IMG/VR virus record: IMGVR_UViG_2868238732_000001
Coordinates: 48,913-112,912 of that record
DNA from: a virus
DNA: 64,000 bases
Direction: 5' to 3' (one strand)
Part shown: one piece after another, positions 1 to 64,000 of the stretch
Layout: each line of letters starts with the position of its first letter
How positions within the stretch are numbered: position 1 is the first letter of the stretch
Notes under the pieces: generated by a model
What the model was told of the DNA's origin: nothing
The model's input: only the letters and a program-made list of their open reading frames with translations
Databases searched by the model: none
Program-made: the position numbers and the translations under genes

Positions 1-460
1 AATCTCTATTGTGCATTTTTGTAAGTAGACATAGAATAATCCATCCAGTAGGGGAGAGGTGTCTATAATAATCTAAGTATATTGATTGAGGTATTTTTTC
101 AAATCCTCCCTTGAGATTATAGTACAGAGTTAAGTCAATTGTTAATCTATCTTTTTTAACAATAGTAGATAAATCTTTGCTGCATGTTAGTAAGTTGCTC
201 TGTTGAAGTTTTGGTAGATATTTTTTTACTGTAAGTTTACTTATTGAAAGTGTAGATATAATATCTTGAAGATCTATTGTAGTTTTGTGTTCTCCTCTTG
301 ATTTATAAACTAAGTAGGTGAGAATTGAATATCCAATAGTTCCTATAGAATGTATTAGTGAAGTTGTTGGGTCTTTGTTATTTCCAAACAGACCATTTTT
401 CATTTGGATAAAATTCTTACTAATTATTGGAATGGATGAAGCAGGTGAATCATTAAACAT
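1..460 (-). CDS. 5' part of a gene truncated by the window edge; possible winged-helix replication initiator
   Basis: RBS GAAAGGAG then ATG at 460, with the frame open to position 1 (MFNDSPASSIPIISKNFIQMKNGLFGNNK...GGFEKIPQSIYLDYYRHLSPTGWIILCLLTKMHNRD). It lies next to the large non-coding region. The function is inferred. Confidence 0.5.
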   Translation of the reverse strand, partial: MFNDSPASSIPIISKNFIQMKNGLFGNNKDPTTSLIHSIGTIGYSILTYLVYKSRGEHKTTIDLQDIISTLSISKLTVKKYLPKLQQSNLLTCSKDLSTIVKKDRLTIDLTLYYNLKGGFEKIPQSIYLDYYRHLSPTGWIILCLLTKMHNRD

Positions 461-1669
461 TACTTTCTCCTTTCTGAAAATAAAAATAATTTAAAGTTGA
501 TTTTTACAAAAACATCTCCTTGCGTAATGTTATTGTTTAATTGTTATATTTATAGTATATATAATTCTTACTCAAATGACAACCTTTTTATTCAATTTCT
601 AAATAAATTTATTGATAATAGGAATTGCTTAATTTTTAGAGGTACTGTTATAGGCAGTAGATATTAATAATTTTCAATGTTTAATAACCCCTCCCATGTG
701 GACATTGTTTTGATTGTCTGTAGTAACCAGAGAGGGCGTTTAGGGCTAAGGATTAATATTTGCTAGTGTGAAAATTACAGTTGCTTGTAGGAACTATTAG
801 ACAAGGAGAAATATAATATAGTGTTTTAGGTGTTTTTGAGATTGTATGAGTATTGCAGAGTATTAGGTTAGATTGGATGAAAAGTGATAATAAGTGTATG
901 AGAATGATTGAATATAGATAAGATCAGTTGATAGTTATTTGTTAAGCTTATAGAAATAGTGTAGCTTAATTTTATAGCTGAGTAGGGGATAGTATAGAGG
1001 AAAAGTTTTCAGATAGATTAGTACCCCGGGGAGTATGTTTTTGATAGTGTAATAGAGTCATAGAGATGTTGTTTGGTGTTTTATGTGTAATTAGTGAGGA
1101 ATAGAGTAAAGTGGTTCACGACCGTTACGGGACGATGTGAAAATATTACGGGAAGTGAAACCGGCTAAAGTGAGTTTTTAGGTAAAATATGAGGTAAAAT
1201 AGAAATGTCCCGTGTGAAGTGTTGATTTGTGTAGGGTTGCCCGTGATTATTTTTAAGGAGGAAAGTCGATTTTTTGACTGAGTGCTGGAGTGAAACAGGG
1301 GGCCAAATTCCGAGGAGGCTATGAAAAGGTTGAAACGTAATATACGCCCCATGCTGCAATCCTTGTAATTTAATCAGCCAATAGTCTCATTTGTCAGGTT
1401 TTTGTGTGTTTTAGTGATATTTTGAAGGTACTGCAAGTCGTTGATACGTCTATATTTGAAGGTTATTGAATAAAAACATGCTATTAAATGTATATTTAGT
1501 TGTATGTTTACAGGAAATAGGGTATATTTGTATCATATAGTTATCATAACTAGGTGTAGATTTATTTTTGATGTTTTGAAGTGGATATATTCAGTTTACT
1601 AGTGTATTAGTTTAATAGTACACTAGCGAACTATAAAAGACTGTTTTTACAGATTTGAACTACCTAAAT

Positions 1670-1713
1670 AAACACGAACAATAAACTAATTTAAATAAAT
1701 AACGTTCGTGTTT
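1670..1713. repeat. Inverted repeat AAACACGAAC-N24-GTTCGTGTTT
   Basis: Read directly from the sequence: 10-bp arms with a 24-bp spacer. Confidence 0.9.
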
Positions 1714-1806
1714 TACATTTTCCATAAATTACACTCCTTTGTAAACAAAATAATACTACACAGGTTTACAATATAATAATCAGGAACACCATGTTACTAA
1801 TAATAA

Positions 1807-1848
1807 AACACGAACAATGACAAGTAATACACTATTAATGTTCGTGTT
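1807..1848. repeat. Second copy, AACACGAAC-N24-GTTCGTGTT
   Basis: Same arms and same 24-bp spacing as 1670-1713, with a different spacer sequence. Confidence 0.9.
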
Positions 1849-2628
1849 ATCAAATGCAGTAACAACTATATAATCATTCGACAAACAAATAATCTCAATA
1901 TCTCACATAACCATTATAAACATACATAATCAAATCTATTACACTCTCAAAACTCATTTAAACGCTCTATAAACCACTTTACAATTAAACAGTACTGTTA
2001 TACCTAATTTCTCCTAACGTTCCATTCTACTTTATTCGACAAAACATACTAACTATAATACACCCAACATGTATTTTATATCCTTAGTATCTTTTATATA
2101 CTATGAAATTGATCCTACATACCTATAACAACTATAAATATAACAAACACCCAACAATAACTAATAACCCAATATAATATATTAACCTGTTATTTACCTT
2201 GATTCTATTCCTATTAATGGACTATATTTATAGCTATTACTTAGCTAACACTATTATATAATGTAACAAAATAGCATAACCATATCTATTAGCATACTGG
2301 AGTAAACAGGACTACACACAATGACTAATATATAACTACTATTATAATATCTACACTAATAAATCCTAATATCTAAAATATCACACCATCTCACGTTCAT
2401 TCTAACGCATTGTAACCATGTAACCCTAATACTATTACCTAACAAACATAACATGGCTCTCTATTGCTTCATTTTAGCCATAATAACCCTTAACCCTGTT
2501 ACGCTAACTAACTAATAAACAATAACATTAACAATGAAACAATAATGAAATACATAGGAAATAGTAGCAAATCAAAGTATTAACACTTTAATCTATTCTA
2601 ACAACCTTATACAACCTTAAATAACATA

Positions 2629-2657
2629 TTGACAATAAAACAATACTGTAGTATTAT
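2629..2657 (+). promoter_or_regulatory. sigmaA-type promoter containing the recurrent ACAAT-AAACAAT motif
   Basis: TTGACA-17bp-TATTAT. Confidence 0.6.
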
Positions 2658-3461
2658 TAATTTATCGGCAAGGGACACACACTTGATACACTACATTAAA
2701 TACTTGCTTAACCTAGTAGTTAGGGACTAACTACACAAATTGTACATTGACAATTGAATAAATCTTTTTAATGATAGGCGATATAGTAGGTTGGAGCACT
2801 GAAAACAAATACTATATGTCGCATACCTTGAAGCCATTATGTGCAAAATAGGGAACAAATTAAAAAGTATAATGAGCAACAAATAACATTATAAATGGAC
2901 GATACCATTTAAAAAACAGTAATAGTTACTGTCCAATTTAATATAACAGGTAACTAAAAACAGTTTAAAAATCTGTAGTAATTCAATTATCATAATTGGA
3001 TGTATTAAAATACTCTTGACTTACCTTTATTGATAGCTAGAGATATTTTAGTATTAGACTAAAATTTAAAACTAAACAAATAAATGCTTTAAAACATAAA
3101 TGACAAACATAAAAAAATCACACTCCATACTATCATAAAGTGGAGATGTATTACAACGACTTAAACAATTAAACAGTACCATAACAATAAAAACTAATAG
3201 CATTAAAAAAATAATAACTGTATTCGTACACTTATTAAAAACAATGCAATAGCAATATAAAACCATTGCAAATAGATAAAGAAACACTAGAATCTTATAT
3301 TTGTGAAATGCTCGCAGAATAGCAAATTAAGTATAAAATTTACTGTTATTTTTATAAAATATTTGTAACTGGTTTTATATAATTGTTTAATAACTTATGT
3401 AAATTAGTTAACATAATAGTTTGCATACGTTATTAAATAATTTAAAAAGGTGGTTATAAAA

Positions 3462-3641
3462 ATGAAGAGTTTTGATGAATTAGTGAAAAAAGGGTTTAAA
3501 AATGGTTTTTTAACAAGTAAAGAAGTTAGCGAAATTGATTTTAATAACGATAAAAACGTAAATGATTATTTTGAGGCATTGGACGAATTAATAAATAAAG
3601 GCATACAAATTAATTTTTCTAATGGCGAAATAATGCGATAG
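3462..3641 (+). CDS. Stand-alone sigma70 region 1.1-like small protein
   Basis: LVKKGFKNGFLTSKEV...D...LDELINKGIQI matches the RpoD region 1.1 pattern (LIxKGKxxGYLTYxEI...LxDxGIxV). RBS AAGGTGG. Confidence 0.7.
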   Translation: MKSFDELVKKGFKNGFLTSKEVSEIDFNNDKNVNDYFEALDELINKGIQINFSNGEIMR

Positions 3642-3771
3642 GAGGTACTAAAAATGATTAGACATAATACAAGTTGAGCATATCTTGCAAATAGATGTGC
3701 TTATATAATCTTAAAATGAGGCTATATATAATGTAGCTTGATTTTAAAATTATAAAAAGGATGTGTTAATA

Positions 3772-4188
3772 ATGAAAAAAAGAAGTATATTTATATGCCA
3801 GTTAACAACTTATGAGCAACAACAAATAAAAGAATCTATAGAGAATTTTTTAATAAATAATGGTTATGAAAACAGACTTGAAGAGATTACACAGAATGCA
3901 ATGGATGGCAGACTATGCGACTTAGAGGACGATTTAAGCATTGAAAATATTATACCTAGTATATTAAAAGATATTTGTAATTCATGGGAATTAGACTTTA
4001 AAGGTGACTTATTAGAAAATATTGACGATATACTTGAGCAACATGGAACTATTAAAAACTATATAGAATATCTAATAAATGAATGCTTCCCAGTTTGGAT
4101 TGAAGAGTCAAAAACAGAATGTAAAGAGAATACAGAATTATATATTAACTATCAATTAAGACTTAAAAATATAGTAAATGAACTATAA
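3772..4188 (+). CDS. Hypothetical early-region protein
   Basis: ORF with AAGGATGTG RBS. The ATG at 3772 is preferred over the GTG at 3763. Confidence 0.8.
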   Translation: MKKRSIFICQLTTYEQQQIKESIENFLINNGYENRLEEITQNAMDGRLCDLEDDLSIENIIPSILKDICNSWELDFKGDLLENIDDILEQHGTIKNYIEYLINECFPVWIEESKTECKENTELYINYQLRLKNIVNEL

Positions 4189-4200
4189 AAACAATGTTTT

Positions 4201-4260
4201 ATTAAATGTTTTAACTTGCATATAACAAATACATAATAATATTATATGCAATGTAAAGCA
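4201..4260. repeat. Intergenic hairpin repeat, copy 1 (TTGCATATAA-N16-TTATATGCAA)
   Basis: Perfect 10-bp inverted repeat flanked by AAATGTTTTA and TGTAAAG, as in the copies at 5340 and 6146. Confidence 0.85.
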
Positions 4261-4296
4261 ATTAATTGCTAAAATTTAAAAGGTTGGTGCTTTACC

Positions 4297-4527
4297 ATGA
4301 TTAACATTTACTCAAAAACTATTACAATTGCAAGAATTAAAGACGTTGACTATATACACTATAATAATGAACTTGTTTCATTCAATGACAATGAAAAAAA
4401 ATGCTTTTATATTGAAACTAAAGACATGAAAAAAAACTCAGTTATAGATTATATCAAAGACACTTACAACTATAAATATAATAACTACACTATTGAAGAA
4501 TGTTATTGCATAACAAACTTGTTATAA
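4297..4527 (+). CDS. Hypothetical protein
   Basis: ORF with AAGGTTGGTG RBS. Confidence 0.75.
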   Translation: MINIYSKTITIARIKDVDYIHYNNELVSFNDNEKKCFYIETKDMKKNSVIDYIKDTYNYKYNNYTIEECYCITNLL

Positions 4528-4635
4528 TTCACACGTCATAGCGTGTATAAATAGTGCTTTAGGCTATGAGCGTTAAGAGGTTAAAATATAACCTCTTAGG
4601 TAGTAATTTAATTACTAATAAAAGGATGTAAAGCA

Positions 4636-4833
4636 ATGTTCAGAACTAAGAAAATAAGTATCAAGGGTATAAAATCAATAGAATTTAAAGATATTTCAAT
4701 GGATAATGAATTGATAACAATGGAGGCATGGGAAATAAAAGAAATTATATACAGTAAAGACGGTCAAGAGTATTATATCGAAAATTGTGACGGATTATAC
4801 TTTTCTGCTAAAGAAATTAAGTTCACAAAATAA
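4636..4833 (+). CDS. Hypothetical protein
   Basis: ORF with AAAGGATG RBS. Confidence 0.75.
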   Translation: MFRTKKISIKGIKSIEFKDISMDNELITMEAWEIKEIIYSKDGQEYYIENCDGLYFSAKEIKFTK

Positions 4834-4854
4834 AAGTGAAGAGGTGTATTAAAT

Positions 4855-5118
4855 ATGGTAGAGAATGGTTTTGTGTTTGCAGTAAATAAAAGCTATGCAA
4901 AGAAATTAAAACAAGATGTAAAAAACTCTATAAAACACGAAAAATTCTTAGAAGTTATTTTAAAACATAATGTAAATTGTAGTGAACGTTTTAGCATTAA
5001 AGAATGGAATAAAAGCGACATAATGAAACTTTATAAAAATTCAGTTTATACCATGAGACTATTAACCTTTAATGATAATGATAAAATACAATTTAGTTTT
5101 AATAATGAAATAATTTAA
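4855..5118 (+). CDS. Hypothetical protein
   Basis: ORF with GAGGTG RBS. Confidence 0.75.
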   Translation: MVENGFVFAVNKSYAKKLKQDVKNSIKHEKFLEVILKHNVNCSERFSIKEWNKSDIMKLYKNSVYTMRLLTFNDNDKIQFSFNNEII

Positions 5119-5155
5119 AAGTATTCTTTTAAAAGATTGAGAAAGAGGTGTATTT

Positions 5156-5329
5156 ATGTATTATAAATCAGTAATAATCACTAACCAGTTAGGAATTTAT
5201 TATAACAACACTGAAGAAATGTTAATACCTAAAGTTATAGGATGTATTAAAAGAGGTTTTAATCAAGCTTTGCTCCATATTAAATTACTACCTTTGGGTG
5301 GACGTTACCGTGGAGATGTTAGGGTTTAA
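5156..5329 (+). CDS. Small hypothetical protein (57 aa, not in the ORF track)
   Basis: AGAGGTG RBS followed by ATG; MYYKSVIITNQLG...GGRYRGDVRV. Confidence 0.65.
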   Translation: MYYKSVIITNQLGIYYNNTEEMLIPKVIGCIKRGFNQALLHIKLLPLGGRYRGDVRV

Positions 5330-5339
5330 ATGTTTTAGT

Positions 5340-5373
5340 TTGCATACTACAAATACATAATAATAGTATGCAA
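5340..5373. repeat. Intergenic hairpin repeat, copy 2 (TTGCATACTA-N14-TAGTATGCAA)
   Basis: Perfect 10-bp inverted repeat with compensatory changes relative to copy 1. Confidence 0.85.
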
Positions 5374-5423
5374 TGTAAAGTATTTAATATAAATACTAAA
5401 ATTAAAAAGGTAGGTTTTTAATA

Positions 5424-6125
5424 ATGAATAAAGAATTAAAAGTATTATATTTTGAAGGTGCAGGATGTGAAAATACATGGAGAGGTGAAATATCGAATTG
5501 TAGAATTAGAACGGCTTTCACAAATAATGAGGGTAAAAAGATTTACCTTGAAATTTGTGGAATGGGTAAAACACAGGATGACCTTAAAAAATATCATAGA
5601 TATGGAGGTTATGAAGTAGGTGAAGCAATCGGATTTATTGATTCTTGTCATTATATAACAAATGATAATAAAATTGATGACTGCAACAAATCACGTTTAG
5701 AATGTGAAAGAAACAAAAATATTTCATATTCATACAATGGTATTTTAAAGTTTGTAAATGAAAATTGTAATTGTTCTTTTGATAATATAGAAGTTTTAGG
5801 ATGGTTAGCTGGGTATAGAGTATTTGCAGACGAAACAAAAGAAACTTCTAACACTTATAAAGCTTATAATTACGGGGATGAATTTCAATATAATATTACA
5901 TTAGAAAACACTAGAAAAGAAATTCAAAAACATTTTTATGACTTAGAAAAATCAGAAGGAAAACAATATCCAAACTTTTCTTTATGGGTAGACGATAATA
6001 ACATTAACTTATTACATTTATTAAGACATTTTAATGGATATAATAAACATTGGTCAATAAAAACAGATATAGAAAATTGGAAAGACAGTATACAAGAAAC
6101 TAAATTAAATGAATATGGATGTTAG
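5424..6125 (+). CDS. Hypothetical protein (233 aa)
   Basis: Long ORF with RBS; no family recognised. Confidence 0.85.
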   Translation: MNKELKVLYFEGAGCENTWRGEISNCRIRTAFTNNEGKKIYLEICGMGKTQDDLKKYHRYGGYEVGEAIGFIDSCHYITNDNKIDDCNKSRLECERNKNISYSYNGILKFVNENCNCSFDNIEVLGWLAGYRVFADETKETSNTYKAYNYGDEFQYNITLENTRKEIQKHFYDLEKSEGKQYPNFSLWVDDNNINLLHLLRHFNGYNKHWSIKTDIENWKDSIQETKLNEYGC

Positions 6126-6145
6126 TTTAATTTAAATGTTTTAAC

Positions 6146-6183
6146 TAGCACATTAACAATTAAACAATAATATTAGTGTGCTA
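6146..6183. repeat. Intergenic hairpin repeat, copy 3 (TAGCACATTAA-N16-TTAGTGTGCTA)
   Basis: 11-bp stem with one G.T pair. The loop holds CAATTAAACAATAATA. Confidence 0.8.
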
Positions 6184-6232
6184 TGTAAAGCAATATTAAA
6201 TTGCTAATTATAAAAAGGGATGTGCTGTAATA

Positions 6233-6610
6233 ATGACAAATTTAAAAGCAATGTTTACAAACTTAAAAGAGATAGAAAAACCAGAATTTAAAACAGAATG
6301 GAATGATACTGATTTTAAAAATGTTAACAAAGCATTAAAGAAGTTATTTATTAACAAGACTTTAATAGACCATAGAGGACTAGCACAAAAAATGTATTCA
6401 TTAAATGATATAGAAATGTTTTTCGGACTTCCTTACACTTCATCAAGTAGCTATGCAATGATAGGAAATACAAACACACAGTATTATATTGATGTTGAGG
6501 AGCAATTCAACATTGAACTATTTGCAGTTACTACAGATAATAAGATAATTCTTGAAGCGTGGGACAACGAAGAGACCTCAAAATATTTTGTTATAGGAGG
6601 TTCAAACTAA
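6233..6610 (+). CDS. Hypothetical protein
   Basis: ORF with RBS. Confidence 0.8.
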   Translation: MTNLKAMFTNLKEIEKPEFKTEWNDTDFKNVNKALKKLFINKTLIDHRGLAQKMYSLNDIEMFFGLPYTSSSSYAMIGNTNTQYYIDVEEQFNIELFAVTTDNKIILEAWDNEETSKYFVIGGSN

Positions 6611-6837
6611 TGCAAAGAGATGTTGTATTTTTAAAAGATGATGGATTATTAAAAGCTTTATTAAACACTAAATTATGTCAAGACACTGGAAAATATATTA
6701 TAAAGTGCAAAGATGATATAAAGGTTATGGAGAAGCTCCAGGAGGCATGTAATGAGCATATGAAAGCAATTGGATATGGTAGGTATAAGTTATTATTCGC
6801 AAATGAAAATAACTATATGGACAGTTTAGAGGTATAA
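6610..6837 (+). CDS. Hypothetical protein
   Basis: The ATG overlaps the upstream stop (TAATG), consistent with translational coupling. Confidence 0.75.
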   Translation: MQRDVVFLKDDGLLKALLNTKLCQDTGKYIIKCKDDIKVMEKLQEACNEHMKAIGYGRYKLLFANENNYMDSLEV

Positions 6838-6976
6838 AAACATTTCAAGAGTATTAAAACAACTAAATAATACTCTTGAAGCTTGTAAAATGTATTTTAT
6901 ATAAGAGGCTGCAATTGCCATAAAATGCATTTTAGAGGCTAAGAAGCTTCATAATTTTAAAGAGGATGTGTTAATA

Positions 6977-7546
6977 ATGAAAAAAGAATATACCATTGAA
7001 CAAATGGCGGAGTCAAGATGGTTTTATACATTTACAGATACAAACGAAAAAGGCGAAAAGATAATAATTGAACTAGACAAATGTGAAGATAGTTCTTTAA
7101 AAAATTCTTTACCTAAACTTTGGAAACAAAATGGTTATGTAGATAGAGTATTAGAAACTTACTGGAGTATTCAAACTTATGTTAAAGATACAGAAGGTAA
7201 TAGTTTTGGCAGATACAACCCACAACATAAGCTACGTGAAGACGGAAAAGGCGAAGTAATAGATTTTGAATGGATGTTTGAAGCTACAGAGGAGAATAAA
7301 GAAAAATTAAATGATGAGGTTCATAGATTAGCTTCAGAAGCTAAGGGAGAAACAGCAACAGAATCAAAGAATAGGAGAATAAAAGAATATGCAATAAAAA
7401 ATAATATTGATATATATAAAACAATACCTCAAGGATGGAATATATTAAATGGTGGTTTAACTGCTCCAATAGGCACTGTTTGGATAAGTAACATGGCATC
7501 ATTCAAAAGTGGAAATTTAAAACAAGGCATATTATTTACAGATTAA
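6977..7546 (+). CDS. Hypothetical protein
   Basis: ORF with the same GGATGTGTTAATAATG RBS context as 3772. Confidence 0.85.
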   Translation: MKKEYTIEQMAESRWFYTFTDTNEKGEKIIIELDKCEDSSLKNSLPKLWKQNGYVDRVLETYWSIQTYVKDTEGNSFGRYNPQHKLREDGKGEVIDFEWMFEATEENKEKLNDEVHRLASEAKGETATESKNRRIKEYAIKNNIDIYKTIPQGWNILNGGLTAPIGTVWISNMASFKSGNLKQGILFTD

Positions 7547-7599
7547 TTTTAGCTAGTAATTTAAAACAATTATTTTATTAAAAATTGGAGGGTATAAAA

Positions 7600-7836
7600 A
7601 TGACAAATATTGAAAAGAAAAAATGTGAAAATTTGTGTATTGAAGCAATAAAAAATATTGAAGAATCAAATTCTTTATATGAGGAAGCTGAAAAGATAGA
7701 TAGAGAATTTCATCAAGCAACTACACAATTAAGAAGGGCTGATAATAAAAGAGGTTACGCAGAAGGCATTAATCAAGCATTAGCAGTTATTGGATATACG
7801 TCTGAAAATATGAAAAAATTAAGTAAATTAATTTAA
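7600..7836 (+). CDS. Hypothetical protein
   Basis: GGAGGG RBS followed by ATG at 7600. Confidence 0.8.
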   Translation: MTNIEKKKCENLCIEAIKNIEESNSLYEEAEKIDREFHQATTQLRRADNKRGYAEGINQALAVIGYTSENMKKLSKLI

Positions 7837-7876
7837 TTATCGTAATTTCAAATAATGGTTTAAAAGGAGAATAAAC

Positions 7877-8125
7877 ATGGGTTATTATAATTTAAAAGTA
7901 ACAAATTACAATAAGATAATTTTTGAAGTTCAAAAACAGTTATTAAAAGAGGATAAAGTTGTAATACATCAATCAATTATTAAGGCAATATTCAACTCTA
8001 TGATAGATGCTAATAATCCTAGTTTAGATACTGATAATCTATATTTTAATTGTTACGTTGATGGAATTAAAAACCTTATTCAATTGGATAGGGATATACA
8101 AAATAAGATAAATGTTAAAATTTAA
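7877..8125 (+). CDS. Hypothetical protein
   Basis: AAGGAG RBS. Confidence 0.8.
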   Translation: MGYYNLKVTNYNKIIFEVQKQLLKEDKVVIHQSIIKAIFNSMIDANNPSLDTDNLYFNCYVDGIKNLIQLDRDIQNKINVKI

Positions 8126-8147
8126 ATATGAGGGAGATTGAAAGATT

Positions 8148-8405
8148 ATGAAAAGAGAGAACTTTGAACTAATTATAAAAATTGCTAAAAGGGCAGAAGA
8201 AAATGGATTACTTATGTTTGATAGAATGTCACTTATTATGGATTTAGAATGTGCAAAAGAAGAATTTAATTTAAGACTTGACGATTTTCTAAATGCTGAC
8301 AATTTTAATTTTTCTCATGATATTTATGGAATACAAAGTAATCTTAACAGACAAACAAAGAAAATGGAAAACTTCTTTTTACCACGTTTCACTAGTAGAG
8401 ATTAA
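8148..8405 (+). CDS. Conserved small phage protein (DUF6874-like)
   Basis: The pattern IAKRA...DRMSLIMDL...LRLDDFLNADNFNFSHDIYGI...F.LPRF is familiar from phage early regions. Family named from memory. Confidence 0.55.
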   Translation: MKRENFELIIKIAKRAEENGLLMFDRMSLIMDLECAKEEFNLRLDDFLNADNFNFSHDIYGIQSNLNRQTKKMENFFLPRFTSRD

Positions 8406-8439
8406 AATAATGATTTTAATATGAAAGGATGTTTTATAA

Positions 8440-8604
8440 ATGATTAATATTACTATTGAAATTGAATTGGATGGAGTAATTACAGTAAAACAGTTAAAAA
8501 TGCCTTTAGAATTAAAACATGATTTTGTAAAAGCAAATCAGTATGTTAGAAATTACTACCAAGAATTAAGTTATAATGTCGGCAAATATATTAGAATATG
8601 CTAA
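8440..8604 (+). CDS. Small hypothetical protein (54 aa, not in the ORF track)
   Basis: AAAGGATG RBS followed by ATG; MINITIEIELDG...KYIRIC. Confidence 0.65.
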   Translation: MINITIEIELDGVITVKQLKMPLELKHDFVKANQYVRNYYQELSYNVGKYIRIC

Positions 8605-8640
8605 TAAAAAACAGATTTTAAAAGGGAAGAGGTTTTATAA

Positions 8641-8898
8641 ATGGATAGATATAAAAAAGGGTTTAGAAAAGATTTAAGAATTAGCTATGAAAATGAAAAT
8701 GGTAATATTATCAAAAGAAATTACACATATATTACTGATTTCTTAAATGAAATGGAGTCGGATAATATTGACATACCAATGTTAGACTATACAAACGTTA
8801 TAGCGATTTTAGGGGAAAACATTTTTAATCAGAAGCAATTTAATACAATAAGTGATTTATTAAAATATATAAAAAACAATATTATAATAAAAATCTAA
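8641..8898 (+). CDS. Hypothetical protein
   Basis: ORF with GAGG RBS. Confidence 0.75.
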   Translation: MDRYKKGFRKDLRISYENENGNIIKRNYTYITDFLNEMESDNIDIPMLDYTNVIAILGENIFNQKQFNTISDLLKYIKNNIIIKI

Positions 8899-8927
8899 TT
8901 TTAATATAGTTCCAGGAGGCGGAAAGA

Positions 8928-9149
8928 ATGAATAAAATAATTAATAATGAAGAGGAAAAGAATTTAAAATATGTTGAATTGACATTTTCACATGGTAAAG
9001 TTGTATATTTTAGACTAAATAAAGAGGAACTAGAAAAGGCTTTAATATCGTATGAAAATGGAAATATACATGAGTTTATAACTAGTAAAGGAAATATTTA
9101 TAATATCAGAATGAGTTATATCGTAGACCTTAAAATAAACAATGATTAA
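8928..9149 (+). CDS. Hypothetical protein
   Basis: AGGAGG RBS. Confidence 0.8.
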   Translation: MNKIINNEEEKNLKYVELTFSHGKVVYFRLNKEELEKALISYENGNIHEFITSKGNIYNIRMSYIVDLKINND

Positions 9150-9284
9150 CGATTAAACAATAATATTACAAGCTTTACGGCTTGTATATAGCACTTAAAA
9201 GTTGAATAGGTGTAATTACTCAAGAAGATTTTAAGTGCTATATAGAGGGCGTAAACCTTCAATAAAAAGGATGGTGTAACAATA

Positions 9285-9698
9285 ATGAATGAAATAAAAT
9301 GTAATGAATATGGATGTATAGAAAATGAAAAATTTAAACTTGAAATATCAATAAATGGGGATGTTCTAGTGTATAAAAATATTGCTGCATTCCAGTCAAA
9401 ACATGGTGTGTGTTACGCAGTAGCAGAACTAAACGAACCAAATGAAATAAGCAAATACACATATAATAATTTTTTAGAAGAAGCAGAAGGGAATGAAATA
9501 CTAGCAAGGAATTGTTTTGAAATGACTGGTGAAATGAACACATACCCAGATTATTATTTTGAAATGGGACTTGAAGAAGGATGGTTTGTCCAATGTAAAT
9601 GTATGCATGTATTTGACCACCATACGAATGATAAGTGTCCTAGGTGCGGAAGTCGTGAGTTAGTCGTTGGAGATTGGGACTATCTAGGGGAGGAATAA
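9285..9698 (+). CDS. Hypothetical protein with C-terminal zinc ribbon
   Basis: CKCMH...CPRCGS motif. Confidence 0.75.
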   Translation: MNEIKCNEYGCIENEKFKLEISINGDVLVYKNIAAFQSKHGVCYAVAELNEPNEISKYTYNNFLEEAEGNEILARNCFEMTGEMNTYPDYYFEMGLEEGWFVQCKCMHVFDHHTNDKCPRCGSRELVVGDWDYLGEE

Positions 9699-9877
9699 AC
9701 TTTCTATTAAAACTATCCTTTGATAACAATTAAACAATGATAGTACACTCATATAAGGCTTGTTAACTGTTGGAGGATATAAAGCTAGGACAATGTTATA
9801 AACACGTGCTAGAGAGGTATATCCTGCTTAGAATTAATAACGTCAAGTCGATAATATTAGAAAGAGGGTGAATAATA

Positions 9878-9994
9878 ATGGCCATAAAATTTAAGGGATC
9901 TATGATAGACTTTAAAAAGTATGTTGAAGCTATGAGTCTTGTTTTTGGTCAAAGTGCTAAGGTCAAAGATGTTTTAAGAAAGATATATAGTTGA
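9878..9994 (+). CDS. Small hypothetical protein (38 aa)
   Basis: GAGGGTG RBS followed by ATG; MAIKFKGSMIDFKKYVEAMSLVFGQSAKVKDVLRKIYS. Confidence 0.55.
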   Translation: MAIKFKGSMIDFKKYVEAMSLVFGQSAKVKDVLRKIYS

Positions 9995-10135
9995 GGGTAT
10001 TATCAAATAGGTATTTTAAAAGAAAGGTGTATATTAAGATTATTTTATAAAACTGTTTTAATAATGTATAATAAAGGTATAGAATGTATATAAATCACTC
10101 ACCGTAAGGGAGTTAAGAGTAAAGGAGAAAATAAT

Positions 10136-10327
10136 ATGTTGAACCTACATATTTTTAAAATGAAAGATGGAGTAGAAAAAAATTGGGATGATGTAGATTT
10201 TACTACAGAATGTGAAATAGTAAAAATAATTAAAGGTGAAACCAATGAAGAATGTGAAACAAAAGCAGTAGAAAATGGATTTGGTGACACAGATATATAC
10301 GGATGGAGTTATAACGAAACTCTTTAA
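10136..10327 (+). CDS. Hypothetical protein
   Basis: AAAGGAG RBS. Confidence 0.75.
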   Translation: MLNLHIFKMKDGVEKNWDDVDFTTECEIVKIIKGETNEECETKAVENGFGDTDIYGWSYNETL

Positions 10328-10371
10328 TTTTAAAATTATTTAACAGAAGAAACGAGAGGACTTAGAAGAAA

Positions 10372-10863
10372 ATGGGGAAAACACGTAAAGGCAAAGATAT
10401 AACAGATAAAGTTTTTGAAAGACTTACAGCAATAGAGCCTACAGAAATTCGGAAGGATGCAAATATTGTATGGAAATGCAAGTGCAAATGTGGAAATGAG
10501 ACTTTCGCCACTATGCGTGATTTGAAAGATGGAAGGGTTAGAAGTTGTGGCTGTATAGCCACGGAACTTGCAAAAGAGAATGCTATAAAAAACATGGCAA
10601 AATTTAAAAAGAATAATTGTATAGCAGGGACAAGGCTTGATATTGTTAAGGGGAGTATGCCGAGAAGGAAAAATGCTACTGGCTACAAAGGCGTTTATCG
10701 CAAATACGATAGATATGTTGCTAGCATTATGTTCCAGGGCATACGATACTCTTTAGGTCATTATGATAAAGTTGAGGATGCTGCTAAGGCACGAAAAATA
10801 GCTGAAGAAAAATTATATGGGGATTTTCTTGAATGGTATGAGTCAGAATATAAAAATAAATAG
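10372..10863 (+). CDS. AP2-domain protein with N-terminal WxCxCxCG...SCGC zinc module (related to HNH-AP2 endonucleases)
   Basis: FERLTAI...WKCKCKCGN...SCGC followed by TGYKGV...Y.ASI...YSLGHY...EDAAKARK.AE. No HNH motif is visible. Confidence 0.8.
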   Translation: MGKTRKGKDITDKVFERLTAIEPTEIRKDANIVWKCKCKCGNETFATMRDLKDGRVRSCGCIATELAKENAIKNMAKFKKNNCIAGTRLDIVKGSMPRRKNATGYKGVYRKYDRYVASIMFQGIRYSLGHYDKVEDAAKARKIAEEKLYGDFLEWYESEYKNK

Positions 10864-10871
10864 TTATTTAA

Positions 10872-10905
10872 ATACCGCATTATTCAACTTGGATAGGCGG
10901 TATTT
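10872..10905 (+). terminator. Intrinsic terminator-like hairpin
   Basis: ATACCGC...GCGGTAT followed by a T run. Confidence 0.6.
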
Positions 10906-10982
10906 TCGTTATCACTATATCATATAAAAGATTAGTTTTAGTTTAACAACTCAATAGTAATGATGAAGGGAGGTGAGATTTT

Positions 10983-11195
10983 ATGAATATTGAGCAGCAG
11001 AAAGAAAAAATAGAAAGCTTATGTGACACGTTAAAGACTTCAATGCTGAATAACTTGGAACAGTTTCCTGAGAGCTGGCAAGACTTAGAGTTTAGGCAGT
11101 ATATGAATGACAAGGCGCAACAATTTAACCCTGTTAGGATGACTAGGACTAGAATGAGAGTCTATAAAGACTATGTAGAGATACATAAATTATAG
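10983..11195 (+). CDS. Hypothetical protein
   Basis: GGAGGTG RBS. Confidence 0.8.
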   Translation: MNIEQQKEKIESLCDTLKTSMLNNLEQFPESWQDLEFRQYMNDKAQQFNPVRMTRTRMRVYKDYVEIHKL

Positions 11196-11217
11196 TATCT
11201 CTTAGAAGAATAAAACA

Positions 11218-11246
11218 TTGACAATAGAATAATAATGATATAGAAT
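11218..11246 (+). promoter_or_regulatory. sigmaA promoter of the MazF-TPR locus
   Basis: TTGACA-17bp-TAGAAT, with a variant of the recurrent motif in the spacer. Confidence 0.65.
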
Positions 11247-11437
11247 AAATTCGACAAGTAAACAATAATCATGCAGAAAATAATGGTAGCTGATATGAAG
11301 CTGCAGAGTAGTTTATAATCTTTACTACTAATTAAAGAAAGATGCTCAAATTTTCCCCACCTTGAGCTAAATACATTTTTGATGTGTTTAGCTGAGGGGT
11401 AATTGACCTCAAAATAAAAACTTAGGGGGATAAAGAA

Positions 11438-11617
11438 ATGAGCACAAAAGGAGCTAGAACACCAGGGGTAAAGGATTGCACACTAAACATTATTATAAGT
11501 GGACTTATGTTTCATAAGGAGGCAATAAAGAGAGAACAGGATGCAGAGAAAAGAGAATTTCATAAAAAAAGACTTAACGAGTTAAAGCTTGAATTAGAAA
11601 ATCATAAAGCAGCCTAG
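11438..11617 (+). CDS. Small basic helical protein (59 aa) upstream of the MazF-TPR gene
   Basis: AGGGGGA RBS followed by ATG; MSTKGARTPGVKDCTLNIIISGLMFHKEAIKREQDAEKREFHKKRLNELKLELENHKAA. Confidence 0.7.
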   Translation: MSTKGARTPGVKDCTLNIIISGLMFHKEAIKREQDAEKREFHKKRLNELKLELENHKAA

Positions 11618-11702
11618 AAAATCAAAGTAATTTAGAAAAAATATAAACAGAGTGGCAATGCTTGCTACTCTAACAAAACAATTTTAAGGTGGGGTAAATA
11701 AA

Positions 11703-12641
11703 GTGGAAAAAGTTATAGTTAGAAGGTCTGATATTTTTGAGGTTCAATTAAAAGGTGAAGGGAATCTCCTTCATGGAAAACATCCGGTTCTAGTTTTAAG
11801 TTGCCAAGTGTCAAATAAATTTAGTGACTTGATAAATGTAGTTCCATTAACTTCCACCACTAATAAAGACAACCCATCAAACGTATTAATAGGAACAGAA
11901 TGTGGATTAAAATGGGAATCCGCGATACTTACTAACCAAGTACAAACAATTTCAAAAAGTAATATTTTATTCAAAATAGGATTTGTAAACCTACAAAAAA
12001 TGCAGGAGGTTGAAAGAGTGTTAATGAATCAACTAGGAATTAAGAATAATTGGGGAGACTTGAAACTATATCAGATTTACGAGAAGAATAGAATGGAAAT
12101 CAGAATGGCCAAGTGTCAAGAAGATTACGAATTGTTGAGACAGTTATCAGAAAAATATTTAAAAAACTTATATGAAATGGGCCGCGTAATACAGGGTACA
12201 GAAATACATGCAGAACTAGAGTGGGCAAATTTTCATCTAGCACTAGCATTAAAGAAAAATGGTCAAATTTATGAAGCTTATGATGTAGCTAAAAAATCGT
12301 TAACTTTTAGTACAACAATAAATAGTGAGTATATTTATACCTGCTGGATGGTTGGAAGCTTGTGCATAGAGTTGGGTGATGATTTTGTGTTAGAAGGATG
12401 CGAGATGTTTGAAAAGTGCATTACATTTTATGATCAGATTAAAGAGGAAAGATATAAAATATTATCTCAGTTCAATAAAGCAAAAATACTAAAGAGGGTT
12501 CCTGAGATGCAAGCATGTATTAAAAGTTATAAAGATACTAGATTTAAACCGATGCTTTGTAGTTTTTCAGATATGGAAAAAAGTGAAGTCATCTTAGAAC
12601 TTCAAAAAGAATTAGACGACATCAAAAAATTAGTAGCCTAA
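11703..12641 (+). CDS. PemK/MazF-like domain fused to a TPR (RRNPP-like peptide receptor) domain
   Basis: Residues ~5-113 follow the PemK pattern (RSDIFEVQL...HPVLVLS...N.FS..INVVPLTS...S.IL.NQVQTISK...KIG.V...M..VE..L...LG). The C-terminal ~190 aa are amphipathic TPR-like helices (ANFHLALALKKNGQIYEAYDVAKKSL; CWMVGSLCIELG...GCEMFEKCI). Confidence 0.8.
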   Translation: MEKVIVRRSDIFEVQLKGEGNLLHGKHPVLVLSCQVSNKFSDLINVVPLTSTTNKDNPSNVLIGTECGLKWESAILTNQVQTISKSNILFKIGFVNLQKMQEVERVLMNQLGIKNNWGDLKLYQIYEKNRMEIRMAKCQEDYELLRQLSEKYLKNLYEMGRVIQGTEIHAELEWANFHLALALKKNGQIYEAYDVAKKSLTFSTTINSEYIYTCWMVGSLCIELGDDFVLEGCEMFEKCITFYDQIKEERYKILSQFNKAKILKRVPEMQACIKSYKDTRFKPMLCSFSDMEKSEVILELQKELDDIKKLVA

Positions 12642-12700
12642 TAAATAGCATGGGAGCGTTAAACTCTCCCATAGAATATTTATTAGGAGGTCTTCAAAAG

Positions 12701-12844
12701 ATGAAGATTACAAAAAGAATTGCAGCAGTAGGGTTAGGCATAGTTATAATGGGAGGTTTATTTGCTAGTAGCACTAAACTAATAACACAAAAAATAAACG
12801 TGCCGACAATAAATGTCGCTACAATCGACCCACCAACTCATTAA
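12701..12844 (+). CDS. Secreted signalling propeptide (47 aa; Phr/AimP/Qsp-like), predicted mature end ...TIDPPTH
   Basis: AGGAGG RBS. Basic N-terminus MKITKR, hydrophobic core IAAVGLGIVIMGGLFA, and a short C-terminus ending in DPPTH. It lies immediately downstream of a TPR protein. Confidence 0.8.
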   Translation: MKITKRIAAVGLGIVIMGGLFASSTKLITQKINVPTINVATIDPPTH

Positions 12845-12868
12845 AGAAGGGGATAATCCCCTTCTTTT
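12843..12868 (+). terminator. Intrinsic terminator closing the receptor-peptide unit
   Basis: AAAGAAGGGG-ATAAT-CCCCTTCTTTT. Confidence 0.9.
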
Positions 12869-12898
12869 CTAAAAAAGAATCATAACTATAAAATAAAT

Positions 12899-12948
12899 TT
12901 GACAAATAAATACTTCCAGTAGTATAATAATTTTAGAACATATGTTCG
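12899..12948 (+). promoter_or_regulatory. sigmaA promoter with a LexA (SOS/Cheo) box at the transcription start
   Basis: TTGACA(12899)-18bp-TATAAT(12923), then GAAC-ATAT-GTTC at 12936-12947. Confidence 0.75.
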
Positions 12949-12976
12949 TAAAATATATGGAAGAGGTGTTAAGTTT

Positions 12977-13198
12977 ATGACAAAAGTTTACATGTTAAGC
13001 TACGAAACAATGTGCTTAGATTTATTAAATAATAATGTTAAAGAAGAAGATATTGAAGAATTTGTAGAAGAAATTTTAGGAGAACTAAGATTAATCAACA
13101 TAATTGAGAATGATGATAGTTATGTTGTTGGAAATTTAACAGCATTTTTATTAAAAGAAAAATTCGGAATAGAATGTACTGAGATACAATTAATATAA
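12977..13198 (+). CDS. Small acidic protein, probably SOS-induced
   Basis: GAGGTG RBS; first gene after the LexA-boxed promoter. Confidence 0.75.
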   Translation: MTKVYMLSYETMCLDLLNNNVKEEDIEEFVEEILGELRLINIIENDDSYVVGNLTAFLLKEKFGIECTEIQLI

Positions 13199-13207
13199 AA
13201 GGAAGGA

Positions 13208-13549
13208 ATGGTAATAATGATATTAATAGAAGAAATGAATAAAATAGAAATAGAGAATTTATGTTTCAAACATGGCTTCTCTTGGGATAAGATTGGAGAA
13301 TATATTAGAATACAAAGTAAGAGAGACACATGGTATATAAAGGATATAAACCACGATGGAAGACTAATAGAGCTAGAGCATCAAAACAAATATAGAGATG
13401 CAAGGTTTCATTCACAAGGCAAGCATGAGAATTTAAAGAATATCTTTAAATCTATAGAAAGCCATGACCATAGAGAGGAATTAGGGCACAGAAATAATAA
13501 ACTGACTAGAATAACTAATACATTCAAACTACTTGGCTTATACAATTAA
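13208..13549 (+). CDS. Hypothetical protein
   Basis: ORF with AAGGAAGG RBS. Confidence 0.75.
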   Translation: MVIMILIEEMNKIEIENLCFKHGFSWDKIGEYIRIQSKRDTWYIKDINHDGRLIELEHQNKYRDARFHSQGKHENLKNIFKSIESHDHREELGHRNNKLTRITNTFKLLGLYN

Positions 13550-13641
13550 AGGATAATATGTCGAAAGAATAATTAAACAATAATGTATAAGAAAATTAAA
13601 AGAAGTATATAATAATAATATAATCTTAGGAGGAAGTATCT

Positions 13642-13806
13642 ATGGAGAACCATCCAATAATGTTTTTTTTCTTGATAGTAATTTGGGGTCTATATGCTGT
13701 ATATTACGCAATAAAGACAGTAGTTGTATTGTTAATAGGACTTTACAAATGGTCAGTTAAAAAGATAAAAGAAAGGAAGGTAAATAGTAATGTTGTTGAT
13801 AGATGA
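13642..13806 (+). CDS. Small membrane protein (54 aa, not in the ORF track)
   Basis: AGGAGG RBS; MENHPIMFFFLIVIWGLYAVYYAIKTVVVLLIGLYKWSVKKIKERKVNSNVVDR. Confidence 0.65.
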   Translation: MENHPIMFFFLIVIWGLYAVYYAIKTVVVLLIGLYKWSVKKIKERKVNSNVVDR

Positions 13807-14686
13807 ATATAAGGACTATTTACATGGAGTAGAAGGAAAGTCTGCTGGGACAGTCGAACAGTATTACAGTAGTGTGCATTTGTTTATGCAGTATATGAAA
13901 AAGAGTGAATTCTCTATAACTAGGCAAAGTATAATTAAAGTTAAATTATCTAACATATATGGCTTCATAAATAGTCTAACTGAAAGCAACTCAAATGGGA
14001 CTCGAAGAAACAAAATATCAGCATTGAAATCATTCTTTGAATACTGCAAGGAGATTGAATTGTTAAAGCATAACATTATTGTTGACTTAAAAAAACAACC
14101 TAAGAAAAACAAAAGGATTGCAAAATACTTTACATTAGAAGAATGCAAGAGACTAGTTAACTCAGTAGGTGGAAGGAACAAAGAAAGAGATAAGATGATG
14201 ATAATATTATTTCTTAATACTGGAATAAGATTAGCTGAATTAGTCAGCCTGAACATTTCATGTATCGATAATGAAAACTTGAATATTGTAGGGAAAGGAA
14301 ATAAAGAACGTGTAATACATTTAGATTCATCAATTATAGACTTATTGAAAGAATATATTAAGACGACAAGAGCTGATTCAGGAATAGAAGTAGATGCATT
14401 GTTCTTATCTGAACGTTTGACTAGGGTATCAAGCGATTCAGTACAATCGGCGGTTAATAAAGCAATAGCCAATGCAGGATTGAATACAGAAGGCAAGAAC
14501 GACGTGTCCGTTCATGTACTTAGACATACTTTTGCTACACTTCAATTTCAGAATGGTGTCAGTATAAGAACTCTTCAAAAAATACTTGGGCATGAAGATA
14601 TTTCAACGACTCAAATCTATGTTCAAGTTGCAGATAATCAGATGATTGAAGCAGCAAAAACCAATCCGCTAAAATCTATATATTAA
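13790..14686 (+). CDS. Tyrosine recombinase, XerC/XerD-like, with intact catalytic residues
   Basis: TGIRLAEL (R), GKGNKER (K), HVLRHTFAT (HxxR), LGHED (H), TTQIY (Y). Confidence 0.92.
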   Translation: MLLIDEYKDYLHGVEGKSAGTVEQYYSSVHLFMQYMKKSEFSITRQSIIKVKLSNIYGFINSLTESNSNGTRRNKISALKSFFEYCKEIELLKHNIIVDLKKQPKKNKRIAKYFTLEECKRLVNSVGGRNKERDKMMIILFLNTGIRLAELVSLNISCIDNENLNIVGKGNKERVIHLDSSIIDLLKEYIKTTRADSGIEVDALFLSERLTRVSSDSVQSAVNKAIANAGLNTEGKNDVSVHVLRHTFATLQFQNGVSIRTLQKILGHEDISTTQIYVQVADNQMIEAAKTNPLKSIY

Positions 14687-14719
14687 ATAATAACGTCGAA
14701 CGAATTATATTCGATTCAG

Positions 14720-14748
14720 TTGACAATAAGATAATAATAATATAAAAT
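14720..14748 (+). promoter_or_regulatory. sigmaA promoter upstream of 14774 and the MrpR-like gene
   Basis: TTGACA-17bp-TAAAAT, with a variant of the recurrent motif in the spacer. Confidence 0.6.
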
Positions 14749-14773
14749 TAAATAAACGAGGGGTGGATATATA

Positions 14774-15340
14774 ATGGAAACAAACATAGAATTATTAAAA
14801 GATTTAATCGAGATAAGCGATCTTGTTCCACAAGAAAAATTGAACACGATAGTCCAAACATTATTGAAGACAGACGATATTATAAAAGCTAGAATGTTAA
14901 GTGAGAAGATTATATCTGGAGACTTTAGTAGTTTGAAGGAAAGTGCAATCGAAAATCTTGTTGACGCATTCTCAAAATTGAACGCAAAAGGAACAGATAA
15001 GATAGAGATAACAGAAGATGAAGATGAAGATGAAGGAAAAGATAATAAGACTCAAAATTTAGAATATGAATTGAGATCGTTGAAACTAAAGATGGAATCT
15101 ATAGAACATAATTCTGAAAAGCGATTGAAAGAATTAGAGAAAAAAAACAAAGAGTTAGAAGAAAAGAATAGTAAATTAATATCTATACTTGAACTAACGA
15201 AGAATTCGGAATTGATTGAAGTTTCTGATGAAGATATAAACGAATTATATATAAAGCATTTAGAAAGCGGAGAGACTACACACAACAATGCATTTATTTT
15301 GAATGATACAATTCCAAAAGCATATTATAAAGTAAAATAG
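14774..15340 (+). CDS. Hypothetical acidic coiled-coil protein
   Basis: ORF with RBS and a heptad-like K/E-rich segment. Confidence 0.8.
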   Translation: METNIELLKDLIEISDLVPQEKLNTIVQTLLKTDDIIKARMLSEKIISGDFSSLKESAIENLVDAFSKLNAKGTDKIEITEDEDEDEGKDNKTQNLEYELRSLKLKMESIEHNSEKRLKELEKKNKELEEKNSKLISILELTKNSELIEVSDEDINELYIKHLESGETTHNNAFILNDTIPKAYYKVK

Positions 15341-15358
15341 TATTGGAGGATGTAAATA

Positions 15359-16288
15359 ATGTTAACACAAGAATACTCAGAGAAATTTTTAGATGAACAT
15401 GATAAAGAAGGCAATAAAGGTCAGATAATAAAAAATATAATTGAAACAGAAATAGAAACAAAAATAGAATTATTAGATTGGGAAGATGCTGAGATTGCTA
15501 CATTCCTAAAAAAAGCAGGTTCTGTATCTCCACAAGGTTTAAATAAGAGCATGGTTATATTAAGAAAATTCGCTGACTTCATATGTAAAAAGAAAAAACT
15601 TGCGATACGTGAGTATATAATGGAAGATGGAGTTCTTCTTTCTTTAATAGACAAAGAGCAACTACTAACAACAACTATTAATTACGACCAATATCTGACG
15701 ATAAGATCTCAACTAGATATGACAGAAGGTGGAATGAAAGTTAATCTTAGGGATAAAGTAATCTTTGAATTAGCCTGGGAAGGGCTACTGAACGACGAAA
15801 TAAGAGCAATTAAGGAAGGAAATATAGAATTTGTTCAATCAGAAAATGGATGGGAGATTGCAATAATAAATTTAGAAAATAAAGTTTTTAGAATCGAAGA
15901 TCCGTCAGTTGCAGAAGATATTAAATTGTGTTTAAAAGAACTATCTTGTATCAGAACAACAAAGGATGGAAGGACTAAAAAAACTCTTTATAAAGATTCA
16001 GAATATCTAATCAAACCAGTTAATGTTGGAAGAGTGTCCGACAAAACTTATTTAAATAATCCTCATTTAGCTTTGCAACGTGCTCTAAGAGCTAGCGATA
16101 TTCTTTGTAAGGGGATAAATGTAAAAGACTTAACTTTAGCAGACATCAGAAGGAGTAGATTGATATACTTACTAGCTCCAGAGAATGAAGAGTTCTTTAA
16201 TTTTGAAACTGTAGCAGCAATATACAATTTGAAGAGACCAGAGGCTCTGAGATGGTATAAGAAAATCGCAGAAGAGAAATACGAATAG
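15359..16288 (+). CDS. MrpR/YopR-like master repressor (degenerate tyrosine-recombinase fold)
   Basis: Blocks resembling SPbeta YopR as I recall it: EKFLD, E..IELLDW, INYDQY, RDKVIFELAWEGL, DSEYLIK, LTLADIRRSRLIY. The canonical catalytic R and HxxR/LGH motifs are not retained. Confidence 0.7.
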   Translation: MLTQEYSEKFLDEHDKEGNKGQIIKNIIETEIETKIELLDWEDAEIATFLKKAGSVSPQGLNKSMVILRKFADFICKKKKLAIREYIMEDGVLLSLIDKEQLLTTTINYDQYLTIRSQLDMTEGGMKVNLRDKVIFELAWEGLLNDEIRAIKEGNIEFVQSENGWEIAIINLENKVFRIEDPSVAEDIKLCLKELSCIRTTKDGRTKKTLYKDSEYLIKPVNVGRVSDKTYLNNPHLALQRALRASDILCKGINVKDLTLADIRRSRLIYLLAPENEEFFNFETVAAIYNLKRPEALRWYKKIAEEKYE

Positions 16289-16411
16289 ATTATGGAGCCA
16301 AGTTACGTGCTTAAAACTTGGCTTGACAGTTAACAATTAAACAGTACTATTATAAATCATAAGTTTTAAGAGAAAAAAAATACTAAAATATAAAGAAAGA
16401 AGGAATGTAGA

Positions 16412-17020
16412 ATGTCAACAATACAAGATGAACTTTATGGAGTAAAAAAAGGATATATTGATACAAAGGTAGACGGAGCTCAAGAAAAAATATCACAACA
16501 ACTATATAAATTAATTACAGAATCAAAGAAAGATTATAATGAAATAGTTTTAATATGTATAGGAACTGACAGAAGTGCAGGAGATTGTTTTGCTCCAATG
16601 CTAGGTACATTTTTATCTGAGAGAGAGGAATTAAAAGGAAAATGTAAAATATATGGGAGTCTCCAAAACCCAGTTCATGCTAAAAATTTAGAAGATACTT
16701 TAAATACAATTGATGCTAAAAATTCATTGATAATAGCGATTGATGCATGTTTAGGTAGTACTGGTAATTTGCAAAAGATATGTATAGCAAACGGAACACT
16801 TACTCCAGGGGCAGCTTTTAATAAAGAATTACCTTCCATTGGGGATATTTCAATTGCAGGTATAGTTAATATATCTGGCGCATTTGAGTTTATGGTTCTA
16901 CAAAACACAAGAATCGGAATAGTTTATGAAATGGTTAGAAATTTAGAAGTTGGAATAATATCTGCAATAAATAAGCTAAGCGTAAGAAAAATGATCATTA
17001 ACGACAAGGTTGCAGTATAG
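16412..17020 (+). CDS. yyaC: Spore protease YyaC family (GPR-like, DUF1256)
   Basis: ICIGTDRSAGDC..PMLG, GSLQNPVHAKNL, IAIDACLG, PGAAFNKELPSIGDISIAGIVN, LQNTR. Confidence 0.88.
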   Translation: MSTIQDELYGVKKGYIDTKVDGAQEKISQQLYKLITESKKDYNEIVLICIGTDRSAGDCFAPMLGTFLSEREELKGKCKIYGSLQNPVHAKNLEDTLNTIDAKNSLIIAIDACLGSTGNLQKICIANGTLTPGAAFNKELPSIGDISIAGIVNISGAFEFMVLQNTRIGIVYEMVRNLEVGIISAINKLSVRKMIINDKVAV

Positions 17021-17063
17021 CCCAATAAAAAGTGGATTTCAAGAGAAGGGAGATGTATTAATA

Positions 17064-17282
17064 ATGATATTGTTTGACTGGTTAAAAAGAAATAAGAAAG
17101 TTGCAGCAGAATGTTACTCAGCTCCAGGGGAATCAAGGTTAGCAAAACTCTTTTGGAACGAGAAACTTGGGTTATACGAAGATGACTTTGGAAACCTATT
17201 TGAAAAAGAGAATAGTGGGAATGGATTGTGCACATTGAAAAAAATATCTATTTTTGATGAGAGGTTCCTAAAACACATTTAA
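17064..17282 (+). CDS. Hypothetical protein
   Basis: GGGAG RBS; ATG at 17064. Confidence 0.65.
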   Translation: MILFDWLKRNKKVAAECYSAPGESRLAKLFWNEKLGLYEDDFGNLFEKENSGNGLCTLKKISIFDERFLKHI

Positions 17283-17368
17283 AATCTAAATTTGATGAGG
17301 GTGTAGCAATTAAACAATAAGATATGTTAAAATATTCTTACATATTAAAATGTAAGGAGAAGGTAAAA

Positions 17369-18037
17369 ATGAACGGACTTAAATATGTATTATTGATACA
17401 CGTTATGGAGCATGAAGAGTTAGCTGAGAAGCTTGGTGTTAAAAAATCATATATTGATAACCGAGTGGCAGGGAGAAGCGACATTCCTCAAGAATATAGC
17501 AAAACCCTTATGGATATCTTCAACATACCTATTCGATACTTTAACGAAGAATTAACTGAAGAAAACATAAAATATATCTTGGAACATAGTAAAAGTTGTG
17601 GTGTTATAACGGGGCTTGAGTATGTGCTAAATATATATGAGATACAGAATAAGGATTTCGCAGAGATACTTGGTATTAATAAACAAATCATCAATCTATG
17701 GAAAAAGAAAAAGCAAGGTATACCTAGTAAATACATCCCTGGAATTCTAGAAATATTAGGTGGAACTCCTTCAAAGTACCTACAGAAAGAATTAACAATA
17801 GAAGACATGAAAGATCTTTCAACATATATAGATATGAAAAAAAATATTCTACAAAACAAAGAGTTTAGCGAAAGAATTATTAAACTAAATAGAGAAGTTA
17901 TGAAAAAAATAATTAACAATGTTCCGTTAAAAATATCTAGTGACTTATTGGATAAGATAGAAGAATTGTCTCAACGTCAGCAGTTAACTGTAGATCAACA
18001 AATTATAAAAATACTGTCTGATTATTTCAAAGAATAA
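17369..18037 (+). CDS. Protein with two XRE-like HTH domains and a C-terminal ribbon-helix-helix-like segment
   Basis: ELAEKLGVKKSYIDNRVAGRSDIP and DFAEILGINKQIINLWKKKKQGIP; C-terminal VPLKISSDLLDKIEELS. Confidence 0.75.
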   Translation: MNGLKYVLLIHVMEHEELAEKLGVKKSYIDNRVAGRSDIPQEYSKTLMDIFNIPIRYFNEELTEENIKYILEHSKSCGVITGLEYVLNIYEIQNKDFAEILGINKQIINLWKKKKQGIPSKYIPGILEILGGTPSKYLQKELTIEDMKDLSTYIDMKKNILQNKEFSERIIKLNREVMKKIINNVPLKISSDLLDKIEELSQRQQLTVDQQIIKILSDYFKE

Positions 18038-18143
18038 TATAAAAAGAATATTTTAATAGGAAGAAGACAATTATAAAATATAAAAGTGAGGAAGTATAAT
18101 TAAACTTTAAATCAATAAATAAATTACAAAAGAGGAATTTGAA

Positions 18144-18830
18144 ATGACATCAAAAATTGAGATAAGAAATAGTGAAATTATTAGAAAAAGTGTTGCAGGG
18201 AAAACACATGAAGAATTAGCCATAGAATATAGTACATCTTTATCTAATATTAATAATATAGTTGGACAATATATTGAATTCAAAAATTATTGTAACGAAA
18301 TGGAGAATTATATATCTAAGAATGAAATTAATAAAGACGTAAAAATGTATAATTTGCTTAAACTATTAAAATTTCATACACGTAGCATCAATGCATTGAT
18401 AGATAAAAATATTATGAGCATTGAAGACCTTATCTCATTGGAAAGGGATGAAATTTGTTGTATAAGACGTATTGGAAAAACAACCGTACAACATATTAAT
18501 GAATGTATCAATAACTATAATAATAATGGTAATAATTCGTTAAAACCATTCACAAATGATGAAATAATTTTGAATAATTTCAATAAAAATGTGAATCTTT
18601 TTATATTAAGAGGAAAATTAACTGAAAATAATAGAATCACTTGCCCTTGTGCTAATAATCAAATACTAATACAAGCTATAAAAGGTGATAGAGAGTATAT
18701 TCGGAAATTAATTGATTTAGTGGATAATAACCAGTTCACATTTAGTTTTCTGAAAAAGGAAGTAAATAAAGAATTCGATAGATTGGAAAAAAGAAATGAA
18801 CAGTTAGTAGAAATGTTAAATAAAATGTGA
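18144..18830 (+). CDS. HTH plus RNA polymerase alpha-CTD-like domain protein
   Basis: N-terminal RNSEII...GKTHEELAIEYSTSLSNI helix-turn-helix. LKFHTRSINALIDKNIMSIEDLISLERDEICCIRRIGKTTVQHI matches the alpha-CTD pattern LxLSVRSxNCL...I.TVxDL....xxL.xI.NxGxKSxxEI. Confidence 0.65.
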   Translation: MTSKIEIRNSEIIRKSVAGKTHEELAIEYSTSLSNINNIVGQYIEFKNYCNEMENYISKNEINKDVKMYNLLKLLKFHTRSINALIDKNIMSIEDLISLERDEICCIRRIGKTTVQHINECINNYNNNGNNSLKPFTNDEIILNNFNKNVNLFILRGKLTENNRITCPCANNQILIQAIKGDREYIRKLIDLVDNNQFTFSFLKKEVNKEFDRLEKRNEQLVEMLNKM

Positions 18831-18909
18831 AGAGCTATAAAAGTAGTTTTTTATATTAAGGAAATGTATAATTAAATAAAATAATAAAAGTGAAAGAAGG
18901 AATAATATT

Positions 18910-19140
18910 ATGAAAAACATTAACAATTTAAAACCAAAAACAGCAATTATACTTGAAGGGGAAAGCAATGAGGTTATGACCTTAATTCTAAATGAAACAG
19001 TTGTTGAAGTAACCACTGATGGCACTGAACATGTTAAAAAGCAAGAGGGACTAATTACATTTATAAATGAAGATGGACTTAAGCTCGAAGCTGGAGACCT
19101 AATATTTTGGGAATATGTAAAAGAGATAAATGTCTTATAA
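18910..19140 (+). CDS. Hypothetical protein
   Basis: AAGG RBS. Confidence 0.75.
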   Translation: MKNINNLKPKTAIILEGESNEVMTLILNETVVEVTTDGTEHVKKQEGLITFINEDGLKLEAGDLIFWEYVKEINVL

Positions 19141-19210
19141 AAATAGTTTCTATTACAAAGATACTAAAAGAGATATAACTTAAAAGACAACTTATAAAGG
19201 AGAAATATTG

Positions 19211-19363
19211 ATGAATGAGAAAAATTGTACTGATTGTGGATATTGTAAAGAGTTTCCAGAGCATAGTTTTTGTCAGTGTTCCGACAAAGGAAGTCATGAA
19301 TTAACGACTTATAATGAAGCAAAGAATTGTGAATATTATGATGATGATAGCTGGATGAAATAA
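19211..19363 (+). CDS. Small Cys-rich protein (50 aa)
   Basis: AAGGAG RBS; MNEKNCTDCGYC...FCQC...NCEYY. Confidence 0.65.
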   Translation: MNEKNCTDCGYCKEFPEHSFCQCSDKGSHELTTYNEAKNCEYYDDDSWMK

Positions 19364-19452
19364 TAAAATGAGTATTTGATAAGACGAAATTTGAAAAAAA
19401 TACGTAGTGAAGAGATTAAGTAAAAAATGATTAGTTGGTTTAGAAATATAAT

Positions 19453-19486
19453 AAAAGCCTACTAAATTACATTAGTAAGCTTTTTT
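19453..19486. terminator. Bidirectional terminator-like hairpin at the left edge of the cargo block
   Basis: AAAAGC.TACTAA...TTAGTA.GCTTTT. Confidence 0.6.
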
Positions 19487-19537
19487 CGTTTAAATATCTT
19501 AAAATTGTACAATTTATTGCCTTCATTATAAATTCCA

Positions 19538-19744
19538 TTACTTATTATCACGGATTTTTTTACTGGAAAAGTGGGTGATTGTTACTGGGGGATCTACGCT
19601 TTCGTCTTTTACACATTTACACACGCCTGAACTACAATCTTGTACATAACCCTCTGCGCATGGCGGGTCAGTACGTAAAATTTTAGAGTCAACAGATTGA
19701 TTAGTGTGTTTTTTTTCTTTTGGCGAATTATTCATCTTATTCAC
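19538..19744 (-). CDS. Small Cys-rich peptide
   Basis: AAAGGAAAG RBS; TDPPCAEGYVQDCSSGVCKCVKDESVDPPV. Confidence 0.55.
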   Translation of the reverse strand: MNKMNNSPKEKKHTNQSVDSKILRTDPPCAEGYVQDCSSGVCKCVKDESVDPPVTITHFSSKKIRDNK

Positions 19745-19995
19745 ATCTCTTTCCTTTAATATTAGCTTTATTACTTCTAGTATGTCTAAACCTAAAATAT
19801 TTTATACATTGATTACCTGGATGATAACAAAGTAACTTATAATAGTGAAAATGAAGAATGTCCGCCAATGTATTTTAGCGAAAGTCTTTAAAAATTGAAT
19901 AGTGTGATATATGTATGTTATAATTTAACAATAAATAAATTTGAATTTTGTTGTGATTTATTTACAAATCCAATAAAATGGAAAGGACAAATTAA

Positions 19996-20757
19996 ATGGA
20001 CAATTGGTTTACAATAGATCATATAGATAAGGATACACATATCATCAGTGAATACCGACATTGGGAGGAAACACATGCCTATCTTTTAAATGGTACTGAA
20101 AGGAGCCTATTGATTGATACTGGTCTTGGTATTTGCAATATTTATGATGAAGTGATAAAACTGACTGACAAACCAATAACTGCTGTGGCAACTCATATTC
20201 ATTGGGATCATATCGGTGGGCATAAGTTTTTTCCTGACTTTTATGCTCATGAGAATGAATTAAACTGGCTGAATGGAGAATTTCCACTGACTTTGGAACA
20301 AATCAAGGACATGGTAGTAGATCGTTGCGATTTGCCAGAAGGTTATAATGTGGACAATTACAAATTCTTTCAGGGTACACCTACAATGGTTCTAAAAGAT
20401 AATGACATCATTGATATAGGAGGACGTTCTATTCAAGTGCTACATACGCCCGGCCATTCACCAGGACACATATGTTTTTTTGAAAAGGAACGTGGTTATC
20501 TTTTCACAGGTGATTTAGTTTATAAAGATACTTTATTTGCTTATTATCCTTCTACTGATCCGAAAGCTTATTTGAAATCAATTGAGAGAATTGTAACACT
20601 TCCAGTAAAAAAGGTTTTTCCAGCGCATCACAGTTTGGATATACATCCAGAAATACTCATTAGGATGCGTGATGCTTTTAGACAGTTGGAATCGAAAGGT
20701 AAATTGCATCACGGTAGTGGTACTTTTGAATACAAAGATTTTGCTATCTGGATATAA
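19996..20757 (+). CDS. Metallo-beta-lactamase-fold hydrolase
   Basis: LIDTG, THIHWDHIGG (HxHxDH), HTPGHSPG, FTGD, PAH. Confidence 0.93.
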   Translation: MDNWFTIDHIDKDTHIISEYRHWEETHAYLLNGTERSLLIDTGLGICNIYDEVIKLTDKPITAVATHIHWDHIGGHKFFPDFYAHENELNWLNGEFPLTLEQIKDMVVDRCDLPEGYNVDNYKFFQGTPTMVLKDNDIIDIGGRSIQVLHTPGHSPGHICFFEKERGYLFTGDLVYKDTLFAYYPSTDPKAYLKSIERIVTLPVKKVFPAHHSLDIHPEILIRMRDAFRQLESKGKLHHGSGTFEYKDFAIWI

Positions 20758-21016
20758 TTACAAACTATAAAAGACAGAATGAGTATAGCAAAAAAAATTA
20801 CAAATTACAATTTATAGTTTAATAATACAAGTTTATTAAAAAATGAATAACATTTTTAAATATCACATTATTCAAAAGTAAATGAATGTTGTGATATTTT
20901 TTTGTGCGTAATACAAATAAAATGGTAAATTTAAAATAGAAGAGACATATTAAGATGAATAATTTATTTTAAAATAGGTATTGTTTATATTTTAAAAAGT
21001 GTGATATACTATAGTT

Positions 21017-21100
21017 ATAGAAAGTCGTTGGACTTTTGTTATATTATATGTTGGATACTAAAAGCACTTTGTCTGCGAAAACAATGGGTGCTTTTTAGTT
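21017..21100 (+). ncRNA. Candidate convergent antitoxin sRNA
   Basis: TTGTTT-18bp-TATACT with extended TG (20981-21010), no ORF, ending at a bidirectional terminator shared with the opposite gene. Confidence 0.4.
21059..21096. terminator. Bidirectional intrinsic terminator
   Basis: AAAAGCAC...GTGCTTTT. Confidence 0.75.
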
Positions 21101-21280
21101 TTTTGTGGATTTATCTGAATTTTCAGTTGTAATTGCAATTTCACTATTAACCACATCCTTAATTGAAGTCTTACTTTTAACAGTAAGTCTATCTTTTAAG
21201 TAAGTAGAAATAAACACTATTGTTGCCATTCCTAAACTTGTTGCACATATCATAGCTACAATTGTAATTTTATCGCTCAC
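21095..21280 (-). CDS. Small single-TM protein, candidate type I toxin
   Basis: AAAGGAG RBS with GTG at 21280 (or ATG at 21286). N-terminal hydrophobic helix ITIVAMICATSLGMATIVFISTYL and a charged tail. Confidence 0.6.
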   Translation of the reverse strand: MSDKITIVAMICATSLGMATIVFISTYLKDRLTVKSKTSIKDVVNSEIAITTENSDKSTKN

Positions 21281-21606
21281 ACTCATCACTCCTTTGATGA
21301 TAGATTGTCCAACGACTTCCAATGGTTTGAGAAAAATACAAGGAGTGATGTAACCAACATATTATTTTCTCATAAAATTATTATATCATAACTAATGAGG
21401 TGTTGGAATATAATTGAAAAATTAATTACTTAATACAATGAATCGATTAGTCATAATAATTACTTATAAAAATATTAGTTTAAACTAAAGACTCAATCAT
21501 AGTGATATTTATTCCACCCCATCATTTTATTATAGGGCTTTTTATAAAATTATGGTTAGTTGATCTCTTATAATTTATAAAATTTATTTGTAGAATGACC
21601 TTTTAA

Positions 21607-22836
21607 TCAACTAAATGGAGGTACCGATATACTGCATCGAGGTTGCTCTGACCATATTTCAGTATTGAGATAAAATCGTAATGTAGATGCAAGTCTTGCA
21701 AAATACTCATCCGCGGTATGAGACTCTAGAGTGCAAAAGGTGACGTCCTGGTTAAATACCTCATATCTAGCGGGAAAAACTGAACCTCTTTGTCCCATAG
21801 CCTCATGTTTTGTTGCATAGACGTAAAAGAAAAGCAGTGCAAAATCGACATAAGAAAACCATACCTTAGTTCCATATAGGGGATCGCTATCGTATACGCC
21901 AGTCACTGCTGGAGCATTTTTATAATCTCCAGTATTTGCGAAGGCATTCAAAGGCAGTGCTGCAGCTAAAACGAGCCATGAATTTAGAGGCTTTTCCGAA
22001 TCTGGAAATTGTTTTTTTAATTCTTCTGCTGCATGAGCCATCACCAGGCAACCTAGCGAATGTGAAATGACTTTCCCTCTCTTTGTTCTGTCGATATTTG
22101 AATCAGCCATCTTTTTAAGAAAAGGGAGCAAAACTTCTTCACCAGTATATATGGCTCTTTTTTGCCATTCTCTCCACATAACCGCCGCAAAGAATTCAGG
22201 TGCATCCCCGGTGACAGTTCCACCCAAGACAGTTTCAAAACCAGCTCGTATGATTACTTCTTCATCATTGCTTAAGGTACTATCGTAACTGACAATAAAA
22301 ACATCTGTATCTTTGCTATAGTCAGTGATGTCATTATTATACATCCTGGCGGCATTCTCAAATTTTTCGTAGAATTCATAGGCAGCTTCCTTTGTGGGCT
22401 CATTTTCTATCCCATGAATAAACACAAAAGGAGTACGATCGGCAGGAAATGTGATAGTATTAATGTCGATTTCTTGCATATTCTCAGAACCTCTTCCTTC
22501 CCAGACGGCCTCCTTGGGATTAATCAATTGAAAGATCCTTGGATAAATTTTACGATGCAACTTACCGCCAACACGTTCCCATACCATGTCGAATACTTCA
22601 ATATAGGAATCAATCACTTCATTTGTAATGACTGCTTGATATTCACTGGTTCTATTAGCAATCCGGTTCCTGATACTGTCGAAATCCGAAACACATCCTT
22701 CTGCTCTATCAAGGATAAACTTAATGTCTTCGCACGTATTATTAATAACATTGATTGCAGTATCGTTGACCGACTTTAAATTTGCCTTTACCTTCTTTTC
22801 TGCAGCACCTAAGTCAATAATCTTTGATTTATTCAT
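21607..22836 (-). CDS. Alpha/beta-hydrolase (DUF900-like)
   Basis: FVFIHGI oxyanion strand and ISHSLG nucleophile elbow. Confidence 0.75.
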   Translation of the reverse strand: MNKSKIIDLGAAEKKVKANLKSVNDTAINVINNTCEDIKFILDRAEGCVSDFDSIRNRIANRTSEYQAVITNEVIDSYIEVFDMVWERVGGKLHRKIYPRIFQLINPKEAVWEGRGSENMQEIDINTITFPADRTPFVFIHGIENEPTKEAAYEFYEKFENAARMYNNDITDYSKDTDVFIVSYDSTLSNDEEVIIRAGFETVLGGTVTGDAPEFFAAVMWREWQKRAIYTGEEVLLPFLKKMADSNIDRTKRGKVISHSLGCLVMAHAAEELKKQFPDSEKPLNSWLVLAAALPLNAFANTGDYKNAPAVTGVYDSDPLYGTKVWFSYVDFALLFFYVYATKHEAMGQRGSVFPARYEVFNQDVTFCTLESHTADEYFARLASTLRFYLNTEIWSEQPRCSISVPPFS

Positions 22837-23113
22837 TATAATATCGCCTTTCCTCTCTTATAACGTATTTGTAAAGTTTTTCCATGCGCCATCTGAATTA
22901 TTACATCTAAAACACTATTAGCATTGATAATAATAACTATTCCCATGAATTATAATTATTATTCAAAGAAGAGTGTCTTATAGCTGCAGTAGTTTAGCTG
23001 AGGGGTTATATACTTTAAAGAATAGACTGATATTTGCACTTAAGGATAATCGGGACTTTGACTTTGATGATGAGGTTGTAGATAACTACGGGCATAAAAG
23101 TTTATATTAACGC

Positions 23114-23142
23114 TTGACAATTAAACAATAATATTATAATAT
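23114..23142 (+). promoter_or_regulatory. sigmaA promoter with the consensus recurrent motif in the spacer
   Basis: TTGACA-ATTAAACAATAATATTA-TAATAT. Confidence 0.75.
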
Positions 23143-23178
23143 GTAAATAACAAATAAATAAAAAGAGGAGCGGTCAAT

Positions 23179-23799
23179 ATGAAAAATCAAATTGCACAGT
23201 TAAACCAGGCAAAATTCAAAAGCTGGACCGAAGGAAAAACAGTAGAGGTTATTGATCAGAAGTACATTGAGCTAACAGAGCAGATTCATATTTGTTCAAA
23301 GCCTATCAATATTAAGAAGTTGTTATTCATGTTCCAAAACAAGGAGTTTGTAAACAGGACAATCATAGTCAAGAAGTATAAGGATAGATATAGCCTGGTT
23401 GTGGGTTTGAAGTGGTTAAAGGTAGCTAAAGCATTGAATATTCCTATCTCTTGTATTGTTATTAATGAGAAGTATAATCATCAAAGGTTTGTTAAAAAAG
23501 TTGGATTGATAGAAAATTCAGCAGAGGATATTAAGGTTCCAAAGGGAACAGAGTTCTTATATCCGGTTGGAAGAGTTAAAATAGCTGCATACCTAAAGAA
23601 GCATTCTCCCAATGGAGCAAAGTATAAAAAGAAAGAAGCTTTTTACTTGAAGAATCAAGTAATAGATAAGCCTATCACAGTAATTAAAAATAGTCAGGAT
23701 AAGAATGGTGTAGTTGTAGTGGATGAATATATAAGATTCTTAGTTCTTGTTAAACATGGTGTTAAGAGTATTCCAGTTAAGTTTGCTGTAAACAACTAA
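23179..23799 (+). CDS. Protein with two ParB/Srx-like repeats (weak)
   Basis: TIIVKK..RYSLVVGLKWLKVAKALNI.ISCIV and PITVIK....VVVDEYIRFLVLVKHGVKSIPV. Confidence 0.45.
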   Translation: MKNQIAQLNQAKFKSWTEGKTVEVIDQKYIELTEQIHICSKPINIKKLLFMFQNKEFVNRTIIVKKYKDRYSLVVGLKWLKVAKALNIPISCIVINEKYNHQRFVKKVGLIENSAEDIKVPKGTEFLYPVGRVKIAAYLKKHSPNGAKYKKKEAFYLKNQVIDKPITVIKNSQDKNGVVVVDEYIRFLVLVKHGVKSIPVKFAVNN

Positions 23800-23826
23800 A
23801 CAATAATATTATGGGAGGAATGTAAA

Positions 23827-24276
23827 ATGGATTGTATCGATATAGGAATAATAGGAGTTGTAGTGGTGGGAGTCACTTACCTAGTTCTTGAAAGTAGATA
23901 CTCAAGGAATAAGAGAAAAACTTTAGATGAAAAATATAATGTAAATAAATTCCCGGTAACTTCGATAATGGGAAATCAGTATTATGCTGAGATAATTTAT
24001 AACCATAGAGAATATTGTAATAAAAGATTTAGTTGTAAAATTTATAAGAGATTATTAAAGAAGAATGGAAAATTCAAAGATGAATTATTGTTGAATCGAG
24101 ATGTGGGATTTGAAAGTTTTGATTATGATTATGTTGAAGTAGTAAAAATAACTATAGGAGAATATGAAGCTGAGCATAAAGCAGAGATACTAAAGAAGAA
24201 ACACAAGGATGAATCAATTACAATGAACAAGAAGCTATTCAATGAATGGGATGGAGTAATTCGAGAGGAGAGTTAA
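23827..24276 (+). CDS. Hypothetical protein with N-terminal membrane anchor
   Basis: IGIIGVVVVGVTYLVL. Confidence 0.75.
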   Translation: MDCIDIGIIGVVVVGVTYLVLESRYSRNKRKTLDEKYNVNKFPVTSIMGNQYYAEIIYNHREYCNKRFSCKIYKRLLKKNGKFKDELLLNRDVGFESFDYDYVEVVKITIGEYEAEHKAEILKKKHKDESITMNKKLFNEWDGVIREES

Positions 24277-24278
24277 TC

Positions 24279-24467
24279 ATGACAATAATGCAGAAAGCGA
24301 ATTATCTAATAGACGAACTAGGAGTTCGGCAGCAATTTATATGCGACAAGATAGGCATGGGCAAAAGTTCTTTCAGTGAGTTTGTAAATGGTAAGAGAGG
24401 AATAAAGGCTGTTAATAAGGCTAAATTAGAGGTGCTGGTGAGTAATTATAATATAGTTGAAATATAA
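24279..24467 (+). CDS. XRE-family HTH regulator
   Basis: GVRQQFICDKIGMGKSSFSEFVNGKR; GAGGAG RBS with ATG at 24279. Confidence 0.8.
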   Translation: MTIMQKANYLIDELGVRQQFICDKIGMGKSSFSEFVNGKRGIKAVNKAKLEVLVSNYNIVEI

Positions 24468-24493
24468 CTTGAACAACGGAACAATAATATTAC

Positions 24494-24790
24494 GTGAGGG
24501 GAATAACTATGAGAATATATGAAATAAATAGATACCAGTTTGAGGACAAAGAATATAGCAAGTGGTTAGGAGACTTAAATAAAGGCCTAAGAAAAGCAGG
24601 ATTAAAGAACGAGTCATTATCAGCATACAAATCCATATGTAGTCAAATGAGAGAACAAATATGTACTGAAAATATATTATTACTTTGTACAGAAAACAAT
24701 GGAGAAATTACGATTATAGAGTTTGACCATAAGGCTGATGGATTAATACACTCACATTATTTCGAGGAAGGAAAAGGTTATTATATATAA
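24494..24790 (+). CDS. Hypothetical protein
   Basis: ORF in the co-oriented cluster. Confidence 0.7.
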   Translation: MRGITMRIYEINRYQFEDKEYSKWLGDLNKGLRKAGLKNESLSAYKSICSQMREQICTENILLLCTENNGEITIIEFDHKADGLIHSHYFEEGKGYYI

Positions 24791-24827
24791 GAAATAACTT
24801 AAAAAGCTTATTTTAAGAGGAGGAATT

Positions 24828-25145
24828 ATGGAAGAATCAGCATGTGCTATCAATTTAAAAAAACTCAAAGAAGAAGAGTTAAAACGCAAAGGATATAACG
24901 CTCAAGATATAGGACTATTGAACTCATTAAAAGAGATGGAAAAGTTTCCAGAAATATTAGAGCACTATCTTGAAATATATATTCACAATAAAGTAATGTA
25001 TGAAAATCAGAATAAGAAATTAAAAGAATCTGTTTTAGTATGGTGGAAGGAACATAAAGACGATATAGATACTGGAAGGCATTCAGAATACAATGTTTAC
25101 GATGAAGTGCCTGATTTTGTTAAGATAGCAATGGGAAGAAGATAA
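24828..25145 (+). CDS. Hypothetical protein
   Basis: GAGGAGG RBS. Confidence 0.8.
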   Translation: MEESACAINLKKLKEEELKRKGYNAQDIGLLNSLKEMEKFPEILEHYLEIYIHNKVMYENQNKKLKESVLVWWKEHKDDIDTGRHSEYNVYDEVPDFVKIAMGRR

Positions 25146-25176
25146 TAAATTTATTTTAAAGAGGAGGGAATTATTA

Positions 25177-25635
25177 ATGATTAAAATAGTTGAAGGTAAT
25201 ATATTAAATGCAACTGAAGATGTAATATGTCAACAAGTAAACTGTCAAGGAGTTATGGGAGCCGGACTAGCTAAACAAATTAGAAATAAATATCCAGAAG
25301 TCTACCCATTATATAAAAGGTTCTGTGAAGGCTGTGAAAATAACGATAGGAGAACTTTACTAGGAGAGATTCAAACTATTCCCGTATCTGATGGCAAAGT
25401 AATAGCAAACCTATTTGGTCAATATAATTATGGAAGAGATAAACAATATACTGATTATAAAGCCTTGAGAGAATGCTTAGAGGGTATGTTGAGAATGGTG
25501 AGCATGTTCGATGACTCAATAGCAATACCATATGAGATAGGCTGCGGACTAGCCGGTGGAGACTGGAATATAGTTTATAAAATAATTGAAGATGTTTTTA
25601 AAGATTATGAGGTTACACTTTATAAATTCAAATAA
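25177..25635 (+). CDS. Macrodomain protein (Poa1/DarG-like ADP-ribose hydrolase)
   Basis: VEGNILNA...ICQQVNCQGVMGAGLAKQIRNKYP; IANLFGQ; IAIPYEIGCGLAGGDW. Confidence 0.9.
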   Translation: MIKIVEGNILNATEDVICQQVNCQGVMGAGLAKQIRNKYPEVYPLYKRFCEGCENNDRRTLLGEIQTIPVSDGKVIANLFGQYNYGRDKQYTDYKALRECLEGMLRMVSMFDDSIAIPYEIGCGLAGGDWNIVYKIIEDVFKDYEVTLYKFK

Positions 25636-25692
25636 TATTTAAAATGTCACCAGTAGAAAAGCTGGTGTAAGATAAAGAGGAGGGAATTATTA

Positions 25693-25968
25693 ATGAAAGA
25701 ATGTAAGTTTTATTTTGACGAGATAGTCTACGTAGATTTTGAAGACCACAAAATAATTGGTAAAGTTCAAAGCCATAGAATTACAGATACAGGAATGATA
25801 TTATACAATGTTTCTTTAGCTGGTTTATATGTTCCACCCACAATGGTTCACAAATTGACAGAAGCCCAAGAAACTGCTTATTTTGAACTATTGAAGAAGT
25901 ATGATGGTATAAATAAGACAGAGGTATTTACTGAAGAAATGCAAGAAATATTCAAGAGGGAAGAGTAG
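25693..25968 (+). CDS. Hypothetical protein
   Basis: GAGGAGG RBS. Confidence 0.75.
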   Translation: MKECKFYFDEIVYVDFEDHKIIGKVQSHRITDTGMILYNVSLAGLYVPPTMVHKLTEAQETAYFELLKKYDGINKTEVFTEEMQEIFKREE

Positions 25969-26397
25969 ATATGGATTTATCAAAATATACATTCTGGCAA
26001 TTGATTAAATTGTATAATCAAATAGGAATAGAATTCTTAAAGAGGACATGGTGGATTTGGATTATTATATTAGCTACTGCGATAATTGTAATAATATATA
26101 AAAATAGACAAAAGTAGCAGTTTATAAAAGATCTCTTTTAAAAGGGATATTGGTGACTAAAGTCACCAGCTAAAATAAAAATATTGAAAAAAGCAAAAAT
26201 ATAATTGAGCATTATATCTAAATTATATAATTGAAAATGTTGATTTCAGAGGGTCGAAGCATAGTCCAATATGTAGTATAAAAGTATTTTTAATTGTTAG
26301 AGATGCTGGATTTAAACGGTCACAGATTAAAAATAAAATAATTAAATCGTACCTCTAAAAAAATGGGCTTATAATTATAAGAGAAAGGAGAACTACT

Positions 26398-26706
26398 ATG
26401 AAGGAAGTTAACGCAGACTTATATGAGTTTTTAAATAATCACGAAGTCCACATATATATAGTTGATAAGAAAATAGAATCTCAGGTATTCATACCATTTT
26501 ATGATTTAGAAGATTTTGTAAAGATAGCTGGTTCTGGATGGCTAGATGAAGGTGGAGCAGATTGTAAACTTCAAGATGGAAACATTTGTATTGATATAGT
26601 AGACCTTATAGAGAGCGATGGACACCTAATATCTTCCTATAGTAATTGTTTTGAGAAAGATGAATGGAACCAGTATAGAGAACAAATTTTAAAGATGGAG
26701 GAATAG
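26398..26706 (+). CDS. Hypothetical protein
   Basis: AAAGGAG RBS. Confidence 0.8.
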   Translation: MKEVNADLYEFLNNHEVHIYIVDKKIESQVFIPFYDLEDFVKIAGSGWLDEGGADCKLQDGNICIDIVDLIESDGHLISSYSNCFEKDEWNQYREQILKMEE

Positions 26707-26709
26707 ATA

Positions 26710-26931
26710 ATGAGTAAACGAGATAACCCAAATTTAATATTGATGACATATTGTAATGTGAATTTACAGTGTGATGATGAGAAACTACAAATGAGATATA
26801 GAAGAACAGAGGAAAAGGCTTATGGAGTGTGGTTCTGTAATGGAAATAACACTGGGCTGCAAGTAATTGAATTAATTAAAATGCTACGAGAAAAATACAG
26901 CAGTATAAAAGTTATCTGGAAAAAGCAATAG
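26710..26931 (+). CDS. Hypothetical protein
   Basis: ORF coupled to the upstream gene. Confidence 0.7.
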   Translation: MSKRDNPNLILMTYCNVNLQCDDEKLQMRYRRTEEKAYGVWFCNGNNTGLQVIELIKMLREKYSSIKVIWKKQ

Positions 26932-26989
26932 TGATTCCATATCTTAAAATGCTGATTTTAGAATAATGGAAAATTAACGTAATTTTAAG

Positions 26990-27018
26990 TTGACTTCATG
27001 AAGTCATGAGGTTATAAT
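26990..27018 (+). promoter_or_regulatory. Promoter overlapped by a perfect 16-bp palindrome (TGACTTCATGAAGTCA)
   Basis: TTGACT-17bp-TATAAT; the palindrome is at 26991-27006. Confidence 0.7.
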
Positions 27019-27049
27019 AAAGTCATAAAATTAATAAATACGAAGTGAG

Positions 27050-27673
27050 GTGAGGAATATTAGCGATTATTCTTACAAATACATACTTGAACTTAGTCTT
27101 GCTTTCCCTAATACAATGGCTCCATTAGATTTTGAATCAGAAGATGTTGAAAGGGACATATACAAAGCACAAACTCTTTTTAATTCTAGGTTTGAAGGAA
27201 GAAAGGAAATAAATGTTGATAAGATTATTGGTCAAAATTTATACTTAGAACTGCTAATTTCATTTATTCCTAAGAATGCTACTCGAGAAATTAGTGTGTT
27301 CAGTCAGATATTAGTACAAGATTTTGATTTTGATAAGTATAGTTCAAAACCAGGTAGGTTGTTTAAATCAGAAGTAATAGAGTATCCGGAAGGCGTAGAC
27401 AAAAAGAATGATTATTCTATCTCTGTGCCAGAAGGTATTGTTTCCCAGGTTGCTGAAAAAATAATGAGAGATTATGATCACGAGTACCCAATTAACAAAA
27501 TACCACTAAGAAATTCACAGTTAAATACAAAATCGAGTGTGTTTATTGAGATGAGCAATGAGATACTTGCTACTGACAATATAGATGAATTGGACAACCA
27601 TATTAAACAGCTTGAGAATTTACTTCTGCTAGCAAAAACAAAGAAAAATCTTATAATTATAAATAATTTATAG
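27050..27673 (+). CDS. Hypothetical moron-like protein with its own promoter
   Basis: 207-aa ORF with GTG start. Confidence 0.75.
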   Translation: MRNISDYSYKYILELSLAFPNTMAPLDFESEDVERDIYKAQTLFNSRFEGRKEINVDKIIGQNLYLELLISFIPKNATREISVFSQILVQDFDFDKYSSKPGRLFKSEVIEYPEGVDKKNDYSISVPEGIVSQVAEKIMRDYDHEYPINKIPLRNSQLNTKSSVFIEMSNEILATDNIDELDNHIKQLENLLLLAKTKKNLIIINNL

Positions 27674-27724
27674 TTTAAAATAAACAACATTTAAATAAAA
27701 GAGTGAGGGGGGGCATTAATAATT

Positions 27725-27973
27725 ATGGAAAAGGAAATTTATATGTTAGATATCGAAGGAACTAACGAGGATATAGTATTAAACAGCAATACAGAATCTG
27801 AAAAAGAAAAATCTGCTGAAACACTAAATAATGTATTATGGCATGTAGATGCTGGTGATGAGCCTACAATAGTAAATATAGGTGGATACTACATAACATC
27901 TAGGCGCAATGCGGCAGATTACACAGAAATGTATGGTTGGATTTTCTCAAAAATTTTAGTTGCTGAAATGTGA
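27725..27973 (+). CDS. Hypothetical protein, paralog of 37683-37925
   Basis: Shared LDIEGT...IVLN and Y.E.YGWIFS blocks. Confidence 0.8.
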   Translation: MEKEIYMLDIEGTNEDIVLNSNTESEKEKSAETLNNVLWHVDAGDEPTIVNIGGYYITSRRNAADYTEMYGWIFSKILVAEM

Positions 27974-28120
27974 TTATTAGATTCATGTACAGGCTATGTT
28001 TTAAAGAGTAGCTTATATATAGAACTAAGTTTATAGTGACAGTATTGTGTATGTAGATATATTTTTTTAATTACCATTGCCATATATCTTATAGGTTATA
28101 AATTAGAAGGAGGGGTACAA

Positions 28121-29464
28121 ATGAAAGCTTTAGCAATAGGTTCATTCTATGAACATGATTCTGTAGAAACTGATTATTTTAGATCATCAAAGTCTTTTCT
28201 GGACTATGATATTATATTAATTAATTTTGATAGCATATTAAATGAATATAAAACAACGTCCAGTAAAACATACCGCGGTAAAAAATGCTTAAATGATGAC
28301 GACTCGGTTAAAATTAAAGAGGATATTAAAAGACGAAAGGTTGAAATACTTGAATTGTTAAAAATGGGGAGAAATGTAATCGTATATTTACCCGAACCAC
28401 AAATATGTTTTGCAGATACTGGGAACAGAGAATACTCTGGTACAGGTAGAAATAGGCAAACAACAAGGATAATAGATGCTGTAGACTTATTGTCAGTATT
28501 ACCAATAAAAGTAAATGCGATTGAAGCTCAAGGTGAAAGCATAGACTTTAAAGGTGATGCCCAATTTGCTGAATTTTGGAAGCAAAATAAAAAACATTTA
28601 TGTTATAACGCTTATTTTAATGAACCAATTGGCAAACCAATATTTTATATAAAAGGAACAAATAAAGTTGTAGGCTCTTATCTCAAAGTTGAGAACGGAA
28701 ACTTAATCTTTATTCCGTCATATTACGATGACAAAGAAGATGAAAAGACTGAAAAGATATTCTTTCAATCATTATTTAAATTAGTTGAAGAACTAAAAAA
28801 AGAAACAGGTGATTTTGAACTGCCAAGTTGGAGTAAGGACTATATGCTACCCGAAGAATTGACAATAATAAATAATATTAATAAATTTAAAAATGATATT
28901 AATAAGATTGAAACTAAAATAAGTAAGCAAAAAGAAATTATTGCAGCATTAGAAGAGCACAAGGTATTGTTTACAGGTACAGGAAGAGCGCTTGAGGTAG
29001 CTACTGCAAATATTTTTCAAGAGTTAGGATTTGAAGTAACTGAAGGATTGCCAGGAAGAGATGACCTGATTCTAAAGTATAATTCAAAAGTAGCTGTTGT
29101 GGAAGTAAAAGGAGTCACTAAAAGCGCTGCAGAAAAGCATGCTGCTCAATTAGAAAAATGGGTAAGCGAGTATTATGCTAATTTTGAAATAAGACCTAAA
29201 GGGATTCTAATAGTTAATACTTTTAAGGACGTTCAATTAAAAGATCGCACAGAAGATGATTTCCCTTCTCAGATGATAGGTTATTGCAAAAACAGAGAGC
29301 ATTGCCTAATAACTGGAATGCAATTGTTATGTATTTATTTTATGTTAAAAAGCTACCCAGAAAAAAAAGAAGAAGTTATAGAAGAGATGTTTAATACTTG
29401 TGGAGTTTACGAGAAATACCTTGATTGGTCTAATATTATAAGCAATACCCAAGAGAAATTATAG
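28121..29464 (+). CDS. Coiled-coil plus C-terminal PD-(D/E)xK restriction-endonuclease-like protein
   Basis: LEVATANIFQELGFEV...PGRDDLIL...VVEVKG...QL..W; AGGAGG RBS. Confidence 0.65.
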   Translation: MKALAIGSFYEHDSVETDYFRSSKSFLDYDIILINFDSILNEYKTTSSKTYRGKKCLNDDDSVKIKEDIKRRKVEILELLKMGRNVIVYLPEPQICFADTGNREYSGTGRNRQTTRIIDAVDLLSVLPIKVNAIEAQGESIDFKGDAQFAEFWKQNKKHLCYNAYFNEPIGKPIFYIKGTNKVVGSYLKVENGNLIFIPSYYDDKEDEKTEKIFFQSLFKLVEELKKETGDFELPSWSKDYMLPEELTIINNINKFKNDINKIETKISKQKEIIAALEEHKVLFTGTGRALEVATANIFQELGFEVTEGLPGRDDLILKYNSKVAVVEVKGVTKSAAEKHAAQLEKWVSEYYANFEIRPKGILIVNTFKDVQLKDRTEDDFPSQMIGYCKNREHCLITGMQLLCIYFMLKSYPEKKEEVIEEMFNTCGVYEKYLDWSNIISNTQEKL

Positions 29465-29847
29465 TAAATAAGATAAAATAAGTTTATGTAAAAATTCATT
29501 ATGCTATTTTTAAAGTAAATATTCCCAAACCTTTTAAAAAACTAATATGGGGTTGGGAATATAAAATTTAGCTATTTACAATTAAACAATAATAATATAT
29601 TATAGTAACCAAGAACAAATATTTTTTAAAGTTAACAACGGAACAATAATGTTATAAGGCGGTGATAAGTTGCAGCTTACTAAGATTAGATCATTAAAAG
29701 TTTGGCTATACGAATATGAGAGTATTCAAGAAAAAGAGGAACATAAAAATAATATGCTTCTTGCCAAGTTTTTAATTGAGAAGGAATCAGAGCTATCAGT
29801 TGAATATAGCCAGGTAGTAAAAGAAAGCGAATAGGAGTGATGTTAAA

Positions 29848-30315
29848 ATGAAAATAGTTATAGATGAGTTAGAGTTAAGAAAGCCATGCGAGAAAGTTAA
29901 ACTATTTGAGATGAAGGGTATTGTAGAATCATTTCCTAACTTAGTTAAAACTATGAAAATAAATAATGGTGTTGGATTATCAAGTTGTCAAGTAGGGATA
30001 CATAAAACCTTCTTCATAGCACAGATAAGCAGCATTACGAAATTGTTTATTAATCCTAAAATTATAAAGTATAGCGAAGAAAAGTATGTTGAGGAAGAAG
30101 GATGTTTAAGTTTTCCAGGGGTCTATAAAAATATAAAAAGAAGCAATCATATTACAATTCAATACTTTGATTATAAAACTAAGAAAATAATCAAAGAGGA
30201 TTACTCAAATTTTTCAGCAAGGGTAATACAACATGAGTACGACCATTTGCAAGGTATTTGCTGCATACTGGACAAAGCAATAGAAGAGGAGGGAACTATT
30301 AATGAAAAAATTTAA
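29848..30315 (+). CDS. def: Peptide deformylase
   Basis: GVGLSSCQVG, EEGCLSFPG, QHEYDHLQG. Confidence 0.93.
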   Translation: MKIVIDELELRKPCEKVKLFEMKGIVESFPNLVKTMKINNGVGLSSCQVGIHKTFFIAQISSITKLFINPKIIKYSEEKYVEEEGCLSFPGVYKNIKRSNHITIQYFDYKTKKIIKEDYSNFSARVIQHEYDHLQGICCILDKAIEEEGTINEKI

Positions 30316-30616
30316 TTGTACAGTAACCAGGATAGACGAATATGAGATCGAAATAGATGAAAATATTATGACAGAGGAGTGGATGGCTGATTACAGGAAA
30401 ACGTTTAGTAATGTTAAAACTCTAAGGGAACATGCAAAGCTTATAGCTCAAGAAAAAGCTAGAGGAACGGTGTTTATTGAAGGTTACGGAGTTCCAATGG
30501 TGGACAACGAATTTCAATATTACATGAATAAAAAATCTACTGAGAATATAGGAATTAACATTGTATCTCTTTCAGAAGATGAGGATTGTGAAGTTGACTG
30601 TATAGAAATAGTCTAA
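30302..30616 (+). CDS. Hypothetical protein
   Basis: GAGGAGGG RBS. Confidence 0.8.
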   Translation: MKKFNCTVTRIDEYEIEIDENIMTEEWMADYRKTFSNVKTLREHAKLIAQEKARGTVFIEGYGVPMVDNEFQYYMNKKSTENIGINIVSLSEDEDCEVDCIEIV

Positions 30617-30648
30617 CGAATTTATAAATTAATGAGGAGGGTATATAG

Positions 30649-30837
30649 ATGGATACAACAAATAAACATATAGGGAATGTTCTTTCAAAAATGTCAGATG
30701 AGGATATAAAAGAAGTTCTTGAGCAATATATTCAAAAATGTGGACTCAGCATAGAATTAATGAGCGCATACTTCCAAAAGGTATTAATATGTGACGGGTT
30801 TGACTATGAAGGAAATATGAAGAAAGTGGAGGACTAA
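30649..30837 (+). CDS. Hypothetical protein
   Basis: GAGGAGG RBS. Confidence 0.75.
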   Translation: MDTTNKHIGNVLSKMSDEDIKEVLEQYIQKCGLSIELMSAYFQKVLICDGFDYEGNMKKVED

Positions 30838-30841
30838 TAAG

Positions 30842-31150
30842 ATGGAAACAAATTATAAAATAAGTGATAATGGTAAACCAAAAGTTAGTTTCAGTAAGGA
30901 GTTCAAAAGTTTAGCCCAATTTGATAGGGTAACTGGTGCCACATTTAAAATTGGAAAGGAAACATTATTTATTTCAGAGTCGAAAGTAAACAGTCATAGA
31001 GAATCAGTAGAGAGAAGTTTTCATATCTCGTTAAGGCAAGATGGAGTAGGCAGGAATATAGGAGAATACAGCCTATCACAAATGCAATTTAACAAAGAAG
31101 AACTGTTAATTGTAAGAGATAATATTAATAAGTTAATAGAACAGGACTAA
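30842..31150 (+). CDS. Hypothetical protein
   Basis: GGAGG RBS. Confidence 0.75.
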   Translation: METNYKISDNGKPKVSFSKEFKSLAQFDRVTGATFKIGKETLFISESKVNSHRESVERSFHISLRQDGVGRNIGEYSLSQMQFNKEELLIVRDNINKLIEQD

Positions 31151-31231
31151 AGAATAGTATATTAAAACACGGATTTTAAATGACAAATTAAATATTATGG
31201 GCAGTGACCTAACCACTAAAGGAGATTAATT

Positions 31232-31450
31232 ATGGAAGAGTTATCAACAATATTAAACCAAGTAGTAGAACAAACAAAGACATCAGGAAATGCAATAGGT
31301 GAGGCTATGAAGATTCCTTGGAATGAAGCTAAGAAACACATGACTTGGTATCAAATTAAAAGAGTAGAAACAAAATGTTTCTTTAGCCGTATTTGGTTTA
31401 AAGTATTAAAGAAAACAAAGTATAGGAAATTATTCGCAGCAATTAATTAG
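31232..31450 (+). CDS. Hypothetical protein
   Basis: AAAGGAG RBS. Confidence 0.75.
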   Translation: MEELSTILNQVVEQTKTSGNAIGEAMKIPWNEAKKHMTWYQIKRVETKCFFSRIWFKVLKKTKYRKLFAAIN

Positions 31451-31608
31451 TACTGATTGTAAATAAAGGAGGGAATATGAGTAAAATTGAATTTCAAAAT
31501 GGAAGTATAATAGAGACGGTAGAATCTTCAGGTGAAAGTGTAAGAGGTAAAGTAAGAGGCTATGCTTGGACTGATGAGAAAGAAACAAGATTTGAGGGAG
31601 GAATTATT

Positions 31609-32928
31609 ATGAATTCAGTAATACAAATAGTAAAAGAATTAGAGGAAACTTCATCAACAAATAGCAAACAAGATATATTAAAAAGAGAAGCTGGTAACGA
31701 ATTGTTTACAAAGGTTTTATATTGTACATTTTCAGACCATTTGATGTATGGGTTTAGCGAAAAGAAATTGAGAGAATTGTTGTCACAAGGCAATATAGTC
31801 AAAGAGCTCAGAGGGCTAATAGGAGATGACATGAACGAAAGCAAAACTTGGAGTGATGTATTTGAGATGTTAGAGGAATTATCTGTATCAAATATAAATA
31901 GTGACCTTAGAGACAGGACTATATTGTTCTTGTTAAGTCAAACAGAAGAAATCAGAGAATTATATATTAAAATGCTTACTAAGGATCTAAGATGCAGTAT
32001 ATCTGCAAAGGGTATAAACAAGGCAATTAAAGGTTTGATTAAAGTATGGGATATACAGCAAGCCTATTCCATTGATAAGGTAAAACTAAAGAAAAGTGAA
32101 TGGATTGCATTATCTTTAAAGTTAAATGGTATTCGCAGTACATTAATGAATGAAGAGTTTAAGTCAAGGCAGAATAAGCCCATGAATGGATTAGACCATG
32201 TTTTGGAAGATTTAAAGCAGTTAAATGTTATTGATAATTTTGTTATAGATGGTGAAATGGTAAGAAAAAATATTGATAATGTTCCCGACAATGAAAACTT
32301 TAGACTTACTGCAAGTATATTGAACTCAGATAGTGGTGACAAATCACAAATAGAATATGTAGTATTTGATATTGTACCTAAAGAGGAATTTGTAAAAGGA
32401 GAAAGCAAGTTAGGATTTAAGGATAGATTAGATCAGTTAAATCGTCTAAAAGAACTAATTGCTACACTAGGGTTGAAAAATATAAGAATAGCTCCAACAT
32501 ATTATACTGGCACAGACCATTCAATGATAGAAACTTTATTGACTAAGGTTGATTCAGAAGGGTATGAAGGTCTGATGTGCATTAGGGATATGCCTTATAA
32601 AGCAAAACGTAATAATGGGATTCTAAAATGCAAAGTTTTTAAAACCTGTGATATTAAAATAGTAGGTTTTGAAGAGGGAGATGGTAGGTTAAAAGGAACG
32701 TTGGGAGCTGTGGTAGTACAATATAAGGATAACGTTGTAAATGTAGGGTCAGGATATACAGATGCAGAGAGGAAGGACATTTGGGAGAACAAAGACACTC
32801 TGTTAGGAAGGATTGTAGAGGTAAAATTCAAAGAGGAATCTATGGATAAAGGTACAGGGTTAGTTAGTTTACAATTTCCCACATTCGTATGTTTGAGAGA
32901 GACAGGTAAGGAGGTTAGTTACAATTAA
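31609..32928 (+). CDS. lig: ATP-dependent DNA ligase (in-frame upstream start at 31477 also possible)
   Basis: KLNGIR (motif I), VIDGEMV (III), YVVFD (IIIa), EGLM (IV), LKCK (V), GSGYTD, QFPTF. Confidence 0.92.
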   Translation: MNSVIQIVKELEETSSTNSKQDILKREAGNELFTKVLYCTFSDHLMYGFSEKKLRELLSQGNIVKELRGLIGDDMNESKTWSDVFEMLEELSVSNINSDLRDRTILFLLSQTEEIRELYIKMLTKDLRCSISAKGINKAIKGLIKVWDIQQAYSIDKVKLKKSEWIALSLKLNGIRSTLMNEEFKSRQNKPMNGLDHVLEDLKQLNVIDNFVIDGEMVRKNIDNVPDNENFRLTASILNSDSGDKSQIEYVVFDIVPKEEFVKGESKLGFKDRLDQLNRLKELIATLGLKNIRIAPTYYTGTDHSMIETLLTKVDSEGYEGLMCIRDMPYKAKRNNGILKCKVFKTCDIKIVGFEEGDGRLKGTLGAVVVQYKDNVVNVGSGYTDAERKDIWENKDTLLGRIVEVKFKEESMDKGTGLVSLQFPTFVCLRETGKEVSYN

Positions 32929-33210
32929 ATAATAATATCTTAAATGTCATATTTTATATTACAGAATTGAATAAAAAGCGAAGGAGGTAAAGTATATATA
33001 TGAAAAATAAAATAAACATTACTCAAATGGCTAATATAGTTGCAAATGAAGCTGGATTATTACATTGCACAATAGAAAATGCGTGGAATGGTATAAATAA
33101 AAATATAACTGAACATTTTGATTTTGAAGAAGTAAAATCTTTAATTGAAAATTTTAATTCGTAATTCAAAAGAAGATGATTTAAAATGAGAGATTTAAGA
33201 GGAGGTAATT

Positions 33211-33429
33211 ATGTTAGAAATATGTGTTTATATTGGAGAAGATTATGTTGGCAGTATTGAAAGTCCTGTAGTACCCCGTAAGTCTGAATCTATGCTATAT
33301 AAAGGTAAATGCTATACTATCAAAGATGTAATTTATTCAACTAAAAAAACAGGCAATCTAATGCCCAGAGTATCTACGATAGGGATTGAATTAGGTGGAG
33401 TAATAGAGAGTAGGAGGAATGACTTATAG
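33211..33429 (+). CDS. Hypothetical protein
   Basis: GAGGAGG RBS. Confidence 0.75.
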   Translation: MLEICVYIGEDYVGSIESPVVPRKSESMLYKGKCYTIKDVIYSTKKTGNLMPRVSTIGIELGGVIESRRNDL

Positions 33430-33602
33430 AGTATTTATATAATTGTCCCGAGCACGGAGAGTTCATTGTAGAGAGAAGAATAACAGATTTAACTGTAACC
33501 GTCTGTAAGGTTCCAGGATGCCAGTGTAAAGTAGAACAGGTATTTATTAAGGCGAATGTAGATCTGAGCTTTAATGGTAGCTATAACTCAACAAGGAAGT
33601 AA
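33426..33602 (+). CDS. FmdB-like zinc-ribbon small protein with a probable non-canonical ATA start
   Basis: Frame reads IEYLYNCPEHGEF...CKVPGCQCKVEQVF...FNGS. AGGAGG lies 8 nt before the ATA and there is no in-frame ATG/GTG/TTG. Confidence 0.55.
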   Translation: MEYLYNCPEHGEFIVERRITDLTVTVCKVPGCQCKVEQVFIKANVDLSFNGSYNSTRK

Positions 33603-33649
33603 AAACGTATCGAGATATGAGAATATTATGAAGAAAGGAAGCGATTAAA

Positions 33650-33874
33650 TTGATAATAAGAAATATAAAAACTGATATAAATTTAATAGAAATTGCAAAA
33701 GTAGATGCTACTGTACAAACAGAAGATATTGCAGAATATTACTTGCTAAAGTCAGAAGAGTTTAAAAATATGTTGAAAAAAGTAGTATCAGCTTTAGATG
33801 ATATTACAGAAGAAGAAAATTGTGGAATTTATGACGATTTAATTAAAAATGCACGAGAACTAATTTATAAATAA
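33650..33874 (+). CDS. Hypothetical protein
   Basis: TTG start with AAAGGAAG RBS. Confidence 0.7.
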   Translation: MIIRNIKTDINLIEIAKVDATVQTEDIAEYYLLKSEEFKNMLKKVVSALDDITEEENCGIYDDLIKNARELIYK

Positions 33875-34317
33875 ATTCGCTATTCAAATATATGATAAAG
33901 GAGGCCTCTATGTTAGAATCAGATATTCAATCTTATATGGATCAGTTTAATGTAGATAGGAAAGCAGCTATAGAAGGAATCGAAGAATATTACGCTGCCG
34001 AGGACAGAAAAATGTATGAGACCCAGCAAGATTTAATAAGAAGCACACATTAAAATCTAAGTTTTAAAGGAGGGAATAGTATGGTAGTATTCTATACAAA
34101 TATAATAAACAAGATTGCGTCCGGAACAAAGCACGGCTATTCAAGAAAGAGCCTTGTAAAATTAGATGAATGGCTTAAAAACGATATCCGGACTAACGCG
34201 CAAATAGATAAAGAAAAGAAATTCTAAATTCTTTAAAATACTTATTGACAATAAAACAGTAACGTAGTAATATATAAATATCGAAGCAATAAAACAGTAA
34301 CGAGGAGGAATATATTA

Positions 34318-37059
34318 ATGAAAATCGAAATGGGTACAAGTTACAGAGTAGTTAAGAACAGAGAAAGCAAGTTTGGTTGGTGCAAGGACATAATAGGCAT
34401 CGAAGGTAAAATTGTTACAGTGATAAGAAATGCTTATTCTCCAGAAAGTTATAAGATTAAGGATGAATTTGGTAAAACTTATGTGTGTCAGCCTTGTAAT
34501 TTGGAAGCGATTAAAGGATTAAAAAAAGTATTAAGAGATAGAGACACTGAGTATGGTACAGTTGGGGAAGAGTCTCCTTTTAAAGATGTAGATGGAACCA
34601 AATTGTATGTTGGTGATGTGGTAGAAAAAAATAAAAATGGTATGAGCGGAGGAAAGGGATTCATTGTAAAAACAGATGATTATGGATTCTTTGTAATGGG
34701 GATACAGTGTCGTTGTAAACCAATTACTGGAGAAATTGAAGCTTGGGAAGTTAAACTTGTTAAAGAATATGAGTCATTAAAGACTGGAGATAAATACGGT
34801 AGCATAACTGTTATTGAAGTTGAAGAAGAAATTGCATCTACAGATTCTAAGCCGTCAGAACAACTAAAGGATAATATTAAGGAGGATGGTATTGTGGTAA
34901 AAGATTTAAAAATTGGAGATAAAGTAAAGGTTGCTAACAAATCAAAAATTCTCGATATTGTTGGAAACGTGGATGTAGGAGATACTGCAATTATAGAAAA
35001 TATAGAGAAGGCTAATTCATATAAAATTAGAATGGATAAAGATAATAATTACTGGTATGCAAAAGCTGAAGAGTTAGAATTAATTGCAGACAATCCTAAA
35101 TTTGAAATTATTACTACCGGCACAACTACTACAGTAAAGATTGAAGATGGTAGACAAGGCGTAGCCAAGTTGTATTACAAGGATACGTATAGCAAAGGGT
35201 TTGGAATTGTAGCTGCTCTAGGTAAAGCAATGGATATAGATTTAGTAGGAGAAGTTCAGAAAGTTGTTGGGAGTTATGGGTTGACTAGTAAAAAAATATC
35301 TTCTGCTAAGGACATAGTTAACAAAACAGAAGTAGTCAGAGCCGCTGAAAATTTTAAAGTTGGTGATATTATTAAAGGTATTGATGATAAATATTATGTA
35401 ACCAATAAGAAAATGACAAAGGGTGAAGTAGTAAAGTATTTGCCAGGAGGAAGTATAAAAGTCAAAGTGTTAGAGCATAAAGAGATTGACTGGGTAGGAG
35501 AAGAATATATTGTAGAACCAGAATACTTTGAATTGGTCGAAGCTTCTTCAGTTAAATTTGAAGTAGGCTGCAAGGTAAAGATTCCTACAACTAAGCAAGG
35601 TGAAATTGGTAGAACTTCAGCCGTTATGAATATAGCCAAAAGAAGGGATCAAGACCATCTGTTTTTAGTAAGAATAGATAAAGAATATTGTAGTGGAAAA
35701 GACATTTACGTACTCAGCGAAGATATTGATGGAATAGGAGATTTCTTTCACTTAGAGGATTTAGAACTATATACAGAAGCTCCTTCTCTTAAAAAGCCAA
35801 TTTTAAAAGAGGGAAAGGCTTGTATTCTTACAATAGCTGATTTTAAAATCGGAGACAAAGTTGTCCCTCATGCAAAAACAGCAAGGGGTTACGAAGGACA
35901 TTTTGAAAAAGAAAGCAATTGGAAAGAGGCTAAAAAACTAGGACAACCATACTTATATGTTACAACTAAATACAGAACTCCTGTAGGTGAACAAGTTTTA
36001 AAACTTAATTCTAGTAAGAATGGATATAGCGGAAATTACTACTTACCAACGGATGTTACACTTTATAATAAAGAAAAAAAAGAAGTCGTTAAGGCAGAAG
36101 AACCATTGATTCTCAAAGTAGGAGACTCAATAAAAATTAGAACAGATTTAGTTCCAGGTAATTCGTATGATGGCGGGTGTTATTTTGATGAAGAAATGAA
36201 TGGCTTTGCAGGGAAAGAGGCTAAAATCGTTGCATTAAGAAGAGGTAATCCTAATAGATTTGAAATAGACGTAGATAATGATGAATGGTCATGGAGCCCT
36301 AGTATGTTAGAAAAAGTTAAAGAAAAGGCTGAGGATGAAGTCACAGTGACCGTAGCAGAAGTAGAATTTAAAAAAGGGGATTATATCTACTATAAAGAAA
36401 CAAGCTCTGGAAAGTTTGGTATATGTAAAATTAATAAAATAAAAGATCAAGAATTATGGGGATGTTGGACAACAAATTATGTTGAAGAATTACCAAAAAC
36501 AATAAAAGAATTTGAGTCACTTAAAGTAAACTCAAGAGAAACATATGTTAATGCAAGAAAAGGAAACGCTTATAAAAAACTTGTTTTAGTAGATGATAGT
36601 GAGCCTGAGTTTAAAATTGGAGATGAAGTTACTAGAGATGAGGCAATTAAAATACTTGAAGATGGTGGAGAAATCAAAGATTATGAGGGCTGGATTTACT
36701 TTATAGAAGATAGTATTTTAAAATATAAAATATTAACAGGAGAGATTAAGAAAAGTTCAGGGTATGGTGGTGGATCTAATTTACATGGAACATTAAAAAT
36801 AGAATCTTTTTCAAAACTTGAACCATCTATAATTAAAGAAGATGTTATTCCAGCTCAATTTGTAACTGTACAAGCTATAGATAATTTCCAGGCAAAGAAA
36901 ATGGTTAAAGAAGGAAAGGAAATCATAGTAAATAATATTTTCAAATATTTCTTAGAAGATGATGTATTAATGTTCAGAAGTATTAAAACGGGTATGCTGC
37001 ACGAAAGTCTTGGATTCAAGGAAGCTTTTAAAGAAGGATTTGTTTATTCAGCGTTATAA
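34318..37059 (+). CDS. 913-aa mosaic protein of repeated SH3/KOW-like beta modules
   Basis: Recurrent (F/L)K(V/I)GD.V motifs (LKIGDKVKV, FKVGDIIKG, FEVGCKVKI, FKIGDKVV, LKVGDSIKI, FKKGDYI, FKIGDEV) and a YopX-like segment FKDVDGTKLYVGDVV. Confidence 0.75.
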   Translation: MKIEMGTSYRVVKNRESKFGWCKDIIGIEGKIVTVIRNAYSPESYKIKDEFGKTYVCQPCNLEAIKGLKKVLRDRDTEYGTVGEESPFKDVDGTKLYVGDVVEKNKNGMSGGKGFIVKTDDYGFFVMGIQCRCKPITGEIEAWEVKLVKEYESLKTGDKYGSITVIEVEEEIASTDSKPSEQLKDNIKEDGIVVKDLKIGDKVKVANKSKILDIVGNVDVGDTAIIENIEKANSYKIRMDKDNNYWYAKAEELELIADNPKFEIITTGTTTTVKIEDGRQGVAKLYYKDTYSKGFGIVAALGKAMDIDLVGEVQKVVGSYGLTSKKISSAKDIVNKTEVVRAAENFKVGDIIKGIDDKYYVTNKKMTKGEVVKYLPGGSIKVKVLEHKEIDWVGEEYIVEPEYFELVEASSVKFEVGCKVKIPTTKQGEIGRTSAVMNIAKRRDQDHLFLVRIDKEYCSGKDIYVLSEDIDGIGDFFHLEDLELYTEAPSLKKPILKEGKACILTIADFKIGDKVVPHAKTARGYEGHFEKESNWKEAKKLGQPYLYVTTKYRTPVGEQVLKLNSSKNGYSGNYYLPTDVTLYNKEKKEVVKAEEPLILKVGDSIKIRTDLVPGNSYDGGCYFDEEMNGFAGKEAKIVALRRGNPNRFEIDVDNDEWSWSPSMLEKVKEKAEDEVTVTVAEVEFKKGDYIYYKETSSGKFGICKINKIKDQELWGCWTTNYVEELPKTIKEFESLKVNSRETYVNARKGNAYKKLVLVDDSEPEFKIGDEVTRDEAIKILEDGGEIKDYEGWIYFIEDSILKYKILTGEIKKSSGYGGGSNLHGTLKIESFSKLEPSIIKEDVIPAQFVTVQAIDNFQAKKMVKEGKEIIVNNIFKYFLEDDVLMFRSIKTGMLHESLGFKEAFKEGFVYSAL

Positions 37060-37235
37060 CAACTAAACAATAATATTACGGAGGGTAAATTATGAAAAGT
37101 TTGTTATGGTTTATCTTCCACACATTCACAGATTGCAAAGAGTCCAATCTTCTTGAATTAAATCACGGTTCAAGATGCAAATGTAAAAAGTGTGGAAGAA
37201 TACATTTCAGATACTCTTAGATAAAGGAATTGACT

Positions 37236-37490
37236 TTATTGTTGAAGGTGGTCACATCTACAGCCTAAAAGGGTGCAAGGACAGGTACTAAGGATAACAG
37301 CTAAATGAAGTAGTATTCTAACACTAGGATTTCTTTTACCATTTTCGATATCGCATATATGGGTCTTTGAGACTCCAATCTTATCTGCCAGCTCTTGCTG
37401 AGTTAAATTTGCTATTAACCTACACTCAAGATATTTCATACAAACCACCCTTTTATTTGCATTATAACTCATATTTCTACAAAAAAACAA
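37236..37490 (-). CDS. XRE-family HTH regulator (divergent)
   Basis: LTQQELADKIGVSKTHICDIENGKRNPSV. Confidence 0.88.
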   Translation of the reverse strand: MFFCRNMSYNANKRVVCMKYLECRLIANLTQQELADKIGVSKTHICDIENGKRNPSVRILLHLAVILSTCPCTLLGCRCDHLQQ

Positions 37491-37682
37491 ATGTAAATAT
37501 TGGTAACCAGTTTAATCGACAAAAGATACGCAAAGTTAGCTATAAGCGAACAGGATAACTTAAATTAAATTAAAAAATATACCAGTTATGACAAAATATT
37601 AACAAAGAATAATGTATAATCAAAAATGGAGTAAAACATTAAGTATTATAAACAAAATAAATAGACAATGGGGGAATTAATT

Positions 37683-37925
37683 ATGGAATTACGTATTTTA
37701 GACATTGAAGGGACTCATGAGAAAATAGTTTTAAATGGAGGAATAGATACTAGTGTAAAGAAAGCTTTAGGCAAACTAGAAGAAGTACTTGGACAAGTAG
37801 ACTTAGGCATTGAGACGACGATTCAAAAAATAGGTAACGCTTATACGACAACAGTGGACAATGCTAACTGGTATAAAGAAATCTATGGTTGGATCTTTAG
37901 TGAAATAACAATTGCTAATTTATAG
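37683..37925 (+). CDS. Hypothetical protein, paralog of 27725-27973
   Basis: LDIEGTHEKIVLN...YKEIYGWIFS. Confidence 0.8.
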   Translation: MELRILDIEGTHEKIVLNGGIDTSVKKALGKLEEVLGQVDLGIETTIQKIGNAYTTTVDNANWYKEIYGWIFSEITIANL

Positions 37926-38101
37926 TTGCTTGACAGCGAGCCATATCGCTAGGTGTATGGCAGTAGAAAAAAAAGAAATTAAAATATAAGGAGCTGGTTA
38001 TTTGTTTAAAGGGAGAGATTCACCGTTTAATTGAATCTAGAACAATTAAACAATAATGTTATAAAAGTTAAATTTTAAAAGGATTGAAGGAGGAATTATT
38101 A

Positions 38102-38359
38102 ATGGTTAAATCATTTTTGAAAACAACAGGTTACAATGCTCAGGTGGAATTAAAGAAGCTTCAAACAATCTCAGATAATGCAGTTAGTGTTTTCGGAGGA
38201 ATGGTAAAAGATTTAATTAGTGCCAATGAAAAGCTAGAGAGTCTAGCAGCTAACTCAGATGCGATAATTGATGAACATGCAGCAATGGCAGTAAGTGCTA
38301 GAGGTAAGATCAAAAGTAATGCAGATATAATAGAGAAAATTTCTAAGATAATGTCTTAG
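38102..38359 (+). CDS. Hypothetical coiled-coil protein
   Basis: GGAGG RBS followed by ATG at 38102. Confidence 0.75.
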   Translation: MVKSFLKTTGYNAQVELKKLQTISDNAVSVFGGMVKDLISANEKLESLAANSDAIIDEHAAMAVSARGKIKSNADIIEKISKIMS

Positions 38360-38393
38360 TTAAATATTAAGGGCAGAAAGGAGAATATTTACT

Positions 38394-39716
38394 ATCGGAG
38401 TCTACTCAGTAAGAAAAACACAAGAAGAATTTTGCAAGGAAGTCGAAGAGAAATTCAATGGGAAGTTTACTGTACTTGGCCAGTATGAAAAAACTAATGT
38501 AAAGCTGCTTATTAGAGCAAATGACTGTGGCCATGAATTCGAGATGAGACCAGGTCATCTACTATCCGGACAAGGCTGTCCACTATGTAGAAAGAACAAA
38601 AAGAAAACTCATGACGAATTTGTCCTTGAAGTAGAAGAAAAATTTGGAAGTAAGATAACTGTCTTAGGTAAATATAAAACAAGTTCAGATAAAATTAGAA
38701 TACATTGTAATGCCTGTGATAGAGATTGGAGTCCAGAAGCTAATGAAGTTGTCAGCAAACGGGAATTTCATATTTGCGAAGACAGAGGAGGTAAAAACAG
38801 AAAAACGACTGATGAATTTAAACAAGAAGTATATGAGCTAGTAGGAGAGGAATATCTTGTGATGAGCGAGTATACCGGTGTAAATAAAAAGATTTTAATA
38901 AAACATAATACTATTAATTGTAAGCATGAATTCAAAACAACGCCAGGTAGCTTTTTAAATAAAGAATCAAGATGCCCAAAATGTTTTGGTTACACTTGTA
39001 GTAGAACAACGGATGATTTAAAAAAAGAGATATTTGATATTGTGGGAAATGAATATGAAGTTTTAGGAGAATATACGAAAGCAGATAATCCTATCTTAAT
39101 GAAGCATAGTCTTTGTGGAAACGAATATTCAGTAAGAACGATATCATTCCTGAGAGGCGACAGATGTCCTAAATGCCAGCACAGGAGCTATGCAAAGACG
39201 ACAGAAGAGTTCAAAGAGGAAGTTTTTAAATTAGCAGGAAATGAATATAAGGTATTAGGAGAATACGTAAGAAATTCTGAGAAAATTAAGTTAAGACATA
39301 ATTCTCCTAAATGCAAAAGTCCCGATTTTCTTATGACACCATCAAGTTTTATAGCTGGGCAGCGATGTCCAAAGTGTAAAGCTTCAAAAGGAGAAAAGAG
39401 AGTTAGAGAATTTCTTAAGGAGAGGCACTTTATTTTCAAAGAACAATATAGGATTAAAGATTGTAAAAATATTAGACCTTTACCATTTGATTTCGCAGTA
39501 TTTGATAAAGATGAAAGTATTAATTGTCTAATTGAATATCAGGGGAAGCAGCATTACAAAGGCTGGGATAGTGGAAGAGAGAGTTTAGAAAATATTCAGT
39601 TTAGAGACAATATTAAAGCGAAGTATTGTGAGGACAATCATATAAAATTATTATTAATACCTTATTGGGAATTTGAAAATGTAGACAAAATATTAAATGC
39701 TATACTTAACAACTAA
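38394..39716 (+). CDS. Zinc-ribbon repeat protein with C-terminal DUF2726/Vsr-like nuclease domain (homing-endonuclease-like)
   Basis: About 5 repeats of KT.EEF..EV......Y.VLGEY......I.H..C..EF......L.G..CP.C, then SKGE..V...L...F..QY....C.....LPFDF......IEYQG.QHY. The frame is open from 38364, so an extra repeat lies upstream of the ORF-track ATG. Confidence 0.8.
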   Translation: MGVYSVRKTQEEFCKEVEEKFNGKFTVLGQYEKTNVKLLIRANDCGHEFEMRPGHLLSGQGCPLCRKNKKKTHDEFVLEVEEKFGSKITVLGKYKTSSDKIRIHCNACDRDWSPEANEVVSKREFHICEDRGGKNRKTTDEFKQEVYELVGEEYLVMSEYTGVNKKILIKHNTINCKHEFKTTPGSFLNKESRCPKCFGYTCSRTTDDLKKEIFDIVGNEYEVLGEYTKADNPILMKHSLCGNEYSVRTISFLRGDRCPKCQHRSYAKTTEEFKEEVFKLAGNEYKVLGEYVRNSEKIKLRHNSPKCKSPDFLMTPSSFIAGQRCPKCKASKGEKRVREFLKERHFIFKEQYRIKDCKNIRPLPFDFAVFDKDESINCLIEYQGKQHYKGWDSGRESLENIQFRDNIKAKYCEDNHIKLLLIPYWEFENVDKILNAILNN

Positions 39717-39783
39717 ACAATACTATTGCCATGACAAAGGGCTTTGTACTTTGTACATATAAATGAAAGAAGGAATATTAAAA

Positions 39784-40764
39784 ATGGCAAATACAACTTA
39801 TACAGGAAATCTTACACAAAGCAAAGGATCAGAAAAATTCAGGGGAATTGTATGCGGCAAGGACGTCGCTAAGAAGGGTTTTGGATATGTAGATTCACCT
39901 GCAAAGGCTGCAAAAGACGGTAATCCTGCAAAGAACCCCTACAGATCACTAAAGTTCTTCTTATCTACAAGTAATGATAACAAACCAGTTATTGAGATTA
40001 TAGGAAGTCCAAAAGAGTTTGCTTATGCTTATAGCAAGAAAGAAAAAAAATCTATGAAGATAGAATGGGCAAAGAGGAATAATAAGCTTCCTGGGGATTA
40101 TGAGTTAATGATTCCTGAATATGATTTAGCAGAGAAGTTAAACAAAGAGCTTAAGGATGGTTCAGAAGTTGTTATTGTAGGAGAACCTAAATTCTCTGTT
40201 TATGATAATCCAAAGTCTGGAGTTTCAGAAGAACAAATCTCAAATACTATTAAATATGTATATCCAGTAACTGAACCAATAAATTTTAATGCAGAGGACT
40301 TTAAAGAAGAAAGTACTTTTGCACAAGATATTGTGGTTAGAGACTTCTCTGAGGACACTAAAATAGGTAAAGGATATTTATTCTGTTACATCGTAGGATA
40401 TGCAGGCAAATTCAACACAGCTACTTTTGAAATAAATATAACAACTATGGATCAAAGCTTCTACAGAAACCTTAAATCGTTGAAGTTCGGAGACTCTATA
40501 AGAGTTAATGGAATAGTCCATAATAGACAATTAAAGAAAGAAGTTAGTACAGGCTGGGGTACAAGTGAAGATGTAAATGATGGTTTTAAAAAGTGCTTTG
40601 AAATCACTGGTGCAGATGGTTCTTCTTTAATCAAGAAAAGATATAAAGAAATTGATTTCGTAGAATCTCAAGTGGATGCTACATTCGCAGGAAAAATAAA
40701 CGTTCCAGCAGATAAGCCCGAAGATAAAGTTGAAGAAGGAGTATTACCTTTCCCATTAGGCTAA
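39784..40764 (+). CDS. Single-stranded DNA-binding-like protein
   Basis: Beta-rich repeats such as LKFGDSIRVNG, acidic/hydrophobic tail EEGVLPFPLG, and a position before an AAA recombinase. Confidence 0.55.
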   Translation: MANTTYTGNLTQSKGSEKFRGIVCGKDVAKKGFGYVDSPAKAAKDGNPAKNPYRSLKFFLSTSNDNKPVIEIIGSPKEFAYAYSKKEKKSMKIEWAKRNNKLPGDYELMIPEYDLAEKLNKELKDGSEVVIVGEPKFSVYDNPKSGVSEEQISNTIKYVYPVTEPINFNAEDFKEESTFAQDIVVRDFSEDTKIGKGYLFCYIVGYAGKFNTATFEINITTMDQSFYRNLKSLKFGDSIRVNGIVHNRQLKKEVSTGWGTSEDVNDGFKKCFEITGADGSSLIKKRYKEIDFVESQVDATFAGKINVPADKPEDKVEEGVLPFPLG

Positions 40765-40835
40765 AATACGAGGGCTTTAATTAGTCCTTGACAATTAAAC
40801 AATAATGTTATAAAAATCGAGGAGGAATATTAAAA

Positions 40836-42077
40836 ATGGCTATAAAGAAAAATGTAATATTAAGAAACCTATCAGATTACGTTCATTACGTTAGAGGGGT
40901 AAAAAAAGTTGGTAAGACTACACTGTTCAGAGATTTGGTACTACAGGAGTATGGAGATGAATCTAAAGGTCTACTGTGTTCATTCGGAGACGAAGATGGA
41001 TTTAAGTCACTAGATAGACTTCAATATGAAGAGTTCACTTACTGGGATATCACAGAAGCAGATTATGTACAAAAGATAATGGATCAATTTGTAGAAAAGT
41101 TAGAGGAAACTCAAATGGATAGCATGACTACTGATGAAATTTATGTGAAGGCAGAAAAACAAACAAATCAATTCATAGAAAAATTCGGAAAACAAAGAGG
41201 ATTTGTACAATTGGTTGATGATCTAGTATTGAATAATGACGAAATTGGGATTGAATTTATAGCTTATGATACAATCGACAAAATGATAGAAGTAGCAACA
41301 GTAGAAGTAATTAGATTGAGCATGATGGAAACAGGAAAGCCATGTAAGTCAATTAATGCAGCGTGGGGTGGCTACGGCGAAGGGAAAAAGAGACTTGCTA
41401 AACTTATACAAGACCAAACAACAAGACTTAAACAAATAGGGTTATGCCCAATGGTATTAGGCCATACAAAATACAAAGATAAAACTGATGAAATGTCAGG
41501 AGCTGAATATTCTCAATTAACAACTTCTTTAAATTCAGATCTTGATGCCATATTTGGAGACACCGCTCAGGTTGTGTGTACCATTTCAATAGATAAAATA
41601 ATAGTAGAAGGTAAAATCACTGGAACTCAAAGAATGTTACATTTTAGAGATGACGGAATCGTTGATTGTGGTTCAAGATTTACAGGTATGCCGGACAGTA
41701 TGGAATTAAGTTCAGCGAATTATATTGAGGCCTTTGATATAGGCGTAAAAAATTCATACTTGACTGCTCCACCAGTGACTCAACCAAAAGTAGAAGCTAA
41801 GACAGAGACAAAAGCTTCAAAAGTCAAAGCTGAAGTAAAAGAAGACGCTCCAGTCGATAATTCATCATGGGGAAGTACAGAAGCAGCTGAGCCTACTGAA
41901 CCGGAATACGATTTAAAGACATTGATAAAGATGATATTGTCTACAATTAAACAAAAACAAGCACAAAAAGTTGCAGTTGTAGATATTATGAAAGTATTAA
42001 CTAATAATGGAGTTACAGATCCTAACAAAATAACAGATGTTGAAGTAGCAAAGAAAATATTGCAAGAATATAAATAA
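40836..42077 (+). CDS. AAA (AAA_24/Sak4-like) ATPase, SPbeta YorG-like
   Basis: Walker A GVKKVGKTT, Walker B IAYDTID, WGGYGEG, VLGH. Confidence 0.75.
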   Translation: MAIKKNVILRNLSDYVHYVRGVKKVGKTTLFRDLVLQEYGDESKGLLCSFGDEDGFKSLDRLQYEEFTYWDITEADYVQKIMDQFVEKLEETQMDSMTTDEIYVKAEKQTNQFIEKFGKQRGFVQLVDDLVLNNDEIGIEFIAYDTIDKMIEVATVEVIRLSMMETGKPCKSINAAWGGYGEGKKRLAKLIQDQTTRLKQIGLCPMVLGHTKYKDKTDEMSGAEYSQLTTSLNSDLDAIFGDTAQVVCTISIDKIIVEGKITGTQRMLHFRDDGIVDCGSRFTGMPDSMELSSANYIEAFDIGVKNSYLTAPPVTQPKVEAKTETKASKVKAEVKEDAPVDNSSWGSTEAAEPTEPEYDLKTLIKMILSTIKQKQAQKVAVVDIMKVLTNNGVTDPNKITDVEVAKKILQEYK

Positions 42078-42085
42078 TATAAAAT

Positions 42086-42115
42086 AAGTCCTCTAGTTAA
42101 ATCTGGAGGACTTTT
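42086..42115 (+). terminator. Intrinsic terminator
   Basis: AAGTCCTCTAG...CTGGAGGACTTTT. Confidence 0.75.
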
Positions 42116-42135
42116 CTCAAAAGGAGATGTAAATT

Positions 42136-42765
42136 ATGAATAGGAATAAGGAGATGATGGTTAAATTATGCCTCCTCTGTGGGATATGGAGTGCTGTAAT
42201 AGGTATAAATTCTAATCTAAATAATAAAGATTTTAATGCAGATAAGTTAAGATATGAGGTCAAGGAAGTAAAGATAATCAAAATTGCTAACTTTGAGAAA
42301 TTCATGAAGATTGTGGATATTAGTAAGAAGAAAATTGAAGCAGATAAGATTGTTAAGGCTAAGAAGTTAATTGAGGATAATAAAATCAAAATGATAAAGG
42401 CCAAGAAGTTAAAAGAAAATAAGGTTACTGCCAGTAGAGGTGGAGAAGTAGAATACAATATGGTTTTTACATTAACATTCTACACAAATCTAACAAGTGA
42501 GAATAGTAGTGCTGGAGGAATTAATTGTCGTGGAATTAAGCTTTATGACGGAATGGTAGCAAATAATAAATTGCCTTATGGAACTAAGATTAAGCTTGAA
42601 GGATGGGGTACTGTAGAGGTCTTAGATGTGGGTGGCAGTAACTTTGACGTATCTCATAGGCTAGATGTTTATGTGCCTAGAGAGGGTGGAGAGAGCGACA
42701 ATGAATACTTCAAAAGAGTTCAGAGAATGGGTAAGGTTAAGGTTCAAGGAAAGATTGTAAAGTGA
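42136..42765 (+). CDS. Secreted 3D-domain cell-wall-binding/lytic protein
   Basis: Signal-like N-terminus; ASRGG; TFY...; LPYGTKIKLEGWG...VLDVGG......RLDVY. Confidence 0.85.
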   Translation: MNRNKEMMVKLCLLCGIWSAVIGINSNLNNKDFNADKLRYEVKEVKIIKIANFEKFMKIVDISKKKIEADKIVKAKKLIEDNKIKMIKAKKLKENKVTASRGGEVEYNMVFTLTFYTNLTSENSSAGGINCRGIKLYDGMVANNKLPYGTKIKLEGWGTVEVLDVGGSNFDVSHRLDVYVPREGGESDNEYFKRVQRMGKVKVQGKIVK

Positions 42766-42770
42766 AAAAA

Positions 42771-42792
42771 ACAGGAGGGAATCTCTCCTGTT
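42771..42792. terminator. Terminator between convergent genes
   Basis: ACAGGAG...CTCCTGTT. Confidence 0.7.
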
Positions 42793-43072
42793 AAATATTA
42801 TCCATATTGAGAACTTTTAGAGCAGAAGCTTTGAGTTTATTATCATCTATAATCTCATTTGGCTTATCTAAAATAAGAACACCCCTTGTTTGAAGATACT
42901 CTTCAATAATTGCAAACATAACTTCCTTATCTATTTTAGAAGAATCATCATTAATGTCTTCTCTAATAAGATCCACTAGATATTTAGTCTTATTGGGTTG
43001 CTTATTCAAATATTCCCAGACATCAGGATATTGTTTAAAATCAAATGTTTCTCTTGTGGTGTTATTTCCCAT
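42791..43072 (-). CDS. ParR-like centromere-binding adaptor
   Basis: Small RHH-like ORF (TFDFKQYPDVWEYLNKQPNKTKYLVDLIRED) overlapping the 3' end of ParM. Confidence 0.75.
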   Translation of the reverse strand: MGNNTTRETFDFKQYPDVWEYLNKQPNKTKYLVDLIREDINDDSSKIDKEVMFAIIEEYLQTRGVLILDKPNEIIDDNKLKASALKVLNMDNI

Positions 43073-44033
43073 TTACATCGTCCCCATATATTAAATTACC
43101 AACAACGAGTAAGCCTTTAGAACCATCATTTATGCAGTCATCAGAAATAGCAATCTGAGGGAATGTGGATTTTAATTGAGAAGAATAATCCAAACTGCTT
43201 CCTCCGGTTGCAAACAAATCAAGTGACTCAACATTCCAATTGTTTGACCTCATAGCCTTTTTAATCTTGTTCATATGCTCGTTAATGGTTGATTTAATTA
43301 TATCACAGGAAGTAGTCATGAGAACACCATTAACTTTTATACCATTTTTAATAATACTAGGGAGTTCATAATCTTTGATATTTAGATTAAACTTTGTATC
43401 CAATTTCTTTTTAATCTCATTCTCAAGGATTATACTTCCTAAGTTTTCAGTAAACCCAGTTCCAGGAACGATGTTCATGTCAGACAAAACACAGCAATTA
43501 ATTGTAAGTCCTCCGAAGTCTAATATTCCCCTCATTTGATTTTGGAACAACTTAGGTTGATTGTAAGCATGAGAAACACCTTGAGGAAATGTTATAGATT
43601 TGACTATATTAAACTTCTTAGGCTCTTCATTAAGCTTCGTCTCGAATACTCCAGTACCCTTTAAGTATGAAGCAAAATGATCTTTATTCTGGTTATAAAT
43701 AGAAAGAGGATAGGAGCCTACAAGATAAAAGTCTGTACCTACAAAGTCAGAGAGGATAGATAGCCCTGCGTAAGTGATTATCTTATACATTTCATCCGCG
43801 GTCTTATCATAATCTATACTGGAAAGTTCTGCACCGGCGCCTACAATATAATCAGTATTATTGTAGTGCAATAAATAAGTATTATCTTTGTTCAAAATAT
43901 CATTAGATTTTTCATACTTGCTACGTAAATATATAGACTTATCTTTTGTAGATATTTTAGTTCCGTAGTACCCATTATCTACACCTACTATTACTTTTGG
44001 TTTGTTAGCTTTAAATATTTCTTTGATTTGCAT
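43062..44033 (-). CDS. parM: ParM/StbA actin-like plasmid segregation ATPase
   Basis: VGVDNGYYGTK (phosphate 1), PQG, GILDFGGLT (phosphate 2), FATGGSS (adenosine). ATG at 44033 after a GGGGGGTG RBS. Confidence 0.88.
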   Translation of the reverse strand: MQIKEIFKANKPKVIVGVDNGYYGTKISTKDKSIYLRSKYEKSNDILNKDNTYLLHYNNTDYIVGAGAELSSIDYDKTADEMYKIITYAGLSILSDFVGTDFYLVGSYPLSIYNQNKDHFASYLKGTGVFETKLNEEPKKFNIVKSITFPQGVSHAYNQPKLFQNQMRGILDFGGLTINCCVLSDMNIVPGTGFTENLGSIILENEIKKKLDTKFNLNIKDYELPSIIKNGIKVNGVLMTTSCDIIKSTINEHMNKIKKAMRSNNWNVESLDLFATGGSSLDYSSQLKSTFPQIAISDDCINDGSKGLLVVGNLIYGDDVNGK

Positions 44034-44054
44034 TAATACAACCCCCCCTATATT

Positions 44055-44200
44055 TTTCATATTGATATGAATTTTTTTGAAATGAAATTATGTGCTCAGT
44101 ATGAAAGGATATGAAAATTTTCATATTGTAATTTGATTTTAGCATAATATTTGGGAGAAGTAAATATATTTAATATGAAATAGTATGAAAAAATATGAAA
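44055..44200. repeat. parC-like centromere: TATGAAA repeats
   Basis: TATGAAA at 44100, 44110, 44174, 44184 and 44194 (10-bp phasing), with inverted TTTCATA at 44055 and 44119, directly upstream of parM. Confidence 0.75.
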
Positions 44201-44329
44201 TTGAAAATCAATAGAATTAATTAAATAAAAAATCATTCTTTGAAAACTGAATAACAGTATATTAACAATGTTATTTCTGATATGGTATAATGTCCTAGAT
44301 TAATAATAAGTTTTTTAAAGGAGAAAATT

Positions 44330-45097
44330 ATGCCAAAGGCGGATCAGAAGGTAGCAATACGTGGTGATAAAATAGAAATAATTAGGTCTAGTTATAAAAA
44401 AATTGCATTCGCGACATATGATAAAGAGCTATTTGACAAGATATCATCTGTTACATGGACTTTAACTAAAGATAGTGGCGGAAAAGAGTATATTGTTTCA
44501 AAAAAGTATGGGTCACTACATCGATTGGTTGTTGCTCATTTTTATGGAGAAGATTATGTTACGGAAGCGTACAAGCAAGGTTATGTTATTGACCACATGG
44601 ACAATAATGGTTATGAATGTACGTATGAAAATTTAGTAACAATACCAAGAAAAGAAAATGTAGCAAAGGGACAAACATATGATATAGAAAGAAAAGAATC
44701 AATTAGAAAATTTGCTATTAACATAACACGTGACTTTAATACAAAAGAATTTCAAATATCAGTTATATTTAATAAACATATTGATATTGTAGAAAATGAT
44801 ATAGTGACACCTTTAAGTGTAATATATTTCAAATATGGCACAGATTATAAAACAACATTCATTGACGCAAGAAGCATAATTAATGACTTAAATTCAGGGG
44901 GGAAACTTAACTTAGGTCACTTAAGATGTGATAAATATAGCTATAAAAAAGCCGAAATAGTGTTTGCAAGCAAGGAAGATATCGAATCAGGAATGTACAT
45001 AAAGGATGGTAAAATGTATATCATTCAAGGTTCTCCTAGCACAATAATGCTAAAGACTAATCATAATAAGGGATTACATGAAATTGAAGATATATAA
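44330..45097 (+). CDS. HNH-motif protein
   Basis: SLHRLVVAHFYG...VIDHMDNNGYECTYENL. Confidence 0.75.
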   Translation: MPKADQKVAIRGDKIEIIRSSYKKIAFATYDKELFDKISSVTWTLTKDSGGKEYIVSKKYGSLHRLVVAHFYGEDYVTEAYKQGYVIDHMDNNGYECTYENLVTIPRKENVAKGQTYDIERKESIRKFAINITRDFNTKEFQISVIFNKHIDIVENDIVTPLSVIYFKYGTDYKTTFIDARSIINDLNSGGKLNLGHLRCDKYSYKKAEIVFASKEDIESGMYIKDGKMYIIQGSPSTIMLKTNHNKGLHEIEDI

Positions 45098-45113
45098 GTA
45101 TAATTATTTTAGA

Positions 45114-45148
45114 TACCGTAATATTCGTCGGAATTTTACGGTGTTTTT
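45114..45148 (+). terminator. Intrinsic terminator
   Basis: ACCGTAA...TTACGGTGTTTTT. Confidence 0.7.
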
Positions 45149-45340
45149 ACTTTTCATTTAAAAAAAAGGGTATATTGGCTATATCCTAAAATGACTATTT
45201 TAAAAGTTTATAGATGGAGCAAACAGTAATTATATATTTAGAAGAAAATAGTTAATTTATGGTACAATAAAATTGGCAAACTATACTAAGTCAATTTAGA
45301 GTTACATATTAAATAATAAACTATAAAAGGAGGAAGTAAA

Positions 45341-46279
45341 ATGGCAAATTTTGAAGAAGGTAGGATATATGAGTTTATAGAAAATTTATACGAGGAATTA
45401 AGCAGAAAAGATGATGGATATCACCCTTCAACTCATGACGTAGAAGTATTTAAGAAAGCGTCAGTTGAGTTTAATAAGTCCGAAGAAGAACTCAAAGTAG
45501 TATATGATAGCTTTCAATCTATAGTTACTGGAAAAGTGACAGATAAAATAAATAAACTGCCTAAAGACAAAAGGGAAGAGAGAACAATGGAGTTATTAAA
45601 AAACATTATGAAAAATAATAGAGACTTACCTTATCATGAGCTTGAAGGCGCAGCAAGTGAGCCAATCAAGTCTGGTCTCGATACCATTAATGAAGAATAC
45701 AAAAGCATAGCGGGAGACATTGGTAAGAATGGTTGGACAATACCGATGAACATGGGATTAGGAGAGTTGGACAAACTAAGAGGTGTTGATAAAAATATCA
45801 AGGTATATGATGACTTATTCTTAGATTACTATAACACCCCAAAAATTAAATTAATTACAAAACATGTTAACGCTAGTTCTATTGGAAAAAATCAAAAAGA
45901 ATTGTTTAATAATGCGATAGATGCTTATGTGGAAGGAAAATACTTACTGTGTGTTACTGTACTAATTCCTGTTCTTGAAGGGGTTTTGTCAAGTTTTGGT
46001 GATGACAAAACAGATATTAGAATGATGAAAGTATGTAGGACAAACATGGATTTAACTGAGAAAGAGAATAAAATAATCACTCATTTAGTATGGATATCAT
46101 TTTTTAATTTTATAAGTTCACTGTACGAGAAATCTCATTTTGATAAAGATGAACCTACTATTTTAAATAGGCATTGGATCTTGCATGGAAGAACAAATAC
46201 AGAGTGGAAAGCAGAAGATTGCTTGAGATTATTCAATGCAGTTCATTCTTTAGTTACGATGATGGCCTTTGATAAATAG
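45341..46279 (+). CDS. Hypothetical moron protein with HEPN-like RxxxxH
   Basis: C-terminal LNRHWILHGR; it has its own promoter and RBS. Confidence 0.65.
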   Translation: MANFEEGRIYEFIENLYEELSRKDDGYHPSTHDVEVFKKASVEFNKSEEELKVVYDSFQSIVTGKVTDKINKLPKDKREERTMELLKNIMKNNRDLPYHELEGAASEPIKSGLDTINEEYKSIAGDIGKNGWTIPMNMGLGELDKLRGVDKNIKVYDDLFLDYYNTPKIKLITKHVNASSIGKNQKELFNNAIDAYVEGKYLLCVTVLIPVLEGVLSSFGDDKTDIRMMKVCRTNMDLTEKENKIITHLVWISFFNFISSLYEKSHFDKDEPTILNRHWILHGRTNTEWKAEDCLRLFNAVHSLVTMMAFDK

Positions 46280-46381
46280 GCTGCTTCTTTAATATTTTTA
46301 GTAAGTTTATTATAGTAATTTGGGAAGGCTTAGTGTAGATTTTAGATTACTATAATAAATTTTTTTATTTTAACATTTAAG

Positions 46382-46410
46382 TTGACAATAGAACAATACT
46401 GTTATAATAT
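46382..46410 (+). promoter_or_regulatory. sigmaA promoter with the recurrent motif
   Basis: TTGACA-ATAGAACAATACTGTTA-TAATAT. Confidence 0.75.
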
Positions 46411-46455
46411 ATAAATATGGTAATTAAATAATAATATTGAGGAGGAAATCAAATT

Positions 46456-46665
46456 ATGAGTAGTGACATTCGAGATATGGTTGAAGGGTACGAGTCAATT
46501 GGGAATGAACTAAATAATTTTCTTTATGAAGGCAGAGTAAAAAAAGGTATTAGAAAAGAGCATACAAAAGAAGAGTTAGAAATTATTTTGGAAAGCATTA
46601 GAAAAGAATGCTGGGAGAAATATAGTACGGGTGCATACTCCTTGGGATGGACTGATAAACATTAG
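46456..46665 (+). CDS. Hypothetical protein
   Basis: GAGGAGG RBS. Confidence 0.75.
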   Translation: MSSDIRDMVEGYESIGNELNNFLYEGRVKKGIRKEHTKEELEIILESIRKECWEKYSTGAYSLGWTDKH

Positions 46666-46729
46666 CTGTTTATAATATAAAAATCTATCATAGAAGAGGG
46701 CTTTTAAAAGGTAGAAAGGAGAAAGAAAT

Positions 46730-47311
46730 ATGAATAAAATAGTAAAAGTTATAAGGAGCTTAATATTAAGCTATGACAAGAAACATGGTTTAACAGAAGA
46801 TACTAAAGCAATCTATATATGCACCCATTTAGAGACCAGAAATAGGTATAAAAATGACAAGTATAAGATTCCATTTGATAAGCCACAATGTCCAACATTC
46901 AAAGATAATAGATGTTGTGGCGGATGTAGACTAGCTCCTGAATGTGATGACGTAGTAGATTGTAATTGTTTTGGTTTTTGCTATGCTGTTATGGGTGGAA
47001 CTGACAAGAAAAGTATGCTTAAGAAAAGCAGCGAATATTATGGAATCGGAAGGATAGGCAAAGATGGAAAGTTCGACTGGGATTACTATTACTTTAATAG
47101 ATTTAAATTAGAGTCAAAGACAAAGAAATTCATAGTTTTAAATATTGAAGGCAAGAAATATGCCGCAGAGATAAAATCAAGAGTTAAGAATGATGGGTCT
47201 TTCAAATGTTTTATAAAAGAGACTGGTTACTACAAAAATAGTAAATTTGAGGATTTGGATAAACGTCCCTCTTTATATGAGACATATGAAAGCGCAAATA
47301 GATGGATTTAG
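46730..47311 (+). CDS. Hypothetical Cys-cluster protein
   Basis: CP...CCGGC...C....CNCFGFC. Confidence 0.75.
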   Translation: MNKIVKVIRSLILSYDKKHGLTEDTKAIYICTHLETRNRYKNDKYKIPFDKPQCPTFKDNRCCGGCRLAPECDDVVDCNCFGFCYAVMGGTDKKSMLKKSSEYYGIGRIGKDGKFDWDYYYFNRFKLESKTKKFIVLNIEGKKYAAEIKSRVKNDGSFKCFIKETGYYKNSKFEDLDKRPSLYETYESANRWI

Positions 47312-47381
47312 CTCTATTAAAAGAAGAATTTTATATTAAACAATTAAACAATAATATTATAAATTAAAGGAGGAACGTATT

Positions 47382-47972
47382 ATGAAGGGTAAATTATTAA
47401 GTGTTAAAGAGGTATGCAGTTTAGGAGGAGTAGCAAAAGAATACTATATAGAATCTACTAATTCAGTTGTTAAGGATGGAATTTTTGAGTACGGAGGTGG
47501 TAACTACTTTCATTGTTACAATAACCACGGTTTTAGTAAAAGTTGTGCAAGTATTAGAGATGGTAAGATTAAAGTCTATGAGTGGACTAATAAGGATGAA
47601 AGAAGGAATAATATTATGAAAAACGCAGTAGTTAAATTTCCAAATACATCAAAGCAATATCACTTCATGACAGATTTAGATTTAGAAACAGGAGATATGG
47701 TTGTTTGTGATACCGCAGTAGGAGTAACAGTTGCTATAGTTACAAGATTAGAAGAAGAAGTCTCTTCGTTAGCGACAAAATGGATTATAGGTAAAGTTGA
47801 TATGGCTGCTCACACTAAAAGAATGGAGCTTGAAGCTAAGAAAAAAGATATCAAAGCAAAAATGGAGAAGAGAAGGAAGAAACTTGAGGACATTGCAGTA
47901 TTCTCTATATTGGCTAAGGAGGATCCAGATATGGCTGAGTTATTAAAAGAGTATCAAGAAATCAATAATTAG
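47382..47972 (+). CDS. Hypothetical phage protein
   Basis: AGGAGG RBS; C-terminal coiled coil. Confidence 0.8.
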   Translation: MKGKLLSVKEVCSLGGVAKEYYIESTNSVVKDGIFEYGGGNYFHCYNNHGFSKSCASIRDGKIKVYEWTNKDERRNNIMKNAVVKFPNTSKQYHFMTDLDLETGDMVVCDTAVGVTVAIVTRLEEEVSSLATKWIIGKVDMAAHTKRMELEAKKKDIKAKMEKRRKKLEDIAVFSILAKEDPDMAELLKEYQEINN

Positions 47973-48023
47973 AGATATAAAAAGAAGGTTCTATATGACT
48001 TTAAATAGAGGGAGGAATATTAA

Positions 48024-48293
48024 ATGCCAAGATTAGAAAACTGGTCAGTAACAACAGATTATCAAAATGAATTCATGGCTCCAGAATTAATGATTAAAAG
48101 ACTTCATGGAAATGTTTATGGCCATCCAAGTTTTAATGATGGAGACCCGGTAAGTACATCTACTCTTGAGAAATTTGATTATAAGAATAGAGCAGCTAAG
48201 ACGAGAAGTGGAACAGAGTATGAGTTAGGAGAAATAGACAAAGATTATGAGAAATATGTGGAAGAAAATAATATAGTATTGGAGGATTATTAA
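48024..48293 (+). CDS. Conserved hypothetical phage protein
   Basis: GGAGG RBS; LENWS...LHGNVYGHP.F.DG..V.TS. Confidence 0.8.
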   Translation: MPRLENWSVTTDYQNEFMAPELMIKRLHGNVYGHPSFNDGDPVSTSTLEKFDYKNRAAKTRSGTEYELGEIDKDYEKYVEENNIVLEDY

Positions 48294-48294
48294 A

Positions 48295-49178
48295 ATGGGA
48301 GAAATAAAGAAATATACTGATATCGTTAGGCTTGGTCATAAAATGACAGTTGGGTATTATCTCCAGGAGATCACATTACAATAACAGAGAAAATTGACGG
48401 AGCTAATTCAAGTTTTGTACCGATAGAGCTTGGAGTAGATTGTTTTTCAAGGAATATACAGGTTACTCCAGACAATACTCTAAGAGGATACTATGGTTGG
48501 ATTCAAGAAAATATCGTTTCAATAAAAGAAAAACTTAATCCCAAGTATAGATACTTTGGAGAATGGTTAATTCCACACAAAATTGTGTATAAACCTGAGT
48601 ACTATAATAATTTTTATCTATTTAATGTTTACGATGAAGATTTGGGAGAATATCTTTCAGATAACATCATGAGAAGTGAAGCAGCTAGATTAGAAATTAA
48701 AACAGTACCATTAATATACGAAGGAGAATATATATCTTTTGAACATTTAATGTCTTTTGTTGGTCAATCTGATATGGCTGTAACCTTTGGAGAAGGAATC
48801 GTAGTTAAGAATGTATCCTATAAGGACAGATATGGGCATCAAGTATTCGTTAAATTAGTTCATGAAGATTTTGCTGAAATTCAAAAGCAAAAGAAACCTA
48901 AAGATCCTTCTGTAATCACTCAAGAACAAGTCTTCGTAAATACTTATTTGGTTGAAGCCAGAGTAGATAAAATGTTGCACAAGTTAGTAGACGAAGGTAT
49001 TCTTGATGAAAATTTTGGGATAGAAGATATGGGAATGATTTTAAAAAATCTTAATACAAGAATATACGATGATTTAATCAAAGAGGAGTCTGATTATCTT
49101 CCAGCAGAATATGAGGATAAATTATTAAGAAAAGCTATTGGAGGGAAGTTACCAAAAATAGTTAAACAAATACTATAA
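48295..49178 (+). pseudogene. RNA ligase (Rnl2-like) split by a 1-nt frameshift
   Basis: The ATG at 48295 (GGAGG RBS) reads MGEIKKYTDIVRLGHKMTVG. The frame one base back, from ~48354, reads VLSPGDHITITEKIDGANSSF...FGEW...LFNVYD...EGIVVK...VKLV, continuous with the ORF-track 48585-49178. Confidence 0.8.
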
Positions 49179-49220
49179 CAATTAAACAATAATATTACAA
49201 ATCGAGAGGAGATTTTATAA

Positions 49221-49523
49221 ATGGTAATAGAGAGTAAAGTTTTAGTAGGTTCGTCAAGAGTTGAAGGAGTCGTTAAAGATATCGAGGAGACAACAGGATC
49301 GGTATTGGTTGAACATTTGATAATTGTAGACGGAAAGAATAAAAACGTAAAGCAATGGTACCACGAAAATACTGTAACAGAAGTAGCTAATGAAGAAGAG
49401 CTTAATAAGATAGTAGCGGAGATAAGTACTACTACAAAAAAATCTGCTAGAAGAATAGATGATGCCTTGAAAAAAATCGAACTAGGTGTTCTTCCTGAGA
49501 AGAGTGATTCTGATGGGGAGTAA
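49221..49523 (+). CDS. Hypothetical protein
   Basis: GAGGAG RBS. Confidence 0.75.
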   Translation: MVIESKVLVGSSRVEGVVKDIEETTGSVLVEHLIIVDGKNKNVKQWYHENTVTEVANEEELNKIVAEISTTTKKSARRIDDALKKIELGVLPEKSDSDGE

Positions 49524-50151
49524 AGTTAAAGAGACTAAGCCAAAGGTTAATAAATGCAAGTATTGTACTGGGATAATTGAGGATGCAGATTTAATTGTTT
49601 GCCCTCAGCTAGACATGAAGAGGGATTTTAAATATAAGAAAAACTCAAAGAAAGAGTTCGTAAAAGATGCTAATGGGGATTTAATACTTGTTACGTTCAA
49701 GGCTCATAAGCAATGTCATGAGAAAAAGGAAGCAGAGAGAATCGCTTGGACTAATTTATATGAGTATGTGAGAGAGGAGTATTTTGAGAAGATTGTTCCT
49801 ACTCCCATAACGATTAGGATGCAAGACTTATTTAATGGTACTAACCGTCTAGGTGGGATAATCAATTCAAAAGAGGGTTATAAGTATGACACGATTTATC
49901 ATTGTTTTGTAGAGAGTGAAAATGATATAAAAAAAGCTATTTCTAATAAAGTATTTAATAGTGAAGGACAAAAAGGAAATTATATAATGGCTATTGTTGA
50001 GAGCCGGATAGGAAATTTTGAAGATTATAAAGCAGTAGCAGCTGAGAAGGACAAGCAGAACGAGATGTCTATAGATTTCAGCAAGATATTTATTCCTGTT
50101 GAAGCCAATCAAGAAGTTAAAGAAGATTACGATATACTAGACGATTTATAG
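49513..50151 (+). CDS. Replication-cluster protein (possible helicase loader or initiator partner)
   Basis: N-terminal CKYC...C...H..CH; located directly before the DnaB-like helicase. Confidence 0.55.
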   Translation: MGSKVKETKPKVNKCKYCTGIIEDADLIVCPQLDMKRDFKYKKNSKKEFVKDANGDLILVTFKAHKQCHEKKEAERIAWTNLYEYVREEYFEKIVPTPITIRMQDLFNGTNRLGGIINSKEGYKYDTIYHCFVESENDIKKAISNKVFNSEGQKGNYIMAIVESRIGNFEDYKAVAAEKDKQNEMSIDFSKIFIPVEANQEVKEDYDILDDL

Positions 50152-50161
50152 GAGGGATTGG

Positions 50162-51622
50162 ATGTCAGAAGATATTAATATACAGGACATTAGTACAGAG
50201 TCTCTTGCAATCGGAATGATATTAAACGATCCCAATATACTGCTTGGATATTTAGATTTAATAAATCCAGTACATGACTTTTCAGATGAAAATTTAAGGT
50301 TTCTATATAATCAAGTAATTGGGACTTATTTAAACCATGATGTTATTAGTGAGACGTCTGTAAATATTGAAATTTCAAAGTTAGAAGATGATCAACAGAC
50401 ACTATATAAGAAATTGGGTGGATACAAAAGCCTTCAAAGATTAGCACAAGTTGCAACGATAAATCAAGACTTTAAGAAAATCTATGGAAAGTTAAAAACT
50501 TTTAATGTTTTGAGAGAACTTCAACTAAAAGGATTTAAAATGACAGAGGAAATCTATGAAAAACTTAAAGATAAATCCGTTGAGTTTATTCTTAGAGCAT
50601 ATGAACTTCAATTAACAAAAGTAGGAACCCATATTGGAGGAGTAAACGATTCTGTTCGATTAGGGGATGGAATAGTAGATTTCTATGAAAAACTGAAACT
50701 TGAGCCAGATATAGGAATAGAAATACCTTTCAGTGGTCTTAATTATCTAACAAGGGGTATTAGAAAACGTACAGTTAATTCTTATCTTATGCTTTCAGGT
50801 CAAGGCAAGAGTAGGTTGATGGTTAGGATACTTGTTCATACATCAATTATTGGAAACACAAAGTTTCTAGTCTTAGTAAATGAAGAAAATTTGTCAGATT
50901 GGCAATTAAAAATCCTTACCTGTGTAGCAAATGTAGTCTTCTCAGATAAATATGGAGGATTAATAGTTGAAGAAAACGAGATAGCAAGAGGATTAACTGG
51001 TATGAAAGATGCTATGGTCAAAGAGGCTGCCGAATATATTCAATTGAACTCAAAGATTAGATTCTTTGAAACTCAAATATATGACTATGAGACTATAAGA
51101 ATGACCTTTAGACAGCATAGATTAAGGTATGGAATTGAGCATTACATTATAGATACTATGAAAGCCTATAGAGGGAAAGGAACAGAAGGTATGGCAGAGT
51201 ATGCAATGTATGCTTACACCATAGAACGATTTAAGGCCTTAGCTAAGGAGCTAGATATAAGTATCACTCTAACTCAGCAGTTGTTGGATACAGTCCAGGA
51301 GACTAAGAAAATGGACTCGACTCAAATTTCAGGCAGCAAAAGTACGAAGCATTCGATGGACACTATGGTTATGTACAGAAAATTAGATTATGCTGACAAG
51401 AAAAAAATTAAGGTGAAGATACAAATGGACGGTAATCCGTTTAATGGACAAGTACAGGATTTAGAAAAAGATGGAGTATATTATTTATGTTTCCTCGAGA
51501 AAAATCGGGCGGGATTAGACAAAGTGAATCTGATACTCAAAGTGAATGTTGGAGCGATTTTGTTCCAAGAGATAGGAACAGCCGTTTTTTCAAGTGGTAA
51601 AAAGAAAGTAGAAGAGGAGTGA
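50162..51622 (+). CDS. dnaB: DnaB-like replicative helicase
   Basis: Walker A LSGQGKS, Walker B YIIDTMK, TQQL, EKNRAG. Confidence 0.88.
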   Translation: MSEDINIQDISTESLAIGMILNDPNILLGYLDLINPVHDFSDENLRFLYNQVIGTYLNHDVISETSVNIEISKLEDDQQTLYKKLGGYKSLQRLAQVATINQDFKKIYGKLKTFNVLRELQLKGFKMTEEIYEKLKDKSVEFILRAYELQLTKVGTHIGGVNDSVRLGDGIVDFYEKLKLEPDIGIEIPFSGLNYLTRGIRKRTVNSYLMLSGQGKSRLMVRILVHTSIIGNTKFLVLVNEENLSDWQLKILTCVANVVFSDKYGGLIVEENEIARGLTGMKDAMVKEAAEYIQLNSKIRFFETQIYDYETIRMTFRQHRLRYGIEHYIIDTMKAYRGKGTEGMAEYAMYAYTIERFKALAKELDISITLTQQLLDTVQETKKMDSTQISGSKSTKHSMDTMVMYRKLDYADKKKIKVKIQMDGNPFNGQVQDLEKDGVYYLCFLEKNRAGLDKVNLILKVNVGAILFQEIGTAVFSSGKKKVEEE

Positions 51623-51628
51623 TAATTT

Positions 51629-52429
51629 TTGAGTAGAGGTGGACATAATTTTAAAGATTTAACAGGAAACGTATATGGGAGACTTACTGTAATTAAAAGA
51701 GCTGAAAATGACAAATGGGGAAAGGCTCGTTGGTGGTGTAGTTGTAGTTGTAAAAACGAAAACTTAGTTAGGGTTACAGGTACAGATTTAACAAGGAAAG
51801 ATAGGCCTACTACAAGTTGTGGATGTTTTCAAAAGGAAAGAGCAGTAGAAGCTAATACAAAGCATAATCTTAGAGGAGCAAAAATATACACTGTCTGGGC
51901 GAGTATGAATCAAAGATGTTCTGATAGTTCTCAAGAAAATTACAAGTTTTACGGAGAAAAAGGAATTACTGTGTGTGAAGGATGGAAATCAGACTTTATA
52001 ACTTTTTATAATGATATGTACGAATCTTATACAAGACATATAGAAAAGTTCGGAGAAAAGGAAACTACAATTGATAGAATTGATTGTGGAGGTAATTACG
52101 AATTAGAGAATTGTAGATGGGCAACTTGGGATGCACAACATTTAAATACAGCAATGTATGAAACAAATACGAGTGGTTGTAGCGGCGCATACTGGAGAGA
52201 ACATTTACAGAAGTATGAATTGAGAATACACTTTTTAGGTAAAACATTACCTTTAGGCTGCCATACCAATCTCGAAGATTGTATAAGGATCAGAAAAGAA
52301 GCAGAGATAAAGTATTACAAACCAATTATAAAAAGTGGTACAACTTATCCTGTTTTGGAGAAAGAACCTTTGGTAATACTAAATCCGTCGTTTACTAGAA
52401 GGCCTAACAACAAAACAGTACCATTATAA
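51629..52429 (+). CDS. HNH-AP2 homing endonuclease
   Basis: YGRLTV...WWCSCSC...SCGC; TIDRIDCGGNYELENCRWATW..Q..N; AP2-like tail. Confidence 0.88.
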   Translation: MSRGGHNFKDLTGNVYGRLTVIKRAENDKWGKARWWCSCSCKNENLVRVTGTDLTRKDRPTTSCGCFQKERAVEANTKHNLRGAKIYTVWASMNQRCSDSSQENYKFYGEKGITVCEGWKSDFITFYNDMYESYTRHIEKFGEKETTIDRIDCGGNYELENCRWATWDAQHLNTAMYETNTSGCSGAYWREHLQKYELRIHFLGKTLPLGCHTNLEDCIRIRKEAEIKYYKPIIKSGTTYPVLEKEPLVILNPSFTRRPNNKTVPL

Positions 52430-52553
52430 AACTAGAAATTTATGAGAAGAAATATGAAGACATATCGGCAGTTACAATTATTTAAAAATAAAATATTGAA
52501 GTATCTATAGATAAGAAAAGTGTGCACACCTTCAGGCATGGAGGAAATTATTA

Positions 52554-53519
52554 ATGAATAAAAAATATTTAGAATTATTCGCAGGTACAGGAATTGGTGG
52601 AATAGCATTAGAGGAAGCTGGTTATGAGAATGTAGGTTATTCAGAATTTGATAAATACGCTATACAGAATTACGACGCTAACTTCCCGGAAAGGACAAAC
52701 TTCGGAGATATAACTAAGATAGATGAAAAAGCATTGCCGGATTTCGATATGATTATTGGTGGTAGTCCTTGCACTCAGATTTCAATGATGAGCAAAACAT
52801 GGTCAGAAGATAAGAAGGTCAAAGGCTTAAAGGGAGAAGAAAGCTGTCTGTTCCATGACTATATAAGGATATTGAATGAGAAGTTACCAAGTCAGTTTAT
52901 ATTTGAAAATGTAAAGAATCTGATAAGCTCCAACAATGGAGAAGACTTCGCAATAGTGAAAGCAGCCTTTGAAGAAAACTATAATATAAAGGTTCAAACT
53001 TTAAACACATCTGATTATGGTTTGCCACACACAAGAAGAAGGTTGTACATTGTAGGTCAGAGAAGAGATTTAGGAGAATTTAATTTTGAGTTCCCAACTA
53101 AAATAATATCTAAATTAACTATGCAAGATTTATTAGACTATATAGTGGATGACAAATATTATCTAACGCAGAAAATGTATGACTGTATCATGAGTCCAGG
53201 GACTAAAGGCTGGATAAGTGGAAAGATGGAGATTAACTTACCAATAGCAAGAACTCTAACCTCTACAATGCACAAAATGCACAGAGCTGATACAGACAAT
53301 TACATCTCCACAGACTATAAACCGGAAGGTAAAACAAATCTAAGAAGGCTTATTCCAAGAGAATGTGCAAGACTCCAAGGACTTTCAGACGATTACAAGA
53401 TAGTAGTAAGCGATACACAGGCATATAGATTAATGGGCAATGCTATGAGCCTTAATGTTGTGCGTGCAATAGTTAAACAATTAAACAATAATATTATAAA
53501 AAGTAGAGAATTATTATAA
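52554..53519 (+). CDS. dcm: DNA (cytosine-5) methyltransferase
   Basis: LFAGTGIG (I), GGSPCT (IV), FENVKNL (VI), RRRLY (VIII), RLQG (IX), YRLMGNA (X). Confidence 0.95.
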   Translation: MNKKYLELFAGTGIGGIALEEAGYENVGYSEFDKYAIQNYDANFPERTNFGDITKIDEKALPDFDMIIGGSPCTQISMMSKTWSEDKKVKGLKGEESCLFHDYIRILNEKLPSQFIFENVKNLISSNNGEDFAIVKAAFEENYNIKVQTLNTSDYGLPHTRRRLYIVGQRRDLGEFNFEFPTKIISKLTMQDLLDYIVDDKYYLTQKMYDCIMSPGTKGWISGKMEINLPIARTLTSTMHKMHRADTDNYISTDYKPEGKTNLRRLIPRECARLQGLSDDYKIVVSDTQAYRLMGNAMSLNVVRAIVKQLNNNIIKSRELL

Positions 53520-54412
53520 TGAATATCCTAAGTTTATTTGATGGGATGAGCGGAGGACAGTTAGCACTGGAAAGGGCAGCTGTGGCCGTAGATAAATATT
53601 ATGCTAGTGAAATAAAACCTCACAGTATTCAGACAACACAAAAGAATTATCCTAACACAATTCAGTTAGGTGACGTTACTTTATTAACAGATGATAAATT
53701 AAAAGAATTGGGTGAAATTGACTTACTAATAGGCGGTTCTCCCTGCACGAATTTAACGATTACAGTATGTAATAATTATGATCACAACCAGGGGTTAAAG
53801 GGTGATGAGTCAAAACTTTTCTTTGAATATATAAGGATAAAGGATTTCTTAAACCCAAGATATTTCTTATTAGAGAATGTTGCAAGTATGACTGATGAGA
53901 ACAAAAATATAATTACAAAATATCTAGGGGTAGAACCTGTATTTATAGATAGCAATATATTTTCTGCTCAAGATAGAGGTCGTTATTATTGGACTAATAT
54001 TCCATTAGATCCGTTGCCGGAGGATAAGGAAGTTGTGTTAAAAGACATAATGGAATCTAATGTCGATGAGAAATATTATTATCAGAAAAACTTTAAATTT
54101 AATGGGTGGGATAAAAAAATCATAGCGACATTAGATGTAAACAGCCACGATATAGGCAAAAGAGTTTATAATCCTAATATGAAATGTGGTACTTTAACTG
54201 CAATCAACGGAGGATACCATGAAAAGAAAGTCTATGATAATGAACGATGCAGAAAACTAACCCCAATTGAGTACGAAAGGCTACAGACAGTCCCCGATGG
54301 GTATACAGAAGGTGTCAGTGATACAAAGAGACGTTCTATGCTTGGAGATGGCTGGACAATTGATGTAATAGCTTATATTTTTAAAAACCTAAACAATAGA
54401 ATAATAATATAG
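53519..54412 (+). CDS. dcm: Second DNA (cytosine-5) methyltransferase
   Basis: LFDGMSGG, GGSPCT, LENVAS, QDRGRYYW, ERLQTVP, LGDGW; TAATG overlap with the first. Confidence 0.93.
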   Translation: MNILSLFDGMSGGQLALERAAVAVDKYYASEIKPHSIQTTQKNYPNTIQLGDVTLLTDDKLKELGEIDLLIGGSPCTNLTITVCNNYDHNQGLKGDESKLFFEYIRIKDFLNPRYFLLENVASMTDENKNIITKYLGVEPVFIDSNIFSAQDRGRYYWTNIPLDPLPEDKEVVLKDIMESNVDEKYYYQKNFKFNGWDKKIIATLDVNSHDIGKRVYNPNMKCGTLTAINGGYHEKKVYDNERCRKLTPIEYERLQTVPDGYTEGVSDTKRRSMLGDGWTIDVIAYIFKNLNNRIII

Positions 54413-54430
54413 AATAGTCCTTTTAATGTA

Positions 54431-54459
54431 TTGACAATAGAACAATAATGTTATAATAT
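54431..54459 (+). promoter_or_regulatory. sigmaA promoter with the recurrent motif
   Basis: TTGACA-ATAGAACAATAATGTTA-TAATAT. Confidence 0.75.
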
Positions 54460-54490
54460 ATAGGAGTAGACAAAATATTTTGCAAAGGAG

Positions 54491-55513
54491 GTGGTGATAA
54501 TCAAAGCTAAGGAACTAAAAGAAGTTTTGGATGAAGACAGAATTATTTTCATTCTGGACAGCATTGGTTGCCATCACATCAAACCAAGTACAAAATGTGT
54601 GACAGCGGCACTCCCGGATGGAGATAACGAAAGCAGCGTCTGCTGTTATACAGATAATGAAAATTTTCATGTTGATGTTCACACAAGGTCAGCATTTCAG
54701 CTCATTAAGCATAGAGACATACTCACTCTAGTCGGCTTTATTAAAGGGATTTCTTTCCCTCAATCAATGAAGTACGTGTGTAGCCTCTTTGAATTAGATT
54801 TTTACGTTGACAAAGAATCAGAAGTACCAAAATTTCTTACATGGTTAGATTTTGTAGAGACAGGTGAAATGAAAGATTCAGATACTAAAATAACACCGTT
54901 GCCGGAAATCATTTTAGATCAATTCTTCATGGGAGCCTGTATGAAGTGGTATAACGAAGGAATAACAATCGAGGCCATGATTCACTTTGAATGTGGAGTA
55001 GACATTCAATCAGAAAGGCTTATCTTTGCAATCAGAGATAATGTCGGAGCACTCATAGGTGTAAAGGGTAGGCTACTAGATGATAGCAAAGCCGATGGAA
55101 ATAAGTATATGTACCTTTATAGTTGTGGAAAATCTTTGTTGCTCTTTGGGCTGTATCAAAATTATGAGGATATTATCAAAGCAGGAGAAATAATTGTACT
55201 GGAGTCAGAGAAAAGTGTAATAAAGCTGTGGGGAATGGGTTATAAGAATTGCGTTGGAATCTCAGGTAAGTGTCTGAGTGATACACAAGTTGAACTGGTA
55301 TTAAGATGCAATGTAGATATAGTTATAGCATTTGATAAGGATGTTTCAGAAGAAGACGTGCAAAGTAACCTAGATAAATTAAATTTCCCCGTGAAGACTC
55401 AGAAAGTATCAGTCATCAGAGATCCATTAAACCTATTAGCTGAAAAGGAATCGCCATGTGATTGTGCTGAAACTTGGAAAATATTATATGAGAATTTTAA
55501 GGAGGAGATATGA
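54491..55513 (+). CDS. DNA primase (Toprim)
   Basis: RLIFAIRD..G.LIGVKGR, KYMY, IIVLESEKS, IAFDKD. Confidence 0.88.
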   Translation: MVIIKAKELKEVLDEDRIIFILDSIGCHHIKPSTKCVTAALPDGDNESSVCCYTDNENFHVDVHTRSAFQLIKHRDILTLVGFIKGISFPQSMKYVCSLFELDFYVDKESEVPKFLTWLDFVETGEMKDSDTKITPLPEIILDQFFMGACMKWYNEGITIEAMIHFECGVDIQSERLIFAIRDNVGALIGVKGRLLDDSKADGNKYMYLYSCGKSLLLFGLYQNYEDIIKAGEIIVLESEKSVIKLWGMGYKNCVGISGKCLSDTQVELVLRCNVDIVIAFDKDVSEEDVQSNLDKLNFPVKTQKVSVIRDPLNLLAEKESPCDCAETWKILYENFKEEI

Positions 55514-56416
55514 ATGACAAAACATTCAGATATGATAGGTCAAGTTTTTAATAGACTTACAGTTATATCTTATTATGGAGTGGATAAAGGAAGACGTATT
55601 TTATGGTTATGTAGATGCAGTTGTGATAATGATAAAGATATTATAGTAAACGGAACTAGTTTAAGAAATGGACATACACAATCTTGTGGCTGTCTGAAGA
55701 AGGAAGCTGGATCAGCTAGAAGTATTGATATAACTGGACAAAAATTTGGGCGATTAACAGTGATATCTCACAATGGAAGTAATGAAGATCGTAGAAGTTT
55801 ATGGCTTTGTAAATGTGATTGTGGTGAAGAAGTTACTGTTACAGGAAAAGAATTAAGAAATGGAAGTGTTCAATCATGTGGTTGTCTTAGTCGTGAGATT
55901 AGCTCAAAAAATGGAAAATTAAACAAAAAATATAGTACTTATGATTTAAGTGGTAGTTACGGAATTGGTTATACTAAAAAGAATGAACCATTTTATTTTG
56001 ATTTGGAAGATTTTGATAAGATTAAAGATATCTGTTGGAGATATAATACAGATGATTATATAGCAAGTGATAAGGTATTAATGCATCGTCTAATTATGGA
56101 TTGTCCAAAAGATATGGAAGTTGATCATATTTATCGTGTTCATCACGATAATAGAAAAAGTGAACTAAGGATAGTTACCAGTAGCCAAAATAATATGAAT
56201 GCTAAAACTAGAAGTGACAACATATCTGGTGTGAAAGGTGTATATTTTCACAATGATAGTATGAAGTGGGCTTCAAATATAAAGGCAGGAGGAAAATGCT
56301 GGTGTAAAGAGTTTATTAAGAAAGAGGATGCAGTAGCTTATAGAAAATTATTAGAAATAAAATATCATGGTGAGTATGCATTAAAGAAGAATCCGGAGAC
56401 AACAATTAAACAATAA
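55514..56416 (+). CDS. HNH-AP2 homing endonuclease with duplicated zinc module
   Basis: Two FxRLTV...WLCxCxC...SCGC modules; LMHRLI...EVDHI...HDNRKSELR; SGVKGV AP2 tail. Confidence 0.9.
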   Translation: MTKHSDMIGQVFNRLTVISYYGVDKGRRILWLCRCSCDNDKDIIVNGTSLRNGHTQSCGCLKKEAGSARSIDITGQKFGRLTVISHNGSNEDRRSLWLCKCDCGEEVTVTGKELRNGSVQSCGCLSREISSKNGKLNKKYSTYDLSGSYGIGYTKKNEPFYFDLEDFDKIKDICWRYNTDDYIASDKVLMHRLIMDCPKDMEVDHIYRVHHDNRKSELRIVTSSQNNMNAKTRSDNISGVKGVYFHNDSMKWASNIKAGGKCWCKEFIKKEDAVAYRKLLEIKYHGEYALKKNPETTIKQ

Positions 56417-56437
56417 TATTATAAAGGAGAAATAGTT

Positions 56438-56596
56438 ATGGCAAAATTAACAAAGAAGAGATGTAAAATGTGTGGTACTAAAATAGATCCAGAAAAGGTA
56501 GTAGTCCATGAAGGTGATAATTACTGTTCTCAAAGTTGCGTAGATTGGCATATTGAAACCTTTGAACAGGATGAGGAGGTAAAACCTATTGATTAA
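56438..56596 (+). CDS. Small zinc-binding protein (52 aa, not in the ORF track)
   Basis: AAAGGAG RBS; CKMCG...YCSQSC. Confidence 0.7.
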   Translation: MAKLTKKRCKMCGTKIDPEKVVVHEGDNYCSQSCVDWHIETFEQDEEVKPID

Positions 56597-58235
56597 AAAG
56601 GAATGGAATATTCTAAATAAAAGTCCAGGTACAGATATAATCAAGTCTACGTTAGCGGCCAGAGGGATAAAAGATATGGTTCATTTCTTGCAACCGAGGG
56701 AATCAGATTTATTGCCATTAACTGACTTAGATGAGATAGAAGAAGCAGCTGAGATTATTATAAAGGCCATTAATGAAAAGAAAAGGATCCATGTGTTCCC
56801 GGATGTCGACGTGGATGGAGTAACGTCAGGTTGCATTATATATCAATATTTATCTTTCTTCACAGATAATATTACCTGGTCGATAAACAAAGGTAAGGTT
56901 CATGGGTTATCAGCACAAGACCTTGAGAGTTATATAGATAACATCGATTTAGTTATTGCAGTTGATTCTTCATCAGAAGATATAGAACAACAACAATTCC
57001 TTAAAGAGAATGGAATTAAGGTAGTTATACTGGATCATCATCCTGCAAAACATTCAAAGTACGCTACAATCGTCAATTGCCAAATGGGTGATTATAAGAA
57101 CAGACATCTTTCAGGAAGTGCGGTTGTATTTAAGTTTGTGAAGTATCTCGATGAACTATTAGGAACAAATTATAGTGATGCATTATGGGACTTAGCTACT
57201 GTAGGTCTAATTGGAGATACAATGGAAGTTGGAGAAAATAACCTTGAAAATAGATATATTTGTTCGAAAGGATTCAACTCATTAACAAATATTGCTTTGA
57301 AACAGATTATAGGAAATTACACTTTTAATGGTACGTCAGTGAGCTATAGTATTGCACCTTTAATTAATGCCGCCCAACGTATGAATCGTAATCATTTAGC
57401 ATTTGAGCTGATAATCGAAAATGATAAAAAGAAATGTAATAAGATTATTGATGAGATAAAAGAGTTAAAGATAATTCAAAATATCCAAAAGGATAAGTTA
57501 GTAGACGATTTGACGTTCACTATAAAAGCAAATGAGTTAGACAAGCAAAAAGCTATTTGTTTACTTATAGATGAAGTTAAGAATGATGATCAAGGTGATA
57601 TCGTTGGATTAACTGGAAATATTCTTAGTGCTGACTATATGATGCCTGTTATAATAGTCCATCCTATAGGAGATGGAGAGAAATTAGGAGGATCTATTAG
57701 AGGGTATGGAATTAAGAGCTTTCAAGATGTAGTGAACAGCACTAAATTAGTTGTATTCTGTAAAGGTCATCCAAATGCAGCAGGTATTGAACTCTATGCA
57801 AAGGACTGGGATAAATTAATAGTTGCCATAAATAAAAAATTAGCTAAAGTGAAATTCAAAGTTGAAGAGACCGCAGATGTAGTTTTGAAACCTGAACAAA
57901 TTACAGTAGACTTAATTAAAAAGATGGAATACATCAACACAATTTCAGGTAAAAACTTCCCTCCAATTAAAATAGTGGTTGAAGATATTGAAATCGATGA
58001 TATCGTCACTATGCAAAAGAAGCATATTAAATTCAGCCAAGGTGGAATCGAGTTTGTAAAATGGAATAGCTACGGGGAGCTAGAGAATTTTAAGTCTAAC
58101 ACAATAGGAATTTACAAAACTTGTGATGTACTTGGTACTATGGTAATGAATAACTTTAGAGGAAAAGTAAAGAAGCAAATGGTTATTCAGGACACAAGGA
58201 ACTTTCAAGACAATTTAGAGTTTATGAGAGAATAA
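56589..58235 (+). CDS. recJ: RecJ-like DHH single-stranded DNA exonuclease
   Basis: DVDVDGVTS, VILDHHP, LSGSAV, LIGDTM, PLINAAQR, KGHPNAAG. Confidence 0.92.
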   Translation: MIKKEWNILNKSPGTDIIKSTLAARGIKDMVHFLQPRESDLLPLTDLDEIEEAAEIIIKAINEKKRIHVFPDVDVDGVTSGCIIYQYLSFFTDNITWSINKGKVHGLSAQDLESYIDNIDLVIAVDSSSEDIEQQQFLKENGIKVVILDHHPAKHSKYATIVNCQMGDYKNRHLSGSAVVFKFVKYLDELLGTNYSDALWDLATVGLIGDTMEVGENNLENRYICSKGFNSLTNIALKQIIGNYTFNGTSVSYSIAPLINAAQRMNRNHLAFELIIENDKKKCNKIIDEIKELKIIQNIQKDKLVDDLTFTIKANELDKQKAICLLIDEVKNDDQGDIVGLTGNILSADYMMPVIIVHPIGDGEKLGGSIRGYGIKSFQDVVNSTKLVVFCKGHPNAAGIELYAKDWDKLIVAINKKLAKVKFKVEETADVVLKPEQITVDLIKKMEYINTISGKNFPPIKIVVEDIEIDDIVTMQKKHIKFSQGGIEFVKWNSYGELENFKSNTIGIYKTCDVLGTMVMNNFRGKVKKQMVIQDTRNFQDNLEFMRE

Positions 58236-58374
58236 CAATTAAAGGATAATATTATAAATTCACAGATCTATGAGAATAATATTTATTTTCAAAAGTCCTT
58301 GTCTAATAGTAGTTAATTATATATACTATAAATATAACAACTAAACAATAATGTTATAAAAGGAGGAATGTAAA

Positions 58375-58650
58375 ATGTCATTAACAAAGAGAAATTTAGA
58401 AATGACTTTCGAGAACGCAGTAAATACCAACGCTTTATATGTAGGTGTAAAAATCTCAACAGCAGGTAGCTTGGCTCCAGAGGTAATTATTAATCCAAAA
58501 GATAATTTCAATGATAAGTTAGAATATTACAGAGAAAAATATGATGAGGATTTAGTATTGAAAAGCTACAGTGGAATCAAGATTATTGGGCTGACTTTTG
58601 CTAATTCATATGAAGATATAGAATGTGATTTTGAAGATTCAGTGGAGTAA
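58375..58650 (+). CDS. Hypothetical phage protein
   Basis: AGGAGG RBS. Confidence 0.8.
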   Translation: MSLTKRNLEMTFENAVNTNALYVGVKISTAGSLAPEVIINPKDNFNDKLEYYREKYDEDLVLKSYSGIKIIGLTFANSYEDIECDFEDSVE

Positions 58651-58703
58651 GTTAAAAGAATGATTTTATAAGACAAAATTAAATTATATGGAGGTATTAT
58701 GTT

Positions 58704-59081
58704 ATGGAAGAATGTGGCGGTATTAATCTATTAGTAGGTAAAACAATAAATAAAATAAAGGTTAGTGAAGGTAAAGATGAAATTATTTTTTATTGCAAAG
58801 ACGATGAAGTTTTTGAAATGTGTCATAATCAAGATTGTTGTGAACATGTAGAAATAGAAGATATAGATGGAGACTTGGCTGATTTAATAGGAACTCCTAT
58901 ATTACAAGCAGAAGAATCTGAAAGTGGTGAAAATCCTAAAGAATGTAGTGATGAAAGCTTTACTTGGACTTTTTATAAATTAGCGACAATAAATGGATAT
59001 GTGACTATAAGATGGTATGGAGAGTCGAATGGTTATTACTCTGAATCGGTAGACTTTTATTTAGTAAGAAATAACAAATAA
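58704..59081 (+). CDS. Conserved hypothetical phage protein
   Basis: H.QDCCE.V...DIDGDL; [22 protein letters not shown]. Confidence 0.8.
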
Positions 59082-59103
59082 TAATAACAATATGGAGGTA
59101 TTT

Positions 59104-61383
59104 ATGCAAGTAAAAGAATGGTTAGATACACAATTAGGTCAAGATATTTGGAACAACAAATACAGATATGATAATGAAAGTTTTGAAGGATGGTTAGATA
59201 GAGTTTCTAATGGGAATCAAGAATTAAGACAACTAATTGTAGATAAGAAATTCCTCTTCGGTGGAAGAACGCTAACTAATTATAATACAAATAAACCAGG
59301 TGCTTCTACAAGTAATTGCTACTCAAGTGGATATGCTCCAGATAGCCTAGAGGGTCTGCTAGAGCTCAATAAAAATATAGGATTGACATATAAAGTACAA
59401 GGTGGTCAGGGATTATCATTATCTAAGATAAGGCCAAAAGGATCTAAATTATCAACTTCTTATGAGACTGATGGAATTGTACCATTTATGACAATCTTTA
59501 ATACTACTACAGCAAGTGTATCCCAAGGTGGTTCAAGGAAAGGTGCATTGATGATGTCATTAGATGCATGGCATAAAGAAGCTCCTACATTTATAAGAAT
59601 TAAAAGCCAAACAGGAGCTATCGAAAAAGCAAACTTATCATTAGAATTTGATGATGAATTCATGGAATATGTTAAAAAAGATTATGAAAGCGGCAAAGAA
59701 ACTATTGTCAATAGAACATTCAAATATGAGACTGGCAGTATAGATTATGTAGTCGTGCCAATTAAATTATATAAGGAGTTTTGTGGAATAGCTCATGAAT
59801 GGGCAGAACCTGGGGCTATCTATACAAAGAGATTCAGAAATTATAACCTAATGGAATTTGATAATGAGTACATGGTAATTACTGGTAACCCATGTGGAGA
59901 ACAACCGTTGCCCAAAGATGGGGCATGTAACCTTGGGTCAATTAATTTATCTGAATTTGTTCTTAACCCATATACGGTAGATGCAGGATTTGATTGGTTA
60001 AACTTTAGTAAAGCGGTAAAAGCATCTATTAAATCACTTGATGATGTTATAGATTATGGATATCAATATCATGCATTGCAGTCTCAGAAAGATATGGCTT
60101 TTAATTATAGGAATATAGGGTTAGGTGTAATGGGATTAGGTTCAATGTTCTTTAAGTTAAGATTGGTCTATGGGAGTTTAGATTCTATAACATTAATTGA
60201 TAAAATTATACAAGTTATGTTCAGAACATCAGTATTTACTTCAAATAAATTAGCAAGAGAGAAAGGAACCTTCCCTAAATATAAAGATGTAGTTTTTGAT
60301 TCTGAAATTATTAAAAATCATTTTACAAAAGAAGAGATTGAGTATTTGAGAGTTGACGGATTAAGAAATTGCAGCCTACTAAGTGTAGCCCCATCAGGAA
60401 GTATAGCAACAATGTTGAATGTAACTACGGGAGTAGAACCAGCATTTAGAATTTCTTATAAAAGAAAAACTGAATCTCTCCATAAGAATACAGATGTATA
60501 TTACGATGTCTGTATCAAAGAAGCAGATGAATATAAAAAGCTATTTAATACCGATGATTTGCCTTCTTATTTCGTATCATCAGAGAGTGTAAATTATGTA
60601 GATAGAATAGAAATACAATCAGTAATTCAAAATCATATAGACACAGCGATATCCTCAACAGTAAATGTTCCTAATGAATTTACAGTAGACGATGTAGAAA
60701 AATTATATATATTAGCATGGGAGAAAGGACTAAAGGGAGTTACTATTTATAGAGATGGCTGTTTAAGAGGTGGAATCCTTACTACTGGCGATACTACAGA
60801 AACTACTATTGAATTGCCAAGAGGAGCTTGGAAGCCGAAAGCAGCAGATACATTCTATTATGAAAGAAAACTGACTATCGGTTGTGGAAAGCTAAAATTA
60901 TTTATAGGTTGGTCTGATACAGAGAAAGAGATACAAGATTTATATGTTATAAGAAGTGGACAAGGTGGTTGTGAAAAGAATATACAGACTTCTGTGATAG
61001 CTATGTCTGGCATGTTAAGACTTGGTGGGAAGTTATGTAATATTGATAAGGCCTTTGAGGGACTAGGCGGATGTAATAGTTTCGTAGCTCAGAGAGCAAA
61101 AGGAGAAAAACTTAGTAGAGGAGCCAGTTGCGGGACAGCTATATTAAATGAAATAAAATTATTCCAATCTGAAATAGAAAAGGTTGAAGTTGAAGTTTCT
61201 CTTCCAAAAACTACAATAGAGAGTATATCTTCAAAATCAGCAGAAGAAATATTATATTTGCAAAAGAATGGAGAAATTGCTTATGCCAAACATTTTAATA
61301 AATGTCCAGTATGTGATTCAGAATTAGAAAATAGTGGTGGATGTGTGATTTGTAAAGATTGCGGTTTTTCAAAATGCGACTAA
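59104..61383 (+). CDS. nrdJ: Class II (B12-dependent) ribonucleotide reductase
   Basis: FGGR, SNCY, GGQG, TGNPCGEQPL, CNLGSINL, VAPSGSI, GLKGVTIYRDG, and a C-terminal CPVC...CKDCGFSKC. No NrdB/F partner nearby. Confidence 0.92.
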   Translation: MQVKEWLDTQLGQDIWNNKYRYDNESFEGWLDRVSNGNQELRQLIVDKKFLFGGRTLTNYNTNKPGASTSNCYSSGYAPDSLEGLLELNKNIGLTYKVQGGQGLSLSKIRPKGSKLSTSYETDGIVPFMTIFNTTTASVSQGGSRKGALMMSLDAWHKEAPTFIRIKSQTGAIEKANLSLEFDDEFMEYVKKDYESGKETIVNRTFKYETGSIDYVVVPIKLYKEFCGIAHEWAEPGAIYTKRFRNYNLMEFDNEYMVITGNPCGEQPLPKDGACNLGSINLSEFVLNPYTVDAGFDWLNFSKAVKASIKSLDDVIDYGYQYHALQSQKDMAFNYRNIGLGVMGLGSMFFKLRLVYGSLDSITLIDKIIQVMFRTSVFTSNKLAREKGTFPKYKDVVFDSEIIKNHFTKEEIEYLRVDGLRNCSLLSVAPSGSIATMLNVTTGVEPAFRISYKRKTESLHKNTDVYYDVCIKEADEYKKLFNTDDLPSYFVSSESVNYVDRIEIQSVIQNHIDTAISSTVNVPNEFTVDDVEKLYILAWEKGLKGVTIYRDGCLRGGILTTGDTTETTIELPRGAWKPKAADTFYYERKLTIGCGKLKLFIGWSDTEKEIQDLYVIRSGQGGCEKNIQTSVIAMSGMLRLGGKLCNIDKAFEGLGGCNSFVAQRAKGEKLSRGASCGTAILNEIKLFQSEIEKVEVEVSLPKTTIESISSKSAEEILYLQKNGEIAYAKHFNKCPVCDSELENSGGCVICKDCGFSKCD

Positions 61384-61458
61384 CAATAGAACAATAACAT
61401 TACAGGGTGGCAACCAATAGCCGATAATGTGATGGACTCACATAAGGAGATAAGGATT

Positions 61459-62142
61459 ATGGATATTAAAATAGTGTCAGATGCAGAAATGAGAGAAATG
61501 GAAAAGGATATGTTCTGTGGAGTATTTAAAAAGTCTTCAGTGAATGAAATTCCAATAAATAAACTTTATATGGCCAAAACAAAACCAAATGCAATTATAC
61601 CTACTAAAAGGGAAGAGGATGCAGGGAGAGATATTTATACTTGTGAAACTGAAACAATAGTAATTGAGCCATGTTCAACTAGGTTAGTGGATACAGGAAT
61701 AGCAATAGCTTGCAATAAAGCTTGGTTCCCTAAATTCTTTGACAAGGGTGGAATGGGAAGTAAAGGAATTATCGTAGGTGCGGGCGTGGGTGACAGTGGA
61801 TATCGTGATGGTTATTTTATTCCTCTGATTAATACTAATAAAGATAAGTGGTTAGTTATAACTTCACAATCGAAAGAAGCTGTCGCAGAGAGTTCTGTAT
61901 TTGATATGTTAGAGAGTAAATTCAATATAAATATGATCTTAGCTGGTGGAGTAGTAATAGCCGGGGAAGGTAGTAGGTACATTAATAAAAAGAATTGTAT
62001 CATTAAATATTTAAATAAAGCAATAACTCAATTTGTAATGCTCCCAGTTCCGCCTTTGGAAGATGAAGAAATAAGCTGGGATAAATTGAAAGCAATAACA
62101 TCCGAAAGAGGTATCGGGAAATTAGGATCAAGTAATAAATAG
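61459..62142 (+). CDS. dut: Trimeric dUTPase
   Basis: AGRDI (I), KGGMG (II), GVGDSGYRD (III), AITQFV (IV), RGIGKLGSS (V). Confidence 0.85.
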   Translation: MDIKIVSDAEMREMEKDMFCGVFKKSSVNEIPINKLYMAKTKPNAIIPTKREEDAGRDIYTCETETIVIEPCSTRLVDTGIAIACNKAWFPKFFDKGGMGSKGIIVGAGVGDSGYRDGYFIPLINTNKDKWLVITSQSKEAVAESSVFDMLESKFNINMILAGGVVIAGEGSRYINKKNCIIKYLNKAITQFVMLPVPPLEDEEISWDKLKAITSERGIGKLGSSNK

Positions 62143-62394
62143 TATCTTAAAATCAGATATTTATGAGAGGAGCTATGATTAAAGGGTGACGTAACTATTG
62201 AAATTGAAAGTGCGAACGATGGTCTTTGAAAATTGAATAATACGGTATTAAAGAATAAGAATAATTGCTATATTTTACAAAAATAGTGATTATTCATATA
62301 AAAACATGCTATAATTACCATTAGTTAAGACAACATAGTAGAATATTGCGTCTTAGATAATAAAATAATAATTAATCGTATTGGAGGAGGTACA

Positions 62395-62742
62395 ATGGAA
62401 AAAATGAGAAGTAGCTGGAGTAAAAAACAAACAGATGAAAAAGCACTGTCTGTACTTAGCAATGGTAGCTGGCGTAAAAAACAATGGAGTAAAAAACAAA
62501 CAGATGAAAAAGTACTGTCTATACTTAGCAATATTTGTTCTATAAGCATAATAATATTTGTATGTACGCAGATTTTAGGTATTTGGAAAACTGAAGCAGA
62601 TGTAATTGTTCCATTGATAGGTGTGTCAGCGTTAATTCAAGCCATTCAGAATTGGAAGAAGAATAAAGAAGTTGATAAAGTTAGTGTATGCGCTATGATA
62701 CTTGCTTTGGTGTTTTCAATTTTTGAATTTATAATAAAATAA
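62395..62742 (+). CDS. Small membrane protein with an internal tandem duplication
   Basis: GGAGG RBS; three hydrophobic segments; WSKKQTDEK.LS.LSN occurs twice. Confidence 0.75.
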   Translation: MEKMRSSWSKKQTDEKALSVLSNGSWRKKQWSKKQTDEKVLSILSNICSISIIIFVCTQILGIWKTEADVIVPLIGVSALIQAIQNWKKNKEVDKVSVCAMILALVFSIFEFIIK

Positions 62743-62770
62743 ACTCAAATTTGTAAAATGGATTGGATTA

Positions 62771-62806
62771 GTGAAAGTAACACAATTCTAATTGTGTTAC
62801 TTTCAC
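62771..62806. terminator. 17-bp perfect inverted repeat, probably a terminator
   Basis: GTGAAAGTAACACAATT-CT-AATTGTGTTACTTTCAC. Confidence 0.65.
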
Positions 62807-63075
62807 ATTGTGGCTATTACCTATTCCTTTAAAATTTCATTTTCAATGTAACTTATTGTATTGATTTGTTACATTGAATGTATTATAAATTGATAATTAT
62901 AATAGTAATCTACAGTAAGTTTCTTGCACAATATTCTAATTAAACGTCACATCTATAAAAACCGAATGATTCCTTAAAATGCCGTATTATTCAGAATTGA
63001 ATTTTACGGTGTTTTTACGTCGCACTCCAATTAATATCTGAAGTTATATGTCAAATAGCTTCAGATATTAAAAAG

Positions 63076-63321
63076 TTATTTTTCTTTACCAATATTAAAA
63101 AGATTTGTACATTGAACTGCTATAGCACTAATGAATTTATTCGCAACGTCTTCTGAATCACCAAAATTAATAGTTACAGAACCACCTCCAAGAAATGCTT
63201 GGCTAAGAGTCGCATGATTGCACCCGCCTCTATAACATGGTGGAAGTAGAGAGATTATAGCATTCCATGTACCTGCAACATTTTTATTTTTCCAGTCTTT
63301 TAGTGATAATGTGACCTTCAT
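63076..63321 (-). CDS. Hypothetical protein
   Basis: AAGGAG RBS on the minus strand and a downstream hairpin at 63033-63069. Confidence 0.7.
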   Translation of the reverse strand: MKVTLSLKDWKNKNVAGTWNAIISLLPPCYRGGCNHATLSQAFLGGGSVTINFGDSEDVANKFISAIAVQCTNLFNIGKEK

Positions 63322-63626
63322 ATTACCAACTCCTTACACTTATAGAATGGCTATATTATATCATCAATCAGTAAAAAATTACAATAAATTTAACAAAAAT
63401 AAGAAAATTTGTAGGAAGATAGCTAGAAAAATAATCTTAGATCTATTAAAAACAGGAGACAGCTAAAACTAGGACTCGATAAAAGACTTATTTTATGAGA
63501 GGAGGATTAGCTTATGACTCAATGGTGCCTTGAACATCCCTGGATGACGTTCTTTATAGTACTAGCTTTACTAGAAATAGTTGGCAATGTTTTGGTAGCA
63601 ATAATAAAATAAGAGGAGGATTAACT

Positions 63627-63860
63627 ATGAAAAAAGTAAAAATTATAGGTGGAGATTTAAACGGTGAAGTATTTAAAGAAGATATAATTTATGAGGCTCT
63701 AAAGGTAGGAGAATTAACCATTGAGCAAATAGAAGAAAGTGTAGAGAACGTTCACGATTTTAGTGACCCACAGGATTATTTTATAATAAATCCAAACTAT
63801 CCTAATGTAGCTATTTACTATTCAGAATATGAATTAGAATTTATGGAGGAGGAAATATAA
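63627..63860 (+). CDS. Hypothetical protein
   Basis: GAGGAGG RBS. Confidence 0.8.
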   Translation: MKKVKIIGGDLNGEVFKEDIIYEALKVGELTIEQIEESVENVHDFSDPQDYFIINPNYPNVAIYYSEYELEFMEEEI

Positions 63861-64000
63861 TGGAAAACAATATGAATTTAGAGGAATTTTTCGCATCAGT
63901 AGGTTTATCGGAGGAAGAACAACAAGAGGTATCTCAATATCAATTCGACTCAGAGTCTCAAATTGATGATGCTATAGAAAGCGTAAAGGTTCTTGATGTA
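63860..64000 (+). CDS. Partial ORF truncated by the window edge
   Basis: GGAGG RBS; the ATG overlaps the upstream stop. Confidence 0.65.
   Translation, partial: MENNMNLEEFFASVGLSEEEQQEVSQYQFDSESQIDDAIESVKVLDV

Follow-up and report, generated by a model that had tools for sequence, protein, structure and literature searches.

Why should a phage encode a protein that folds like region 1.1 of a sigma factor and has no other part of it? This question is raised by P0001, a protein of 59 residues from a provirus of 126,022 bp (assembly GCA_011065955) in Clostridium sp. FP2, which was isolated from spoiled venison (PMC7193938). We analysed a stretch of 64,000 nucleotides of this provirus, referred to below as the window. 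The original prediction was that P0001, as a mimic of sigma70 region 1.1, could be an early host-takeover factor that binds core RNA polymerase (RNAP) or decoys a sigmaA-interacting factor. We find that P0001 represents, as a free-standing phage protein, a small domain with the sigma1.1 fold, and that the other known home of this domain is the extreme C-terminus of accessory proteins of phosphorothioate (PT)-type BREX-4 systems in clostridia and fusobacteria. P0001 is a real gene that carries a variant of a known domain, and it comes with a testable anti-defence hypothesis.

The gene and its prophage surroundings

At the level of layout the FP2 provirus is SPbeta-like: its RNAP is of the YonO-like kind, its early arm consists of small ORFs, and a recombinase module is present. 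Its leftward arm contains helicases, structural-looking genes and an 895-aa candidate for a YonO-like single-chain RNA polymerase, and its rightward arm holds small early ORFs and replication genes; an integrase-family gene is found at 13790. The polymerase candidate lies outside the window, on the minus strand at 41260-43947 of the whole prophage (sequence G000), which corresponds to 11261-13948 of locus L012. It matches the RdRP Pfam family with an E-value of 4.5e-8, and its DxDxD motif at residue 555 reads DTDSD, as opposed to DxDGD.

Table 1. Positions in the window of P0001, its parts and the putative signals upstream of it.
Feature	Position	Strand	Basis or remark
P0001, gene for a stand-alone sigma1.1-fold protein, 59 aa	3462..3641	+	ORF, Pfam, model
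Domain of 52 residues, common to the stand-alone homologs and the C-termini of BREX-4 accessory proteins	3462..3617	+	
Tail of 7 residues unique to P0001, and stop codon	3618..3641	+	low pLDDT
Shine-Dalgarno-like AAGGTGG	3447..3453	+	8 nt 5' of the P0001 ATG
Imperfect inverted repeat of 26 bp, AT-rich	3381..3442	.	immediately 5' of the P0001 RBS
SigmaA-type promoter TTGACA-17-TATTAT	2629..2657	+	11/12, top score upstream of P0001
Gene-free divergent region, about 3 kb	461..3461	.	between the leftward (helicase/late) and rightward early arms

The reading frame of P0001 runs uninterrupted through 59 codons from ATG to TAG (stop at 3639-3641), and its GC and GC3 of 0.26 and 0.23 are as in the neighbouring genes. 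According to a public gene caller it is the first gene past a gap of about 3 kb (window 460-3462), and there is no other RBS-led ORF between 2600 and 3461. The first position after a non-coding region, as originally noted, is therefore correct for this prophage, but it is not a conserved feature. In C. tagluense the homologous early region, which has genes of 233 and 125 aa and a recombinase in common with that of FP2, carries its copy in the middle of the array, and P0001 is missing from the closest syntenic phage (IMG/VR, 122 kb), where several of the early genes recur along with parts of the non-coding region.

The -35/spacer part of the promoter upstream of P0001 contains, at 2632-2647, a copy of a 16-bp motif, ACAATTAAACAATAAT, that is found throughout the prophage. 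The window holds 28 copies (529-58352) where 0.64 are expected, all but one on the plus strand, and several of them occupy the -35/spacer of clear sigmaA promoters. The motif is likely the operator of a lysogeny repressor. The early/replication region appears to rely on sigmaA promoters, several of which have clear -35 and -10 boxes, and we infer from this arrangement that P0001 is probably an early, repressor-controlled gene.

Other features of the prophage are recorded here in their own right. About 800 nt free of ORFs (window 2658-3461) separate the strong promoter at 2629 from P0001 and could hold a leader or non-coding RNA. Two islands of the non-coding region, at 1439-1525 and 3096-3159, are 79-84% conserved in the related phage L003 and are candidate cis-elements, for example a packaging or replication site. 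Three intergenic modules of about 100 bp (window 4202-4304, 5326-5431 and 6132-6229; about 79% identical) carry short inverted repeats and precede early genes. A PemK/MazF-domain protein with a long C-terminal extension is encoded at 11703-12641 on the plus strand, and is also present in L003. Genes for alphaCTD-like proteins (PF03118) occur in both related prophages on the arm that also bears the sigma1.1-like gene (window 18144-18830, plus strand, and L017 7521-7910; E-values of 1.5e-5 and 2.7e-4). GATC is depleted across the whole prophage (observed/expected 0.42), which suggests selection by a GATC-cutting system; the Ssp motif CCA is not depleted in the prophage (1.07), and may not be the motif of BREX-4.

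Resemblance to sigma region 1.1

The top Pfam match of P0001 is the predicted family, Sigma70_r1_1 (PF03979), which covers residues 3-50 with an E-value of 0.0023, but the score of 18.3 bits falls under the curated cut-off of 22.5 bits. The same profile weakly matches four of ten members of the domain family, the best E-value being 0.00026. By its ESM Atlas features, P0001 falls with r1.1 clusters at 0.90, with 184-194 features in common; because some of the short clusters of this kind may be RpoD fragments, they were not counted as a stand-alone gene family.

The AF2 model of P0001 built from a 10-sequence alignment (pLDDT 87.2, pTM 0.66) has helices at residues 4-14, 19-23 and 36-45 and strands at residues 16-18 and 49-51; G11, D35 and I50 of the domain are invariant in the family. 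Among 48,161 chains searched with this model, region 1.1 of B. subtilis sigmaA (5mww) ranks first and is the sole chain with a Z-score of at least 5, at a modest 5.2 with an r.m.s.d. of 4.1 and 54 aligned residues. The Z-score to residues 7-58 of E. coli sigma70 (6psr) is 5.4, and the r.m.s.d. to sigma1.1 structures spans 3.5-4.1. Foldseek ranks SigA first and second, with a TMq of 0.61-0.67 (0.67 to 5mww) at non-significant E-values (1.3 for 5mww), and hhalign aligns the domain family with clostridial SigA 1.1 over 43 columns with a probability of 92% and an E-value of 6.7e-7. The assignment of the sigma1.1 fold is based on these several modest signals, which are concordant and jointly beyond chance. 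The expected structural match to region 1.1 was thus found, with sigma1.1 in first place in three fold searches.

No other sigma domain is present in P0001, the ORFs downstream of it have no sigma Pfam match for regions 1.2, 2, 3 or 4, and the 126-kb prophage contains no second match to PF03979. The description of a 59-aa ORF with the region 1.1 pattern and nothing else of a sigma factor is therefore confirmed by the intact frame, the RBS, the top Pfam match and the fold. Four fold searches with a single-sequence AF2 model (pLDDT 75, pTM 0.44) were all uninformative, and a family profile search of PDB sequences found no solved relatives. Designed PPR proteins that came up as PDB sequence matches of P0001 were discarded as a repeat-summing artefact.

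Kinship with a domain of BREX-4 accessory proteins

If P0001 were a true sigma1.1 mimic, the free domain would dampen or re-time host transcription by binding either host RNAP, in its downstream DNA channel, or a factor that interacts with sigma1.1, and BREX-4 accessory proteins would use the domain as an RNAP tether or a phage-captured bait. The retained fold is in keeping with this, and P0001 has the highest SigA-likeness of its family (17.2 bits on an HMM of 18 clostridial SigA 1.1 domains), but on an HMM of BREX-borne domains only, built with no stand-alone sequence, it scores 67.1 bits; the best SigA score on this BREX-only profile is 11.5 bits. Ungapped identity is likewise 31-46% to BREX domains versus 24-30% to clostridial SigA 1.1. 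The N-terminal half of P0001 is about equally SigA-like and family-like and keeps L..KG.KNG.LT.KE. Further on, the family motif ID[FY]..K.V.DY[FY]EA, present in P0001, and a short helix replace the long acidic helix 2 and the SPEQIEK of SigA, and the SigA-invariant Y19 and M23 give way to family-specific residues. Segment 19-46 (helix2-loop-helix3) nearly equals SigA in acidity, with 8 acidic residues compared to 8-10, but the net charge of the protein is -3 against a SigA mean of -7.6.

An exhaustive phmmer search with P0001 against 1.84 billion representatives returned two stand-alone (54-56%) and four fused homologs (34-48%), with no SigA among the genuine matches; a seventh match, P0002 (1372 aa), was spurious, a repeat-driven artefact. 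In the tree SigA is set apart from the domain family with 100/100 support, and at the base of the family the branching of the three stand-alone copies is not resolved. Neither monophyly of the stand-alone copies (p-AU 0.42) nor a grouping of phage copies with SigA (p-AU 0.47) was rejected, and the tree did not fix the direction of capture, from BREX to phage or from phage to BREX.

Further points count for and against a sigma1.1 mimic. One BREX fusion contains sigma region 4, and these phages encode alphaCTD-like proteins; native sigma1.1, on the other hand, works tethered to sigma, and the closest syntenic phage does without P0001. The prophage has its own YonO-like RNAP, and since the SPbeta counterpart transcribes late genes (PMC5467207), host RNAP could be dispensable late. 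An early block of RNAP, however, would harm the phage, because the arm that carries P0001 has 27 co-oriented copies of the 16-bp motif, often in the spacers of sigmaA promoters. We consider this reading doubtful. Of the host-takeover mimic originally proposed, what stands is an intact, stand-alone protein with the sigma1.1 fold in the early region; that it copies host SigA 1.1 directly and is aimed at RNAP is not supported, in view of the closer BREX kin, the family-specific motif, the lower overall acidity and an early region that appears to depend on sigmaA.

Three stand-alone copies are known, all in psychrotolerant clostridia: that of FP2, a 52-aa homolog in C. estertheticum and a 50-aa homolog in C. 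tagluense. Could they be decaying remnants without function, taken by a phage from the 3' end of sigA or of a BREX accessory gene? In keeping with a remnant are the C-terminal place of the domain in the fusions, the sporadic distribution, a deletion of 3 residues in P0004 and the presence of a truly decayed, stop-containing copy in the BREX locus of C. tagluense. A decaying fragment is nevertheless argued against by the shared start, since all three independent copies begin at domain residue 1 with a good RBS, and by dN/dS values of 0.37, 0.20 and 0.10 at dS 0.9-1.6, which are rough at 52 codons. The stand-alone copies are under purifying selection. Moreover, the base composition of P0001 is that of its phage neighbours, and no sigA or BREX sequence lies beside it. 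We judge a remnant very improbable; in particular, the concern that P0001 is a decayed piece of a sigma gene is answered by its intactness, the selection on it and its score of 67 bits for BREX versus 17 for SigA.

The neighbours of the C. estertheticum copy are small ORFs, genes for PAPS reductases and a methylase gene. The copy is probably part of a mobile element, the phage nature of which is suggested by gene content only. Two PAPS-reductase-family genes and a C5 methylase gene flank this copy (L016 1836-2879, 3929-5503 and 7340-8260), and are possibly a DNA-modification cluster of the element. Such a neighbourhood would also fit a role as a general acidic DNA mimic in the cleft of a restriction or BREX enzyme, as in the case of Ocr, or a phage-internal role apart from the BREX kin. 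Sigma1.1 is itself a DNA mimic and every family member is net acidic (-2 to -8), but -3 over 52 residues is weak for the Ocr type, and hydrophobic or motif-like positions make up most of the conserved ones. BREX and RNAP are both inhibited by Ocr (PMC7261183, PMC7064336); a role of this kind leaves the presence of the domain in BREX proteins unexplained, and we hold it to be unlikely.

The family is rare, with two to three occurrences in 397 Clostridiaceae genomes (two of them clear), and in a sample of 401 Clostridia it was found only in the centre genome of the search. Word-based homolog searches with P0001 gave no matches. Pattern scans of IMG/VR, metagenomes and GTDB added no stand-alone copy except that of C. 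tagluense, those of GenBank phages gave only chance PhoH matches, and those of plasmids none; because pattern scans are insensitive, the number of stand-alone copies is a floor.

A profile search raised the number of longer homologs to 29 in all, the named ones from Clostridium, Cetobacterium and Fusobacterium, and in every one the domain lies at the C-terminus or at most two residues from it. All nine examined contexts of the fused domain are BREX type 4 operons. At the domain-bearing loci PADLOC identifies BrxP, SspA-, SspB- and SspC-like proteins, PglZ and BrxL, and it has no models for the domain or the accessory proteins. The carrier genes are located directly 5' of BrxP-DUF4007-BrxC in eight of the nine loci, normally past a cysteine desulfurase, and after BrxL in the ninth; five loci have an adjacent pair of genes that both end in the domain. 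One type of carrier, a coiled-coil protein of 144-548 aa in its complete forms, is hypervariable, and the other, of 155-218 aa, has an N-terminus that weakly resembles HARE-HTH/DUF3860 winged helices. A 1072-aa carrier (L026 6654-9872) combines sigma region 4 and winged-helix-like parts with a C-terminal sigma1.1-like domain.

The organisation of these operons shows further peculiarities. In the BREX-4 variant loci L018, L022, L024, L026-L030 and L038 the interval from the desulfurase to BrxP holds one or two accessory genes that are uncharacterised, and two BrxC-like and two DUF4007 genes are present in L026-L030 and L038. The front gene is HNH in C. tagluense and WYL in L026. The C. tagluense locus also has a decayed second domain-bearing accessory gene with a stop (G010:C20:87742-87828; L034). 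The type-4 desulfurase, together with a zinc-finger neighbour, is described in a recent survey of BREX (PMC12839542); a term search of that survey, of the supplements of one paper and of PMC12914056 brought up neither region 1.1 nor these accessory proteins.

In C. tagluense a prophage stand-alone copy and a complete BREX-4 system with the fused domain are found in one genome. This co-occurrence is suggestive, although it is a single case and C. tagluense was the centre of those searches. Its BREX-4 locus keeps the winged-helix-type domain gene intact, and of the coiled-coil-type gene no more than a remnant is left; the stand-alone copies are more similar to the domain of the coiled-coil type than to that of the winged-helix type.

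A possible decoy against BREX-4

Could the bare domain interfere with the defence system whose proteins carry it? P0001 is a phage gene made solely of a domain that is found in a defence-system protein. On the strength of homology and context, we hypothesize that it may be a domain-only decoy against BREX-4, comparable to phage CARD-only proteins, and assign this reading a probability of roughly 40%. In BREX-4 the domain would be a protein-interaction adaptor, since two unrelated, variable proteins of a single defence operon both end in this small conserved domain. Known effector-associated domains set the pattern for such interaction adaptors. The putative adaptor terminates two adjacent, otherwise unrelated proteins, one coiled-coil and one winged-helix/HARE-like, mostly between the cysteine desulfurase and BrxP. 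Anti-defence genes usually sit in variable early regions, and in the phage the domain alone would be made early, with the repressor-controlled sigmaA promoter at 2629 as its probable source. The free domain would then compete for the partner surface of the adaptor, with the sibling domain, BrxP and the desulfurase as candidate partners, and through this competition the BREX core could lose its link to an accessory sensor or DNA-reader.

Several observations count against a decoy. Known stand-alone copies number only three, the N-terminal half of P0001 is about as close to SigA as to the family, a grouping of the phage domains with SigA stays compatible with the tree, and the stand-alone copies are nearer to the coiled-coil-type domain while C. 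tagluense retains the winged-helix type intact. More tentatively, and judging from sequence, we propose a wider form of the decoy hypothesis, in which the domain would be sigma1.1-derived and repurposed to act, as adaptor or bait, in a BREX-4 accessory module that is itself undescribed, with the bare domain of SPbeta-like Clostridium phages as an anti-BREX-4 decoy.

A literature search of incomplete coverage found no description of a phage sigma1.1 homolog, of this domain family or of an inhibitor of BREX type 4, and none of accessory genes between the BREX-4 desulfurase and BrxP was found in the literature searched. Apart from sigma2 and sigma4, sigma domains that stand alone are reported to be rare (bioRxiv 10.64898/2026.10.08.757525). 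As far as these searches show, a decoy would be the first inhibitor to be described for type-4 BREX, and it would offer a handle on why defence operons collect domains like those of RNAP subunits. A 52-residue domain common to a phage early gene and a defence operon allows a cheap two-way test: a block of BREX-4 by P0001 would reveal what the accessory module does and add a new anti-defence protein, and if P0001 binds RNAP, it would be, to our knowledge, the first phage sigma1.1 mimic, and would suggest that an RNAP-like bait is present in BREX-4. The rarity of the family limits the breadth of the impact.

The closest precedent for a decoy is pCARD, a CARD-only protein of a phage, for which disruption of defence by the adaptor domain alone was demonstrated experimentally (bioRxiv 10.1101/2023.05.28.542683). 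The same logic, expression of an adaptor domain by itself to disrupt a defence protein, is proposed for pCARD, viral pyrin-only proteins and P0001; pCARD differs from P0001 in fold and target system, and the decoy role of P0001 is deduced from homology and context only. T7 Gp2, Ocr and SPO1 Gp44/Gp33 are likewise small early phage proteins, of which Gp2 acts through sigma1.1 and Ocr and Gp44 are DNA mimics (PMC3778932, PMC7064336, PMC13401047). In contrast to P0001, none of them is a sigma1.1 homolog, and no match in sequence or fold between them and P0001 was seen.

With region 1.1 of sigma factors (PF03979; 5mww, 6psr/6pss), P0001 shares the fold of three helices plus short strands, the 36-residue spacing of two glycine motifs, the N-terminal pattern and the net acidity. 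It differs in being free-standing, without regions 1.2-4, in its shortened helix 2 with a conserved ID[FY]..K.V.D loop instead, and in being less acidic. As for BREX type 4 (BrxP, DUF4007, BrxC, PglZ, BrxL and cysteine desulfurase), the domain family ends its accessory proteins, whereas the phage protein is encoded outside any BREX operon and has neither the N-terminal coiled-coil nor the winged-helix part.

Follow-up and report, generated by a model that had tools for sequence, protein, structure and literature searches.

A MazF-TPR gene paired with an IDPPTH propeptide gene in a Clostridium prophage: a probable variant form of phage peptide communication

The cassette and its surroundings

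The cassette described here is carried by a large Clostridium prophage (a provirus of 126 kb), of which we analysed one stretch of 64 kb, called the window below. Its first gene (11703-12641, plus strand) has a GTG start and an AGGTGG ribosome-binding site (RBS) and encodes a 312-aa protein, hereafter the receptor, in which a MazF/PemK-fold domain is joined to a TPR domain (Table 1). The first-pass annotation had read this ORF as a MazF-TPR fusion and had placed behind it an ATGGGAG/CTCCCAT stem-loop, a 47-aa ORF with a signal-peptide layout and a terminator. All of these were recovered: the fusion by profile search and structure modelling, the small ORF where it had been claimed, the terminator by a scan, and the stem-loop as a conserved, covarying element whose stem is unique in the window (0 expected).

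Two small ORFs precede the receptor gene. The 70-aa ORF had no match in a Pfam search. The 59-aa ORF is 46-71% identical across 7 loci and has a 63-aa counterpart in the distant fusion locus L037; searches of Pfam, PHROG and PADLOC gave no match to it, and it is possibly a fourth component, a regulator or antitoxin-like protein. The promoter-like site between the two ORFs is, judging by its match to the consensus, likely to be where the cassette transcript starts. Smaller prophages have the cassette behind a divergent HTH_26 gene.

Behind the terminator lie a consensus promoter and a LexA-type box; the window contains no second GAAC-N4-GTTC. In L003, L012, L013 and L023 (related loci are designated L) this box likewise comes after the peptide gene. 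A block of six ORFs comes next, which is syntenic in L003, L009 and L016 and adjoins the peptide gene in L010. Its 298-aa product (13790-14686) is a tyrosine recombinase (Phage_integrase, E 7.6e-37); it was considered as an SPbeta-specific relative and rejected, being generic XerC/D-like. The last product (309 aa, 15359-16288) is assigned to the MrpR/YopR family from its ESM Atlas features, which point to MrpR clusters (0.97-0.99, with MrpR domains in 35 of 100 matches), and from a sub-threshold Pfam match to MrpR_N_CB (E 0.048); tblastn against phage records gave no match to it, and a PDB profile search gave nothing. In SPbeta and phi3T, aimR-aimP are followed by an operon ending in yopR (PMC8612738). 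The cassette is placed likewise, upstream of a block ending in an MrpR/YopR-family gene.

Table 1. Features of the cassette and its flanks (window coordinates)
Feature	Position	Strand	Basis
70-aa ORF, conserved upstream neighbour	10983..11195	+	homologous 70-aa ORF at the same relative position in distant locus L037
Promoter-like site TTGACA-17-TAGAAT	11218..11246	+	11/12 consensus positions (scan; consensus match only)
59-aa Lys/Glu-rich ORF directly upstream of receptor	11438..11617	+	helical predicted from composition; conservation
MazF/PemK-fold domain, residues 1-113 of the 312-aa receptor	11703..12041	+	Pfam, PHROG, PDB, Foldseek
His27 codon at the MazF catalytic Arg position (Arg25, B. 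subtilis numbering)	11781..11783	+	alignment
TPR domain, residues 118-312, nine helices, putative peptide sensor	12054..12638	+	predicted structure, fold comparison
RNA hairpin between receptor stop and peptide RBS; stem 12650-12656/12666-12672, loop CGUUAAACU	12650..12672	+	covariation
AGGAGG RBS of peptide gene	12685..12690	+	sequence reading; conserved in alignment
47-aa propeptide gene: N-terminal MKITKR, hydrophobic core, variable spacer, ends IDPPTH	12701..12844	+	sequence, homologs
IDPPTH codons, predicted mature hexapeptide	12824..12841	+	motif conservation; processing inferred
Intrinsic terminator after peptide gene	12845..12871	+	scan: GC-rich stem and T-run; RNAfold -15.7 kcal/mol
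Promoter TTGACA-18-TATAAT, then LexA-type box GAACATATGTTC (12936-12947)	12899..12947	+	12/12 promoter positions (scan)
Six-ORF block: 73, 113, 54, 298, 188, 309 aa	12977..16288	+	Pfam, ESM Atlas, synteny

A MazF-fold domain joined to a TPR domain

Residues 7-110 of the receptor match Pfam PemK_toxin (PF02452) over profile positions 1-108 of 109, with E 8.9e-18 and 64.9 bits (curated cut-off 23.1 bits). The domain also matches PHROG 1936 (MazF-like growth inhibitor, E 6e-21) and MazF sequences in the PDB (E 1.5e-9). Moreover, in Foldseek its model aligns with MazF of B. subtilis and S. aureus (1ne8, 4mdx and 4mzm, E ~3e-8, TM by target 0.82-0.84), which gives the N-domain the MazF/CcdB SH3-like barrel fold. 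The expectation that residues 1-115 would prove to be PemK is thus borne out by both sequence and fold. No AbrB or RHH gene that could encode a MazE/PemI-type antitoxin adjoins the receptor gene within the window.

The MazF catalytic pair is Arg25/Thr48 in B. subtilis numbering (PMC7354611). In the receptor, GKHPVLVL aligns with GVRPVVII of S. aureus MazF and Thr50 with the catalytic Thr, so that the Thr is kept and His27 takes the place of the Arg. His27, Thr50, Ser73 and Gln79 are invariant in 12 close homologs, and the His is kept in all distant and split members read; the Arg is retained in 10/10 chromosomal Clostridiaceae MazFs sampled. This pattern suggests that the effector domain evolves under constraint. 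Since the catalytic Arg is replaced, nuclease activity of the MazF-like domain is uncertain.

The remainder of the receptor (residues 113-312) was modelled with AF2 as nine helices (pLDDT 88.7, pTM 0.84). Compared with TPR proteins in VIA-align, the model gave Z scores of 13-17.4: 17.4 for Pins, 15.2 for PlcR (2qfc, PlcR-PapR), 15.2 for RapI (4i1a) and 13.2 for phi105 Rap with peptide; NprR (4gpk) was among the Foldseek matches. Residues 120-312 had been expected to form a TPR domain of the PlcR/Rap/AimR type. The TPR fold is well supported by these scores, which nevertheless do not single out RRNPP receptors: the domain is matched at least as well by generic TPRs of eukaryotes (Pins, KLC), fold searches of AFDB and BFVD returned generic TPR proteins only, and the receptor has no match to Pfam RNPP_C. 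At the sequence level, TPR matches of the domain were all sub-threshold, and a PDB profile search with it gave nothing significant. The domain is also short, with ~4 repeats. By fold, the model thus appears to provide the C-terminal TPR-type peptide-binding domain that characterises the cytoplasmic receptors of the RRNPP(A) family; where these have an N-terminal HTH or a Rap-type helical effector, the present protein has a MazF fold.

The peptide gene, the hairpin and their conservation

Close homologs of the receptor are few, only 12 among 5.8 billion proteins. Together with L018, L019, L023, L025, L029, L030 and L034-L037 they make up 22 distinct related loci, fused or split, and in all of these (12/12 close homologs and every further locus read) a small ORF with a positive N-terminus and a hydrophobic core lies directly downstream. 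This recurrence excludes chance, and the linkage between receptor and secreted-type ORF, on which the original proposal had staked itself, stands. The adjacent propeptide-type gene of RRNPP(A) systems is therefore found in 22/22 loci as judged by signal-peptide layout, export being predicted. In the split forms (L019-L021, L029), a MazF gene is followed by an overlapping or abutting TPR gene and then by the peptide gene, which shows that selection keeps MazF and TPR together as partners. The homologs found also include ~45 that are TPR-only.

In the first 18 peptides tabulated, the first 10 residues always include 2-6 Lys/Arg and no acidic residue, and each peptide has a hydrophobic 15-mer with a Kyte-Doolittle value >2. 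A D[P/S]P core, mostly as [I/V]DPPxx, is found in 20 of the 22 peptides, the other two (L018, L034) having another motif, GGGG..P..G. The [I/V]DPPxx motif is exactly C-terminal in 15/18 of the loci first tabulated; in some distant loci (L019, L030, L036) the DPP motif is not C-terminal. Three copies of the motif occur in 4 loci from two separate lineages: L007, L008 and L014 have three 9-residue units in tandem, L037 three DPPM units separated by spacers that differ in length. The last two residues vary in the manner of pherotypes: TH, TY, GH, AH, VR, GY, IN, GN, GS, MP and others.

These last two residues track the receptor clades. TPR identity is 75-98% within clades that share a peptide and 37-64% between clades with different peptides. 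Both Tyr-ending lineages have K158 and N143, though their TPR segments are only 47-51% identical to each other, and E170 is found only in the Arg-ending clade; the comparison covers 14 receptors, with few events that are independent. Positions 143, 158 and 170 thus vary, while W174, W215, Y243, N258 and K259 of the TPR domain are invariant. When the window is compared with L003, the DNA of the peptide gene is ~90% identical and the TPR segment 56-70%, which argues that TPR divergence is not simply peptide-driven. The anticipated co-variation of receptor and peptide is seen as clade tracking, which bears on peptide binding indirectly.

The hairpin between the two genes is 100% paired in 13/13 sequences. 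In three pairs both partners have changed, and the stem closes with GU in 8 sequences, GC in 4 and AU in 1. Such compensatory changes and such a closing pair indicate an RNA rather than a DNA element. Rfam holds no family matching the hairpin or leader. With a covariance model, a single copy was detected in the 126-kb provirus and one in each related locus, and the idea of scattered hairpins serving as targets for the MazF domain was therefore rejected. L018 lacks the hairpin, and in L029 and L030 it is different.

Outside these loci the fusion is rare. Among 393 Clostridiaceae species genomes scored, 362 match the fusion profile (E <= 1e-5); full-length fusions account for five of these, and all others cover the MazF part only. 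Ten of the MazF-only matches were read and all are canonical MazF. In 50,697 phage records, tblastn with the receptor matched the MazF part only, megablast of the locus against phage records gave no match, and neither did a genome-contig scan with alignment A2 or viral scans with P0027, P0055 and P0032. CST028 of Clostridium phage c-st was considered as a TPR partner of the MazF-like CST027 and rejected: it does not resemble a TPR protein and has no peptide ORF behind it. The RRNPP surveys and other literature searched contain no description of a MazF-TPR-peptide system, in keeping with the initial impression that no RRNPP family with a MazF-type effector had been described; the small size and rarity of the fusion family may be why surveys missed it. 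PADLOC and NCBIfam likewise have no system-level match for the cassette.

Interpretation and comparison with known systems

All together, these results incline us to regard the cassette as a phage-borne peptide-communication module with at least three parts: a receptor-effector, an RNA hairpin and a Sec-type propeptide. It is probably a variant form of peptide communication not described before, and it looks like arbitrium-like signalling with an RNase-fold effector, in place of a DNA-binding domain, attached directly to the sensor. The receptor-effector would act in the cytoplasm, its MazF-fold ribonuclease-type domain (with His for the catalytic Arg) being coupled to a TPR peptide sensor. 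The C-terminal hexapeptide IDPPTH of the propeptide would be set free outside the cell and build up as infected or lysogenic cells become more numerous; after re-import it would bind the TPR domain. Binding would alter the action of the MazF-like domain on RNA, whether cleavage or binding, and phage density would thereby be coupled to the lysis-lysogeny or induction switch immediately downstream, with its SOS box, recombinase and MrpR-type repressor. The comparative evidence backs a density signal that could gate a MazF-fold effector in the choice of lysis versus lysogeny; the mechanism itself we infer, and with it peptide secretion and processing, peptide-TPR binding, RNase activity of the His27 domain, the direction of regulation and the effect on lysogeny. 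Of the peptide-gated, arbitrium-like system suggested at the outset, the fusion, the linkage, the TPR fold, the clade-tracking peptides and the aimR-aimP-like position are supported, whereas the TPR domain resembles generic TPR proteins at least as closely as it does RRNPP receptors. The split forms, the Arg-to-His change throughout the family and the covariation of the hairpin go beyond what the first-pass annotation had noted.

A fuller reading is tentative, and we consider it possible rather than probable. The cassette may represent an undescribed class of phage communication in which a secreted hexapeptide (IDPPxx pherotypes) and a TPR sensor gate a MazF ribonuclease of the His-variant type, either in the same protein or from the adjacent gene, such that lysis-lysogeny or induction of SPbeta-like, MrpR-repressed Clostridium phages would be controlled post-transcriptionally via regulated RNA cleavage. 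In effect, this would be a form of arbitrium whose receptor itself contains the MazF step.

The MazF and TPR genes of the split forms overlap or abut, as genes do in toxin-antitoxin operons. The cassette could accordingly be a tripartite toxin-antitoxin or abortive-infection module, with MazF as toxin, the TPR part as cis or trans antitoxin or trigger sensor, and the small ORF product as a membrane or accessory factor with a non-signalling tail. We think this unlikely. Prophages often carry defence or addiction modules, homologs are named type II toxin-antitoxin PemK/MazF toxins in NCBI and JGI sources, the prophage of L006 has a RES toxin gene, and the conserved 59-aa ORF directly upstream of the receptor is in the classical antitoxin position. 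However, no PADLOC defence model fits the cassette, which is found consistently in the switch region and not in a defence island. Moreover, a propeptide layout of conserved signal, variable spacer and conserved C-terminal hexapeptide, sometimes in tandem triplication, is hard to explain as a structural membrane protein. Under the positive-inside rule its tail would point out of the cell and not towards the TPR domain in the cytoplasm.

It also seems improbable that peptide sensing is real and the MazF-like domain a non-nuclease, which would bind host MazE, form heterodimers with MazF or bind RNA uncut, and so tune MazEF or translation of the peptide gene to the peptide level. The catalytic Arg is replaced in all members and kept by host MazF, and such a partner is nearly always present, as the 362 profile matches indicate. 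In addition, a conserved RNA hairpin lies in cis beside the peptide RBS, and in phi3T AimX and YosL act on host MazF, whose activity lysogeny needs (bioRxiv 10.1101/2023.04.27.537455). Nevertheless, His is a competent general acid/base, and Lys has been reported at the position of the catalytic Arg in natural MazFs, where mutating that residue impaired activity (PMC7354611). The invariance of Thr50 and of the RNA-binding-segment residues Ser73 and Gln79 fits catalysis equally, and the hairpin is not constant across loci. As for an unrelated MazF-TPR protein fortuitously preceding a spurious or unrelated small ORF, which gene callers indeed missed in two contigs (L013, L014), the comparative data effectively refute it, since the ORF is never missing from the loci read and its RBS, signal layout and motif are conserved down to ~27-35% receptor identity in fused and split forms.

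To our knowledge, the characterised systems of phage peptide communication (arbitrium, phage Rap-Phr) all belong to the Bacillus group and use DNA-binding receptors or Rap-type protein binders. If the peptide-communication reading is true, phage communication would extend to clostridia, a ligand-gated MazF would be added to the toxin-antitoxin repertoire, and the cassette would offer a one-protein system for reconstituting peptide control of an RNase and a natural pherotype set for specificity studies. The recent finding that phi3T arbitrium works by modulating the MazF RNase of its host has raised the question of why a toxin RNase is central to a lysogeny decision.

The idea that a short linear quorum peptide modulates MazF is shared with EDF. 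EDF peptides have been reported, with some debate, to modulate E. coli and B. subtilis MazF and are proposed to bind it directly; EDF derives from a housekeeping protein, whereas the present cassette combines a dedicated propeptide gene with a dedicated TPR sensor domain. With MazEF/PemIK type II systems the receptor shares a full-length PemK_toxin domain of MazF fold, aligned catalytic Thr and RNA-groove residues and, in its split versions, a two-gene toxin-antitoxin organisation. It differs in that the partner is a TPR domain with a secreted-type peptide in place of an AbrB- or RHH-type MazE/PemI, and in the His found in all members where 10/10 host MazFs have Arg.

Rap-Phr systems (RRNPP, including phage and plasmid Raps) likewise have a TPR sensor with a non-DNA-binding N-terminal effector, regulated in Raps by an imported oligopeptide, and a propeptide gene immediately downstream; RapI and phage phi105 Rap are among our structural matches. 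The N-domain of Raps is a three-helix bundle and not a beta-barrel MazF fold, the TPR repeats are fewer here, and Rap/RNPP_C matches at the sequence level are lacking. Tandemly duplicated mature units within one propeptide have been described for the Rap-Phr family (PMC11343458).

Arbitrium (AimR-AimP-AimX) differs in its receptor: AimR (HTH and TPR) binds an operator upstream of aimX, whereas the present receptor has no HTH, its effector is a MazF fold in the same polypeptide or the preceding gene, and no aimX equivalent was identified. The TPR domain of AimR is much longer than the ~200 aa found here, and no sequence similarity between the two can be detected. IDPPxx takes the place of xxxxG[G/A] as the peptide motif, and Clostridium that of Bacillus as the host. 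Shared with arbitrium are a phage TPR-type cytoplasmic sensor followed by a Sec-type propeptide gene with a C-terminal (here predicted) hexapeptide signal, and pherotype-like variation at the variable peptide positions. In both, moreover, a six-gene block that includes an integrase-like gene and has an MrpR/YopR-type repressor last comes directly downstream (PMC8612738). Finally, both have a functional connection to MazF, which phi3T arbitrium makes through the host protein, as the first-pass annotation had noted for the SPbeta group (bioRxiv 10.1101/2023.04.27.537455), and which the cassette would carry in its own receptor.

Domain structure of the receptor

Within the 126,022-bp provirus record, of which the window covers positions 48,913-112,912, the MazF-TPR protein P0001 (the receptor) belongs, in both sequence and fold, to the PemK/MazF family. 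The Pfam PemK_toxin profile matches residues 7-110 over its whole length (E 8.9e-18), PHROG 1936, a MazF-like growth inhibitor, also matches the N-terminal region, and an AF2 model drawing on 12 homologs (pLDDT 81.6) can be superposed on the MazF structures of B. subtilis and S. aureus (E ~3e-8), bearing out the PemK/MazF domain that a first-pass annotation had read there. The same annotation had proposed a PlcR/Rap/AimR-type TPR C-terminus. Modelled alone, residues 113-312 form nine helices in a TPR fold (pLDDT 88.7, pTM 0.84), with VIA-align matches to Pins (Z 17.4), LGN (16.9), PlcR-PapR (15.2), RapI (15.2), the pLS20 Rap (13.4) and the phage phi105 Rap with its peptide (13.2); NprR-NprX was among the Foldseek matches. 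The TPR fold thus holds, but homology to RRNPP is unproven; at the sequence level, TPR matches were sub-threshold only.

Catalysis by MazF depends on the established pair Arg25 and Thr48, and a natural Lys variant at the Arg25 position, whose mutation impaired activity, has been reported (PMC7354611). When aligned to S. aureus MazF, GKHPVL of the receptor faces GVRPVV, placing His27 at the catalytic Arg (Arg25, B. subtilis numbering). T50 retains the catalytic Thr, and Ser73 and Gln79 are likewise retained where the receptor aligns with DSVILLEQ of S. aureus MazF. All four residues are invariant across 12 close homologs, and the distant and split members read all have His at the catalytic-Arg position (split members encode MazF and TPR separately). 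Chromosomal MazFs of Clostridiaceae genomes read GG[I/V]RPVIII, Arg kept, in 10/10 cases. The receptor therefore lacks the catalytic Arg, and no MazE-type antitoxin gene is present in the cassette (receptor, hairpin and peptide gene).

The window receptor ends ...KKLVA (codons 12627-12638), that of L023, a related locus, ...KISVA, and many split TPR proteins (P0025-P0035) ...LVA, ...KVA or ...VA, preceded by an additional C-terminal helix, whereas most close fusions end ...NIL. Between the two domains, P0014, P0021, P0024 and L023 carry a helical insertion of ~58-75 aa (…KLDYMLKSIKK…IKYNI.D.EID…), which in the split systems L019 and L029 makes up the C-terminal end of the MazF gene product; it may be an interface or linker module from effector to sensor.

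Linkage and co-variation of receptor and peptide

Among 5.8 billion sequences searched, no more than 12 proteins resembled the whole receptor (39-66% identity), one from Clostridium sp. FP1. At all 12 loci a 47-51-aa ORF of the same layout directly follows the receptor, with a C-terminal [I/V]DPPxx. A TPR-domain profile retrieved 61 proteins from 1.8 billion cluster representatives: besides MazF-TPR fusions of greater divergence, many were TPR-only and 180-230 aa long. For both TPR-only proteins with context read, the gene immediately before is MazF-like (187-195 aa) and the one immediately after is a signal-bearing small ORF carrying the motif; distant fusions also have a signal-bearing small ORF downstream. 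The first-pass annotation would have yielded to homologs without a linked, secreted-type peptide downstream; the small ORF is present in 22/22 distinct loci, with a D[P/S]P core in 20.

Each of the first 18 peptides tabulated has a basic N-terminus free of acidic residues and a strongly hydrophobic 15-mer. These ORFs consist of a signal that is conserved, a spacer that varies and a unit at the extreme C-terminus that is again conserved and sometimes tandemly repeated; as read from sequence, this layout is that of Phr/AimP-type propeptides, and RRNPPA propeptides are documented to contain mature units in tandem (PMC11343458).

Full-length fusions of the distant clade occurred in 5 of the 393 Clostridiaceae species genomes scored, one with three copies. 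The three fusion genes of genome G282, on different contigs, may stem from several prophages that share a host but differ in pherotype; its first copy is the sole one read.

Features of the window and of related loci, with C-terminal ends of the small ORFs
Source	Position	Strand	Feature
Window	10372-10863		163-aa ORF upstream of cassette; weak AP2-domain match (E 0.003)
Window	11703-12641	+	Receptor ORF (P0001), 312 aa
Window	12701-12844	+	Peptide ORF, 47 aa, product MKITKRIAAVGLGIVIMGGLFASSTKLITQKINVPTINVATIDPPTH
Window	16412-17020		202-aa ORF directly after MrpR-like gene; DUF1256 match (E 1.2e-50)
Window	50162-51622		DnaB-like helicase (PHROG 19, E 1e-39)
Window	59092-61383		Ribonucleotide reductase large subunit (PHROG 84, E 9e-111)
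Window, L013			Peptide ending IDPPTH
L002			Peptide ending IDPPGH
L003			Peptide ending IDPPTY
L006			Peptide ending VDPPAH
L010, L011, L012			Peptide ending IDPPGY
L009			Peptide ending IDPPIN
L007, L008, L014			Peptide ending IDPPVR, three tandem copies
L019-L021			Split form; small ORF ...RANIDPPGGSPILGYII
L029 (122-kb IMG/VR contig)			Split form; small ORF ...MLVDPPGS
L030			Distant fusion; small ORF ...SIDPPIVFLQQQ
L023			Distant fusion; small ORF ...CIDPPGN
L037			Distant fusion; small ORF with three DPPM units
L036			Distant fusion; small ORF ...TDSPIV...
L018, L034 (Clostridium yunnanense and relative)			Distant fusion; signal-bearing ORF, different tail GGGG..P..G
G282	C5:132090-133016		Full-length distant fusion (L035); small ORF ...RVDPPMP
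G282	C1:321402-322334		Full-length fusion
G282	C18:82626-83555		Full-length fusion
L008 (related prophage contig)	1-73	-	Near cassette; product matches Pfam ADPrib_exo_Tox
L006 (related prophage contig)	1569-2483	-	Near cassette; RES-domain product beside HTH repressor
L026 (Clostridium phage c-st, AP008983.1)	22935-26030		CST027 locus; 220-aa MazF-like protein, Arg kept, C-terminal helical extension

Receptor-peptide co-variation, proposed earlier as a check, is borne out in part. Among the 14 receptors compared, which represent few independent events, TPR identity is 75-98% within clades sharing a peptide and 37-64% between clades of different peptides; MazF-domain identity between the latter is 38-85%. 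K158 and N143 are common to both Tyr-ending lineages (L003; L010-L012), E158 is found in every other receptor, and E170 in the Arg-ending clade only. Because the Tyr-ending lineages are only 47-51% identical around positions 143/158, where L003 is nearest to His-ending receptors, the shared residues suggest convergence at specificity positions. Against co-variation, the TPR segments of the window and L003 differ at genome background (56-70% identity), their peptide genes being ~90% identical in DNA. The invariant aromatic and polar residues W174, W215, Y243, Y251, N258, K259 and Y276 of the TPR domain are plausible contacts of the invariant I-D-P-P core.

Both the stem-loop between the two genes and the terminator after the second, also seen at first pass, were recovered, the former in the sequence and the latter by scan. 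The hairpin is conserved in 14 loci, one a split system. In the 13 sequences counted its 7-bp stem is paired in 100%, with compensatory double changes at three pairs; its closing pair, G-U in 8, G-C in 4 and A-U in 1, points to an RNA element and not a DNA operator. A single copy occurs per related locus and in the whole provirus, which makes it a cis element of the operon and rules out a dispersed target. In several loci its outer stem extends to the peptide RBS; no Rfam family matched it. Its candidate roles are attenuation, an effect on processing or stability of the transcript, control of peptide translation, and autoregulation by the MazF-like domain.

Genomic context and possible mechanism

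Directly 3' of the peptide-gene terminator lies a perfect consensus promoter, TTGACA-18-TATAAT, predicted to drive six downstream ORFs. It bears the only LexA-type box (GAAC-N4-GTTC) of the 64-kb window, with a counterpart at the equivalent place in L003, L012, L013 and L023. The six-ORF block includes a tyrosine recombinase (E 7.6e-37) and ends in a 309-aa protein whose nearest ESM Atlas clusters are MrpR (YopR) families (0.97-0.99; MrpR domains in 35/100 matches; Pfam alone, E ~0.05). L003 and L009 have homologs of this protein in synteny, and in L010 the homolog lies right next to the peptide gene. SPbeta and phi3T carry, after aimR-aimP, a conserved operon of six genes, one of which has an integrase domain and the last of which is the repressor yopR (PMC8612738). 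Relatives were located on IMG/VR viral contigs 34-126 kb long. In smaller prophages (L002, L006, L019) a divergent HTH_26 gene, near the integrase, precedes the cassette.

In phage c-st, a gene annotated as an SPbeta YopQ homolog lies two genes downstream of CST027, in a region with no TPR and no peptide gene. Judging by this proximity, the switch region of large clostridial phages seems to include a MazF-like gene, which may be an older resident there. The helical extension of CST027 resembles the insertion of long MazF-TPR fusions.

Elsewhere in the window, the 163-aa ORF may encode a DNA-binding or HNH-associated protein, the right half is a replication and nucleotide-metabolism block, and nearly all ORFs of at least 100 aa are on the + strand.

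The best-supported reading, which we hold to be somewhat probable from the comparative sequence data, is a candidate peptide-communication cassette: the TPR domain would sense the peptide and gate the MazF-fold effector, which would feed the adjacent lysis-lysogeny and induction switch. By analogy to phi3T, where lysogeny is favoured by MazF activity, which persists at high peptide (bioRxiv 10.1101/2023.04.27.537455), peptide binding might activate or de-repress the MazF-like domain. A MazF mimic without catalysis, with host MazE/MazF or RNA as its target, would have the sensing step in common with the communication cassette but seems unlikely, and we give an equally low probability to a tripartite toxin-antitoxin or defence-type module without diffusible signalling. 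Chance juxtaposition of receptor and small ORF is excluded by the recurrence of the pair at all 22 loci.

Comparison with known systems

The receptor has the sequence and fold of the PemK/MazF family but neither its catalytic Arg nor a MazE-type antitoxin. Full-text literature searches found no paper in which a TPR peptide receptor is combined with PemK or MazF, and three RRNPP surveys (PMC10075063, PMC9765709, PMC12700828) make no mention of MazF or PemK; within this literature, the earlier remark that no described RRNPP family with a MazF effector was known still stands. The MazF-fold effector sets the receptor apart from RRNPP proteins, to which its TPR domain is of unproven homology, whereas the TPR sensor with its downstream propeptide, the pherotypes and the same genomic position are features it has in common with RRNPP and arbitrium systems.

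Follow-up and report, generated by a model that had tools for sequence, protein, structure and literature searches.

The window, a stretch of 64,000 nucleotides that is part of a 126-kb Clostridium provirus record with one PemK domain only, encodes a 312-aa protein in which a MazF-like domain is followed by a helical repeat domain. The MazF-like domain is probably the output domain of a phage receptor that senses a peptide, and its pocket an RNA-binding site that was re-tooled under selection. Judging from the alignments, the histidine that stands in place of the catalytic arginine (H27) appears to mark a pocket that was rebuilt under selection, with three or four neighbouring pocket residues also replaced.

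The MazF-like domain and its catalytic arginine position

The gene, its two domains and the residues of the pocket are located as follows.

11703..12641, plus strand: gene of the 312-aa MazF-like/TPR fusion, with a GTG start and an upstream AGGTGG ribosome-binding site; 12 full-length homologues
11703..12041, plus strand: MazF/PemK-fold domain, residues 1-113 (Pfam PF02452, Foldseek, VIA)
11766..11771, plus strand: L22-L23 where the canonical GSEQ loop has E20-Q21 (aligned to S. aureus MazF)
11781..11786, plus strand: H27-P28, His for the catalytic Arg of the RP motif (sequence, alignments, codons)
11850..11855, plus strand: T50-S51, the catalytic Thr and its neighbour, kept (codons ACT TCC)
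11880..11882, plus strand: N60 where B. subtilis MazF and MoxT have the conserved His H59 (alignment)
11934..11939, plus strand: N78-Q79, Asn for the conserved Glu E78, with Q79 unchanged (alignment)
12054..12638, plus strand: helical domain of TPR-like repeats, nine helices over residues 118-312 (predicted secondary structure, VIA)

The Pfam model PemK_toxin (PF02452) covers residues 7-110 with an E-value of 9e-18 and 64.9 bits against a cut-off of 23.1, the match spanning positions 1-108 of the 109 profile positions. Among the PHROGs the protein matches phrog_1936, annotated as 'MazF-like growth inhibitor' (E 5e-21); PADLOC and NCBIfam returned weak MazF matches and nothing more. An AlphaFold model calculated from 12 homologues (mean pLDDT 82.5) consists of a beta-barrel from residue 1 to 113 and then nine helices. 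When searched with Foldseek the modelled barrel superimposes on the RNA complex of B. subtilis MazF (4mdx) with a TM score of 0.88 and an rmsd of 1.8 over 114 columns, and VIA matched it to MazF-mt1 with Z 18.2. According to the model, the N-terminal domain thus has the MazF/CcdB beta-barrel fold, at a sequence identity to solved cellular MazFs of only about 30%.

The TPR fold of the helical part is clear from the model and its atlas neighbours are all TPR proteins, with none of the Pfam TPR models scoring above its cut-off. VIA matched this part to LGN/Pins (Z 16.8), RapI (Z 15.3), PlcR (Z 14.9) and phi105 Rap with its peptide (Z 13.5), so that the matches to the peptide receptors score no higher than the one to LGN/Pins, an unrelated TPR protein. 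An N-terminal HTH was not found in the 312-aa protein with Pfam or Foldseek; the MazF barrel stands there.

An earlier note on this DNA had read a histidine, codon CAT at 11781 within GKHPVLVLS, in place of the catalytic arginine of MazF, and had regarded the threonine of VPLTS as kept. Both readings hold. The motif comprises residues 25-33 and the CAT codon lies at 11781-11783. A phmmer search against PDB chains places GKHPVLVL on GVRPVVII of S. aureus MazF (4of1/4mzm) and PLTS on AITG, T50 falling on the catalytic threonine, and the fold match to 4mdx is in agreement. Consequently, H27 is equivalent to R25 of B. subtilis and R29 of E. coli MazF, and T50 to T48 and T52, respectively. The earlier note had further taken the arginine of the RP motif and this threonine to be the catalytic pair of MazF RNases, in agreement with the literature: when either Arg25 or Thr48 is mutated the activity is severely reduced, and it is abolished when both are (PMC7354611). 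The arginine of the pair has been cast as general acid/base (PMC7354611, PMC11394972).

The histidine is invariant in 12/12 full-length homologues, down to 39% identity. We also looked for an arginine that could have moved to another place in the active site, an arrangement which would speak against a changed catalytic site. None of the 115 domain positions carries a clade-specific invariant Arg or Lys, and an arginine elsewhere in the site is therefore not indicated. The substitution itself is thus real; it is one of five coordinated changes, of which the earlier note had seen this one.

Pocket residues of the His-type subclade

The residues L22, L23, H27, N60 and N78 stand for E20, Q21, R25, H59 and E78 of Bacillus-type MazF, and all five replacing residues are invariant or nearly so among the relatives. 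The equivalences were taken from the phmmer alignment to S. aureus MazF, with the canonical numbering of the cited papers. For a wider comparison the N-terminal domain was scored against 1.84 billion cluster representatives, and the best 150 together with the family were aligned, giving 169 domains. Position 27 is Arg in 137/169 and His in 28/169 of these, proportions which depend on the His-type query of the search and are not family-wide frequencies. Throughout, relatives were sampled via His-type or Arg-type query seeds, and the numbers given here are accordingly not an unbiased count of the PemK family.

A likelihood tree of 167 domains, for which the five trait columns were masked, unites 23 of the 28 His-type domains in a single clade (SH-aLRT 90). 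An inner clade (98) of 16 domains has the full H/L/N/N set. The other seven members of the 23-member clade keep E78 and, except for P0147, also H59; their position 23 is L or I. Outside the 23-member clade there are five His-type domains, four of them with a hydrophobic residue at position 23. The five positions compare as follows.

L22, canonical E20: L in 14/16 of the inner clade; I 45, V 32 and E 30 among the Arg-type domains (137)
L23, canonical Q21: L in 16/16 of the inner clade; Q in 120/137 Arg-type domains
H27, canonical R25: H in 16/16 of the inner clade; R in 137/137 Arg-type domains
N60, canonical H59: N in 16/16 of the inner clade; H in 128/137 Arg-type domains
N78, canonical E78: N in 15/16 of the inner clade; E in 133/137 Arg-type domains

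The residues in common with canonical MazF are G25, P28, N38, S41, P48, T50, S51, P58, G68, S73, Q79 and K85; the pairs H27-P28 and T50-S51 hold in 27-28 of the 28 His-type domains, T50 and S51 in 27/28 each. His at position 27 is nearly always paired with a hydrophobic residue at the position of Q21, the glutamine being absent at position 23 from 27/28 His-type and about 15/135 Arg-type domains. The tree needs six changes, of which well-supported branches force only one, and the independent-pairs test of H27 with L23 yielded a single pair on well-supported branches. With one robust pair only, the association of H27 with L23 is strong in the raw counts and is not demonstrated as repeated co-evolution.

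Several of the replaced residues have been assigned a role in MazF. As cited in PMC8887465, His59 and Glu78 of B. anthracis MoxT were proposed as acid-base couple, with Gln21 and Gln79 as stabilisers; by the same source, this proposal has been superseded by the Arg/Thr model for the MazFs of B. subtilis and E. coli. The R25A exchange abolishes activity in several MazFs (PMC7354611, PMC8634880); in MazF-Da no activity is left with R25A and almost none with G18A or E20A (PMC8634880). Measured against these reports, most of the residues ever implicated in MazF catalysis have been replaced here, by residues that were then frozen.

We considered whether the pocket had been broken rather than rebuilt. 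H27, P28, T50 and S51 are invariant in the alignment of the 12 full-length homologues (39-65% identity), at codons which are not: His27 has the codon CAT at three loci and CAC at locus L005, the codons of P28, T50 and S51 vary synonymously, and Ser51 is TCC, AGC or TCA across the loci. Within the family, pairs of sequences are on average 61% identical in the MazF part versus 52% in the TPR part, with 24/113 and 26/195 invariant positions, respectively. Real decay is seen in the second domains of tandem MazFs (P0137, P0144, P0147, P0150), which lack the Arg, the Thr-Ser and often Q79; having kept T50-S51, the H27 clade is unlike these. Since the replacing residues are themselves strictly conserved, the pattern points to a pocket rebuilt under selection and not to a broken one. 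That the MazF part is a decayed toxin domain without a function of its own, serving as dimerising scaffold for the TPR receptor, is accordingly very improbable, for although several residues needed for canonical MazF catalysis are gone, those that replace them are invariant, the MazF part is better conserved than the TPR part, and in one phage (L005) it is a separate and still maintained gene.

All members of the inner clade (16/16) are tied to a TPR domain, as a fusion, as the fragment of a fusion or with an adjoining TPR gene. Twelve are short fusions, if P0014, a fragment of 117 aa from a P0007-like fusion, is counted among them; three are long fusions with a helical insert of 60 aa (P0012, P0015, P0017); and one, P0013 of L005, is a split form. 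In L005 the TAA stop of the tailed His-type MazF is followed immediately by the start codon ATG of a TPR protein of 178 aa, which has its own GAGGAGG ribosome-binding site, is 37% identical to the TPR part encoded in the window and is followed by the peptide gene. As N60 and N78 occur only in this TPR-linked clade of 16, they suggest that the domain changed its job when it acquired the receptor, the two asparagines having perhaps arisen together with the TPR coupling. The tree being unrooted, the order of steps is inferred. The likely order starts from a tailed phage MazF beside a lysogeny module, in which R-to-H and Q-to-L would have been followed by H59N and E78N along with the coupling to TPR domain and peptide.

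Searches for further relatives were made in several collections. Megablast of the locus against GenBank phages gave no match, and tblastn against the same phages gave matches to the N-terminal domain only, at up to 37% identity and none of them of the fused form. Scans of genome contigs found no relative. The 33 viral loci matching a narrow alignment of tailed MazFs are all Arg-type, and none has a downstream match to the TPR family of the window. The remodelled version of the domain was seen only in large Clostridium phages and only where it is coupled to a TPR protein that would sense a peptide.

The locus and its peptide gene

Three further features frame the receptor gene.

11218..11246, plus strand: promoter-like site TTGACA-17-TAGAAT, the likely operon start by consensus scan (11/12 matches) and by consensus only
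12701..12844, plus strand: candidate for a 47-aa secreted propeptide, starting MKITKR with a basic N-terminus, followed by a hydrophobic core and ending TIDPPTH
12848..12873, plus strand: intrinsic-terminator-like hairpin with a T-run, closing the operon

Counterparts of the propeptide are found at the same place in three other phage contigs, where they end in IDPPGH (L001), IDPPIN (L002/L003) and VDPPGS (L005). The tail (I/V)DPPxx is therefore present at every homologue locus examined, the window included. Further downstream follow a conserved ORF of 100-113 aa and a tyrosine recombinase. An upstream ORF of 59 aa has no family match and lacks a conserved counterpart in L001 and L002. From gene order and domain content, the layout would be that of a receptor-propeptide pair of the RRNPP/arbitrium type, with a MazF barrel where AimR and PlcR carry an HTH.

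A cognate antitoxin gene, of the MazE/AbrB or the RHH type, was not found adjacent to the gene at the window locus, and the MazE-family model PF04014 has no match in the 126-kb provirus. One His-type domain does have such a neighbour: in L016 a 123-aa stand-alone His-type PemK protein is encoded directly behind an RHH_1 antitoxin gene (E 3e-9). This MazF is distant and has lost H59 and E78 in its own way, and for this reason the pair says little about the H/L/N/N clade.

Function of the pocket and comparison with known systems

We considered several alternatives for what the rebuilt pocket could do. We lean slightly, at a confidence that stays short of even, towards a His27/Thr50 endoribonuclease of lowered or altered activity, with the TPR domain and the (I/V)DPPxx peptide as its gate. 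Whereas the sequences show which residues are equivalent, how they are conserved and covary, how the domains are arranged and that the peptide gene is conserved, in such a protein we infer RNA binding, cleavage, peptide gating and insensitivity to antitoxin. The domain would still bind single-stranded RNA in the usual groove, and His27, acting together with Thr50, would take over from the arginine at the scissile phosphate, giving an endoribonuclease that is weaker than canonical MazF or has a different sequence preference. With no antitoxin gene present, control would be exerted instead by the TPR domain (fused here, a separate product of the following gene in one relative), which would sense the secreted (I/V)DPPxx peptide.

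Histidine is the usual general acid/base of RNases. The strict conservation of T50-S51 and of the RNA-contact scaffold counts for activity, as does the live-toxin layout of the His-type PemK gene behind its RHH_1 gene in L016. Two natural variants from M. tuberculosis, MazF4 with Lys for the Arg and MazF7/mt9 with Ser for the Thr, are active (PMC7354611) and count in the same direction. The context of the system supports the reading too, as the helical part has a TPR fold, a propeptide gene is conserved downstream and the split form has a ribosome-binding site of its own. Since the arbitrium system of phage phi3T works through the RNase activity of the host MazF, an output at the level of RNA is plausible here.

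Against an active nuclease counts that four or five residues which are 86-97% conserved in the Arg-type relatives have changed at once, and that R25A and E20A have the effects described above in other MazFs. The lack of an antitoxin partner at the locus counts against activity as well, and so does the fact that we found no characterised MazF with His at the position of the catalytic arginine in the literature. Words of five nucleotides avoided on one strand of the provirus gave no clear signature of an RNase site; TACAT occurs 102 times on the sense strand versus 129 expected (z -2.35), which is not significant among 1024 words.

A second reading, which we regard as nearly as likely as the nuclease, is that the domain is a non-cleaving output domain. 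The pocket would grip a specific single-stranded RNA with its acid-base residues swapped for neutral look-alikes, and the peptide-controlled receptor would regulate a transcript by binding, through translation, stability or termination. The kind of exchange would suit such a binder: R25, H59 and E78 have become H, N and N and E20-Q21 has become L-L, with P28, T50, S51, S73, Q79 and K85 invariant. Among the residues so exchanged is the acid-base pair H59/E78 as proposed for MoxT (PMC8887465), together with one of the two stabilisers Q21/Q79. Both asparagines are confined to the TPR-linked clade of 16, and the lack of a conserved antitoxin gene beside the gene would be more easily tolerated if the domain were non-toxic. 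On the other hand, histidine can well serve as a catalytic residue and Thr50 has been retained; under the Arg/Thr model, N60 and N78 may alter the specificity only, and no candidate target RNA was identified. E-to-N and H-to-N belong to the exchanges that keep shape and hydrogen bonds and lose proton transfer; they look like changes that spare binding, which counts against cleavage and suits a binder no less than an enzyme.

The earlier note had offered three readings, namely an attenuated or re-specified RNase, a non-cleaving binder and a decoy, and the last of these is the least supported. As a decoy the protein would pair with host MazF, or soak up host MazE or a phage inhibitor of the AimX/YosL kind, in response to the peptide. 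In phi3T the arbitrium output does consist of a network of contacts between proteins, centred on host MazE and MazF (PMC10769878), and MazF acts as a dimer, its fold being intact here. The changes, however, sit in the catalytic and RNA-binding pocket and remove the very arginine that acidic residues of MazE contact (PMC11394972); the identity to the solved cellular MazFs is low, and the provirus is devoid of a MazE-family match. Glu62 of MazE-mt3, for example, forms a salt bridge with the residue equivalent to Arg25 (PMC11394972). With the arginine and the acidic residues lost, the grip of a MazE-type antitoxin on the pocket would be loosened, and the His-type pocket should bind MazE-like antitoxins less well. 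This argues against a decoy that titrates MazE, and for independence from the host antitoxin. Taken together, we consider a decoy improbable.

The widest formulation would be a phage communication receptor whose output, in place of DNA binding, is a peptide-gated MazF-fold module acting on RNA, in which H27, N60, N78 and L22-L23 were rebuilt when the TPR domain was harnessed, and which would be a ligand-controlled RNase or RNA clamp, free of an antitoxin and ignoring host MazE. In this complete form we hold the idea to be rather unlikely. MazF catalysis is taught as an Arg/Thr pair, and a conserved His subclade with four co-varying pocket residues is a natural experiment on the RNase fold, which could show the conversion of this fold into a regulated or non-cutting RNA-binding module. 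Because the remodelled domain was seen only with a putative TPR sensor, it is also relevant to the way in which phages connect signalling between cells with a control of lysis and lysogeny at the RNA level.

The solved MazFs of B. subtilis (EndoA) and S. aureus and MoxT of B. anthracis (4mdx, 4mzm, 4hke) have the same fold as the window domain (TM 0.88, Z 17-18). At about 30% identity they share with it the N-terminal motif RR-x-D-I, the GxxP turn, the PxTS strand with the catalytic Thr, and S73, Q79 and K85. The window protein differs from them in having His for the Arg, L-L for E-Q of the beta1-beta2 loop, and N for both H59 and E78; in addition it is without an adjacent antitoxin and has a C-terminal TPR domain of 195 residues. 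MazF4 and MazF7 resemble the window domain in that one residue of the catalytic pair has been replaced naturally. Their replacements still provide a long basic side chain or a hydroxyl, whereas the window domain, the activity of which is putative, has His and four more changes in the pocket.

The nearest relatives in sequence are phage-borne too, namely the 'MazF-like growth inhibitors' of PHROG 1936 with a helical tail, such as CST027 of Clostridium phage c-st. In c-st and in L056 the tailed MazF lies just upstream of lysogeny genes of the yopQ/yopR type; both proteins are canonical at the Q, R, H and E positions and are unaccompanied by a TPR or peptide gene. The window protein has lost the helical tail of the PHROG 1936 type, which P0012, P0015 and P0017 still carry.

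Among the peptide receptors, the Rap-Phr systems (RapI, phi105 Rap) combine, as the window protein would, a TPR peptide sensor with an N-terminal output domain that does not bind DNA, and Rap proteins, too, are devoid of an HTH. Their output domain is a three-helix bundle, and that of the window protein a beta-barrel of a toxin fold. In large surveys of RRNPP systems we found no mention of MazF or PemK.

The closest parallel in layout is the arbitrium system of SPbeta and phi3T. There, too, a phage TPR receptor gene is followed by the gene of a secreted propeptide with a conserved C-terminal tail, on a prophage of about 126 kb, just upstream of a lysogeny region that contains a recombinase, and with a link to a MazF-type RNase. 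The earlier note had stated that AimR acts on RNA termination, which is in line with its description as a DNA-bound antiterminator (PMC10769878). The window receptor lacks the HTH of AimR and has the MazF-fold domain in this place, and neither an aimX nor a MazE-like gene, the former being part of arbitrium, was found in the window phage. In phi3T, AimX, YosL and phi3T_93 act on the MazE-MazF pair of the host and thereby steer the decision between lysis and lysogeny, and the catalytic activity of host MazF, which is lost in T48A, promotes lysogeny (PMC10769878). In arbitrium the MazF is thus that of the host, whereas in the window the MazF module belongs to the phage itself and forms one covalent chain with the putative sensor. 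If the proposed function is true, the phi3T route from AimR through AimX to host MazF would here be compressed into one polypeptide.

His-type MazF genes outside the fusion

MazF domains with His at the position of the catalytic Arg of the RP motif (His-type) were found as separate genes at the following loci.

L016:2722-3360, metagenome: classical type II pair of RHH_1 antitoxin and PemK
L008:2980-3348 (also L006 and L007), contig of high GC: 122-aa His-type MazF
L005:3956-5281, 122-kb phage contig: split MazF/TPR/propeptide system

In the classical pair the 123-aa PemK gene is situated directly 3' of the antitoxin gene; its RP motif reads GPHP, and equivalents of H59 and E78, which are conserved in Bacillus-type MazF, are missing. 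The 122-aa MazF of L008 (ELRGMHP) retains H59 and E78. No antitoxin ORF is visible upstream of its gene, which a signal-peptidase-like gene adjoins. In the split form a TAA stop closes a His-type MazF with helical tail, and the ATG of the TPR protein is the very next codon. This 178-aa protein has its own ribosome-binding site (GAGGAGG), and a propeptide gene (48 aa, C-terminal end VDPPGS) is located 3' of the TPR gene.

Helical tail and other architectures

In many phage proteins of 170-210 aa, Arg-type as well as His-type, the MazF domain continues C-terminally into a helical tail, roughly 60-70 aa long, which ends with the conserved motif E-(L/F)-K-x-Y-C...Y.

P0013, P0016, P0018, P0020, P0021, P0027: helical tail carriers
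P0012, P0015, P0017: long fusions, tail kept as insert (columns 135-192 of alignment A1)
P0039, P0106, P0109, P0131, P0137, P0144, P0147, P0150: tandem MazF-MazF proteins

The 312-aa window protein has lost the tail. In the tandem proteins the second domain is often degenerate, and P0155 is a 381-aa fusion of MazF with Bro-N and KilAC (antirepressor).

Genomic surroundings

Window 10372-10863: HNH endonuclease gene (phrog_374, E 2e-27)
Window 13208-13549, L002:7373-7699, L056:3089-3391: conserved ORF of about 100-113 aa
L028:2953-6354: tailed MazF-like locus, Clostridium phage c-st CST027-CST030
L056:2480-4820: tailed MazF-like locus

The HNH gene lies about 0.8 kb 5' of the MazF/TPR operon. 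The ORF conserved in these three phages, for which no family match was found, is situated directly 3' of the MazF or peptide module, with recombinase/YopQ-type genes on its other side.

The provirus G000 (126,022 bases, with the window at 48913-112912) is nearly devoid of GGWCC (GGACC/GGTCC) on both strands: a Markov model predicts about 31 occurrences and one was observed, which looks like restriction-site avoidance.

In c-st and L056 the Arg, His and Glu residues of the tailed MazF-like proteins are canonical. Neither a TPR gene nor a peptide gene is present at these two loci, and yopQ/yopR-type lysogeny genes follow immediately downstream. Large Clostridium phages may regularly carry MazF-like genes in their yopQ/yopR-type lysogeny region.
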